Shown here piece by piece: positions 1 through 64,000 of a stretch of 64,000 bases of DNA (positions are counted from its first letter, which is position 1; each line of letters starts with the position of its first letter). The stretch comes from Octopus vulgaris. Taxonomy: Eukaryota. The stretch lies in assembly GCA_951406725.2 (NCBI GenBank), contig OX597816.1:142600001-142664000 (forward strand), in the 5' to 3' direction. The position numbers and the translations under genes were made by a program. The notes under the pieces are model-generated. The model had not been told where the DNA came from and searched no databases. It saw nothing but the letters and a program-made list of their open reading frames with translations.

Positions 1-250
1 AGTGTGTGTGTTATGTTGGTTGCTTAAGTGAATTTTTCCAGTTATTTTAGTAACAAGCAACGAGGATATTTTAATAAGGATTTTTTGTGTGTTCATAAAT
101 GTATTTTTTTCTTTTTTATATGTTTAGTTTAAGTATAAAAACAGAAACAAATGTATTTACAAACATGAAAAATCCTTATTAAAATGTTCTTGCTGTTACT
201 AAAATAACTGGAAAAATTCACTTAAGCAACTAACACACAACGCATATACT
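1..250. repeat. Imperfect inverted repeat / MITE-like foldback (arms ~1-108 and ~150-250; may be cut by the window edge)
   Basis: GTTGCTTAAGTGAATTTTTCCAGTTATTTTAGTAAC near 19-54 is the reverse complement of GTTACTAAAATAACTGGAAAAATTCACTTAAGCAAC at ~195-230; similarity continues inward. Confidence 0.75.
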
Positions 251-439
251 CTCTTTCTCTCATGCACATATGCTTAAACACATGCACACACACACACACA
301 TGCTTAAAATCCTTCCAACACAGTTTTGGTAAAGTCTATTTTGTATGGCTGAATAACATTGACAAAAAAATACGACTAAAAGAAAATTGAGATAAAACTT
401 ACTTGGAAAAGGATGCGTTGCATTTGATCATATAATAAT

Positions 440-1084
440 ATAAATAATATATAAATATACACATATATACATATATGTGCATACCTACATATATATGTAT
501 ATATACATGCATATATGGGTACAGGACATCAAAAAACGTGGACAAAATGAGAAATGAGAACATAAAAAACAAAAATATAGAAAACAAACTTTTTTCGAAC
601 AATGAAAAAAAACCCCATAGAAATGAGATGTGCAACATAAAGAACATTCCCTTCATCAGTTGTCCCGTTTTATCTACTCCACGTTTCGAAGGTAAAGACA
701 AGACGTGTCTTCATTAAAACAGTCTTTCCCGCAAAACAAATTAAATAAAATTTGAGATTTTTTGCAGAGGGTGAAAGTGATAACAAAAACAGGACAGTGA
801 GAACAAAACAGTAAAACAAACGGTGAGGGTTATTAAGCCAAGACGATGTGAAGTGGTGAACACTGGAAAAACAAGCTTTGAGAAGAGACAGATAAAAGCA
901 CGTCTTGCCTTTATGAAGGAAGTGGAAGAAAGAAAGATGTATAGCCGTTAGTCACGTGAGAGCGAGAGAGTCAAGGAGGAAGAGTGAGAGAGAGAGGGAA
1001 CGGTGAAGGGGAGAGGATAAGAATAGGGAAAGGATGTGAGAGAAAAACAGAAATGAAGAAGAACAAGAGAGGGAGATAGATAGA
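440..1084 (-). mobile_element. Non-coding (TA)n-associated repeat, copy 1 (left arm of a head-to-head pair); probable non-autonomous Penelope-like element or pLTR
   Basis: Shares GGGTACAGGACATC, a hammerhead-core block and a CCGCAAA..AATTAAATAAAATT..TTTGCAG hairpin with copies at 1096-1730, 33317-34170 and 35290-35940; ends in a TA/TACA-rich tract. Boundaries approximate. Confidence 0.7.
649..707 (-). ncRNA. Hammerhead ribozyme-like RNA with non-circularly permuted strand order (copy 1)
   Basis: Minus strand: CACGU-C-UUGUC uuua CCUUC-GAA-ACGUG gaguagauaaaacgg GACAA-CUGAUGA-AGG. Stem III CACGU/ACGUG, GUC site, stem I UUGUC/GACAA, intact CUGAUGA and GAAA. Confidence 0.7.
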
Positions 1085-1095
1085 CAGAAAAGAGA

Positions 1096-1730
1096 TCTAT
1101 CTATCTCCCTCTCTTATTCTTCTTCATTTCTTCATTTCTCTCCCATCCTTTTTCTATTCTTCTCCTCTCCCCTTCACTGTTCCCTCTCTCTCGCTCACTC
1201 TTCTTCCTTGACTCTATCACTCACACGTGACTAACGGCCATCCATTTTTCTTTCTTCCACTTCCTTCCTAAAGATAAGATGTGTTTTTATCTGTCTCTTC
1301 TCAAAGCTTGTTTTTCCAGTGTTCACCACTTCACATCGTCTTGACTTAACAGCCCTCACCATTTGTTTTTACTGTTTTGTTCTCACTGTCCTCTTTTTGT
1401 TACCACTTTCACCTTCCGCAAAAAAGCCAAAATTTTATTTAATTTGCTTTGCGGGAAGGACTGTTTTAATGAAGATGCGTCTTGTCCTTCAAAACACGGA
1501 GTAGATAAAACAGGGAACAACTGATGAAGAGAATGTTCTTTATGTTGCATGTCTCATTTCTGTGATATTTCGTTGTTCAAAAAAAATTCGTTTTCAATGT
1601 TTTTGCTTTTTATGTTCTTGTTTCTCATTTTGTCCACATTTTTTGATGTTCTGTACCCATATATGCATGTATATATACATAGATATGTAGGTATGTACAT
1701 ATATGTATGTATATATGCGTACATTTATAT
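1096..1730 (+). mobile_element. Same non-coding repeat family, copy 2 (right arm of the head-to-head pair)
   Basis: Imperfect reverse complement of ~440-1084; 11-nt spacer at 1085-1095 between the arms. Confidence 0.7.
1476..1531 (+). ncRNA. Decayed permuted hammerhead-like motif (copy 2)
   Basis: TGCGT-C-TTGTC-CTTC-AAA-ACACG...GAACAA-CTGATGA-AG; G12 lost and stem III mismatches consistent with CpG decay. Confidence 0.5.
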
Positions 1731-2149
1731 GTAAAAGAAAATTGACCTCTTGAACTGTCATCGATTTCAACCATTCCAGATAGCATGACAACTGACCCAA
1801 AAATATCATGCAATTTCAACCATCTCAGAAAAAGACCCCTTTCTCTTTCTTTTTTTCCCTACCTCTATGCAAGCTTCCAAAAGTTCACCATACACATATA
1901 CATACACACACATAAATATATACACAGACCTATAGATTTAAAATAACAAAGAACATTCTCTTCCCAATTCAACTCCAGATGTTTTTCAACTAACTCACAT
2001 ATATATAAAAGGCATAAATTTTCCATTAAAAAAAAATCATTCTTGATGTATCTCTCAACATAGATAAATGTACTAAATAGATAATTATCCAAAATTCTGA
2101 GTACCTCCTTTTTCTTAATACATTCATACACACACATGCATGCACATAT

Positions 2150-2195
<46 letters not shown>

Positions 2196-2545
2196 ACTCA
2201 TACATATTCATATATATATATATGTTAAGATACTTGTAGAAAGATCATATTCAAATACTACTATTGTAAGTGTAAAAATGTGCTGCAATGAAGATAGAGC
2301 CTTGAAGTCATCATATGAATAATAGGGATGTTTTTTCATAGACCTTTGGGATCTGATGGATCTGTACTTAATTATCTCTGGTTAATACACCATTAAGCTT
2401 GTAGAAGATGAATCCAGATATGATGATGGCTTCTTGAAGTTTTCATCTCAACTTAGTATGGCAAATTAATCAAATACCTGTAAATTAAACAGTACTAGTG
2501 CTATTGTTGTTTGCTATAGAATGTTGCTTCTGCCATGTTGTATTT

Positions 2546-3090
2546 AATAATAATAATAATAATAATAATTGTGTACAGTGCTCAGGTGCACTACAACTCA
2601 TCTAAAGTGTATATATAATCAGGTGTAGTTTCGGCGGATTTCGGAAAGCATGAGGGCCTTAAAGGATGCAGTGTCATGGCAGTCAACAACTGACGCAGGC
2701 AGTTTATTCCATGCTTCAGCAACTCTGAGCGTGAAAAAATGTTTCCGAAAGTCATGGGAGCTGTGTTGTTTTCTGACTTTGCAGGCATGTCCACGTGTGT
2801 TAGACACATGGAGATCAAAAAGGTGTTCAGTGTTGTTGTTGGTGAGGTGGTTGATAACTTTGTGGGTGTTTACCAAGTCCGTCGCCAGATGCCGAAGCTT
2901 CAGTGAATCCATGCCCAGGGAAACAAGGCGCTCAGAATATGGTAGGTGTCTGATGGAGGGTATGCGGTTGGTTGCACGTCTCTGGACAGATTCCAGGAGG
3001 TCAATGTTCTGAGCAAGATAAGGGTTCCAAACTGATGATGCGAATTCCAAGTGTGGTCGTACCATAGCTGTATACAGTTTTAAATAAATG
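2546..3090 (-). mobile_element. CR1-type LINE, 5'-truncated 3' end (ORF2 C-terminus, 3' UTR, (TTA)n tail)
   Basis: ORF 2619-3065 VRPHLEFASSVWNP..LESVQRRAT..YSERL..RGH..RKHFFTLRVAEAWNKLP is the typical CR1 ORF2 tail; followed by GTGCACCTGAGCACTGTACAC and (TTA)n. Confidence 0.9.
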
Positions 3091-4795
3091 TCTGAGACTT
3101 GTGTTCCTTACAAACACAATGCAATATTAGTCATGAAGCATAAATAAACAACAGATCATGTGATTCATTCCTGGACTCAACAGAGTTCAATACAAGAAAG
3201 AACAATCAAGGAAACCAAGGAAAGTTTATTTGTATATCTAAAGAATATAAGATGAAGTATCACAGACAGGAGTATACATATATGCAGCACTATTGGTATG
3301 GCAGGTTTTCTATGGCTGGATGCCCTTCCTGATGCCAACTCTCACCTGTTTCCAAGTGAGAAATGACCATATTTCATTATTGCAAAATCTTCATCAAAAA
3401 ATTAATGAGGTTGTATAAAAGATTGATGATAAGGATAGCAGCAATAGATTCATTTCATTCATTATTGTCATTGCTGCTGAATTATAAGATTACTGTATAT
3501 GTGAAGTCAGTTCACCAACTGAGAATATATATAAAACTGAGCATATGTATAAAAAGACAGAAGACAATAAGCCAAAGGACTGTATAATGCTCTAATGTCT
3601 GCTTTAGCATGGTTTCTATGGCTGGATGCCCTTCCTGACACCAACCACTTCACAGAGTGTACTGGGTGCTTTCTATGTGGCACTGGCATGATGGAGATCA
3701 CAAGAAGCTCACAAGACCACCTCAACTGAGGTGGGAGAGGTGTAGTATAAATATATAATAAGAAAAAGTATAATGTATAACAGAAGGTGTGCAGTTAAAA
3801 TGTTCAGTAAAACACAGTTCAACTTATGATATAAAAGCAACAGCAATAAGAACAAAAGAAAATATTGTGTGGAATCAAATACAATTCATCTTCAGAATAT
3901 GGAAAAGTTAATATGAATGGAAATATTTGAAATATTGTCAGAGTTCAAAAGTTCAACAAAACTGTCTGTGAAGAAATATTTTAAACAATAATTTGTGTCT
4001 GTGTGTTTCTATCCATAGTAATGTGTGTGTGTGTGTGTGTAAAGGTGTTCCTTTCAGTCTCAAACTGTGTCTGCAGAGAGAACATTGTATTGAACATTAT
4101 ATATGCATATATGTTATAACATGCTTGTTATTTTTATGGTGTTTGCTTGGTGGTGGTGGTGGTGGTGGACTGTGAAACATGGTTGACTATATATCTGCAC
4201 CTGTATCTGTAGGCATGGGTATTTTTTTTTCTTTTTGTGGAAAACTGGAAATTGCTAATTCATACAAGTTTTCTCTCTTCACACCACTGATGTTGTCCAA
4301 GGGAAGGGCTATCACTTTTAGGCCAATACATATTGCAAGGCATCTCATCCAATGCTTTAATAGTTCTGTTAATCTGCTGCCCTTGAAAGGTACTTTTTCA
4401 TTGACACCAAAAAGAATGAAAGACAGTTAACTTTGGTGAGATTTGAATACAGAACACAAAGAGTCAAGACAAATACTACAAGGTAGTCCATCCAATGCTC
4501 TAATAACTCTGTCACTTCATTTGCTACCTTACATGTTTGTTACTATGTGATAATGTGTGTGTATGCATTGCAATGTGTGTGAAGAATCAAGATGTCATGT
4601 GGTACAGATTGATTATGCAAAATGTAATCTCTGTATGTCAGAAGCCATGTGTGAGAACACATTCTTCTCATAGAATGTGACACTGTGTATGCATGTATGA
4701 AGTAATGTGGGGAGAGACACAAAATCAAATATTATGGAATAACTGCACAAACCTACAATTCTATTCATCAGTGTAGAGAGTTTGGGAGAAAAATA

Positions 4796-5306
4796 CTGTA
4801 AATCCTCGAGTATAATCTACATTTTTTCCCAAAATTTAAAGGTCAAAATCCCTAGTGCATACTATATACAAGGTTAAAAATGAAAATTATTTTCTAAGTA
4901 ATGTCCGAGTCTCTCTTTGCTGTCCGGCAATGTTTATTCAGACATATTTTATGATGTCGGGCACGAAAATACCTTAAGCTAAGCCTGAAAGCAATGAAGT
5001 CATAAAAGAATCATCCATAACTTGCAGTAAGCAACATTTATTAAACGTTATTACTGTTATTTCTTTATTTTCTGCAAACAAAATGCACAAAAAAGCTACA
5101 CATTTGCATTATGTTATATATACAATAATAATAAAGGATGTTACTGTATACATTTTTACAAACCAAAGACGTCATATAGACCTCCTTGACTCAAATTAGA
5201 GAAGGGGTGCATATTATACACAAGGTTTAGGTTTTTCAGAGGTACAGTCCCCTAAAGATCCCCTGCATATTTTACTCAAGGGCGGACAATACTCGAGGAC
5301 TTACGG
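4796..5306. mobile_element. Tc1/mariner (pogo/Tigger-like) MITE
   Basis: TIRs CTGTAAATCCTCGAGTAT / ATACTCGAGGACTTACGG, flanked by TA at 4794-4795 and 5307-5308; internal repeats GCATACTATATACAAGG / GCATATTATACACAAGG. Confidence 0.8.
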
Positions 5307-8300
5307 TAAGCAAGAGTGACAGAGTGAAATGAGAGACTGAGTGTGGGGTATAATCGTCTTTTCCTTGCTTTGAAATGGGGTATGGGGTCCTGCCTCAATG
5401 ACAATTTCAATAGCCAGTCACAAACCAAGTCTTTTATAATGTGAGAAAATTGAAAATAATTCTGGACATGCTTGAACGACACCCATCAAATGGTTAAAAT
5501 TAAAGTCAAAATCTGTCTGGAACCTTGTGTGTGAATGGAAAAAAAGAAAAGAACTCTGAAATGAAGTGACGGTATGAAAACAAATTGTTTAAGCAAGCAT
5601 TAAGATCTTAGAAAGGGGCTGAGCTGTCAGCTATATATCTATATTACAAAGCAATATTTCAATAACTTGGTACTCAAAGAATATTAAGGAGTTTAATTGA
5701 CTTTTTACTAAAAGCTTCCCATCACACAAAAATAAAAAGATAAAGAGAAAATCACCTGGAAACAATATGGTATCTGCATATACAACTTCCAAGCAATCCA
5801 GATAAATTATTCATAAAAACTGATATAGTGGGGAGAAGCCTACACAAGTTGACAAAAGCTTCAGGCCCTCAGCAAACAATGTTTGAAAAGACATTATCCA
5901 AAAATGAATAGACAATGTATGATGACTACCTTCAATGGATAGAGCAGTCACTTTAGAAAGTAGTAAAGCACGATGGCTTTAGTTCTGATGGTATAAATAA
6001 AACTAAAGAATAAATCTCAAAGAATTAGAAATGGAAGAGAAAATGGTATGGTAAGTGCAATGACAAAGGAACCTGGCCATATTCGATGGTGTCAGTCCTG
6101 TTTTGCAATCATTTGTATATATTTGTTTTTACTTTTCTCTTTTATGCTCTTTTCTATATATTTCTTTTCAGACTCTTTACCCCTTCTTTCCTTATTTGCC
6201 TCTATCTCTCCTCATCTCCCTCTTTGTATGTATATAAATAAATGTACACTGACCAGTATCTGAAAATGCTAACTTTGTGTGTGTGTGTGGATTTGGCCAG
6301 TTTGCACATAAAGCAGGAAGAATATCTTCACCAGTTATGGGTCAGCTTAAATGCTAAAGGGCTAATTTATTGCTGATGCTATAATACATATACCTGTGAG
6401 TGTGTGTGTGCTTGTGTTTATAATAGCTGGAAGTGGTTGTGATAAAAGTGGATTATGATGCTGTTAGTATTCATAGCAGTAATGACATGAAAATGGCAAT
6501 TCTGAAACTTGTCTCACATTTCTTTTTAAAAGATTTCCCCTCCACTCTTTTCCCACCAAAAAACCCCCTATTTCCCCCAGAACTAATTTACAGTTTGCAG
6601 TTCTTGTATCTCTGTCTGTCGTCTTCATCATCTTCACCCTTGCAAGCATCATCACTCCTCTTCATGGCACAAGAATCTTTCTCACCCCAATGTCAGCAGT
6701 TGAGATGGTATTGTCATCATTATCATCACCATTATCTTCATCATCATTACAGCCACCACCACCACCACCATTACCATTATCTCTACTTATATAGTCTCCA
6801 GTGTCCATAATCAGCAATTACCTAAATTCCTGCTGTCTTCTAATCCCACCTGAAATCACTTCAAATTTCTACAAAACATACTCACACACACACACATATA
6901 TATTTATAAAGATGGATTTAGTGATTTCACTTGATGGGTAATCTGTATATCTTACAACTACTACTTTGCTTCTGTGTATGTGTGTGTGCAAGTATGTTTG
7001 TATTTATGATATTGTAAAGTTGGACATTTTGCCTTCTTAATCTTATCAACCATTTGATAAAATATTCATATAAAACCCATCTTCTCCTTTATTGTTAATA
7101 CCATACCTTGCTTTACTTGTCTTACTCTGGCTTATCATAAGTATGCTCTATGTGAAACCTTAGAAACATTTTATTCCTTTGCACACTCAGCATCAGTTAA
7201 TCAAATCAGTATGTGTTATGTGGCTTTTATCTATTATTTATATTTCTTTACTGTCTGTTTACCTTATGTATTCTTGATCAACACTACTTGAGACACATGT
7301 AGCGTTATAAACATTTTATTTAGTAGCAAACTCTTATTAATAACCCATCAAATAAACTGAATATATGTCCACATATCTGAATAATGTAAACTAGTGTTTC
7401 TCATAGGAGGAGTTCAGTGAGGCTGTGTAAATAGGGAAGTACCAAACCTATTTGCTTATATAGACACAAAGTCTCAAATTTTTGGGAAGGGAGAAGTTGA
7501 TCATATGGAACCCAGTACTCAAATGGGATTGATATAATATAAAGATAGTGGATTTTGTCAATCCACTACCCTTAAAACATTAATTTAATAAACATATAAA
7601 TGCCATTTTTTCTTAGATATCATCTTCTGATCCACACACCCAACTCACACAAACTCTTAGCATGCAATCTTCCAACTTTCCCAGGAAAACCTTCCAATTA
7701 TCATTAAAATACACTTGCATACCAACAAAGAGAGCAAAATAAATAAAAAAACAAAAACCTAAAAGAACAAAAACAAAACTCTTTCAAAACAAAAAAAACA
7801 TAATGAGTTTCACCATGAAACAGAATCAAGGATTATAGAATTCAATGATATCATAATCACCAAAATAGAAACTGGAATATATAGATATTCAATAAAATAA
7901 TTATAGATATATTGCAAAACATATTCCACAAGGTAACATAAAAAGAATACAACCCCAACTGCACACCAGAAATAGCTGATGTCATAAAACCAAAGACAAC
8001 TTCAAATGCAATACACCAAAATCACGCACAACCAAAATAAACTCAGCACCAAATGACTAAACAAAACAATAACAAAAAAAAAAAAAACTGAGAAGAATAG
8101 AAAAATGAAGCTGGTAAATATTTATATCCAAGCTAAACCATAAAACTAACAATGTAATGAACTCTCACAAGACATATGTATAACGTCCAGACATCTAAGT
8201 AGCAATGTCCAAAAAAAAAAAAGACTATCTCTCCATTCAGCCCAGACAAGAAATAGGAATATATACATACAGAAAAAATAGCTGCAACAACTATAGCTCT

Positions 8301-9208
8301 AAAACTTGTGTGAGGTGTACACTATAGTGTACAGTAAGTAAAGAGGAACAGCAACTGCTGATCTTTAATCAAGTCACCTTGTTTACATCTGCTAGGGCCA
8401 CAACCAGAATCTATGAGTGCAATGAGTGCACAGGGAGAGACTGGATAAAGGAGAGAGTGGAAATGTCCATTTGATTCACAAGTGAATGTCAGACTATGTA
8501 ATAGGGTTCTCAGATGGGGTTGGGTGGGATGGATGGGCATATTATAACTGGAAAAACAAACCTGTGGGTCACATCTTATCATTTGGTTGACTACCCACAT
8601 ACCATAAGCCTGCTCAATCAGGGCTGACAACAATAACCTGAACATTGTAAATAGAATATTCATTGCTCTCTCATTCATGCTCACCTTTCTCTTTTTCTTT
8701 GTGTTTCTTTATTTACAGCCTTTTCAAATATTTACTAAAAGTAGTTGGAGACAAAATTGGGAGTAATATTTACTAATGGTAGTTGGGGAGAGGGAGTTGG
8801 GAAAATTTTCACACACACAAATAAATAAATAAATAAACTTACAGCTCCTTGTTTCATGTCAGTTTCTTTTATTTAGTGGTTCATGGGGAATTCACAAAGT
8901 ATTGACAGGGAGTGGGAGAACTAAAAGCTTCAGGTTTAAGTAGAGGGTAAAAGACAGGTCATCTTAGCTAAGCTGACATCTTTACAAGCTATACATACAG
9001 GAGAATTTGAAGTTGTGTCTGTAGACTAACAAAACATTCATCAATATTTTAGTATTTCTGTTGTTGCTTATACCGCCTATTTACAGCCAGGTACATTTCT
9101 GTGCCAACTGAGTATCCAGTGAGTGTCTTGACCATCAGCATTTCAGCTGGCAACTCTAATACCTTGCCAATTGAAAGGACCAGCACTTTAATCTTAAAAC
9201 TATTGCAC

Positions 9209-9253
<45 letters not shown>

Positions 9254-10229
9254 GTGGAGTTGTCTTCATTGTCATCACCATTAATACTGTCATCTTTCTC
9301 ATTACTACTGCTACCACCACACCACCATCACCACCATCACCATCAACATCCTCATTATTATCAGCATCATTGTCATCATTATCATGAGCCAATAAGATAG
9401 TTTCTATGTGGTTGGAAATCACAACCAAATCTTCTTCAAATCACACTGCGCTATCTTAAAGAAATAAAGATACATTTGATGTACTGTGTCTAAAACAGAA
9501 CAAGATGTTCATACCAAAGACCCTCTAATCACAGTTAACATGGAATTAAATAACAAATCATCATTACTATAATCTTCATCAGGTTCATCAGCTCCAGCAA
9601 TACCACATTAAATTCTAAAAATATATGTATGACTTAGAAAATGAAGAGCAGAGTAGATGACCTTTTATTTTTGCAGGGCATTTATTTAATACTTGTATGA
9701 GGAAAAAGCTGAACTAACTATAGCTAATGGTTTAATCACTTAGATCAGTTACTTGACCTTCAGAGTCAGATGATGGTCACAAACCAAGTGCTGGAGTGAC
9801 TTGACCTTGCCAAGAGCCAGATGATGGTGACAATCCAAGTGCTGGATTAATTCTAACCCTCCATCAAGACCAGGTATAATCAATCTAACAGTTCCCATCT
9901 ATACAATTTCAAACACAATGTATGTTTCAATCTGAGTCTATAGTAGAAAACACTTGCCCTAGACTGGAACTATGTGATTTGAAAGCAAACATCTTAACCA
10001 CCCTACCACATCTACATCCATGTATTGATGCAAATGTCGATGATGTCTTATTACAGTCAACTTTGCCTTTTATCCTTTGGAGGTAAATAAATAAGTAGCA
10101 GTTAATTACTGAGGTCTATTTTTAATTATTTCTTTCCTAATAAACTTCATTTGAGGACAATTTTGCTGCTATTTCAAACAGGTCCTGAGCTTTATAGAGT
10201 CTCTCTTGTTGATTCAAACCACATTATCT

Positions 10230-10487
10230 AATCTGACCCTTTAAATAGAGATATTTGGTTATTTGGTTGGGTATTATTTGAGGTAGATTTGGTGGAGTGC
10301 ACCCTTCAAAACTTCCATGCTTCCTGAGATTCGCCAACACTACACCTGATTTTCTCCCCTCCATACACACGCAAGCATGTATCTGACTGATACACTGTTC
10401 ACTTCCCAGACATTTGTACATTAATGCATATGCTTTATATGCACTTTTGACAAGTTGTGGTGCACCTGAGCACTGTACACAATAATT

Positions 10488-10540
<53 letters not shown>
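10230..10540 (+). mobile_element. CR1-type LINE 3' end fragment with (TTA)n tail
   Basis: CATGCTTCCTGAGATTCGCCAACACTACACCTGA and GTGCACCTGAGCACTGTACAC match the 3' end of the CR1 at 2546-3090; ends in a long (TTA)n. A more decayed copy ends near 53960. Confidence 0.75.
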
Positions 10541-10542
<2 letters not shown>

Positions 10543-11408
10543 ATACATCACAGGCATTGTTTCTGTTGTTTACCTCAAGTCAACTCTGATTTAGATCTAC
10601 ACATACATTCTTTGTGCAGCCGTTCAGTCTTTCTTTTATCAGATATACTGTATCTAGAACCCCATTATTCACTGTATGGGATGTGATCTGAGGAAGAGTT
10701 GTCATTTCTAGCAGACCGAAGGAGCAGAGGATCCCTTACTGTCTCTGTTAGGACTGATCCAAAACGTTCCCCCTTTTAGACGCTGTTTATCTAACACCAC
10801 ATTGATTGTGTATTTTAAAAGTAATAATGTAATTTGAGGGAGATTTGGCAGCTATTTCTAGCAGGTCGAACGAATTCGCGAAGGCCCTCTTTTTGGCTAA
10901 ATATTTCTTAAGCTGTTTAGCTCCAAATTAGTACTAATTAAGTAGACTGCTGATCCCAGGCATTTTGGCCTTCAATATACTGCCTCTTTAAGGGTATGTA
11001 AGACTGGATTAACTTGATTTTTACTTTTTTTTAAAAAAGAAAATAGGGGGTGATTTGAAGGAATTCGACTGCTATGTCTACCATGTCAAACAACCACGTC
11101 GAGACGCTGTCGTTGACCCTAAATTCCCACCAGTTGACACCCCTGCTCACCTTCAGGCCATGCTGTTGACAATATAAAAAGTAGTTCAGACACGTAAACA
11201 ACGTATTAAGAAAAAAGTTTTCTTTTTTACAGTTTATTATTATTTTCCTTAGTAAAATTGTAATGGGACACGCTATTGTCGTCATGTTTTTGGAGAGGTT
11301 TAACTGCTGCTGTGCTACCGCTGTTAATGATACTACTATTACAACTTGTGTCACCCTCAGAGACTACTACTAGATATAAAGCCACGTCGTATAATCTCTT
11401 TCTTTTCT

Positions 11409-11436
11409 CCGACGAGGGGCACCGCCCAAAACGTTA
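11409..11436 (+). ncRNA. Degenerate minimal type I hammerhead-like motif
   Basis: CCGACGA-GGGGC-ACC-GCCC-AAAAC-GTTA; U4>C and G12>A relative to consensus, probably inactive. Confidence 0.3.
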
Positions 11437-13196
11437 CACTTCCTCATCTGTCTCATTGCACATCGACCCTACACTTCTTTTGATTTTCCACAAAACGATC
11501 CATGTCAAACATAGATACACACTCTCTCACTTTCTCTCTCTTTCTTTCTTATTTTTCACTTACATAATAACAGTTACTTTTGGACTTAGTACAAACGTCG
11601 TCTGTATTGAGGTTATTATTGATTAACCTCAGGTCGACTCTGATTAACAGACCTTTGATCTAAGACGCTTCAGCAACTGATCATCGTATTTTTTGTATAT
11701 CAAGGACTATATTATCTAATATGTGTGCAGTAAGGGTTTATTTGGAGAAGATTTGGCTGCTATTTCTAAGTGGTGATCAATTAGTTATGAGAAGATCGCC
11801 TTCAAGCCGGTCGAACAATCAATCACGTAGAAGCATCTCTGTTGGCTCATAGCAGCAGAGTATATGAAGTAGCTTCAACCGGGAAATGAAACAGCATTCT
11901 CGACCCTGACATGCCGGGAGTTTATCTCTATGCTCCTACAATCGCCACTTCAGACTTAATTTATGGTTATAATTTTTAATATGGGCACAAGAATAAAAAC
12001 AGTGGATTCAATCAGTCTCACTGATTTTATCGATCTGGTGGGGCGGAAATGTAATGTCGACCTCGGCGAAATTTGAACTTACGTTTCAAGTTCAAATTCT
12101 GCTGGACGGATGTTTTGGGTTGTTTCATTTATGTATTAATACGCCGGTAGGGTTACTCTTGAGAGTATGTATATGTAGTAGAAACACACCATACAGGACG
12201 GGTAATAAATGTGTCAACAACCAACTTGTTTTGTATTTGTGTATCAGTAAACGAATATTTCTGCCAGCGAACACACGCACACACATTTATCCTACAAATA
12301 GTAATAAAATGTATAGCCAAGTATTATAGTTTAATGACATGAAAAATATTTCTATATTTTGTCACCTGAAGATTTGTTTAGATATCCTTGTCTATTTGAA
12401 GTAGTTAGATTCCCACTATGTAATTGAAGTTAATCATATCAAATTTGTTATTATCTAAAATATTGATGTTGTTTTATTTATTAAGTACCAAACGTCATAT
12501 TTTGATGGGAGAGAAGTTGAGGTGTTCATGCATTTCCAATTCGTATGAGTGTCATAAATGAAGTGAGTTGGGTGACAATGACGGGAATCCGAAACCCTGT
12601 TGCGTGGTTTTAGCGTACCACAAGATCTACGGCTGTTCGTCTGCCTTCTGAGATAGTATTTATTGAATTGAATTCTCAGGGTAAAAAAAAAATATATATA
12701 TATATGTATATATATGCAGATATATTGATTGCTAGACAATAAATATAAATATAAGTTAAAATAAAGAAATAATTATGTGAGAAATTACAATGATTACCTT
12801 AGAATCGAGACCTACTTTTTGTTTTTGTTTTAGGCGGAAGGTTATACGGTGTAACGTTATGCTTTTGCCAATGTTAGTTGTCAATGTGCAAGATAAAGAA
12901 AAGGAAAAGAAAAAGTAAAGGAGAGCAGAACCTGCTTGACACTTGGCTGATGCAGGAGAAGCTTGGTGGTGATATGGCAGCGGCAACTTGTTACACACGT
13001 TCCGCTGTTGCTGCTCGTTTCTCCAATGTACATAGTAGAATAATAATAACAACAGTAATTACAATGATGTTGTTGAGTTGGTGGCACCAGTAAACCAAAT
13101 ATTGTGCTAAAGAACGAAAAAAAAAAAAGAAAGGAAAAAAACTATTTATACAACTAAACGAACAACAGCACCACAAGTTGCTGTTGATTAGTGTGC

Positions 13197-13241
<45 letters not shown>

Positions 13242-13312
13242 TCTCTGTCGTGTGACCGTCGCAAAGTGCTATTAATATTTCCATCTACCTTTTTCCTCCT
13301 CTTTACATCGTC

Positions 13313-13381
13313 ATGGGTAGTGGAAGGTGTTCTTTATCGCCGACCAATACGGCAATAATGGTCATTTTTGTCCTACAGCTG
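13313..13381 (+). CDS. Probable first coding exon of a host membrane-protein gene (MGSGRCSLSPTNTAIMVIFVLQL); resembles the NKAIN-family N-terminus
   Basis: ATG in good context (GTCATGG), 23 codons, then a consensus donor CTG|GTAAGT (phase 0), in CpG-retaining sequence. NKAIN exon 1 typically reads MG-C-rich..hydrophobic..LQL before a phase-0 intron. The expected exon 2 (ERQxFDFLGYxW) was not found in the window. Confidence 0.5.
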
Positions 13382-16300
13382 GTAAGTTATCACATTTTTT
13401 AAAGAAAATTTCTTTTTCATATTAATCTTCTTTTATCATTTATTTTATTTATATTATTCATTTCGTCACCCCTCCTCACTCAAAAATACGTGTAATCATT
13501 CATCTATTTGACGGTAAAACCCCCTTTTCACAAAAAAGGTGAGGTGACAACCGACACGCATCCATCCACTAGTGACCTGTTTGTGTTAAACCGTTTGTTT
13601 AAAATAATAGAGGGAATAATAATTTTGACTGTTTTTCATTGTATATCGTCTTTTGTTTTCTTTTTTGTCTCACCTACCTTGCTAAATGCTAAGTAATAAA
13701 TTCTGTGCGAGTTTCATTATAATATGCACGTGTTTGTGTATATGTGTGTGCAGGTACACACACGCATGTTTCCGCCTATGAAAACACCCATTCATATTAT
13801 GAATATATATATATATTCATCCTTGCGACAAAATCTTTCAAGTAATGAAGTCTTTTTAAGAAAGTGTTTTCTTTCATTTGCCCCAAAGACAAACAAAGGC
13901 AACACAGACCTACAATAATAATAATAGTAACCGTGTTTCATTTTACCGATATCCGCAACTCGGTTTCGATCACCGGTCGAAACAATTTCCCTTTAATAAC
14001 TTAAAAGAAAGGCATGCATGTCATAACGACCATGTTCACCCTCGACTACTTCTCTGATCGTTCCTTATAAATTATTATATTGGCTATTATTCTTTTTAAA
14101 CAAGAGTTTATCTTCAGCCCACCAAGGAATTTAAAGGAGGTAGAAATTATATCAAGCAGACGTTCAATTTATACTTAGTCCCACATTATTAGATTTAATG
14201 CTTTACATTTAAGAAATCCTGAAAAATCAAAATTTTATACTTCAGTGGCTAACGAAACATTATTTTAAACTGTATTTCTGTTTATAAGAAAGGTATGAGG
14301 GCAATTTAATCTTGTTCCTATTCCCTGTAATGGGCCTAATGCTTAACGGATCCATTGTATTTCTGGACTATTTATCGTGTCTATTGAGTGCTCCTCTCTC
14401 TCCCATTTGTAAATCCTAACGTATTTGAGAGAGATCGTTAAAGGGAGAATGTTTTATTCCTGCATAACTGTAAATACTTGTGCCGCATTTACAGATATCA
14501 CAATTACAGCATGCTGTTTATTTTCCTTTGTTGAACATTCTCGTTGTTTATGAAACCTGGCGAGAAAGTGTGAGGGTGACTGACTACCTTTCTGAACTGC
14601 GAAATTATAGCTGGTATGCAGGAATAGTATGACACTGACCAGTTTAGTGGACAATCCCACATTTGGTCTCTCCATTCACCTGATGTTGTGTTGTTGATAG
14701 CAACTCGCCCACAGTGATAGTAGTTATGAAAATGGTTTCTATAAATAGCTTCAGAAACACCTACAATTTTTTGTATTCGGTCCCGTTGTGGTTGTTCAGC
14801 CCTGTCTCGACGCTGCTTGATTGACTTTTCAAAGGCCTCTGAAATATCCTGTCATTTATTTTTATCCCGTTTATCATAGCCACCAACACAGTCTCTTCAC
14901 TTTATTTACATGGCTTTGAGAAAAGCATAAACCTGATAGTCTCTGCCTCCCTCTCTCTCTCATTCATAAAGGAAAAGAAATTGTAAATTAACGACTAATC
15001 TCCTGACGAGCTGAAAACTCAGGTTTCGATTTTTGGTGGTAACCATTTTACCTGTGTAGCTCATAACAAAGAAAGGTATAGCTGTCACATAAAACCATTT
15101 CCTTCTCTTTTGTTAATCTGAAAGTATGTGTTGAAATTGTCATTTCGAGGAAAAAGAATATAATTTAGAAAAGGTGAATACTAAGAATATAGTAGCGGTT
15201 GAAATCGGTAAATAATTAAAATATAGGCATGTACACTCTCTCAACTATTTCATTGTACCAAGGGGAAACAAGTGTCCTCTTCTAGAAATTTTTGGAACAC
15301 ACCCTAAACATAGCATTACCATGGCTGCTTAAGTAACAAATCAGTATTTCCAGACAGAACAGTAACCCATTAGCGCCCGTGGTCCTTTTTTTCCCCCCCT
15401 TAAGTTAGTCATCAAGACTGGAGTGTCTTTCAAATATTGTAATAAAAATTTTTAATACATTTAATATCAGATAAAGTTGTATAAAAGATTTTTGGTAATA
15501 AATAAATAAAAAATTGGGTACTAATGGGTTAACGTTCTATCTGTTGATAAAGTGCCCTTTCCAATGTTTTAGACACAGTTGTCATGAGATATGTCCATAT
15601 CGCAACTGTCCAAACATCACAGGCAGTAGCTTATTGATGTCGTGAAAGAAATGGACAAAATGCCTGCGGTGTTTATAGATACAGCCCTCTTCGCTCTGAG
15701 TTCAAATCCTACTAAGGTCGATTTTATTTTTCATTCTTATGGGGTTGATAAAAGTAGTAAAGTACCGGCTCAATTTGATGTCTCTACAATATATTTTTAG
15801 CTGTGTATAGAACTGTAATGGACCTAGTCTTTTAAACGAACACAAAACATTTTGTAAGGCAGATTATATTGTGTTGTGATGTTCATAACTTACTGAGGAA
15901 GAATAAAAAAAAAACATTGGATGAAGGGAAATATCACATGAACCAATTCGCTATTAGAAACTATTAAAGGGCATTTAAGAGAGGATTGCCATACATTTCG
16001 TTAAATTTGTTTACACACTTGTCCTTTTTTTTTTTTTTTTTTTATCAGCACAATGCATAAAATTTATAGTTTAAACAGTAAATAGGTTATCGTTAACCAT
16101 GCAAACGAAATAATTTGACTTCAACAGGTGACGAAACAAGTTTGCGGACTCGACTAGCCTAGTTGCTGACACTTGTGGATTATATTTCATTATCTCTAGG
16201 AAGTAGTTGTTAAAGTTTAAATTTATTTGTATTAACGTTGCTGAAATTTTATTTAACGAATACAGATAACCAAAGCCGTCTTAGCATTATTGGCCCTCGG

Positions 16301-16733
16301 GTAAATCAATGCACTGGAGCCTATAGTATTATATTGACAGCAAACTACAACATACACGGATCAAAATTAGGCCCCTACACAGATGAGACCTCCCAACCCG
16401 AACAAACTACCTAATGTGCCCATAGCGCTACAGATAATTGTTTTTCAGGGAAATATTCTGGAGTTAGGCGAGGAGAGAAGTGCTTTATCTTTATTTCGAA
16501 TCTTTCTATATAATCCCTGATCAAAGGCATTCTAGGTATGGTCAACCTGACTTAGTACACTGTACCTGCACATTGTACCTTGGACAACGCTATCCAATGT
16601 TTCTTTTTCCTAAGGCCCAGGTTGTAATTTGAAGGTGAAGTGCTTGCAACTTTATCATGTCAAGCGACTAGGTAGAAATTCCCTTTCTCAATAATATTTG
16701 TAATTGTCTCTTCTTAAATCGACAAACCCATTA

Positions 16734-16767
<34 letters not shown>

Positions 16768-18219
16768 ATCGTAACATTCTTTGATTCCGATTTTATAAAC
16801 AAACATAAAAAAGAAAAAAAAATTCCTTTGTAGGTGCCGGGTAGTTTCGACTCACTCAATGTTTATAAAGTTGAATTTGATAATTTTCATTTGACTATGT
16901 GAGCACAGTCTATTGTATGTATCACGAAATATTTATTGACTTCGAGTGATTGTCCAACAGAGCCAAACACATGAGCCGGTTTCCAAACATGTTGTCTATC
17001 ACGTCATCCTGAATTGCTAGAAACAACAGCTAAATCTCCCTGAAATCATTTTAAATAAGGAAAGAATGTACTAGGTAGTGTACTCCTCCAACCACCCAAA
17101 CAGACTGCATGATCACAGCTTGAATATTTTTAATTATAGGTTTACTTGATCAAGGATGACTTGGGCAAAGCAACACAAATTAACGAAACGAGGAGGCTTC
17201 TACGTAGTCTTGCGACCTGCTAAAAATAGCAGCCAAATCTAGCTTAAGAACCGCGTTTACTCGATTACAATGCGATCTTGAATGTAATGCAATTCCTAGT
17301 TTTGGTACATAAAAGTCAGAAATATTTTATCTCCGACTTTTTTTTACACTCGACTTTCATGATAATCCTCAATTTTCTAATCTGATAGCTTGCATTAAAT
17401 TTCTCGTATTATGCAAAATAAATAATGTAGACCCCACTTCCAAGCTATCTTAAAAGGGGAACATGGTGTATGTGAATTCCTTCTCACAAAAATAAAACAT
17501 GATGATAAAAGCTGGAATGCCTTTGATGTCCTCGTTCGGAGCTGACCGATGGTTAAACAAAACAAACAATAACGTCATTCACATCGATTTCTATAAAAAA
17601 ATTTGAGACTTTACGCCAAGAAAGAAATTTTTTTCTTTTTAAGCTTTGAGGGAAAAAAAAGTTGCCCCTTTTTTTTTTTTTTTTTGGTATATTAACCGTC
17701 TCCATTATTAGAATTCTTTTGTTAGATTTCAAATAATATATCGATGTTTTCACAGTCACTCCACAGTAGTATAGAAAATATTTGAAACATTTATTACACT
17801 AAAGCGATAAAAGGCTGCGATGTGTCATTGAGTTCAAATCCTGCTGAAGTTAGCATTACCTTTTATCCCTTCTGGGATCGATAAAATAAATCTCCGGCAT
17901 GTATTAGAGGCGATATTGCCAACTATACTCTTCTCTTAAAATTTTGTTTATCGTGAACCTGTGTGAGAAATCAATAGTTTATGCAGGGGCGGGTGAAGGG
18001 AGAGGCTGGGGTATCAAGAGTATTGATCTAAAAGGTGGCCATTGTTTTTCAAAGCTTTTTTTTTTTTTTTTTTGTAATATTTAATTCCTGACTGATGGGT
18101 TTTGAAATTTAACGATCTTTCAAAATTTATTACGTCCATTTTCGGCTGTCTTCTACCAGACGTGCTTCGTTGATTCCATTTCTTCGTTTGGAAAGGTTTG
18201 CTGATTCGACAATTTAGTT

Positions 18220-18430
18220 GCTGTTATTGTTGATGTTTAGCCTCGAGTCACGTCACTCTTGATTGAGCATACCTACGATCAAAGGCATTCCAGCTGTAAC
18301 CACCTCCCCTTTATTAAGGGTAGCAGGACTACACTATATAGTGTACTTTCTTAACCTTATTTAAAATGGTAGGGTGTAGTTTAAGGGAGAGTTGACTGCT
18401 ATTTCTTGCAGGTCAAGCAGCTTCTCTGGC
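18220..18430 (+). repeat. Representative of an old, abundant interspersed repeat of unresolved class
   Basis: Motifs TTGTTTAGCC..ATCAAAGGCATTCCAGC..GGGAGATTTGGCTGCTATTTCTAGCAGGTC recur in both orientations at ~10560-10900, 11620-11850, 16510-16680, 17000-17230, 22400-22590, 44460-44630, 51500-51660, 57180-57350 and 62200-62500. Confidence 0.65.
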
Positions 18431-19060
18431 AATTTCTTGATCAAGTTAGCAAACTGTGAAATTTTATATAAAGATTTTTATAGATCTTCATAAAACGTAG
18501 CCATTACTGTTGTTTATTTATTTTAATCTTTTATATTTATTCAATTCTAATTAAAAAAAAAAAAGGTCTTTAATAAATGCAATAGTGTGTGTCGAAGATG
18601 ATTTTCTTAATATAGATAGAATTTCTTGGAATTTTGCATTTAAAAAACAAAACTGTTGTTTATCTTATGTCGGTATTCTTTCGTTACATTTTGTAACGGA
18701 AGAATACCATTATATCTATTACATGTAGATTGCTATACAATATAGTGTGTAGAGGGGGAAAAAAAACTCGACGGTAATCGAATCTATAATCTCTGCTTAC
18801 CATCCACCTGGACTCCATAAATCTTTGTTCTTGATCGTTTGAAGTGTGTGTGTATATGTAACACCGCGGGGGAAAAAAGCGGTGTTGTTTATGTTCCATA
18901 ACTTAGCGGTTTCACACGTGTGTGTGTATGTGTGTATAAGAGAGCGGGCGAAATCCTTCAGTATAGTAGACGATGTTATTCACCTACACAACGTTCCCTC
19001 ATGACAGATACAGGAGGTTGGCGTCGTCTACTAATGCCGAAGGACTACTTATATATACTT

Positions 19061-19116
<56 letters not shown>

Positions 19117-19119
19117 ATG

Positions 19120-19312
19120 AATCGCTAGCTTCTGCACGCATTTTTTTCTTTCCATGTTTCTTTTCTGTGTATCTTTCTGTTGAAGAGCGTAGGCTCGAAA
19201 CGTAAAAGACTTGTTTTATTTATATTCCTGAGCGCCATACTAATACAATTGTTTGTTTGTACTCCACCTGCCTTCGTCTTTTGTTTATTTTCATAAAGCT
19301 TTCCGTTATTTT
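19120..19312 (+). mobile_element. Short element between (TA)n tracts carrying a minimal hammerhead-like motif (19172-19209); probable solo Penelope-like pLTR
   Basis: TTGAAGA-GC-GTAG-GC-TC-GAAAC-GTA with flanking TCTTT/AAAGA pairing; (TA)n on both sides. Confidence 0.55.
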
Positions 19313-20356
19313 TATATATATATATATATATATAGTGTATGATTATATATCTATTAATGTAAGTGTACGCGTATGAGTTTGTGTATGTATGTGCATACAT
19401 GTAGTGTAACTATGATAGTGTCTAAGATTTATGCTTCTATTGAATGTTTTTACTTCTCTAAATGAAATTCGTGCAATTTGCCCGGAATTTCACCCCTAAA
19501 TAGGTTTTTTTTTTGTTATTTTATTTTTGTTGAAATTTCTTTTTCAATTTATACATTCTTAGTTAATGATATTAATTTCCTCCTAATTAACCACAGGAAA
19601 TCAATTTACTCTAGACACAAGTAAAAGAAGATTAATTAACTTGGCAAATTTATGAGCAGGTGGGTTTTCTTATTACTGTACATCCGTCCGTCGTTGCTCG
19701 AAGTCAGAAGTTGAAAAAGCTTCTAGCTCTAAATCCCTCAACATCTGAATATCCTCATTGTAGAAAAATTCAAGTTAGAAAATGTAGTTATGTCTTGAAC
19801 TGGTTACAAGTTTCTATAAAGTGCTTAATTGCACAAACATCTTGTGATCAGCGCCCAGCTGAATATGACAAATATTTAAAATATACTCTGCTGTTAAAAT
19901 CACTGGTTAAATATCAGCAGTATATAATTCTTTTTAATGTTTGGCACAAGGCCAGCAGTTTTGAGGGAAAGAGTTTGGTCGATTTATATCGTCTCCAGGG
20001 CTTAACTAGTACCTATTTATCAACTTCCGAAAGGGACGAAAAGCTAAGTCGACCTCTGCGAAACTTGAACTCAGAACGTAACGAGCCAGAAGAAATGACG
20101 CTAAGCTTTCTGTTTGACACGTTAACTGTTCTGCCATACTCGCCGCCTTATAATAACGATTTTATTATGGAAGTGGGGTCAGGGACAGGTAATGGATTAA
20201 CTCGATACTTGACAATAACTTGTTTTTATTGACAAGAAAAGCTAAAGTCGAGCTGGTTGGAAATGAACTCTGCACATAAAGAAAATATCAAACCTAAATA
20301 CTGCATGGCATCGTGTCAGGCACTTTCTCGATTCTGCTACTCTGCCGCCGTCAGCA

Positions 20357-20700
20357 ATAATCTTTTCTACTCTAGGCACAAGGCCTGAAATTTTGGGGTG
20401 AGGGGCTAGTCGATTAAGGCAAAGTCGACCTCTGCGGAATTTGAACTCAGAACGTAAAGACAAACGAAATACCCATTTCTTTACTACCCACAAGGGACTA
20501 AACACAGAGGGGACAAACAAGGACAGACAAACGGATTAAGTCGATTACATCGACTCCAGTGCGTAACTGGTACTTAATTTATCGACCCCGAAAGGATGAA
20601 AGGCAAAGTCGACCTCGGCGGAATTTGAACTCAGAACGTAACGACAGACGAAATACCGCTAAGCATTTCGCCCGGCGTTCTAATCTTTCTGCCAGCGTCA
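20357..20700 (-). mobile_element. tRNA-derived SINE(s) with Nin/Deu-type central domain (young copy plus adjacent partial copy)
   Basis: Minus strand B-box-like GAGTTCAAATTCC followed by GAGGTCGACTTTGCCTTTCATCCTTTCGGGGTCGATAAA..GTACC; many further copies, e.g. 19930-20150, 21150-21295, 28240-28430, 46985-47200, 58830-59000, 61400-61615. Confidence 0.8.
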
Positions 20701-21329
20701 GCAATAATAATGTTTCTAATTTAGGTAGAAGGCCTGTAGTTTTGAGGGGAAGGAATAACTCGATTAAATCAACCCCATTAATTGAATGGCACTTTATTCT
20801 ATCGACTTTGAAGGGATAAAAGGTAAAATTAATCGCAGTGGGATTTGAATTCAAAACACAAATGCTCGCAAAACATTTTCCCGATGCTCTAACGTTTCTA
20901 ATAATCCGCCTCTATATGTTTATTCGTGTTCAACATGCAACTTCTTTCGTCAAAGCCACCAAATAGGAAAACTACCGACGCTTGCTTACCGAATGAAGGT
21001 GGCAGGGCGATTTTCACAATGACCTCGGCCGATAGCCAAATCTGTTCTACATGCAACAACAGTTGTTCAACATAACTCCACTAGTCAGTTTCGGTTGAAT
21101 GTCGCTCTTCGTGTATCTCTGTCGGCACCTTCATACCTTTAGATTTTATTCTGAGTTGACTTTGCCTTTCATCCTTTTGGGGTCGATAAATTATGTACCA
21201 GTTATGCACTGGTGTCGATCTAATCGACTTAATCCCTTTGTCTGTCTTTGTTTGCCCCCTCTATGTTTAGCCCCTTGTGGGCAATAAAGAAATAAGATTT
21301 TTTCTGAGTCGGCAGTTTTCTTCCCGATA

Positions 21330-22060
21330 ACATAATAAAGTCCTCCATAATAGACCAACGTAATAGACACTCAGTTTCTGCGAGAACTTAGTTACTCTTC
21401 CCTGTCACCAATCATCTATAGAAAGCTAATGTGGAAGATCTACCGACCTCATTGTCCAAAATGGAATTTCCTTCCCAGGTACGGAACTTGCTTAGTTTTT
21501 GCTTTTGTTTCCACCTCGTATTCCTTTAGGGTTCTGAGCGCCTCGCAACATTATCATTACCTTTACTGACTCAGGATTGCAGCTCTGTCAAGAGACGAGT
21601 TGGAGTTGTGGAAAGACTTGCAAATCGACCACACCTGCTCATCAAGGTGGAATCTCTGCATATTCCTCAGTTTACGTCTACGCATCATCAGTCCGAGCAT
21701 ATCGAGCCGATTGCGTAGAGAGGGTTGGAAATAGATGGCTCGTCCGACCAGTGAAACGTGCCCTCTTTCACAAGAAAAGTAGATGTTCTATTCTAGCCAA
21801 AGAGAAATTGAAACCTGGTGTGGTACCTCACGATGTTTTGCCAAGATGGATTTACCCTCCCAGGTACCGAGCTGCAAATTCCCCAGCATGCTTAGGTTAA
21901 CTCTTGCTTCCTGCAAAATCTCTCAATCTTTTAGATTAGTGCCAACTATCTCGATTTCTGTGGTGTCCGACTCCATTATATTGGTGTCTTCTGTATATAC
22001 CAATACGGCTCTCCTACGTCCCAATAGGAACAAAGTGTATCCCCCTAACGCCTAGTTTTC
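21330..22060 (-). pseudogene. Tx1/L1-type LINE reverse transcriptase relic
   Basis: Minus strand translates ..YTEDTNIMESDTTEIEIVGTNLKD*E..ARVN..LQLGTWEGKS and further GHVSLVGRAI, matching the YADD region and downstream GAKIN..GLxLGxW motifs of L1/Tx1 RT, with stops and frameshifts. Confidence 0.65.
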
Positions 22061-24489
22061 GTAGCAGTGTTTCACTTACTGTTTTTCAAAATTGATCCGA
22101 TGTTCAATCCGATGCTTTTTAGACTGACCACTATGTTGATGCTGCTGTACATTAAAGCGATTCAGCCCCTGAAAACGGCATTGAAACTAACTGCATTGAA
22201 AATCGACCCAATCGAAAACTTTCGATTGATCCAAATCGATCAGTCGCACTGAAGTCAGGGTTGTTATCCATCCTCTCTACGATGTTTTGCATGAGAACGA
22301 CTGCTTATTTACATTGTAAATAAATATACAGAAACAGTGCAGAGAGAGGAAACTGTACTGTGGTAACAAATTATAGCATTTAATTTAAATGCTACAGTCC
22401 AGCGAGGAAGCCTCTGTGTGGTCGTTCTTTTTACTTGAAATATCAGCCAAATCCGCACACACACAAGAACATACCCGTTTATCTTAAAGGATGGAACATA
22501 TTGAAAAATGTGGTCCTCAATACACCGATAATCACAGCTAGACGCTCTTTAATCGCTTGTCTATTCAAATAGGGCTGACTTGGTGTTAAACAGGAGAGAT
22601 AAATGAAACTCGATGAATTATTAACAATGAAAGTAGTTGGTTCGAATTTCATCCTAAGCTGCCAAAATATAGATGGGCACTAGTCCATATAGTTATTTAG
22701 ATAAAAATAAATATATAATAAAGATAACAGAATATCGATCTTGTTGGTTTCGACAAGAATATGACCACGCTTAATATAATTAGTAATTTCCAACAGGCGG
22801 GAGGCCACAAATCGTGATGTAGGGAAGGAGAACCAATTCTTGACTATCCGGGTTCACTTAGAAGCAGCGATGGATATGATAGTGTTTGTGACATACAGAT
22901 GGACGGAATTCAGTTTTTCACTTCACGGTGGGGAGAAAGAGGTTTATAGTGTCTAATTCTAGACTCGCGGATCTTAGCGTACCCATGTTTCTCAAAGCCC
23001 ATTTTTATCACTGCTCGTAAAGTGTCGATAGGCCCGAAACTTTGGTCATCGTTGCTTAGCTTAAACTCAGCGCGGATCGGACAGCATATGGTGAAAAACT
23101 GTTCCAGTAGCAACAACATCCTCTTTTAATATATCTGAGAACATGCATGGGGCCGCATGAAACATGGCCCATCATCAGGCGATCCACAATACTTTAAAAA
23201 TTCAAGGTAATTTTTCGTTAGGTGTGCTTTTCAGAAAGTCCGCGGACTACAGTTTGTCTGCTCATGACAGTCTTGGCACTACGTCTTATTTATTATAAGA
23301 GGATAGTAGTTTAGTTTGGCTGCTATTTCATTTACGATATTTTAATGAGCTGGCCAAGGTAATCCCATCGGGTCACCATTTTTAGCTGGGGTGGTTATAA
23401 AGTCTCCCTTGGTTTACTATGGAATGTTGTATACAGCGTGTTAACTCGTGGAAATGATACAAGAAACAAACTTTAAAATAATAGTAAAACTTTATTCCTC
23501 TGCAAAATTATACAGTGGACCAGACAAGAAAATTACAGCAAAGCTGCGTGATAAATGGTGTCAGATGTGGCATGCAGACCATCATATAACTTGTTTCATC
23601 ATTCCTTCCTTTCCGTTTTAGTTTGACATGCACATTGCGTTTTTATTCTTCTCTTCCTTTTTACGAATTCAGTGTGCACATGTGCATTGCGTGTTCATAC
23701 TTCTTTCCGGTTCCTAGTCAAAACTGTTTACAGATCACAACCATCTCACGAACCTGCCTTCATGAGTAGGTCTTCGCGCTCCGATTGTTGTGAAATAACA
23801 CACCACGGATTCAGTTAGGATAAATCAACTCTGAATTTTCGTTGGTTACAAGTGCTTCGTTATAACAGCAGGAAAATATGACGCGTTCTCTAGGAAATCT
23901 CTCTTCTCACTGCTCAAATGATTTGACATAACTATTTATAAGCAGAGTGTAGGTTCCAGCGATGATTCAGATTAATCGTTTGGGGATGTATTAAGCACAA
24001 CGTGATTAAACTCCAGATCCATGTCCCGCGTAATACTCGGCCAATCAAAATACAAGGCTCAACCAAATGTTCCAAACTTACGTAATAGGTCAAACGACCA
24101 ATCATTAAAGATTAACGTGTGGAACCTTATTTAAGGTTTGTTGAACATAAAATTTCACAACAGAAACAATATAGAAACGAACTTCTTAAGCAACCTCTGT
24201 AAGCGTAATTAATATAATAATTATGTATGGCTGTGTATATAATAATGGTTTCTTACAGAAGTATAACGCCACATATTTTGGGGAAGGAGAACAGTCGAAT
24301 ATATCTAGTTCTTGAATTGTAGTTTTTACCGATCCCTGAAGAATGAAAGGCACGTAAATTTGAACTCAAGATATAAAGGGTTGTAACTAAACACCATAAG
24401 GCATTTTGCCCAGAGCTTCATCGAATCTGCTGATATGTATTGTATCTGCTTATCCATTTTCAAGTCAAAGACTCTGTTATATGCGTATA

Positions 24490-25289
24490 TACTAGCTAAA
24501 TTACCCGGTAATACCCGGGAAAACGGGGGTTATTTCCTGTTCCTCTTCTCAGGTTTCATGTCCTATCCCGTTCCCGTTTTAGTTCCGCTCCCATTCCTAT
24601 GTCAGTATATAAATTTTAGAATCAGTTAGGTGTAATTAAGCCATTAAATATTTTAATCTTTATGGTTATAGTTTATTGCTAAAAACAGGTATTACAAACT
24701 GTTAATAGTGGGTGGATAAGGAATGTCTCTATATTATTCTAACAAATGAATATGCATTTGAGTAAAATAAATCAGATTTACAAATACATTGACAAATAGT
24801 CCGCGTGCTGTAACTGGCGTTGTTGCGTGTCGTAGCTTATCGTAGCGTGGCCTTTATCTCGTGTTGCGCGATAAAAATAATTAAGATGTTATGGTGATTT
24901 GGGTTTAATTCATCAAATTAATCTCATGGTGAACCAACTTCCAAGTCATTTTTCATTTCATTGCTCCATGAATCCTATCCACGAATCTTGCAGTTGACCG
25001 TGTCCTTAATGTGACCTTAGCGTGACGTACCCTGTTTACATGAAGGACTGCATGGTTAGAGCCTTACAGAAGCCTTACTTAATTCATATCAGTAGATGTG
25101 TTATTGATTTGTAAACATGAGCTGCAGCCACCCCTAGGGGGCTCATTATAGTTTTTTATTGAAATCCAGTTAGCCTATAATTCAACTGGATGTTAGTTTA
25201 ACATGTATGCAAAGTTTCTTCGAGATTGGTTCACTGGTATAGGCAACAAGATGGTAACAAACAGAAATTACCATTTATGTATAAGATTT
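24490..25289 (+). mobile_element. Non-autonomous Helitron/Helentron-like (HINE/DINE-1-like) element
   Basis: 5' TACTAGC..ACCCGGTAATACCCGGG hairpin; 3' ATGCAAAGTTTCTTCGAGATTGG..AACAAACAGAAATT..TTTATGTATAAGAT, termini typical of this group. Confidence 0.6.
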
Positions 25290-26966
25290 TATACAGTCAG
25301 TAGCCACTAAATTTGTAAAGCTGCATAAAGAAAAAGAAAAGAAACATAAGAGTATTTAATATTCCGGTTTGCCTGTAAATTACTGCTTTTGTGATTCTCA
25401 ATTCTATCATCATATGTGGGGCAATATAGCGTCTTCTCATTTTATCTTTTCCTCTTGAATCTAATCCTACCTTCCTCCGTCTATTGTCCTGCGTGTGTGT
25501 TCGTTCCACATATCCCTTTTATCTCTTTTCCGAAAATCAACATAGTTGTTCAACCTAGCGGCAATAGGAAAGTAGCCACCAAATCGTCCTCAAATCTCGT
25601 CCTACTGTGTAAGAAAATGACTTTCGGATAATGTTGCATTAATTGTACTATGCCTAACGAAGAAGAAAAAAGACACGCTTGAATTATGTTCGATTACAGG
25701 ATTGCTGGATCAGCGTTGACATGGAGCCCAAACGATAACAAAATCGACATGAGTCTGCAAAATCATAAGATTGGATTAGCTTGCTTATGCAAATGGTGGT
25801 CACTACGGAGCAGGGTTAGGGGGTGAAGAACTGGAGAATCTTCTGTGGATTGAGCCTGTAATCCGGTTTTGATTAGCATCGAGAACTACCTAGGTTTACT
25901 TCACGTCAGTACTCATATAGTCGGAAATCGAAAGATGTTTATCCAGAAACTTTATTATACTTTAAATTACCTTCCGACATATATCTCAAGACTTCACTTT
26001 TGGTAACGCCGGATATTTTGGGTTGTATTAAATATACATATCCTATGCTAGTATCTTACATATGTAGTATAATGAGTTGAAAAACTTAGATAAACCTCGT
26101 AATTAGTCGACAAAACCATCTCAAAAAGTAATTAAAATATCAAAACAATCAAATGAATATAATTTATTTACTTAATTTATTACGTCTTTTATTCTGATAT
26201 AGTCAATCTAGGATGACATCCAGTGAGTTGTTTTTTTTTTTTCTTTTAAATGATAGTATTATGAGGGAGAGAATTAGCTGCAGTTTTTCGCATTGTTGGC
26301 TTGAGAATGAATATTCGAATAATTGAAGAAATGGCTACGGCTTGTAACTGCAGAGTTCCAACACTTAATCAAGAGGAGACCAACATTTGAAAGTAAAATT
26401 ATTCTTGCCATATATTAATACTTCGTGAGGGAATGAGAGATGAAGATTTGCCTCATCTTCAAATTTCTTTTATATCTGTATTTACGTTTTGTTTGCAGAT
26501 AAAGGTGTTCTTTACAAGGTGTTAATATAATGTGGAACATGTATAGATTTAATTACGGTAGAGTTCCAATGGAAGACTCTTCAATGTTACACCTGGTTTG
26601 TGAAATTTTTCTGTGTGTATACATCAAAGTGATTGAACAATGGAGTTTAAGATGCAGCATAGTGCTAAATGTACAATTTCGTACTTTCTTCTGTTGCTGG
26701 TATTTGAAAGATGTTCAGTAAGTCTGGGATAAGAAATCTATCTAGACAGTTAATTTCTCATACGGTGAAAGATCTTAACCATGTATAGACAAAACTTTGA
26801 GTGTTATTGTATATGTATATAAAAAGATTTTGTGTATAGCAAAGTTGAGGAGTGATATAATCCATGAGATTCTCTAAAACCCTTTTTTGTATCACCTTGC
26901 TTGGAATGGTCCTAGTTCTCTGTCTGAAACCACCTATTTTCAGTATGATATACCCATGCAAGTGAT

Positions 26967-27335
26967 CCCTCACCACCGACTTCGTCTTTTCATAAATTTC
27001 TGAAAAATCTGCATTTTTTTTTAACTGAAATTTTCTACAAATGCCTTTCAGATGGTGTAAATTATGATTATATCGAAATTTAATGTGAAAAAGCATAATC
27101 GGCGGGCTCTTACACATACAAATACACTTCACATCGCATAATGTTTTCAAAATTTCAAATTTCATTTTGTAGATAATATATGATGTTTGTGTGCGCCGAC
27201 TGATTTTATTTTCACATTAAATTCCGATATAATCATAGTATACACCATCTGTAAAGTATTTGTAGAAAATTTCATTAAAAGATATACATTTTTCTGAAAG
27301 TTATGAGGAAACAAAATCGTAGGAGGGGTGGTGGT
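26967..27335. mobile_element. Foldback / MITE with long imperfect inverted arms
   Basis: GAAATTTTCTACAAATGCCTTTCAGATGGTGTA..ATGATTATATCGAAATTTAATGTGAAAA is mirrored by TTTTCACATTAAATTCCGATATAATCAT..TACACCATCTGTAAAGTATTTGTAGAAAATTTC. Confidence 0.7.
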
Positions 27336-29761
27336 TAACACTCGTGTAGGTATGCCTTAAAATTTTATATCTAATTATAAAAACAACACGAGTATTTCGA
27401 TACTTAAAACTTTCATATGAGAATGTTTTCTTTTAGAAGTTGTGTTCAAAATTCCAGCTTAATGTACTACCAAACTCAGATGATTATGATGCTAGACTCC
27501 TCTAAATTCTTGATTATCTTGTATTAATTGAAACACGTAAGCAAGCTATCTACTCTTGTCGAGGAGACAAATACAGTTAAAACTTGTCTCTAATAAAAAG
27601 TTGTACCAAAATTCTTATCAATTTAATTTTGTTTATAAACAGCTTTAGCAACTAAGGCTTGACCTCCTTGGGTTGAGAAAGGTTATACGTTCTTGAAAAG
27701 TAATCTCACTCTCTTTCTCTCTCTCTTCTTCTTCTCTCATAATTTTCCTCTGTCTTATCTACTTTTTAAGCAAATAAAAGCTAGGTCACATAGTCACCTA
27801 GTTAGCCTATTTGTTAACGGAGAAATTGTAACAGTAATGAAAAAGATGTTTACATTAGTGTACATTTTAATTTAACGTCAAAAAGGAAAAATATAATTGG
27901 ATACTAATTTTTTTTTTGTATCTTATATACAGTAGGTCATATTTTGTATTCTAAATAGTCAGGTCATATCATTAATGTTATAGGGAACGCTCGCGCGCAC
28001 GCACACATACATGCACAGCTGAAGGGAAGCTGTTAGTTTGTATAAATTACGTGGCATGTAATTTCATCACCCGGTAATTTTATCCCAAGGTAATTACATA
28101 GTGAGCCAATAACATCGGTAAAAATTCATCATCAAAGTTTTATTCGTAGAGTAAATGTCATATTTCAATGAAAAAAAAAAAGGTGGGGGATCAAAGACGA
28201 ATATCTAGACATCTTGAAAATGAATGGAATCATCCGGAAGTAAATGTTTCAAATTTGGGCAGAAGTCCAGCAATTTCAGTGAGAGGGAACCTAACTGCTG
28301 GTTTATTATTTTATCGACCAGAAAGAATGAAAGGTAAAGTTGACCTGCATGGTATTTGAACTTGGAAAGTAAAGAGTCAAATAAATATCGCAAGTCCGAC
28401 ACACTTATGATTCTGCTAACTCGCCGCTTTCGGGAATGAAGTAATGATAGAACTAAAGAGTTTCGATAAGAAAGAAAACCAAAATTGCGAAATACTGCTG
28501 CGGCAATTTGCCTTTTGAGAATGCTCCCCCTCCCCACTTTAGTTATTTTTTATTTTTTAAATGATTCTATTTTTAGAAATAACGGTGATTTAAAACAAAA
28601 AATTATGCACACACACACACACGTTTGTATGTACATTTGACATCGTGTGATGATTGTGAATAGGTATCACCGTTGTATAAGCGATGCTGTTCATTCCTAG
28701 TCTTCCATGAAAAACATGTCTGTAAACGGGAAAAAAATTACTTAGCTTGGAAACAAGTAAAGCTTGGTGGCAGGAAGGGCATCTGACGGAAAAATCTGCT
28801 TCAATAAATTTCTTCTGATCCTTGCAAGCACGGAAAAGTGGACGTTAAACGATGATGATGATAAATAAATTTTTAGTTTAATTTCTATTTCATTAAGGAA
28901 ATGAAGCATATTATATTTATTCAGTGAATAAAAATGTAAAATGTTTAGCTGTGTATTTACTCAGCAGACCAAAAGCATGACGTTGAATTTGCCACTGATG
29001 TATTGACTCGCACTTAATTAGAAGCGATGCGATTAATTTGTTATTGTTAATTTACCACTTATTGTCTATTGGTGCTCTGTGTGTGTGTGTGTGAGAGAGA
29101 GAGAGAAAGAGTGCGCTTGTGTTTCTGTAAAACTTGGCTGCCTGTGTAGCGATGTTTCTTTTCATATTTAATTTCTAACAATAGCTAATAGCTTTGATAG
29201 AGATAACCTCTGCCAAATTGACTTGACCTTAGCACACGACAGGAAAGCGGTCTCTACTGCAGATGACTCAAACCCCTGTTAAAAATTAGGGCACATTTCT
29301 TTATATTGTTGTTGATAAAAATAAGCTCTTCCGTTACTTAAACTTTCTTGGTAGAGAGAGGTTCATCAGTTTATCGACGAAGGATTTTCGAAACTTTTCT
29401 TTGATATGTCCCTAATAAAGTCTTTCAGCGAGTAATTTCAAATAATGAAAAATTTAAGTTAATACATATACTAAATAGAATAGATTAATAAAACTTCAAA
29501 ATTTTCTCGAGAAGACTCTCACTGTTTTGAGTTGTCACCCAATCTGCTAACAGACATTAGATTTCCGCCTACACACTTCAGCAGGAAAAATTGTTTTCTA
29601 TAAAATTAATTCCTAAAATCAGTGTCTTTCCTTTTTAATAGCCGCCAACAATGATCTCTTCCCCCCCACCTCACCCCGTCTCTAAGGGGAATTTTATTCC
29701 ATTGAAAAGTTGTGCGTACGTCATTCACACATACATCATCATTTATCTACTTGCAAACAAT

Positions 29762-29796
<35 letters not shown>

Positions 29797-29818
29797 ATGT
29801 TACATTACTCGGTAGTCA

Positions 29819-29881
29819 AGATAAAACTCTGAGTTTCAGATGCCGAAGTGGAAATCCACAACACCATCTCTTCGGTTATCT
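29819..29881 (-). ncRNA. Variant type I hammerhead-like fold in the Penelope 3' UTR (left arm)
   Basis: Mirror copy of 33145-33207. Confidence 0.6.
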
Positions 29882-30075
29882 GGCTATTTGAAAACGTTAT
29901 GAAAAAATACCGTTAAAAATGAAGGGAAATTACTCTGTTATAACTCTGCTTTGCCTGCGTACTTATACATCGCTCGCATTTTTCGTCATAAAAATTATAT
30001 AAAAATACATAAAAATATATAAAAATATATAAAAATATATAAAATCTTCTTGGGACATAACACAGAAAGCATGTT

Positions 30076-31809
30076 CTATCCGTTTTCTTTAGGGGACCAA
30101 AAACGTAACAGAAATTTAGTTACATGTGGGCATGATCCGAAAAGCTCTGTCCTTGTATTTAGACATGTGGTAGGGTCTAAGCTGCTTTTCCAGATAAGCC
30201 ATCTCTCCATGTCGCATAAACCGCACCTTCCGCTGCCGTTAGTATAGGGCTTACATCTGGCCAAAATCTTCCATTGTATGTTATAATCGACACCTTTATC
30301 TCTTAAAGACCAAATATGATTGGATAATTGTGTCGCTTTTCTTTTGTTCCAGTGCCTAAAGCTCAAAGTGTGGTTATTGAACCTGGCCTTGAAATTACCC
30401 TCTGTCAGGCCCACGTATTTCTTCGTCGAAACGGTGTCTTTAGTGGTTATAGAGTTTACGGTAGCTTCATATATGATGGTCTTGGACATGCAAGCTCCAT
30501 TTAGCGGGCACAATTCTTTATTCCTGCATGAACAGCTGTTTTCTTCTTGTGTTTTTTGTATGTTATGATTGATTATGTTTTTAAAATTGGTAGTTGAACT
30601 AAAACTAATTTTTAAATTGTGTCTATTGAAGAGTTTCCTATAAGCATGGTTAACTGGAAAATGTCTATCTATCAGTGCTAGGAAATATTTACCTATATTG
30701 AAGGCCACCTCGGGTGAGTAAGGGGGCGTAAACCAGATGACCTTCCTATTTCTATTATTCCTTTTCCTTATTGTTGGGCTGGTGATAGGTGTATATTTTA
30801 TTTTTTCGCTAAAACCACTATCTTTTAAAGCTTTATTATAAACTGGGGCAACGCTATTGAAGATGTCCTCATTAGATGAGAGGCTAGAAATCCTCTTACT
30901 AATATTTTTAACTAAATTTTTGAATACTATAGGGGGATGGCATGAACCTACATTAATATAACTTAGTCTATCATTGGGCTTCCTATAAGGCTTATAAATA
31001 TTATTATTAAGATCTAAGGAAACGTCTAAGAAATTGACAACCGTCAGGTTAGTGTCTATAGTTATACTAAGTCCGAAGTGTTTCATTAACTGGATAATAT
31101 CCTTCCTAAAACGATCTTGTGCTGGTCCATTTGTATTAGCTGTTAAGGCGAGGGCATCATCTTTGTAGATGGCGAAATGTACGTTAGGGAATGTCTTACT
31201 GAAGGTATCTAGGAGAAAGAGTCCAATTAGATCACAGATGCCTGCCCCATCATATGAACCCATGCTCACATCGAAAGCGCCCTCCGTGTCGGTGTTTTTT
31301 ACCCACTTTGCATTCTCACTGAAAAGTAATGTCTTTCTAGCATGGAAGATTATATCCTTATCATTGGTACTAATTTCTATGAAGTCACTAGCGAAGATTA
31401 GGGCTTTATCTAGCAGTTCTTTAGAGATAGAGGCATAAAAATCAACAATATCGAATTGTGTAAACCTCGCTTTTTTCTTATTCTTAATAGCTTTAAACCA
31501 GTCTACGACTTCTATACTATTGGACCATTGCACTAGCCTAGTATCGGTCTTAATTTTCGTATTTATTTTATCTAAAATTTCTTTGCTAATAATCCCTAGT
31601 TCTGACTTGGCTGGGTTGATAAGCCTACATTTAGGATTGGAAAGGAAGTTTTCTTTGTGGTCTTTAATAGTAATAAAGGCCTCTTTTTGGGGGAGGGTTT
31701 CTATTTTTTTATCTAATTTAAGTTTAGCGGCGATGACGCTAGCTTCTTTATTAATTTCGTTATATGTCTGTGCCCTAGCCTTAGTATAATTATTAATGAT
31801 GCTGTTGTA
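30076..31809 (-). CDS. Penelope-like RT + GIY-YIG endonuclease, 5'-truncated, uninterrupted frame
   Basis: RT motifs ITIKDHK..CRLINP, FDIVDFYASI, MGSYDGAGICDLIG, YKDD, VNFLDV; linker CSCRNKELCPLNGAC; endonuclease IIY..YVGLT..RFNNH..HIW..CGLC..E..LN. The first ~16 aa of the listed 593-aa ORF are antisense read-in from the other arm. Confidence 0.93.
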   Translation of the reverse strand, partial: YNSIINNYTKARAQTYNEINKEASVIAAKLKLDKKIETLPQKEAFITIKDHKENFLSNPKCRLINPAKSELGIISKEILDKINTKIKTDTRLVQWSNSIEVVDWFKAIKNKKKARFTQFDIVDFYASISKELLDKALIFASDFIEISTNDKDIIFHARKTLLFSENAKWVKNTDTEGAFDVSMGSYDGAGICDLIGLFLLDTFSKTFPNVHFAIYKDDALALTANTNGPAQDRFRKDIIQLMKHFGLSITIDTNLTVVNFLDVSLDLNNNIYKPYRKPNDRLSYINVGSCHPPIVFKNLVKNISKRISSLSSNEDIFNSVAPVYNKALKDSGFSEKIKYTPITSPTIRKRNNRNRKVIWFTPPYSPEVAFNIGKYFLALIDRHFPVNHAYRKLFNRHNLKISFSSTTNFKNIINHNIQKTQEENSCSCRNKELCPLNGACMSKTIIYEATVNSITTKDTVSTKKYVGLTEGNFKARFNNHTLSFRHWNKRKATQLSNHIWSLRDKGVDYNIQWKILARCKPYTNGSGRCGLCDMERWLIWKSSLDPTTCLNTRTELFGSCPHVTKFLLRFWSPKENG

Positions 31810-32950
31810 TCTCCTAGATACCTTCAGTAAGACATTCCCTAACGTACATTTCGCCATCTACAAAGATGATGCCCTCGCCTTAACAGCTAATACAAATGGA
31901 CCAGCACAAGATCGTTTTAGGAAGGATATTATCCAGTTAATGAAACACTTCGGACTTAGTATAACTATAGACACTAACCTGACGGTTGTCAATTTCTTAG
32001 ACGTTTCCTTAGATCTTAATAATAATATTTATAAGCCTTATAGGAAGCCCAATGATAGACTAGGTTATATTAATGTAGGTTCATGCCATCCCCCTATAGT
32101 ATTCAAAAATTTAGTTAAAAATATTAGTAAGAGGATTTCTAGCCTCTCATCTAATGAGGACATCTTCAATAGCGTTGCCCCAGTTTATAATAAAGCTTTA
32201 AAAGATAGTGGTTTTAGCGAAAAAATAAAATATACACCTATCACCAGCCCAACAATAAGGAAAAGGAATAATAGAAATAGGAAGGTCATCTGGTTTACGC
32301 CCCCTTACTCACCCGAGGTGGCCTTTAATATAGGTAAATATTTCCTAGCACTGATAGATAGACATTTTCCAGTTAACCATGCTTATAGGAAACTTTTCAA
32401 TAGACACAATTTAAAAATTAGTTTTAGTTCAACTACCAATTTTAAAAACATAATCAATCATAACATACAAAAAACACAAGAAGAAAACAGCTGTTCATGC
32501 AGGAATAAAGAATTGTGCCCGCTAAATGGAGCTTGCATGTCCAAGACCATCATATATGAAGCTACCGTAAACTCTATAACCACTAAAGACACCGTTTCGA
32601 CGAAGAAATACGTGGGCCTGACAGAGGGTAATTTCAAGGCCAGGTTCAATAACCACACTTTGAGCTTTAGGCACTGGAACAAAAGAAAAGCGACACAATT
32701 ATCCAATCATATTTGGTCTTTAAGAGATAAAGGTGTCGATTATAACATACAATGGAAGATTTTGGCCAGATGTAAGCCCTATACTAACGGCAGCGGAAGG
32801 TGCGGTTTATGCGACATGGAGAGATGGCTTATCTGGAAAAGCAGCTTAGACCCTACCACATGTCTAAATACAAGGACAGAGCTTTTCGGATCATGCCCAC
32901 ATGTAACTAAATTTCTGTTACGTTTTTGGTCCCCTAAAGAAAACGGATAG
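31810..32950 (+). CDS. Second, more truncated copy of the Penelope-like ORF (from just before YKDD through GIY-YIG)
   Basis: Protein identical to the C-terminal part of the minus-strand ORF except S/G in DRLSY/DRLGY; the listed start at 31796 comes from junction sequence. Confidence 0.9.
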
Positions 32951-33144
32951 AACATGCTTTCTGTGTTATGTCCCAAGAAGATTTTATATATTTTTATATA
33001 TTTTTATATATTTTTATGTATTTTTATATAATTTTTATGACGAAAAATGCGAGCGATGTATAAGTACGCAGGCAAAGCAGAGTTATAACAGAGTAATTTC
33101 CCTTCATTTTTAACGGTATTTTTTCATAACGTTTTCAAATAGCC

Positions 33145-33207
33145 AGATAACCGAAGAGATGGTGTTGTGGATTTCCACTTCGGCATCTGAAACTCAGAGT
33201 TTTATCT
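33145..33207 (+). ncRNA. Variant type I hammerhead-like fold in the Penelope 3' UTR (right arm)
   Basis: AGAUAA-CCGAAGA-[GAUG..GUGG auuu CCAC..CAUC]-U-GAA-ACUC a GAGU-U-UUAUCU: stem I AGAUAA/UUAUCU, long stem II, near-palindromic stem III. Confidence 0.6.
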
Positions 33208-33316
33208 TGACTACCGAGTAATGTAACATATTGTATAGATAAATTTCCTCTATTTACATAATATTGAGGTCTCTTTCTTTCTTTTGTTATCTTACCGTTT
33301 TATCAATATATATATA

Positions 33317-34170
33317 GTGTAATAAATAAAATATATGCATACATACAAACATATATGTACGTACCTACATCTACATGTATATATACATGCATATATAAAT
33401 ATATATATACGTGAGTACAGGACATCAAAACTAGACGTAGAACTCAACGAGAAACGAAAACGGAAAAAACATTTTTTTACAACAGAAAAACAGAGATGTA
33501 GAACTCAACGAGAAACGAAAACGGAAAAAAACATTTTTTTACAACAGAAAAACAGAGTACAGGACATACTACACAAGGAAAAATCCCCTTCATCAGCTGT
33601 CACTAGTTCGACTCTAGCGTGTTTCGAAGGCAAGACAGAACACGACTCGCCAAACTAATCCTTCCTGCGAGAGAATTAAAATAAAATTACCTCGCAGAGG
33701 GGTAAAACCAAACAAGAAAAAAATGTAACACAAATAGGACGTAAAAACGATACAAATAAAACTACAAAATAAAATACAAGATAAAAAATACATGTACAAG
33801 AAAATACAATACGAGAAACAAAGATAAACAAACGAAAAGGCCTTTTTTCTGGCTGACGGAGGAGATGCTAGCAGCGCATGGGAACACAAATGTGTGTCTT
33901 TACAGTTTGAAGGCCGCGTGTAAAAGGAAGTAGTTTTGGCTAGCAGTGACAAAGATGAGGAGGAATGAGAGAGAGATAGAGGAAGACAAGCGGCTGAGAG
34001 AGAGAAGGGAAGGTAAAGCAAAGAGATAAAGAATTTCGCGTCATAATTATATATAAAACAGTCCTGGGAGAATAAGAACGGAACGGAACGAATCGAATCG
34101 AACCCGACGCGAGGGCGCTGTCAAACAATAGTGTAATAAATAAAATATATGCATACATACATATATGTAC
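33317..34170 (-). mobile_element. Non-coding (TA)n-associated repeat family, copy 3 (diverged subfamily), with an internal ~58-bp tandem duplication at ~33437-33557
   Basis: GAGTACAGGACATC motif, hammerhead block and CTGCGAG..AATTAAAATAAAATT..CTCGCAG hairpin in the same order as in copies 1, 2 and 4. Confidence 0.7.
33585..33644 (-). ncRNA. Hammerhead ribozyme-like RNA with non-circularly permuted strand order (copy 3)
   Basis: Minus strand: CGUGU-U-CUGUC uug CCUUC-GAA-ACACG cuagagucgaacuagu GACAG-CUGAUGA-AGG; stems III and I perfect, with different sequence from copy 1. Confidence 0.7.
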
Positions 34171-34213
<43 letters not shown>

Positions 34214-34224
34214 GGAGAGTCTCA

Positions 34225-34503
34225 TAGGGGCAATGACTGGCGAGCGAGACCTTTGGCGATGAAGACCCGTCAAGCCAAGTGAGATCGTAGTCATGGCTGA
34301 TGCTGGTGTCACATAACTGGCACCCGTGTCGGTGGCACGTAAAATCATCCATTGCACTCTGAGTGGTTGGCGTTAGGAAGGGCATCCAGCTGTAGAAAAC
34401 CATGCCAAATCAGACTTTGGTCTGGTGCAGCCTTCCAGCGCAACAGCTCTGGTCTAACCGTCCAACCTATGCCAGCATGGGCAACGGACGTTAAATGATG
34501 ATT
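34225..34503 (+). mobile_element. Retroposon 3' end (RTE-associated SINE/LINE tail ending in (TGA)n)
   Basis: GGCGTTAGGAAGGGCATCCAGCTGTAGAAAACCATGCC..TCCAACCTATGCCAGCATGG..ACGTTAAATGATG; related pieces at ~3290-3360, 3600-3690, 28740-28862 and 51990-52370. Confidence 0.6.
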
Positions 34504-34719
34504 ATATATATGAGAGAGAGATAAAATCTTTTAAGATTTCTTTTAGGCATAGCGATGCTAATAATCTGGTGTTAGAATTCAATATACATGTGCTTAGAAT
34601 AAAGCGTTAGTAATATGAAATTAAATAAATGACAAGGGAATAGGAATCAGGTAATCAGCTTCATTATCTCCACTGTAATGAAATTGATTACACAATTCAT
34701 GTCTGATTTATTTAATGAG

Positions 34720-34724
<5 letters not shown>

Positions 34725-34753
<29 letters not shown>

Positions 34754-35230
34754 TATATACATACGTATATGTACATATATATATTATATGCATATATACA
34801 TACGTATATGTACATATATATATATTATATGCATATATACATACGTATATGTACATATATATATATATATATAATATGCATATATACATACGTATATGTA
34901 CATATATATATATATATATTATATGCATATATACATACGTATATGTACATATATATATATATTATATGCATATATACATACGTATATGTACATATATATA
35001 TTATATGCATATATACATACGTATATGTACATACATATGTATATATTATATGCATATATACATACGTATATGTACATACATATGTATATATTATATGCAT
35101 ATATACATACGTATATGTACATACATATGTATATATATACATATATATTATATGCATATATACATATATATGTACATGCTTACATATGTATATATATATA
35201 TATTATATGCATATATAAATACGTATATGT
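34725..35230. repeat. AT-rich minisatellite, ~38-46-bp unit TTATATGCATATATACATACGTATATGTACATA(TA)n
   Basis: About ten tandem units with variable (TA)n spacer; explains the spurious YIYI ORFs. Confidence 0.9.
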
Positions 35231-35239
35231 ATATACATT

Positions 35240-35289
<50 letters not shown>

Positions 35290-35295
<6 letters not shown>

Positions 35296-35940
35296 CACAC
35301 ACACAAACATATGTGGGCACAGGACGTCACGAACGTGTACAACAAAAAAATACGAAGTACGAGTACATGGAATATGAACTATTTTTCGAACAACGAACGA
35401 CGCATGGAAAACAAGACAAACAACTCAAAGAACGACCCTTCATCACTTGTTGGTTGTTTTTCTACTCTCGTATCTCGAGCATTTAACAACAATATATGCT
35501 TTCGATAAAAGTTGCTTCCGCAAAGCAAATTAAATAAAATTTAGGATTTTGCGGAGGGTCAAAATTGGTAACACAAACAGGGCAGGGAAAACAAATAGGA
35601 AGGGCTGCTAAGTCTAAACGAGGTAGTGGTGGCGAACGCGTAAATCAAGCTTGGATAGGAGACAGACAAGAACATGTCTTCCTTGTTCCAGCTACAACGG
35701 AGAGAAGGAAAGAAACACAAGTTAGAAGAAAGAAAGATGACCGATACTCACGTGGTTCCCAAGTGAGCAAGGTAGGAGGAGTGAAGGAGAGAGTGGCAGG
35801 GTAATAGGATAGAAGAGTGGGAGAAGAGGAGGTAAAGGAATAAGAGACGGAAAAACGAAAGCGTAAAAATATCGTATAGAGTGCGCATCAGAATTAAGAT
35901 AAAACTTACTCGGAAGAGGATGCGTGGCTTTCAACCATAT
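35290..35940 (-). mobile_element. Non-coding (TA)n-associated repeat family, copy 4 (diverged subfamily)
   Basis: GGGCACAGGACGTC, CCCTTCATCAC block and TCCGCAAA..AATTAAATAAAATT..TTTGCGGA hairpin. Confidence 0.65.
35436..35498 (-). ncRNA. Degenerate permuted hammerhead-like motif (copy 4)
   Basis: Minus strand: CAUAU-A-UUGUUG uuaaaug CUC-GAG-AUACG agaguagaaaaacaac CAACAA-GUGAUGA-AG; stems retained with new sequence, core mutated (C3>G, A14>G). Confidence 0.5.
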
Positions 35941-35959
35941 AATAATATAATATATATAT

Positions 35960-36199
35960 AGGGTTGGCCAAAAGTCACCTGACAGTAAATTAAAACCCAT
36001 TTAATTACAAGATTAAAACAAAAATTATTTTATGAGTTTCGTTAATAAATAGACAAATATTGAAAAAACCAAAAAACGGTGATTTTTTTTTTAACTCACA
36101 GCATTCAATTATTAAACGTTCATAATTGGAATGAATAAATAAAATTGAATATTATTTATAGAAATTTGCTTTACTGTCGAGTGACTTTTGGTCAACCCT
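35960..36199. mobile_element. Tc1/mariner-type MITE
   Basis: TIRs AGGGTTGGCCAAAAGTCACCTGACAGTAAA / TTTACTGTCGAGTGACTTTTGGTCAACCCT, next to (TA)n. Confidence 0.8.
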
Positions 36200-36439
36200 C
36201 TGTGTGTGTGTGCGCGCATAGGTAATTCTATAAACCGGCCTTAACTTATATATATGTAACGAACTTAATGTGTGAGTGTGTATCTTGTCTTGTACTTTCG
36301 GGGTACAAGAAAGCAATCACTCTCACTAGCCGCTGCTTTAATAATCCAGAATTCTACCAGTCAGAAACAACAAGACGCAGACGTAAAATATATATATACT
36401 ACTTTATTCTCTTTCTTGGTAACAATAACAATAAGTGTG

Positions 36440-37400
36440 TTATCTGATGTCCTTGGTTCTGGGCGCGCAAGGCTGAAAGTTAATCGATTGTAATATTTAC
36501 AATGTTCAGCCGCCAAAACAGAAAGGGTCAAAATGGCGTCCGGAGGAAGAAGATGATGTCTGCAACAATCCAGGTTAAAGGCCTTTTGGTAAGGACTGCT
36601 AGAAGCAAGTTCGAACGGAGAGAAAATATGCGTGACCGTCTCCTTCAATCGCTGCTGTCCCAAGTCGCCGCTGCTGCTGCCAGCGGTCAAACGTTCTACG
36701 ACCCCCTTACCTTGGCTAACCACCAGGTAGGCAAAAGGGTCGTGCTTCCGGTGGTTCGCGCATGCGCGAGAGGGCCCTTCCTTTCTGTGCCTTGGTGAAG
36801 GCACCAACACGCGCGAAATAGAAAATGGACGGTGCGCGCGCGCGCACCGTTATAGTATCACTACATATATATATTTTAAAGTTAAGGCTAGTTTATGGAA
36901 TTACCTTAGGTTTCACGTCCATAAAGGGGTTACCTTTATGGCGTATCATTAGATCCTAAAACCCATTTGTCGTAGGTCGACGTGGGCCTGCTCTTGATAT
37001 GCAGCAGCGATGACATCAACTGCAGGTGAAGCCACTTGACGCAACGGAGTGATGCTTCTTATGTGCTCTTTCGTATTCTCTCTGTTGTTGCAAAACTCCT
37101 ACCTACTTGCGCCACCAGTCGTTCTTCGACAATCTCACTTCTCTCTACACTTTGAACTTGATTTCAGCAAAAGCGACCCTCCTCTTCTCCGAGTTTTCCT
37201 GTAGATGTCGCTGGTGCAGGCGTTGCCTTTCGTCTAACTGACAGGGCCCTAGGGTCTCCTTAGCAGCAGGGAAGATTGCCTTCTTTACCGCCTGCCAATG
37301 TTACTCGATGCTACTTAGTCCGTCTGAATTGACCGCAACTGTGATGACAGCAGTCAGTCTCCGACAGTGTTCCACATTTGCTAGTATGCTGAGGTCTCCA
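36440..37400 (-). pseudogene. Highly decayed, internally deleted Gypsy-type LTR retrotransposon relic (gag fragment and integrase C-terminus)
   Basis: Minus strand LDERQRLHQ../KLG resembles CsRn1-type gag; ETVTHIF..SPYQKAF..TID*L resembles integrase tail THVF..PPYxGPF..SIDRLKP; TGGAGACCTC at ~37390 resembles a tRNA-Trp PBS. Confidence 0.4.
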
Positions 37401-37500
37401 GTTATATATAAGAAGAAATTAAGGAATTTTTTCTTAGGTTATTTGTATACAATTACAAGTTTTTTGTTTCCCAATGAAGTATAATAAAATTAACATATGC

Positions 37501-37588
37501 ACGTCATTACTTTTAAGAATTTGTTCAGAACTTATGCTTCTACAGTAGATGCTTAAGCATTCAACAAATTCTTAAATGTAATGACGTA
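37501..37588. repeat. Short imperfect inverted repeat (hairpin/mini-MITE)
   Basis: ACGTCATTACTTTTAAGAATTTGTT / AACAAATTCTTAAATGTAATGACGT. Confidence 0.7.
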
Positions 37589-39278
37589 AATATTGTATTT
37601 TATTTCATTTAATTTCATTCTATTTCCTTGGAAAATTTGAAGACTTTCTGTACTTGCATAGAAACAAAGGAACAATTCCATTATATCTTCTGACTAACTT
37701 TATTATTAACTAATATTATTCTGCAGCCTGCTAAAAAAAAAAGTTATGTGCGCGCTCACTAATATTATTCTACAGTCTGCTAAAAAAGTTATGTGCGCGC
37801 TCGTATCCTAATATACATTACTTCAATCAGATCGAGCAAGCGATCTCACAATTAGAAAAGCTAATAAAAAAATATCCCCTTTGTGGATATCAATGAAAAT
37901 AGTATACCTCAATTTCAACAGACTTATAAAGAAGGTTGAAACAGGTGCAGTGGGCGAATTGTAATCATAACAACCAAGATGAAGAAACTAGCTCGAATAT
38001 ATTGTGTAATTATGATTAATTCCTCATCTCAGAAATCAAGACAATAGATAATTGATATTTAATTTTAATATGCATTTGTGCAAAATCGAAGATTAAATAT
38101 TCTGACATTGAAGGATAACTTTCTTGACACAGTTTTAGAAAAGTATTGGTCTATCAATAAAAAAACGAACTTTTCTTTTTTTTTTTGTTCATGTACTTGG
38201 CTTTAATGATCTATGCCTGAGTGGGGTTATTGTATTACTGATTTAGTTGTATGCTATTTCAATTATTCTGATTTTGGTTATTCACTCCAGTTCACTTATG
38301 TATTGTTTTATATCATTTACTATAATCTTAAACTCAGTGACCAGATTTATACAGAACTATTTGTTTACATACATTCTTTTCTCTTCTGAGTATAATAATA
38401 GCCTAATGATGATAGTGATGATGTAATTTCGGAAACAATGGCATAAACTATTTTCTTCCTACAATCTTATTGATTTTATTATTATTATTATACCCCTCTC
38501 TAGAAACAAGATTAATAGTAAAGATTTACATGCATAGGTCATGGAATTAAGAGAAGTCAAATGTAAAAAATTCTTTCATTAAAGGAAACGGTCACCTAAT
38601 TCCCCGCCCGTTTTCTTTCTCCATGCAAGTAGTGGTAGCTATTCCGAAAGCTCGCCACTTTGAGATTTACTCTATTTTCATGGTGTAATTGTTAAAACTT
38701 ATTTATTTTCCGGGAAGTTTTCCTGTGTCACTCCATTGAGAGCAACCATATTTTCAATGGACACTTTCCTCAAGATTGTACTTAAGTGAATTTACATCCT
38801 GTTCTCGTGTGTCCATGTGAAATACTAATTTTTTTCTTATTTTTTTCTGAAATGTATTTGGTATGTTATATCAGGGATAAAATTACTCAAGTCTTTGAGA
38901 GGTTGTTTACTCGTTATTAAAATGAAATAGTAAAGCCAACAATTAGAAATTAGATCTGTTTTATTTTTTATAAGTGAAAATGCGTATTCTGTTCTCCTCC
39001 CTCACACTTCTTATTTACTAGAATGGAATTATCAATTTCATATATTTCAAAATAGCTTGACAACAGTTCTCTCTGAATGCTGTCCAATTTTGACTTAACG
39101 TCTCGTATAACTTCCGCTAAAAACCAGGGCTTATTAAAACTCACCCACTCAGCACTTAAATAAGGTGTTCGCAGCTTTTTGGTCTTTATTTTAAAATTTT
39201 TTATTTATTTTTCTTCTCTTCATTTTCGAGCGTGGCCTTGCGGTTAAGTTCGCTTCGCAACAACATAGATCCAGGGTC

Positions 39279-39370
39279 GGTAGAGGTAAAGAATACGTAT
39301 ACCACCCGTTTTCGGCGAAACAAAAATCCTAACCCTAACCACCGAGTGTACGTATTCTTTACTTTCACCC
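39279..39370. mobile_element. ~92-bp MITE with 8-9-bp TSD inserted in a SINE head
   Basis: TIR GTAAAGAATACGTATAC / GTGTACGTATTCTTTAC; CCAGGGTC(G) duplicated at 39271 and 39371; internal CCTAACCCTAACC. Confidence 0.8.
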
Positions 39371-40156
39371 CCAGGGTCGATCTTAGTGAGCGGCACTTAT
39401 ACCATAGACTTAGTTTGACTAATACTTGATGGAAACTGTACAGGCTTGTTGAGTGTATCTGAGTTTTACTTATGTTTGTCGGTAATGGGTAATAAATATA
39501 AGCGAGAAAACCAGTCTGTTGCATTATTTGTTCTGTACCGAATAAGATGCTACCTTGTCACTCAAACCACCAAAAGTGAAGTGAACTTGTGACTGGCCCG
39601 TGTATCTTTTCGTTTTCACAGATCCTAAAACAGTAATGTTGTTTCTCGCTGTTTGAGTAACCGCTTAGAATAGGCTTGTGTAACCTTTTTGGGGGAAACT
39701 GACCGCATGGGACATGACTCGTCATCAAGCAAGGCCGCCCAACTAAAATTCAAGGTAATTTTTTCGTTAGGCGTGCCATTCATAAAGTCTTTCGGGTCGC
39801 ACTTTGCCCATCACTGGCTTAGGGACTCCTTGTTGGTTCATGGTAATAAATACACAAAACCAAGATATTAATCATCGAGCTGATTTTAGGACACTAAATT
39901 TTATCAACTCCAAAAACTTGACAAAATCAGTTCGGGTAAAATTTGAGCCGGCATTAGGACTAAATAGTGTACTCTACTGAATTTTCTATCCCAGTGCAGT
40001 AGTTCTTTTTATATTGACGATATATGAAATAATTTCTATGTTTTTTGTCTATTTGAATTCATTTGTTCCTTTCATGTCTCCCTCCTTCAAGTCCTGGCGG
40101 AGGAGGTTATTAATTGCTGCTTTTATAATTTAAATATCATACTATTAAGTTTACCA

Positions 40157-40910
40157 TACATAACATTCTTAGATGATCTGGTATCATTTCTCGACAGTCC
40201 AGTGAACTGGGATGTATTGCTTTGCACAATTGCTTACGTATCCTTTATTTAGTACAGTGGGGCGGGATTTGAGAGCGATTCGGCTGCTATTTCGAGCAGA
40301 TCGATTGCCACGTAGAGCAGGTGTGGGGAAGCCTTTTATTACTCGGAGCAATTTGCATGACATATCTGTGCTGAGAAACAGTCTTCAATTTTACACATAG
40401 TTATAGCAGCTTACATTAAATTGTTTTGATCCGAAGAGTTAAACCGTTTTAATTATGCGGATTTCACCAACGTTTTCAAATTTGAATGTATCAAGAGATT
40501 CTCCATCTCTTGACCACGTGGCTACAATGTTGGTTCAAATAGGGAATAGTAGTCTAATACTGTATTCACTTAGCCATTTCGCCTATATTTCCCTATATAT
40601 GATACGTAATACTGCTACTGGCAACCAGAAAACATGTGTTAGTAAGCCTATACCACGCAACTCAGATGGAGTCATCAACAAAGGAATTCGACAGAGAATT
40701 TATTTCCTCTTTACACAGATCCTCAGTATTAGTCATCTTTGTTTAGAGACTCACTACAGAGTTGAGTGACCACTAAAGACCTCTTCGCAGAGAGTATCCC
40801 TACCGGATATTGTTCTAAATAAAGGATACGTAAGCAATTGTGCAAAGCAATACATCCCAGTTCACTGGACTGTCGAGAAATGATACCAGATCATCTAAGA
40901 ATGGTATGTA
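40157..40910. repeat. Near-perfect inverted repeat (40157-40252 / 40815-40910)
   Basis: 40164-40252 is the exact reverse complement of 40815-40903 (89 bp); 562-bp spacer. Confidence 0.9.
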
Positions 40911-43809
40911 CCATCATATCTGTACCTGTGACTACTAATAGTAAATAGAAGAGTCCGTTCGACCTGTAAGAAATATCAACCAAGTAGTCCTGAAATCTGT
41001 TTGCCGTCTTAAAGACCCCCCCCCCCAAAAAAAAACGCAAGATCAAATTGAATAATGTAGTCTTAGATTTAGTATATTTGGACGTAGAGAGGAATGTTGG
41101 TCAAGACTGGAACACCTTTTATCGCAGGCTTGTCGATAAAAGTTGACCTGAGGTGAAACAGCTCCAGCTATAACTTCCTGTTTTGTGCAACAGACAGAAA
41201 ATAATTTACGTATGACTAATGAGAGTTGACTCAGGTTAAAAATAAAATAGTACACAGAATGCTTGCCATTCACACTACTTGTTACTAATTATCTTTTCAT
41301 ATTTTGTCTTGAACTTATTTCATTTAGCTGACTTTTCATTTAAGATGTTTTTTTCTTGTGTTATTTTCATTCTTTCTCCTAAAACCATAAACAACCCTGA
41401 TCTCTACACTAACCTTAGTTTTTATAGTTTGTCACCGTGTTCATATATTCAAACAATGGTGGTGTTCTTGTTGGACAAAAATAATTAAACAGTGAAAACG
41501 TGGCCTGTATTATTTTAAGATGGTGCATGTGTTGGCGTGGGTGTGAGAATATGTGTGTTTGATAGCTTTATTATTTGCCGATGTATGTCTTTTCTTTTGT
41601 TTTTAGCGATCTTTTTAGGGAAATTCCTAAATTTGTTGTAAAAAAAAACAAAAAAAAACAAAACAAAGCTCCCAGTAAACTGAAGACCCAATTGTCAAAA
41701 ACTGGGTCTTCAGTTTTGTAGGGTCTATGTTTGGACTAGTCTAAGGATAACTTTTCTCTCCCAGTAGCCACAGAAGCCCTGTGGGCTCATGTACTTCTCT
41801 TCGCTCAGAAATCCATACATTAAAAAAAAAAATAATAAACGTTGCCTGCAGCATACTACTTTTTGTTAAGTTTAACAATGTCATTAGTGCAGAGAATGAC
41901 GTAATGTTCATTGTGTTTACAAGCATTAAGTAAGGTGACTTTATAGTCGATTAGAGTGACCCCCCCCCCTTTTCCATTTGAATGGTAACAATCAATTTTG
42001 GGAGGAAAAAGTAAAGTCAACTCTGGTAGGATTTGAACTCAAAATATGAAACGAATGTAAATAAATATCAATAAGATATTTTAACTCTACTGATTGTGCC
42101 ATCTATAGAAATATGAACCAAGGAGAGAACCTTACACAGCTACTCAGCTTGTTGGGAATATAGTTGGATTATATCTCCCAAAGAAGGACATATTGGATAT
42201 CATGTAGTCCTAGGTTTCACTGGTCTAAGAAAAAGAAAAGTCCAGCTGGAATGTTTTTGATAAATGGGTTATTTGATCATAATGACCAGTAACAGGTAAA
42301 ATAATGTGCAATGATGAATCCATCCTCCATGCATTTCATTTGACTCCTAGAAAAAGCAACTAACCTCCTTTAAATCATTGTAGGACATTTTTTCTATATA
42401 CAAAATCCCCTGATATACAAAATTGCAGAACAGCAATACCTGGTTTGATCAGGGCTTACCTGGAGCAAGAACATCAATAACAAAATTAAGTGCAACACCT
42501 TTGAAAGTATTAAAAAGTTAAAAACAAAAAGATAACCTGTTCCTGGACTTATTCAACCTTGTTGACTTCTTTGTAAACAAAAAATAAATTCAGTGTAAAC
42601 AGAATCTTCCAGATGTTGTGTACTTAGCACACATGCTTGATTCCCTTCACATTATCCTGCCATATTTCTTTGCACTTTAGCAGAAATAAATTGATTGAAT
42701 TTCAATCTAATTAAACTACCTGAACCCCTTACAAACATACAAAACACACATACTCACACTCTCACTCATTCACTCCATACACATTCACCACTTCCTCCCT
42801 CTCATGTACCCCTGAAAATCATTGGAAACATAGTGGTGATAGGAAGGAAGTGGAATGAAATTACTAAAAAAAGCTTTCCGAACCTCAGAATAAATCCCTT
42901 CCCTTACCCACTACTTATTCAAATCAACTATCAGCGTTGTATGCACTCTAGTGGATCAACTTGCAATTATCATGCTTAACATTACAGGAATATGTTCCTT
43001 ACATAGCACTGGAATGAGGACATCTAAATTGTTCTTGAGTGGAAACAACAGCTGCCTTTTTAAAAACATTTTCAATATAAATTTTTCAGTTAATGATTAT
43101 TTCATGATCCTGTCCCTTGGCATTAGAAATATTCTTTAGGATCCATTCTGCTGTTATTTTTTATTTTTTTTATTTTATACTGCTCTAATTGATTACTATT
43201 TCAGAACTCCCCACTTCTCTGCCTTTCATTGATTATATGTGGAGATTTGTTATTTTGTTTTAAAGTTTTGTTTTAGTTAAGTCGTTGATTATATTTTTTA
43301 AGCAAAAGTAAAACCTAAACCCTGATAGATTTTATTTGTGTAAATCTTTCAGTGCAGTAACATTAATAAGAAACTCACCAAGGAATGCCAGAAGCAACAC
43401 CCAAATTTTTCTCAACTCTTTCCTTTCTGAATAAAAAGACACTGGATAATGTAGTTCAAGGTATCTGTAGTGTGTGTGTTGGGGGAGTGGTTATGGCTCA
43501 AATGCTGGTGGTCATAGGTCTGAAATAAGGGCTGACCTGGAACTAAACAACCCAAATAATAGTAATGATGATGGTAACAGTAGTAGTAACTAGGGCTGAA
43601 GGAGATTTAACACCATGACCTGACCTTTAGATACCTTTAGCAGAGTTTACTCTGTTGTCAGTATTCAGACAAAAAATCTCTTATAACTTTACTCAACCAG
43701 ACTGTGAGGCCCTGAAAAGACCACAGTGTTGTTCTTCCTTCTTGAAATTATTAATATACACACACACAATGTGATAGGTAAATTGTTGCCATTTTATATT
43801 TTTAATTTC

Positions 43810-43970
43810 GTACATGTGCATTGGTTTTGAGTGTCAATCTAAGGACAGTGCAGAGGATTTGGAAAGAGTTGGATGAGTCTGATAGTGATTATGAAAGTAC
43901 AGCAGCTCAGAAAACTCATTCTGAGAAGAAAAGAACTTGTGGATTTGTTGTTGAGATCTGGTTAAATTTG
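43810..43970 (+). pseudogene. Tc1/mariner-like transposase N-terminal fragment
   Basis: LSVNLRTVQRIWKEL..RT resembles the HTH recognition helix region of Tc1/mariner transposases; short and isolated. Confidence 0.4.
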
Positions 43971-45567
43971 AAACATAAACCTAAAAATATATCTAGTCCT
44001 TGATTTCTAATTACAGTACTTTCTTATAGTATCTAATTAATATGCTGGAGCCATGGATTTGTTTAAGTTCATATCCTGCTGTAGGTATTATATTGTCCAT
44101 AATTTGGATTGTCATGTCCAGTTTGAAGATGAGAGATTGAGAGAGAGAGAGAAAATGGCAAAGATTCTTAATTACATAGTTGATTTCTCTCATTTGTAAC
44201 ATCTTAGTTTGGTAAAAAGAATAACATTGTTCCAAACTTTGCATTTATTCTTCAGAGTCTTATTAATAGTTAAATCAATAAGTTATTCCCAACATGGGAG
44301 ACACCAAACATAAAGACACAGTCTTTTGTAACAGAACTGTGATGATGATGGTAATCTTGTTAATTAATTTGAGAACTGTCATATTTGCAACATAAAATAC
44401 CAGATACATCTATTTTTAGCAATAGCTAATAATTATTATGCTACATGATAGGAGCCTCTACCAGCTAGAAATAGCACCCAAGTCTCCCTCTTGCATTCAC
44501 TACTACTTAGGAAGAAGACACTGGATAATGCAATCTGGGGGTCACTGTGCCCGGAATAAAAGATGGGACTGTCACAGTTGGGACACCTTTGATCATAGAA
44601 TGATATATTTAGCCCCAAGTTTGCTGTGATAAAATAGATCTATATAATTCTTGGTACTTCCTGAACTGTAATGAGTTAAGTGTTTTGAGCATAGAAAAAG
44701 CATTGCTTAAGACAGGATACTTTGCAGCTATTGTATCACTGTAAAAAAAAAAGGTTCTTTTTACATTTATTTTTTTTAAAATTAAAATTCTGCTATTTCT
44801 AAATGTATAAAAGGTTGATAGAAATGCTAAGTTAGAAAACTAATATTTTTCATATTCCTTTGGGTGATTGTTAAAACATATTTTCGTTTTCTCAATCTGA
44901 TATAAAATTGTGCTATAAAAATAATTTGTGCTAAAGGATCATATTCAGTAGTTTGGTTTAAGTTTGCTTTTCCTTTAAAAATTAAGGGCAGTGCCTATAG
45001 TCTCTTTGAACTTTCCTAGATCCAGAGATAGAGTAGTAGAGGGAGAGGTGAGTTGGGTATCACAGGGAGGATAGGTTACATATTTAGTCCTTGAAACACA
45101 GTAGCATGATTTTTCAATTCAACTGCTTATTTTCTCACCGTTAATGTCATTGAAGCTTAACCAAGAATTTACTATGGTCATATTGTAATTAGTGCTGATT
45201 TAGAAAGTTTTTATTCTTATTTGTTTGTCAGAGGAAGCAAAGCAATGTTTGTCTTTTCCAGAATTCCCAGACTAGTGAGATTGATACAGTTGATCTCTGT
45301 TTGGAACATGTGGATAGGAAAGAAATACTTCTATGGCTAAATCACAGAAAAAAGGGAGGCATTCATGACTGGTTGATAGGTGTAATTCTTAGGCCAAAGA
45401 CCTAGTTCTAACTTAAATGCAACAGATTAAACTCTGTTAAAGTCACTTACAAGCAACATGGTTGAGATGACTGTAATGGTAGATAGTTATAAAGAGAAAG
45501 TGGTTGTACTGTAGAGAGAACAGATTAATGAAGTGTTTAGTAGAGGATCTGGGGAATAACTCTATAG

Positions 45568-45816
45568 CAGCATTTCTCAATTATGTTTTACTTATGAACT
45601 CCTTTGATTCCTATTTTACTCAGGCAGTCCCTCATAGCCATTTAATGTTCAACAAATCATATTATATTTTTATAATTAAATAGTATTAGGAATTGTGTAA
45701 AAAAAAAATTTTAATATTTTATGTATTGTAGAAGTATAACTAATATATTGTAGATGAATTTTAACACGCTTATATGGAATCTCAAGGGCCATATGAACCC
45801 TGGTTGAGAACAACTG
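45568..45816. mobile_element. hAT (Charlie-like) MITE with 8-bp TSD
   Basis: TIRs CAGCATTTCTCAA / TTGAGAACAACTG; CTCTATAG duplicated at 45560-45567 and 45817-45824. Confidence 0.85.
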
Positions 45817-46259
45817 CTCTATAGGAGTGATGAAATGAAGAAAAATGGATGTACTAAATGGGTTTGAGTGGCGAGGTATGTAACAGGTTTAGAAAGAAAG
45901 ACAATTTTGTTGTAGAAGTCAAGAAAAGAAACAGAAAAACAGTGTATATGTGAGCCAGTGGTTGTAGTGTTTTGGTGAATGAGTTTTTACCCATCAGTTG
46001 AATGGCAGTTTTTGAATGTTTGTTTTACTCTAGTTTTATTGAAATAGTGCACTTAAGCAACTACTGTCATGTAGCTATATTTGTTAATTACTGACTTAAG
46101 TCAGTTACTTCTAAACAATTCAGTTTTAAAGATTATATTTCTGTATGCTGACTGTAAATATATTGACAATGTGATTTGGTCTATGTCTGTTTGTGTGTGC
46201 ATGTATTATTTGGTTCATCTTTTATGTATTTGAAGATGACTTGGTTATCAGCTTTGTAC

Positions 46260-46770
46260 TTTGTGGGTGCTGAGGTAGTTTATTAGGCCAATTTTGACAT
46301 GAAATTTGTGGTTACAGCAGGAACACTTAATATCAGTGTCAGAACCCAGTGGGACTCTTGCTTTTCCTGCAGCTCTCCACTCTTCAGCTTCTCTGGTCAT
46401 ATCAGATTCAGAGTGCTGTACTCCAGACTACACAATACTAACCCACAGTTAGTGATCTAGAGCAAGCGGCACTTCCAAATAGACAGCTCTGGGTTATACT
46501 TTTTCAAGGTTTTCTTGAGCATGTCTTTGTATCTCTTTTTTGGTTCACCAAAGATCTGTTTGGGGAGTTTGGAATCGAGCATGCACACTACATGTCCACT
46601 CCACCACAGCAAGATTTTGCTCAGGAAAGCATACATGCTTAACGTATTAGCTCTCTTGAGTGCAGTTGTATTGGAAATTCTAACCTGCCACCTGATGTTA
46701 AGGATTTTTTGTAAACTGTCCAGCTTCCACAACCATAAACTAGTATAGTCACCACAACAGCTTTGTATAT
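46260..46770 (-). pseudogene. RTE (BovB-like) LINE ORF C-terminal relic
   Basis: LQKILNIRWQVRISNTTALKRA..WSGHVVCMLDSKLPKQIF..PKKRYKD matches the RTE tail LRxILxIxWQDxxxN..WxGHVxRM..RLPK..RYKD. Confidence 0.8.
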
Positions 46771-48019
46771 CTTGTGTGTGTGTGTGTGTGTAGGTATGAA
46801 CTGTTTAAAAAGATTGAAATTTAGTCAAACTGATTTGTCCCCCCACTGTTGATACATCACCCCTAAAGACTTTTTTCAGAATTGTATTTCAAACATTAGT
46901 GCAGTCCTTGATTTGAATCTTCTCTATCATTTTTGAAATCAGTGACTTTTCAGGTTCGATTCAACCTTAATAATAATAATAATAATCCTTTCTACTATAG
47001 GCCCAGGGCCTGAAATTTGAGGGGAGGGTGCTAGTCGATTACATCAACTCCAGTATTTAACTGGTGCTTATTTTATTGACCCCAGAAGGATGAAAGGCAA
47101 AGTTGACCTTGATGGAATTTAAACTAAAAATGCAAAGATGGACGAAATGCTGCTAAGCATCTTGCCCAGCATGCTAACAATTCTACTAGCTCACCGCCTT
47201 TATGATGATGAGAACAATGACGATGACTTCTGCTGAGGCCAAATCTAGAGAGTAAGATGGTGGGGTTACAATAGTCATCTCCTGGTTTGCTGAAAAGTGT
47301 CAGATAAGTGACATGTGAGCAAAACTGGTATGATGCAGTATCTAAATTCAGTTTATCCAAGCCTCAGGCCTCTTCTTTCACTCTGCATCTCTCAAGTCTT
47401 TCAGAATATCTAAATGTAAATCTGTTAGGTTACATGGAGCAAACTCATGAGAAACGATGCTTTTTCAATCAAGGAATGCAATCTACATGACCTTCACATT
47501 TCAGTGAATTTGCTGAGATTTAAAATTTTTTAGGTCATGATGATAATCCAACCCACAGTAATAACTGCCATTTTGATTTGATATTGTAGTTGCACACCCA
47601 CATTTTCTTACTTGTTATATTTCTCAAACTTTTTATCAGTATTAACTCCTCTGTGTGTGTGTGTGTGTTTAAAAATCTTTTAGATTTTGTAGTGACTGAA
47701 TGACATCTATGATTGCTAGTTCTGTAGATGTTAGCAGTAGTTCACTGGACAAAAACGGCCCTGGTCAATGTCACCAATCCTATCTACTGACATTTTTTTT
47801 TGCACCATGGATCATTTCTCAACTGATTTCTCTGCCAAAACTTTATATCTGCCTTGCTGCTTTCCAAGGCTTTTGATACTGGTTTTGCATTTAGTTTAAT
47901 CTATCATTTCTGTCCACCTGCCAGGAGTAAAACTTTTACTGATTTAGTTCTTTAGGCTGTAAGGATACATGAGCCTCACAACCACAGTTTAGAAAACTGT
48001 TGATAAGAATCTCTCTCAC

Positions 48020-48980
48020 TCTCTCTCTCATATTTCATTATCCCCATTGTCATACCTGCTTTTTTGTGCTTCTTGGGTTGGATAAGTCTTTTCCAACTCA
48101 GTTTCTCACTATTTGTTGCATCCCTTTGTGAGATCAATATCCAAAAATCATCTTTCACCACTCCTGCTTGTGTCTTCTGTGGCCTTCCACTTCCACAGTT
48201 TCCTTAGATTCTTTGGCACCTCTTTATCAATCTGTTATCATCCATATGCATTTCACATCCATAGTGATACAGCCTTCATTCATGTACTTTACAACTGATT
48301 CCTCTTACCACCTAGTTTATCTCTCAGCTCATCTGTGCAGTTTTTCATGCACATCAATGTAACCTATCAAGCAGAGTATGCTTGCTTCATTCATACATTG
48401 TCTAAGATCAGTATCTATGTCTAACTACTATGCAACCTCAAACTGTGTATACAAGCAACAAACAATCTACACTTCACTCAAAATGATAATCCCTTTGTTG
48501 CTAGCAGAGAGAGAGCTAAAAGCCCTTTAAACTTTTCCCACCCTGTTCTTATTCTCTCATCTATTCTTTCACAGTACTCTCTTCCACTACTAATTTGATT
48601 ACTTATATAACAGAAGCTATCAATTATTTCTAGAGGCATCTAAGCATTAAAAAGAATGTGCTTTATTATTGCTCTTATGCCAACCAATACTGCACATCAG
48701 CAACAAACAATCTTTATTCACAGTCAGCTGGTCAGTGATCCCAATGCACTCTTGTGCATCCATAATTAACACCATATATACCATATAAAGTTCCTACTTT
48801 TTTCCTGCATATTGAACCTAGTCATTTCCTTGATGGTCACAGTCTTCTTTTCCTTCCTACTTACTGAAATATTGATTTTTGTCAAGTTTACCCCAAGGCC
48901 TCTCAATTGTAGTCTTTGCTTTCACATTTGAACTAGTTTCATCAGTATATGGGAGTTTCTCCTGACATCCAGTCTTAAAC
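48020..48980 (-). pseudogene. Strongly decayed RTE-type LINE RT/3' relic
   Basis: Minus-strand fragments resembling GRPxKTWxEVVKxD at ~48150-48190 and upstream RT-like pieces, heavily interrupted. Confidence 0.45.
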
Positions 48981-50294
48981 TCTGTTACAGTTTGAATAAG
49001 TGTGTGTGTCTTATATGCATACACATATACAATCCTTATAGGAGGGCACTAACTAAAAACAACTATGTGACAATCTGTTCCATTATGTTGGTATATATAA
49101 AGTGTATGTAAAAATGATGACAGTGTTTAAACAAAAGTAACACACACACATACACACAATCACACCATTTTACACTTACCTTTTCACTGTTATTCTATCT
49201 ATGCTCTTACTATATTTGCATTTGGTATATTGAAATGAATTTATATATTTCAAGTTTTCAGTAGAAAGAAAATTGAAATTGGTTATGGTTCCAGGGAACT
49301 GCCTGACCCCCACCTCCCATTTTTTATTTTTTAGACCAAGTGTCAAGTGAAATTGTCAAACCTAAGTAATTAAAAATGTTTTAATTTTTCTTTTGAATAT
49401 ATACACATATACATGTCCAACCCATGCCAGCATGGACAGGAGACCTTAAATGATGATGATGATGTCATCTAAGAATCTATAAGTCAGAAAAATATGTTCT
49501 CATTTCTTTGTCAATAGAGTAGGTATATTAAAGAATACAGTATTAGAGATCCACTTCAGCTGATCTTATCCAACCAATTAGTTTTACACTAGAATATTAG
49601 AGATGGCAACTATGGGGAAAAATTTTTTTTTGCTTAATGGAAGAGCACCTGGTGTTTGTTAGCCATGATATATCTAATATCACTGTGGGAAACTAATTGG
49701 TAAGTTTTGCAGATATGTCTATAACATTGTATATCTTGATTTACACACACACACACATACTTTTTGACTTCCATGCACGCATGAATTGGATGACTATATT
49801 ATTGAGGCATTGTTTTAAAGCCAGATGATCTTCCTGTCACTAACCCTTAGCTTTTATGTTTTGTTAGTAAAGGATATCTTTTACCACATGTCTTGAAAGG
49901 CACACAAAGCCAGTGGCTAACTCACTAACAGGAAATGACACCAATAACACTGCCCATAAAAGTGAAATTTTTCAAAGCATAAATCTAAACACACATACAT
50001 ACAAACATGACTAGCTTTCAGTTTTCATCTATGAAATCCATTTACAAAGCTTTGATTGGCCCAGTGCTACAGTACAGGACACTAGCCCAAAGTAGGACCA
50101 AACATGAAACCACGTGTGCATACATTTATCACACATGAACTAAAAGCTTAATGCTGTATTTAAATTAGTATAAATTTATATAATCTTTCTTTTTTCTTTG
50201 TAAGTACAATGTTAATACTGTACTTATAAATTTAAAAGAAAGATGTTAACAAGATTGAAGATAGTTTAAAAGCATTTACCTGCATGTGTATAAT

Positions 50295-50479
50295 ATTCTT
50301 TTACTTGTTTCAGCCATTTGACTGTGGCTATGCTGGAGCACTGCCTTTAGTCAGGCAAATCGATCCCAGGACTTATTCTTTGTAAGCTTAGTACTTATTC
50401 TATCACTCTTTTGCTGAACTGCTAAGTTACTGGGACCTAAACACACCAGCATCAGTTGTCAAGCGATGTTGGGGGGATG

Positions 50480-50529
<50 letters not shown>

Positions 50530-50692
50530 GACAGGCTTCTTTCAGTTTCTGTCTACCAAATCCACTCACAAGGCTTTGGCCGACCAGAGGCTATAGTAGA
50601 AGACACTTGCCCAAGATGCCACGCAGTGGGTCTGAACCCGGAACCATGAGGTTAGGAAGCAAGCTACTTACCACACAGCCACTCCTACGCCT
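50295..50692 (-). mobile_element. tRNA-derived CORE-type SINE (octopus OR-like) with internal (CA)n
   Basis: Minus strand GGAGTGGCTGTGTGGTAAG (A box), GGTTCCGGGTTCAGACCC (B box), GGCATCTTGGGCAAGTGTCTTCTACTATAGCC (CORE-like); further copies at 56640-56892, 60920-61290 and fragments at 9930-10000, 50000-50110, 50950-51110. Confidence 0.8.
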
Positions 50693-52649
50693 ATAATGTT
50701 AATAATTTTAATGTTCACTTTTCCATGCTTGCAAGGGTCAGTCAGAATTCGTTGAGAAAACTTTTCTATGGCTAGATGTCCTTCCTATCATGAACCCTCA
50801 TCTGTTTCAATGCAAGAGAATTTCCCTATGGCATGACATTTTTCACAAAAGTTTAGAAACAAGCACTTTTATAATTTGATTAACAATTTGATTATCATTT
50901 ACGAGCATCACAAAATTCAAGACTAGGGTGCATGCATGCATGTGCATACATATATGTATACACTGGGATTTTTTCAGTTTTTGTCTACTAAATCCATTCA
51001 CAAGCTTTGGTTGGCCTGGGGCTATAGCTGAAGTCACTTGTCTAAGCTGTTATATACTATAGCCCTAGACTAACCAAAAGCTTGTGAGTGGATTTGGTAA
51101 GCAGAAATCTACCAAATACACACATACACACACATGCCAAGTGGTTCCCCAGCAAAGCTGTATTTCAATGGCTAAAACAAGAGTATACATATATACTTGC
51201 AAATATATGCATACACACACATCTGTAATATTGTAAGCTTGCCCTCATTATTGCTAGACTCCATTTACATTAACCATGTTGAGATAATCAATAAATGCTA
51301 ATAAACACAAGTGAAAATGTGGTGTGTGGTATTTTCTTGGTGTTCTCTTTAACATTCACATTTTTCAAAGAGATTTAAAAAAAATATATTTTCATCAGAA
51401 TAATGCTACACTTTATTACTAATATAATGTGCTGCTTCTAAATATGAAACATAAGTTGGTTATAATCAATAACACATCAAACTATTATTGCATGATAGGA
51501 TGTTATTGACTATCCCCAGGTCAGTTCTGATGCAGCAGACCTATGTTTTACCTATGAGTGTCTTGTCCTTTTCTTTTATTTTTCCAGACGTAGTTTACCT
51601 GGGACTGTATTATCCAGTGTGCCTTTCCTATTTTCAACATGGCATTATTAGATTTAAGAATAAACTGACAAGCTGGCAGATTCATTACTGCTCTGGGCAA
51701 AATGCGTAGGGGCATTTCTTCTGGATCTTAACATTCTTAGTTCAAATTCTATCAAGATCAACTTTGCCTTTCTTCCTTTCAATGTCAGTAAAATAAAGTA
51801 CTAATCAAGTACTGGGGTCATTGTAATTGACCGCCCATAAAATTGCTGGCCTTGTGCCAAAATTTGAAATAATTATTACATTTAAGAATTTCTGCTATTT
51901 CTAGCAGGTCAAACAATGTTTTTGCTTGCTCCATAATTGGATTAAATGATGGCTTTTTGAATCTCAGGTTCTAATCCAGTAGAACTATTCATCATCCTCA
52001 TCAAACGTGTTGTCCATACTGGCATGGGTTGGATAGTTTGACCAGAGCTGGTAAGCTGAGGGGCTGCACCAGATTCCAGTCTGATTTGGCATGGCTTCTA
52101 TGGCTGGATGCCCTTCCTAATGCCAATCACTCCAAGAGTGTATTAGGTGCTTTTACGTTCTACAAGTATGGGTGCCAGTTGCATGACCCCAGTATCTGCT
52201 ACAACTATGATTTCACTTAGCTTGATGGATCTTCCTTCTCAAGCACAGCATATTGACAAAGGTCTCAGTCATTTATTGTTGCCTCCATGAGGCCCAGTGC
52301 TCGAAAGGTGCTTTTTACGTGTCACCAGTATAGTTGCTGGTTCTGCGACACCAGCATTGGCCACATTGCCTCTATTGTGACAGATACTCCCAAGTGAGAA
52401 GTGGGATGTTCCACTACTGATAAATAGCGAACAGATACAGCAAGCAGGGTCAGTTAGTGAGGGATTTTTGTTAGTGTTAAATCATTTTTGATTCCAGTTG
52501 ATGTAAGTCATATTATACTTTGTATCTTTGTTGAAGGTTCTCCCCACGCGAGTGAGCCATGTATTGTTGAATTCGTTAAATACCGTTGCTGTTTTTGCCT
52601 ACAGGCTTGTTAAATTTTGTGTTTGTCTTCTCCATTATGGGGCGAAGTG

Positions 52650-53360
52650 ACTGAAAAAAGAAAATAGTGTGAACCAGTTCCAGCAATGCCGGGAGTTATG
52701 TTTCAGCAGCTGGGAAAGGTAGTCACAGACTCGCTAGAAGTGTGAGAAATTAAAATTGAACAGAAGCTGAAATAATACTACAGGCTGATTCAAAAGGAGG
52801 GATCCAGTTTAAAGCTGACCCCTCCAGAAGAAGTGACAATCAGTACCAAGAAAAGAACAGTGGTGTACAGAACGCTATCGACAACAACCAAGAAAATAGA
52901 GATAGCTACAGAAGAGGTAACTGAAGAATGTCTGAAAGAAATTAAGAATCTGACAACATTCTATACAAGAGGCAGAAAATATGGCACAATGGAGGTGAGA
53001 TTTTCAAACGAACAAGAGACAATAAATCACTCCACTGTGACACTGAAGACAGAAAAATGGGTACTCCTGCCTACTTACTGTGCAAAAGGGTTGCCAGAGT
53101 GAGAATAGGCAGGGTGCCACCGGAAATCAAAGACACATAGCTGGTGGCAGCCGTAATGCATAAAACCAAAAAGGATGCCAAAATTCTAAAGGTGACAAGG
53201 ACAAAGAAGGCAAATTGATGGGGATATGGACTAGAAATGATTATTCAGATTGGACAAAAAGATTTGAACGAAATCGCTGAAGAGGTGATTTTTATCAGAG
53301 GACGTAAAGTTGAGAGTGGTGGTGGAAGGAAGACCACCAGCCTGCTATCAATGTGGGGAG
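52650..53360 (+). pseudogene. Tx1/L1-type LINE ORF1 relic ending at the zinc knuckle
   Basis: ORF 52833-53102 continues after a frameshift as RVARVRIGRVPPEI..LRVVVEGRPPACYQCG (start of a CX2C knuckle), with stops. Confidence 0.65.
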
Positions 53361-56300
53361 ATTTATTATTAAGGATATTTCAGCTGTGCCTATTCTGTCA
53401 GATATATTGATGGTTGTGAGGTTTGAAGGATATTTAACTGCTGTTTCTAACAGGTTAAATGGCCTGGGTGTTGGCAATCTTAAATATAGGCTGGTTGAGT
53501 ACACTATATCATTGAAGGACTAGTAACATGTGGAGTTCCGATTTGCACTCTCACTCATTCTCAGCTGTGCCCCGTAAATCTTTTAGTTATTTTCTTGTTG
53601 ATTTAATTTATATTGGCATTTTTTAATTTCAATTTTGCTATTATATCTGATGATCTATGATATACTGGCATGTACCCAGAAAAATGTTTCTTTCTCACAA
53701 CTGTTAAAAAAACAGTGTAGTATATTTTTCAAAAATTTCATGCGTCCCAAAATTCTCCAACCCTCCTCCTAATATATCTATGCACTCTCTTTATGGCTCT
53801 TTTACTTTTCTGACTTCTTATGTGTTTTATCCTGTATACTGTTTATGTACTTTTGGTTATCATTGCTCTCTTAAACTTATTACTGTTTTCTCTTCTCTCT
53901 TTTACTCTTTTTCTGAATTACAGTGCACTTGAGCACTGTATATGATAAATTCATTATTATCAAAACAGCATAACTAAATGATAAACACTAAATACTTAAA
54001 TTAACCCTCTTATAAATTATGAGGTTGTTTAGTGAAAGTCCTTTTGTGGTAACTAAATATGAAGGATTTTGTTAGATTTCTGATGTGGGAGCATTGTAAA
54101 ATGGACAAGTGTTATGTTAGTTTAGTGTTGAGATCATATAGTCTCAGGGAGATATCTTGGAAAGATATATACCCTAGTGGGTTTACTCTACATACATTAG
54201 CACAATGAAAGCCAGCAAGTCATAGTGCCACCTACAATCTAAAGTGTTTTGGGCCTCAATCACATTAACAGGGTGTGTTACCCTTTCTCAACCCTTGTTG
54301 AATAGACTGTCTTTTCAATCACAACCACTCAATCTTTTTAGGGAATATTTCCAGGAATAAATTATCAAATGTGTCTTTCCCATTTTTAAGATGGTAAAAT
54401 TATTAAAATTTCCCTCTTTATTGCAAAAAGAAAATATAAACATAGCTTGAAATTTTTAGTGACTATTTTACTATCTGTAAAATTCAGAATGGCAGGCTTT
54501 GTTATAAGATATGGGTGAGATCTAGCCGACTGAAACATGTCCATAATTGCCTTCATTGGTCAAACTTTCCTGCTGCTGAGCCTGTTTATTACTTTTGAAA
54601 AGATTAAATTATAATTTCTTGAATGTCTCTCCCTTTTTCTTTGAGATTTATTAACTGTTGTTGCTAGGTTTTGATTTTCTTTCTCTAGCCCTGAGGAAAT
54701 CTCAATTAATTACTAATTGTGTGTGCAGTATTCAGTTCACAATTTCATTTTATCATAATTTATGGCATTGGCTCATTTGAATTATTTACTTTAGGTCATT
54801 CTATTTTGCATTTCTTTAAGCCAGGACCTTAATTTTTAAAGCAGTCTTTCAACAGTGTTAGTAATTGAGTGAAGAGAAGAGTCAGTAGTTTGTAAAATTG
54901 ATTTAAAGTAATATTATTTAAGCAGTCATAACTTTAGGTTGCTGCTACTATTACAATTTCAAATTTTGGCACGAGGTCAGCAATTTTAAGGAAGGTGTGA
55001 GTTAATTATATCAACCCCAGTACTAGTCATTGTATAATTGTATATTGACCCTGAAAGGATGAGAGGCCAAGTTGATCTTGGTGGAATTTGAACTCAGAAT
55101 GTTATTTTACACAGGTACAATCATCTAGTCTGGGCCATGCTGCAGTACTATGCTGTGAATCATTTGGTTTTAGGCTACACAGAAACAAATTTAAAAAATT
55201 TCTTTTTATTTTATTGACTATCACAGTCTGCAAGGTGTTTTTGCATTATATATATATTGTATATATAATAATTAAATTATATATTATTCACTTTATTATG
55301 AATGTAATCCCTTGGTTTGTGGAAAAATTCTTGAATGAAACCAGTCCATGGTGCAAAAAAGTTTGAGGACCACAGATCAGGGTGAATGAATGTATTGACT
55401 CTAGCACCTGACTAATACTTATTTCCCCAAGAGATAAAATAAGTTGACTTAGTGGATTTTAAACTCCTGGTGTAAAGGGACATAGCTTAATATCACAATG
55501 TGTTTAAACCATCATTCTACTGTTCACTACTCTACTGATCTTAGCACTCTCAAAAACATAAACCACATTGATTCTTGTTTTATGTAACAGCATTGATGAC
55601 AACAGAATGAATTTCATGGTTAAATAAACTCTTCTAGCTGCTGCTTTATCTCTGTTCTGTTACAGAAATCTTAGAAGATAAATCAAAGCAACCTCAGAAA
55701 TGCATGTTCTTGTAGAAATTATCTAATCAGCAGAAATATAAGAGGCAAAAGCATGAAACAACAACATCATTATGTCAAAATAAATTCACTAATTTCTGAC
55801 CTGTTCTTCATTATAATCTTAGAAAGTACAAGATTTCATTTCTAGTGTTACTTGGAGGTGGAGGTGGGGTTTAAAAAATGTCTTATATACTATGTATAGA
55901 AAGTTATGTCTACCTCTGCATGTTTCTCTCTCTCTCTCCCAGATCTCTCTCTCTCATCTCCCCCTCTACCCTTCCCTCTGCTCTCTTCATACAAGCTCTT
56001 AGGGAACCTGTCAGATAGTGGTCTGTAGATGTAAATCAAAGGACCAGCTTTGTTATGCAGTCACACTAACTCTCCTTGAGAATTATGTTAAGGGTACATG
56101 TCTGTGGAATACTCAGCCACTTAAACGTTCACTCTCGGTGAATAGGCAATTCCATTGAATGAACAATTGGAAGACTCATCGATGAAACAGATGGAGATCT
56201 ATTTTACAAGTGTGTGTGTGTGTGTATGTGTGAGATACTTTTGTAGCTTTTTTTTGTCCTACATTGTTCTCATCATTTTTTCCTTCACTCATTTCCTTCC

Positions 56301-57684
56301 TTTTCTATTTCTCTCTCTCACTATGTGTGTGTGTGATACACACATACACACACATACATGCACACAGAAAATCACCATCTCTATATTCTTTGTTCTTTCT
56401 CTCTCTCTCAATCATTTTTTTCTTATCAGATTTAATGGCTTCAATAATGAAAAAAAAAATGTGTGAAACTAAGTCTAAACTATAACTTTTCAATGTAGAA
56501 CTGTAATGAATTTATTCTCTCACAGCATGTGCCATTTTGTTAATCTATGTGAAACATACTTTTAGGTTAAATGTCTAAAATAAAATGTTAATAACATTTT
56601 TCAGACTGACATCAGCTGTAGAGATGATTTTTAAGCATGTACTTATTCTATTCTCTTTTGCCAAACTTCTAAGTTACAGGTCATAAGCCCACCAACACCA
56701 GTTGTCAAATGGTAGTGAGACACACATGCATGCAAGCATGCACATGTGCAACAGGTTTCTTTCAGTTTCCATCTACCAAATCCACTCACAAGATTTTGAT
56801 CAACCCGGGAGTGTAATAGAAGACACTTGCCCAAGGTGTCACACAGTAGGACTGAACCTGGAACCATGAAGTTAGGAAGCAAACTTCTTATCAAAGGTTC
56901 CTAGTTAGAATTCAGCCTGGTACTGTGTACACATTTAATAATAAAACAGCTGATGATGATCAGTGATCAAACTGATTGAAATGGCGTAGATACTGTAAAT
57001 GTTGAAACAGAGATGCAAATATGAGGTTAATTATAATCTTGTACTTCCATTCTATCACATCTTTGTATGGGTGATGGGAATGTCTCTTGATGAAAATTAG
57101 CTGATTGTATTTTGGGTTAAATCTCTGTACAAATGAATAAAATATGTTTCGCTCTTTGTCACTCAAACATTTCAAACTGGCCGCTAAAACTCTGAGTAGT
57201 AGCAGTCAAATCTTCAAATAACACCCTAATTTTTTTTTTTGGGGGGGGGAAGACCCCTTGGGCAATGAAGTGCCTGACAGGATTGTCACAGCTGGTCATC
57301 TTTTAGTCATAAACCTGCTTGTTCTGAGATAACCTGGGGCTAAACAACAGCTGTCAATACATTATTCATTCAATGAAGGATGTTCAGCATTGTTCCAATA
57401 ATGATTTCTTACATTGACGTGAGGTCAGAAATGTTATACATGAAAGCTACAGTCAATATAATTGATACTAGTACATAACTACTGCTTATCTTATTGATTC
57501 TGATAGGATATAAAGGAAAGTTAGCTCTGGCTGGATTATTATAGCTCATAATCCAGGGAAGGATTATAGGTCATAATGTAAAGAAGCAAAAACATTTCTG
57601 TCAGTCTGTCACTCTAGTAATGTTCCAATATTTTTAGCAGATCCCTTTGACATAGATATATTATCATCATTATTATTATTATTA

Positions 57685-57810
57685 GGAATGAGAACCCAGG
57701 TTCGAAATTTCCCCAAGACACCTGATGAAGGCTGGAGGGCATATCAGCTGAAATGTTGTGTTAACAAAGATAAGGACAAATATCCGTCAAATGTAAATAA
57801 TGTAAATAAT
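57685..57810 (+). mobile_element. Short Penelope-like pLTR remnant next to (ATT)n carrying a minimal type I hammerhead (57717-57762)
   Basis: GACAC-CTGATGA-A-GGCTG..CAGCT-GAAA-TG-T-T-GTGTT: stem I GACAC/GTGTT, stem II GGCTG/CAGCT; ends in (TGTAAATAA)2. Confidence 0.65.
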
Positions 57811-60800
57811 TTACCTTCTGAGTTCAAATTTCATCAAGGTTGATTTTGCTTTACATCTTTTTGGGGTTGTAAAATAAATATCAGTCAAGTACTGGGGTCA
57901 ATATAATCGATTAGCTCCCTCCTTTCAGGCCTTGTATCTATAATAGAATTATTATTACATCCCTCCTTTCCTTCACACTCCTTTTTCCCACTCACTTTCT
58001 TCTCTTTCTGCTTTCTGACTTTCCCCCCACCTTTTTTGCTCTTGTATTCTTTTCTCTTTCTTTGTTTTTCTTATTACTCTTACATCCCTCACTAAGCTAG
58101 CCAGATTGTTGTGCTGAGCTCAAATCTTTCTAACAAAATACTCTTAAAGACATCTTCCAGAAGTTCTTGGCATAACAGTACTACAAAGGTATTACTTGTT
58201 TGAGACTAGCTCTGTAGTCATGAGAAAGCCAAATCAAACTGAGACACCTTCATGCTATTTTATTTGTGCATTGTGGGCTTGTGTTGAAAGCTGCTGTCAC
58301 ATGTAAAAAAGAATCCAGATCTCAGTCAAGTTTGTGAAAAAATCAATCTACAGGAAAGAGTAACCAGTCTTTCACTGTCTGGTGGCTTTAATGAAAGTTG
58401 TCTGGTGGTCTTGTCTAAAAGGTTTGATAGGACATTTTCTTCTGTGCCCAAGCTCTCATCAGCTTCATGTACCACTCCAAGAGCAAGGTAAAGATGGAGA
58501 GGGAGGTGCTGCTTTCTAGTTTATTTATAATGAAAGGTTAGTGAGAATGGCAGGAGTGATGAGTCTAAATGGACCAAACTTAAGCATGCTTTCCTAAGCA
58601 GGAGGAAGGAAACTGAGAAAGGGCACTTTTTGATGCCTTGGAAAAACCTCGTCAAATTACTTCAGCCTGAACTATATTGCCACATTGTATACCTTGTTAT
58701 ATTTTTCTCTAACTCGTGTTTTGTATTCAAATCCAGGTAAAGTCAACTTTGTCTTTCATGCTCCTAGGGTTGATAAAAATGTCGGTCAAGCATTGATATT
58801 TTTTCTGCTTAGAATATTGCCTGTGACAGAGAAATTGGTTAGCAGCATTTCACTTCGTCCTTTGTGCTGAGTTCAAATGCTGCTGAGGTCAACTTTGCCT
58901 TTCATCCATTTGGAGTTGTGAAAATAAAGTACTGATCAAGTATTGGAGTTAATTTTCCCTCAAATAGCTGCCCTTGTGCCAAAATTACAAAGAATTATTA
59001 ATGTGTAAAGCAACAGAATTGTTAGAGCATCAGAAAAATGCTCTGCAGTATTTGTCCAGGCTTTTTATATTTTAAGTTCAGATTCCACCAAGATAAACTT
59101 TGCCTTTTATCCTTTTGGGGGCCAATAAAGTTCCAGTCAAGAACTGGGATCTATTTAATTATTGAAGCCTTGTCCTTAATTCTTGATCTTGTGTCTATAC
59201 TGGAAACTCTTAAGGATGGTTGATGGCTGAACAATAAAGGGACATTATTAAAAACTGCAACATATTTAGTTGGGTTCAAATTCAGCAATGATTGATTGTA
59301 CCTTTCATTCTTCCGTGGTCAATAAAATAAGTACCAGTCACTATCACACTTTTAAACATCTTTTGTTTGACATCTTAATTTCTATTTGTCCTAAACATAG
59401 TGAATATTGTTATTGTTTAGCTCCATGCCAACTCCAATGATGCAGTCCTATAATTAAAAGTATTCCAAATATGACCATCCTGTTTTTTTAATTCATTTTA
59501 TGGTATATTTAGAACTACATTATCTTGCCTTTTAAAAAGTGGAATTTGTGAAAAATTTAGCTATTTTAAACAAGATGTGTTACTCCAGAGAGGCTCCCAT
59601 ATTGGCCGGTATTGATGTTGTTGTTTAGCCCCAGGCCAGATTTATGATCAAAGGTGTTCCATGCAGTGTATCTCGTGTTGACAATATATGAGAATATTGA
59701 TGAAAACCATTCAGTAAAAGTTAGTCTTTGAAAGCTCCTTTCAAGTTCCATTGAGAGTTATTTAACTTCCCTTATATTTCTAATGCCTTTTGGAGTGTCA
59801 CAGTATCTATCCAAGGCTTTCTTATTTAGATAAAGAAAGCAACAGGTGGTGGTACTGATGACTATGATGATGAGAGGGAGCTTCTGTGTGTTTTTTTTCT
59901 CAGATACTTTGATTGACAAGACATATAGCAAGTCACATTCAGAAAGAGATGTGTATTACAGTGCTTTGTAGTCAAAACAGCAGGTTATCATCAACACAAA
60001 AGCTTATATTTTTAATATCATTAAGTAGGTAGCAACTGTTGGTCACCACAACAGTATGTATTGATCCTGAATATAATTCTACACATTCACCAAACATAGA
60101 TTAAAGTGCATCAGGAACAAATCACCTGTTACAAGCAGGAGCAATTGTTACTGTTTAACTTCTTGTGCTTCATTTGAGAGGAAGCTTGTTAAATGGTTTC
60201 ATTAAAAGAATTGCTATAAAACGATTGTGAGAAACTACAAATGATTTGCTGACACTACTACTGTTTATTATTTTAATTGTATTTTTTTTTTTTTTTTTTG
60301 AGAATTCTCTGTTTTGCATTTAAATTTATTTCTCTCTTTATCACTTTCTCTCTTGTATGCTTTTTTTTTCTTTAGTATTATATATTGATTTACTGTCACA
60401 ATTTTTGTAAAATGATCTATTTTTGATTTCCTTTACCTAGATTCTACACCACTGCATTCTGCCATTCTTAGCATTATATACATTTCCTTTTTTACTTTTT
60501 ACTATTCCTTAACTTATGCAATTGCACAAGGGTATAGCAGGTTTCATTATGTACTTAGGTGCCAGAATGCTACAATTTACCATTGTTAGTGTTTCTTACA
60601 CACTCACAGCTTTTCAGTGGATTCTTTCTGGTATTTTAGCATCATTGGTAAATACCAAAATGACATTTAGAATAGAACCTTTTTTTAAATTTTTTTCACT
60701 AGTTGGAGCTAATATTTTATAAATTACATTAAAAGAAACCACAACAAAATGGGGTGTATTATTTTGTCTTATTTAATAGTTGCATAAACATTTTGTTACA

Positions 60801-61873
60801 CAGTGAGCTGGCAGAATCATTAGTTCATCAAGCCAAACACTTAGCACCATTTTTCTAGTTCTTTGCCTTCTAAGTTTAAATTCTGCTACAGTCAACATTG
60901 TTTAACATTCTTTTATTCTTATTTGACATTTGACTGTGGCCATGTTGGAGCATTGCCTTAAATGAGTTTTAGTCAAATAAATCAATCCCAGGACTTATTC
61001 TTTGTTAGCTTAGTACTTATTCTATCATTCTCTTTTAGCCAAACTGCTAAGTTACAGGAAATAAACACACCAGCATCGGTTGTCAAGTGATGGCTGGGGT
61101 ACAAACAGACATAAAAACACATGTACACACACAATAGGCTTCTTTCAGTTTCTGTCTACCAAATCCACTCAAGGCTTTGGTCAGTGTGAGTCTATAGTAG
61201 AAGACACTTGCCCAAGGTGCCACACAGTGGGTCTAAACCTGGAACCATGTGGTTGAGAAGCAATCTTCTTACCACACAGCCATGCCTGTGCTTTTTATTT
61301 TTTTGTTTTTTTAGGGTGAGGGTACGTGGTTGGTGTAATCCACTTGATGCCTCTTAAAATTGCTGGCCTTGTGCAAAAATTACAAAGAATTATTATAAAT
61401 GTGGTAAGCTGGCAGAATTGGTAACATGCCAGATAAAATGCTGCTAAGCATTTCATCTGTTTTTACATTCTAAGTTCAAATTTCACCAAGGTTGACTTTG
61501 CTTTCCATCCTTTCAATAAAATAAGCACCAGCTGACCACTAAGATTGACATAATTGACCAGTCTCCTCCCCCAAAATTTCAGGCCTTGTTCTTATAGTAG
61601 AAGGGATTATTATTAATATACATCCAATCCATGCCAGTACAGAAAATGGATGTTAAAAGATGATGAAGAGCTTAGTCATAGGAGGGCAGTGTTTAGGATC
61701 TTTCTCAGGTCATCCATGACTGGTGAAAGTTCTCAGACTGGAGACCTAAGCCAAATGTTTGGAAAAACATGGACTTTGCTGAAAGCAATAAAGGGCCATG
61801 TAGGGCTGTTTATCCACTGACACACGCACATGCACACACACACATGCACACACACACATGCACACACACACAT

Positions 61874-61906
<33 letters not shown>

Positions 61907-63482
61907 CACACACACATGCACACAGTCAACCTTGATAAAGTAGACCTTATGATCAGCCAATCTAGACATTACAATCTTGGGTTGTTTTTTTTTGCTTTTT
62001 TTCATTTTTCTGATATAGTATATCCAGAAATACATTATCAAAGATGGCCTGCCTTCTTTTTATAATTTTTAAAAAAGTAATATAACTTAGCTGCATTTTG
62101 TCTGTCCTTACATTCTGAACTTAAGTTCCACCGCTGTTCACTTTGCCTTTCATTCTTTTGGAGTTGATAAAATAAGTACCAGGAACATTATGCCTGACAT
62201 AAATAGGATGGGATGGGATGGTCTTGGTTGGAATGCTTTTGGGCAAAGGTCTGCCCAATCAAAGGTGATTTGTGGCTAAGCAGTAATTATCCTTGTGTTC
62301 AGTTACCAGAGTCTCTGTTGTTAAAACTGTTAGAAATTACACCAATGACTGCTTGTATCCCATTTTTCTATCTTAAAGAAAGTACACATTAAATAAAAGT
62401 AGTTCTACATGTACTTTGGTTGAAAATAGATGAGATGGTTGCAACAGGAATGCTTTTGATTGTAGGTTTGCTGTAACAGGCTGACCTGGGACTAAAAAAT
62501 TATCACCATTAATTTTTGTATAATGGATTCTAACTTATGGTTTCATCTTTATTGATTTTGAATTTTTAAGTGTACATTGGTATTTTGAGAAGTATTTTAC
62601 ACCATATTGAGCATTTGCTCTTTTGGGTGTCTTCAGATAAAGAACTGTGATTATTAAATGCTTTTCAAAATGAGATGAACTTAGTGGAGAGTGAACTTTT
62701 AAACTACTGGCATTAACAATATACCCTTATTAGTTTCTCTTAGAAAATATTATCAACCTTCTTCACTGTTTATTAAGTTATTTTTTGTTGCTTTTTTCAT
62801 TTGTTGGATACCACAGAAATTATATCCAGCAAGCCTCGCCTTGAAGAATGTGAAAATGTCATTTTACTGAAAAGTATGGAATTAAGGTTATTGCTTTAGA
62901 TTGTAACTTTATCCAACAGATTCTACTTAACAACTCATAATGCTATTTCACTGTAATATAAATTAAGATTTTGCTTGTCTGTTGCCTTTGGAATGTCTAA
63001 TGCTTAATCTGATAGACTTAAATGTCAGGTCATCTGTTTTAGCATTAAATGAAAACCCTTATGTCCTTAATTGGACCCTTGCTCCTTTTGAACCATTTAA
63101 TGAGTGTTCTTAATGCTGTAAATTATCCAGCTATTCATTGTTGTTTAAGGTAAAAGGGTACCCTCTGTTTTGCATATTATTTCAGTAAAATGTACTACAG
63201 ATACTTAAAACAAATGAGTTGGTGCCATTTTATATTTGTACTTGTTTTTTGTTAATTTTATAAAAGTCTGTTAAATTGTGGTTAGAATTGCTCTTATTTC
63301 TGTGAGTTTACTTTGATATATGATTATAGTTTTGAGTTTAGAATATTCTGTCCTATATTAAGCAAGATATTTCTAGTTACTTATTACCCTCATCATAAAA
63401 TGGATTTTTCATACATCTGTCAAACCTACAATACAGGAACCGAACTCTCTGAATAATTCTTTGCTGTCTTAATATAGAGACC

Positions 63483-63700
63483 AAGGGTGGCAAGCTGGCA
63501 GAATCATTAGCTTGCTGGGTGAAATGCTTAGTGGTATTTTGTCTGCCATTACATTCTGAGTTCAAATTCCGCCGAGGTTGACTTTGCCCTTCATCCTTTT
63601 GGAGTTGCTTACGCACTGGGGTCGATGTAATTGACTTTATCCCTTTGTCTGTCCTTGTTTATCCCCTCTGTGTTTAGCCCCCTGTGGGCAATAAAGAACT
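63483..63700 (+). mobile_element. tRNA-derived Nin/Deu-type SINE
   Basis: GGCAAGCTGGCAGAATCATTAGC..GAGTTCAAATTCCGCCGAGGTTGACTTTGCC..CCCTTTGTCTGTCCTTGTTT, same family as 20357-20700. Confidence 0.8.
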
Positions 63701-64000
63701 AAATATAGAGACCAAGTGTTTAAATCTGAAGTTGTATTTATTTTTAAAGAAATGCTGAATGCCTGCAAGAAAAAGTTTAAAAAAACTTCATTAACTGCCA
63801 TTCATATCCTTCTTACAACCATCTCCTTTCCTCAGAAAAGAGTCATGACTAAAATTTCAGAATTTACCCCTTATGAAATACACTTATTTATAAACTCTAT
63901 TGTTTATTTTTGTTGTTGATGCCAGGACATCCTTCAACACTTTTCCTCTTCTATATGTACTTTCTTATTGATTGAGGTTAATAATAATAATATATATATT

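Follow-up and report, generated by a model that had tools for sequence, protein, structure and literature searches.

A predicted hammerhead ribozyme with a split catalytic core in a non-coding octopus repeat and in Naiad retroelements

Introduction

Does a repeat on the minus strand of the Octopus vulgaris genome encode a hammerhead ribozyme whose conserved blocks stand in an unusual order, and if so, how is such a molecule wired and does it cut? The question arises from a site near the middle of the 64,000-nt stretch analysed here (the window). An order in which the cleavage site is followed by GAAA and then by CUGAUGA, a non-circular permutation, has been described as type SGC (Eckert et al., 2023, PMC10085705); the available part of that paper reports none of its SGC or CSG motifs in the genomes of known organisms. 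Penelope-like elements (PLEs) with minimal type-I hammerheads and non-LTR retrozymes are treated in the accessible portions of PMC4209133, bioRxiv 10.64898/2026.07.22.740005 and PMC11167929, and the retrozyme survey, in its accessible portion, used type-I models only. The same partial sources describe PLE hammerheads as frequently slow or protein-assisted, and in one study no RNA ends turned up at a PLE cut site. Naiad PLEs, in the accessible text of Craig et al. (2021, PMC8557442), lack canonical hammerheads, with eight marked HHR_half_core, and have (TA)n targets and tandem or inverted copies.

Results

Hammerhead core letters stand in a permuted order

Read on the minus strand from 33644 to 33585, the checked letters run CGUGU-U-CUGUC-UUG-CCUUC-GAAA-CACG-linker-GACAG-CUGAUGA-AGGGG, with GAAA at 33625-33622 and ACACG at 33622-33618 (Table 1). 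All members of the hammerhead core set (C3-U4-G5-A6-N7-G8-A9, G12-A13-A14, A15.1-U16.1 and H17) are present. A preliminary description of this DNA had compared the site (copy 3) with a copy 1 that pairs as CACGU/ACGUG and UUGUC/GACAA and has C17 at 702. Its stems, cores and H17 proved correct letter for letter in both copies; its permuted hammerhead is indeed non-circular, with block order S-G-C versus the canonical C-G-S, and its predicted cut 3' of U33639 is upheld as a structural assignment. The stem II strand of copy 1 has decayed to GAAAG. A descriptor that combined both cores and UH with 5-bp stems I and III, in the present order, matched only two sites in the window, copies 1 and 3, and gave two matches on 300 Markov-1 resamples of the window, or 0.007 expected per window. 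An Rfam scan against the covariance models of hammerhead types I, II and III returned no match. Canonical type I, II and III folds were rejected by eye, as no GAAA follows the downstream hairpin and the internal UH has no stem I.

Table 1. Positions in the window of the predicted ribozyme, its parts, its other copies and the host repeat.
Feature	Positions	Strand	Remarks and basis
Whole predicted split-core hammerhead	33585..33702	-	Six helices (A, B, II, P, III, I), 118 nt
Helix A 5' strand CCCCU	33698..33702	-	Partner AGGGG directly after A9; predicted to close the opened core; MFE fold
Helix B hairpin CUGCGAG/CUCGCAG	33665..33697	-	Between helix A and stem II; covariation, MFE fold
Stem II 5' strand GAAGG, source of G10.1	33660..33664	-	Five Watson-Crick pairs with CCUUC
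Helix P 5' strand	33649..33659	-	Counterpart of the type SGC stem I-II 'interaction' helix; MFE fold
Stem III strand CGUGU, last base U16.1	33640..33644	-	Letters and covariation
H17 = U, predicted cut 3' of U33639	33639	-	U/C/A across 16/16 families; genomic 5' ends cluster just 3'
Stem I strand CUGUC, then 3-nt linker (33633-33631)	33634..33638	-	Pairing in alignment
Block G: CCUUC (stem II 3' strand), G12-A13-A14, ACACG (stem III)	33618..33630	-	
Helix P 3' strand, contains 3' CUAG	33602..33612	-	Energy comparison, MFE fold
GACAG (stem I, 33601-33597), core CUGAUGA (33596-33590), AGGGG (helix A 3' strand)	33585..33601	-	
Copy 1 of ribozyme, subfamily F7	648..772	-	Core at 659, G12 at 687, H17 at 702
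Copy 2, inverted partner of copy 1, decayed	1411..1532 (1521)	+	AAAA replaces GAAA; deletion before stem II
Host element, non-coding repeat	33306..34207	-	About 1.06 units of a 776-813-nt tandem unit

The motif extends upstream and its catalytic strand appears to be split

The motif had been thought to be confined to the 60 nt from 33585 to 33644. Instead, it occupies 118 nt (33702-33585), with the stem II 5' strand and three further helices at 33649-33702. Because the stem II 5' strand sits upstream, the catalytic chain is predicted to be open between A9 and G10.1, where two extra helices would close the gap. The upstream strand GAAGG, 39 nt before G12, pairs perfectly with CCUUC in the register G10.1-C11.1; with the sequence downstream of A9, CCUUC forms only G-C, G-U, G-U and G-C after an extra A. 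Helix A is paired in 88% of the cells of alignment A1 and, by eye, pairs with other letters in families H1 and H2 and in coral Naiads, and helix B spans the gap to GAAGG without any unpaired base. The two linkers pair with each other as helix P (11 bp in the window copy). The resulting order is 5'-A, B hairpin, II, P, III, cut, I, II', GAAA, III', P', I', CUGAnGA, A'-3', and helices A, B, P and III reappear when the window copy is folded without constraints (z -1.97). A covarying helix P fits what is expected of a hammerhead stem I-II tertiary contact, and on modelling grounds may play that role in three dimensions.

An extra CUAG/CUAG hairpin had also been assigned to the long linker. Its letters are present (33617-33614 and 33606-33603), but it is not a conserved helix: it amounts to about -1 kcal/mol versus -10.6 to -12 kcal/mol for 33612-33602 paired with the upstream 33659-33649, the minimum-energy fold of the window copy has the long-range helix P instead, and 11 of 16 subfamily linkers contain no hairpin, the remaining five reaching -0.2 to -1.6 kcal/mol. 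Within the window's own family, stem II and helix A are nearly invariant, and CCUUC pairs equally well (-4.6 kcal/mol) with G8-A9-A-G-G in an inactive register; this register, absent from other families, is possibly an off-state after cleavage. Subfamilies F7-F13 have a conserved AGUA opposite GAA, which we take to be a bulged-G (loop E) motif, in the internal loop that separates helix P from stem III (corresponding to 33648-33645/33617-33613 in the window). The window's own subfamily has other letters in this loop.

Compensatory changes preserve the helices across families

The comparison covered at least 13 subfamilies of the window repeat and three Naiad-type ones, hand-grouped by linker, several of which consist of one to three copies. 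Across families, N7 is U or A and H17 is U, C or A. Stem I occurs as CUGUC/GACAG, CUGCC/GGCAG, UUGUC/GACAA, UCGCC/GGCGA and UCGCU/AGCGA, and stem III as CGUGU/ACACG, CGCGU/ACGCG, UACGU/ACGUA, CAUGU/ACGUG and AUGGU/ACCAU. In 16 families, the cognate strands of stems I and III formed 4.81 of 5 Watson-Crick pairs, compared with 2.88 and 2.70 when strands were swapped between families; none of 100,000 strand-swap permutations equalled the cognate pairing, a count that is not a strict p-value for related families. Helix P behaved likewise in the 16 families (mean -7.7 kcal/mol for cognate and -3.8 kcal/mol for swapped strands). In a 28-copy alignment, 91.7% of cells were paired and 15 of 27 pairs had changed on both sides, while 0 of 500 shuffles were as good and slid controls reached 38-51%. 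Stem I was paired in 98.6% of alignment cells, with both sides changed in four of its five pairs; both sides had changed in four of the seven pairs of helix B (variants CCGC/GCGG and CUACG/CGUAG). The MAFFT alignment put the three Naiad-type rows and helix P out of register, and anchored scripts were used for them; since these rows were misaligned, alignment counts for stem II were left out.

The strand-swap test over 16 families thus bears out the earlier proposal that both pairings are kept by compensatory change and that the stems are under selection. The original two-copy argument, comparing copies 1 and 3, is weaker than claimed and could not by itself have shown selection, since CpG decay can produce one of its three double changes. 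The middle change (G-C to A-U in stem III) falls on CpG dinucleotides, and 21 copy-1-like copies, a sample biased towards copy 1, have at that pair G-C in 10 cases, A-U in 5, a half-changed pair in 4 and another in 2. With half-changed copies so common at a CpG site, this change is weaker evidence than the other two.

For stem II, the upstream strand formed 5-6 consecutive Watson-Crick pairs 35-40 nt before G12 in eight of nine representatives, the decayed copy 1 being the only miss. The letter sets are GAAGG/CCUUC (window), GACACC/GGUGUC, GGCCC/GGGCC, GGGGCC/GGCCCC, GGCUGG/CCAGCC and GCGCU/AGCGC. The partner was taken as the best of 45 positions, with a chance of about 0.04 per family. The rival strand downstream gave pairing runs of 0-2 in other families and 1 in the window copy. 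Only two upstream pairs were found in two small Naiad-type subfamilies, which are single decayed copies. DNA contigs of four organisms contain the motif and add no covariation.

The same wiring occurs in other repeat families and in Naiads

Other families were found by means of the two cores with different flanks and of a Naiad-type word (614 matches in the window genome versus 1 in the control). Five other repeat families in this genome keep the upstream stem II pairing with different letters. In family H1 (L285, L286 and L288), the wiring lies downstream of the end of an ORF with zinc-knuckle and PD-(D/E)xK-like (restriction-like) endonuclease motifs; the endonuclease is unnamed by Pfam, and its motif is presumably that typical of R2/HERO-type elements. 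The wiring of family H2 (L281) lies near a C2H2-finger ORF. The hosts of H1 and H2 are not PLEs.

Naiad consensus tails were read by eye in about 44 records from the accessible part of the PMC8557442 supplement. Within these records, the complete split-core wiring, in different letters, is present in two octopus and three coral Naiads; for coral, stem II is GGCUCC/GGAGCC, helix A AACUGU/ACAGUU, stem I UAGGAU/AUCCUA and helix P CCUGAAAUG/CAUUUUAGG. One ctenophore and one squid record look similar. Four nematode Naiads (2_Nbra, 3_Nbra, Hcon and Hpol) fit type CSG with an intact core, and such tails would place the split-core form in one permutation series within Naiads. Among the same records, again by eye, the spider Naiad_Ptep seems to have yet another wiring, and the tail of Naiad-1_Movir ends in a twister-like sequence.

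Naiads, so far as the partial source describes them, share with the host element of the window (TA)n targets, tandem or inverted copies and, in the octopus and coral tails, the split-core wiring. The host element differs from them in having no ORF and no detected tail similarity; the host family is therefore not established as a Naiad derivative.

The host repeat is abundant and has retrozyme-like anatomy

The host element has a fixed 3' end in (TA)n, an internal 62-bp duplication at 33433-33557 and no notable ORF. Pattern searches of the 2.8-Gb genome yielded 2118 motif matches versus 4 in the control, 3680 versus 22 with a second pattern, and 4541 and 3972 with tail patterns versus 0. Other copies are partial tandems or inverted pairs inserted in (TA)n, with a common 3' end about 270 nt after the predicted cut; genomic copies decay neutrally, and many have broken cores. 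A tandem non-coding unit with a ribozyme, 5' truncation, inversions and AT-rich targets make up the anatomy of non-autonomous PLE/non-LTR retrozymes, but each unit has the split-core wiring instead of a type-I hammerhead. No ORF-bearing copy was found in about 200 loci (tblastn and an ORF scan of 120, upstream extents at most about 800 nt), nor any ORF-bearing parent with the tail of the window family, including a walk upstream of the Naiad-type tail that reached no long ORF.

At one locus (L038:880-1660), an inverted PLE endonuclease end is joined to a truncated copy of the host element. This single junction is possibly a template switch pointing to the mobilising enzyme; the PLE fragment family involved has its own type-I motif about 700 nt downstream. 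In L277:1470-2320 (minus strand), L275 and L201, a unit of family H3 comes directly after a unit of the window family, at a spacing of 750 nt in L277 and much the same in L275, which suggests chains of different ribozyme-bearing units.

Other elements lie in the window. A young Penelope-like element at 29782-33244 encodes a 593-aa RT with a C-terminal GIY-YIG, the latter called from a weak Pfam match (E 0.012) and nothing further from Pfam or PDB. It has an inverted 3' duplicate with arms 99.65% identical, and lies tail to tail with the ribozyme element, the two ends being about 60 bp apart. It also has its own minimal type-I hammerhead at about 33147-33207 (plus strand), mirrored at about 29820-29880 (minus strand), with a CCGAAGA core (C for U4; CUGAUGA in related family copies) and a palindromic stem III. 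Another repeat carries a minimal type-I hammerhead with an extra A after A9 at 57716-57765 (plus strand). Copies 1 and 2 form a head-to-head inverted pair at about 440-1720, and by eye a segment of each arm some 200 nt upstream of the ribozyme is complementary to the strand with the cleavage site, possibly allowing anti-ribozyme pairing.

Genomic 5' ends cluster just after the predicted cut

Copies anchored downstream of the ribozyme were taken in genome order on contig C1, and their 5' ends were mapped relative to the predicted cut. In sample 1 (89 copies, three rearranged ones excluded), ends fell at +51 to +75 in 3/86 copies, at +26 to +50 in 6/83 and at +1 to +25 in 35/77; upstream of the cut they fell at -24 to 0 in 0/42 and at -49 to -25 in 2/42, and 40 copies read through. 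The difference between +1 to +25 and -24 to 0 gave a Fisher value of 7.5e-9. Sample 2 comprised 70 copies anchored near +170 and partly overlapping sample 1, and its ends fell at +76 to +168 in 13/70, at +26 to +75 in 8/57, at +1 to +25 in 18/49 (three of the 18 being one duplicated locus) and at -24 to 0 in 1/31. Two rows of sample 2 were re-read by eye, 0 being counted as +1 and -2 as about -14. The effect was smaller in its 20 fully independent copies (3/16 versus 0/13). A Naiad-type family had 3 of 20 copies beginning at +2 to +5.

The ends centre on +7 to +13 and not on +1, where one to three copies per sample begin, and about half of the copies read through; we guess that trimming or (TA)n microhomology accounts for this mode. 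A cleaved template would be expected to leave a sharp edge at the base predicted from the structure, and because many genomic copies begin just after the predicted cut, the ribozyme likely cuts in living cells, as judged from genomic DNA. Four contig sets, presumed to be RNA, cover the unit and are uninformative on ends or strand. Copies at L336, L369 and L320 begin at or near the helix A 5' strand (about -72 to -78) and may form a second cluster of 5' ends. A Pol III start at an A/B box was considered as a source of the pile-up and rejected, as spacing and internal T-runs would not fit.

Discussion

The best explanation is an active hammerhead with its catalytic strand open between A9 and G10.1; its predicted target is the transcript of a non-coding, Penelope-like retroelement, which it would cleave 3' of U33639. 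We put the probability of this reading at about 0.78. Helices A and B would stack on each other and, together with stem II and the A9-G12 pair, would make up a four-way junction that lets the core fold as usual, with stem II stacked on A9-G12 and helix P acting as the stem I-II tertiary contact. Cleavage, for which a monomer would be competent, would cut tandem transcripts to ~0.8-kb monomers, and a borrowed PLE-type reverse transcriptase/endonuclease might use an internal priming site about 270 nt beyond the cut. On this view, short copies that stop at the cut would derive from cleaved linear RNA, and read-through and partial-tandem copies such as that in the window from uncut or circularised RNA.

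A simpler wiring would be a plain type-SGC hammerhead within 33644-33585, in which CUUC pairs with GGGG after one extra A as stem II and the upstream sequence is scaffold only. We regard this as quite improbable: only two of its stem II pairs are Watson-Crick (one in the family of copy 1), it yields -2.6 kcal/mol versus -4.6 kcal/mol for the upstream strand, AGGGG has a better partner in helix A (-7.4), and in families H1-H4 the downstream run is 0-1 whereas the upstream strand pairs over 5-6 bp. That the whole pattern is chance or neutral drift, namely hammerhead-like words in an abundant repeat with pairings due to common descent only, is scarcely credible. The neutral decay of genomic copies with their many broken cores and the one CpG-type double change among three would suit drift, but covariation refutes it: the descriptor found 2 sites versus 0.007 expected, the alignment, strand-swap and stem II tests all speak against it, and every helix persists, in different letters, in unrelated families and in other animals.

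It is also unlikely, if less so, that the fold is selected without being a free-standing ribozyme. Cutting could depend on a protein, or the fold could be a protein-binding or stop signal, and the 5' pile-up would then reflect reverse transcriptase stalling on the pseudoknot or a transcription start. In favour of this reading, the mode at +7 to +13 falls on the stem II 3' strand and read-through occurs in half of the copies; in the accessible part of the literature, cleavage by the Poseidon hammerhead required protein, and the hammerhead was not needed in vitro. Binding alone, though, would not require both core motifs and UH, which are kept in all families. Stalling is a weaker fit because the stronger hairpin B stops at most 2/42 copies, and the 5' ends break off sharply at the predicted cut; T-runs within the unit would disfavour a Pol III transcript and with it a transcription start.

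The split-core hammerhead would work like type SGC but lacks the uninterrupted block of that type; non-circular permutations as such are already known. The available text of PMC10085705 shows that HRIMA-1, a validated type SGC, shares the ring order (III', cut, I', short linker, II', GAAA, III, interaction strand, I, CUGAnGA, II, interaction strand), the 5-bp stems and a helix that links stems I and II on their distal sides. HRIMA-1 has an extra U exactly at A9/G10.1, where the window motif is opened, and a short linker before stem II'. In SGC as described there, the chain ends between the interaction helix and stem III, which an internal loop joins in the window motif; the chain of the latter ends at A9/G10.1 and is closed by helices A and B. 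Block C of SGC is uninterrupted, its stem II strand following 0-2 nt after A9, whereas here the partner lies upstream and downstream pairing is weak or absent. Type CSG, in the same partial text, is the same ring opened elsewhere, with a continuous core strand. A match to the search patterns given there called for CUGAUGAG or CUGAUGAUG, a stem II strand downstream and no more than 15 nt of linker, so that the split-core form was out of their reach; unlike the SGC and CSG motifs reported there, the window motif occurs in animal genomic retroelements.

The host repeat resembles the PLEs and retrozymes of the partly available sources: its ribozyme lies near the 3' end, its insertions at AT-rich sites are partial-tandem or inverted and 5'-truncated, its tandem units are non-coding and up to about 1 kb long, and priming is presumably internal, downstream of the cut. 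Those hammerheads are type I with a weak stem III and are active as dimers, whereas the window motif has a full stem III and should therefore, on this model, fold as a monomer. Within the accessible literature, our search found no description of a core opened in this way or of non-circular permutations in animal retroelements, nor a hammerhead, solved or tested, in which helices are inserted at A9/G10.1.

It is probable that the motif is a new natural hammerhead topology, an SGC/CSG ring opened in the catalytic strand and rejoined by a four-way junction, germ-line active and present in Naiad PLEs, an RLE-type non-LTR element and non-coding retrozyme-like repeats; that it is the ribozyme supposedly missing from Naiads; and that its cut site is recorded in the 5' ends of thousands of insertions. 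If true, it would be a seventh wiring beside the six-permutation hammerhead scheme, and a core splittable at A9/G10.1 would offer a new place for aptamer insertion or chain opening. Non-circular permutations would move from metatranscriptomic RNAs to animal genomes, in thousands of copies, and the reported hammerhead gap in Naiad elements would be filled. The pile-up of insertion ends at the cut would be rare in vivo evidence on the role of PLE hammerheads, and would render the linear-monomer and circle models directly testable.
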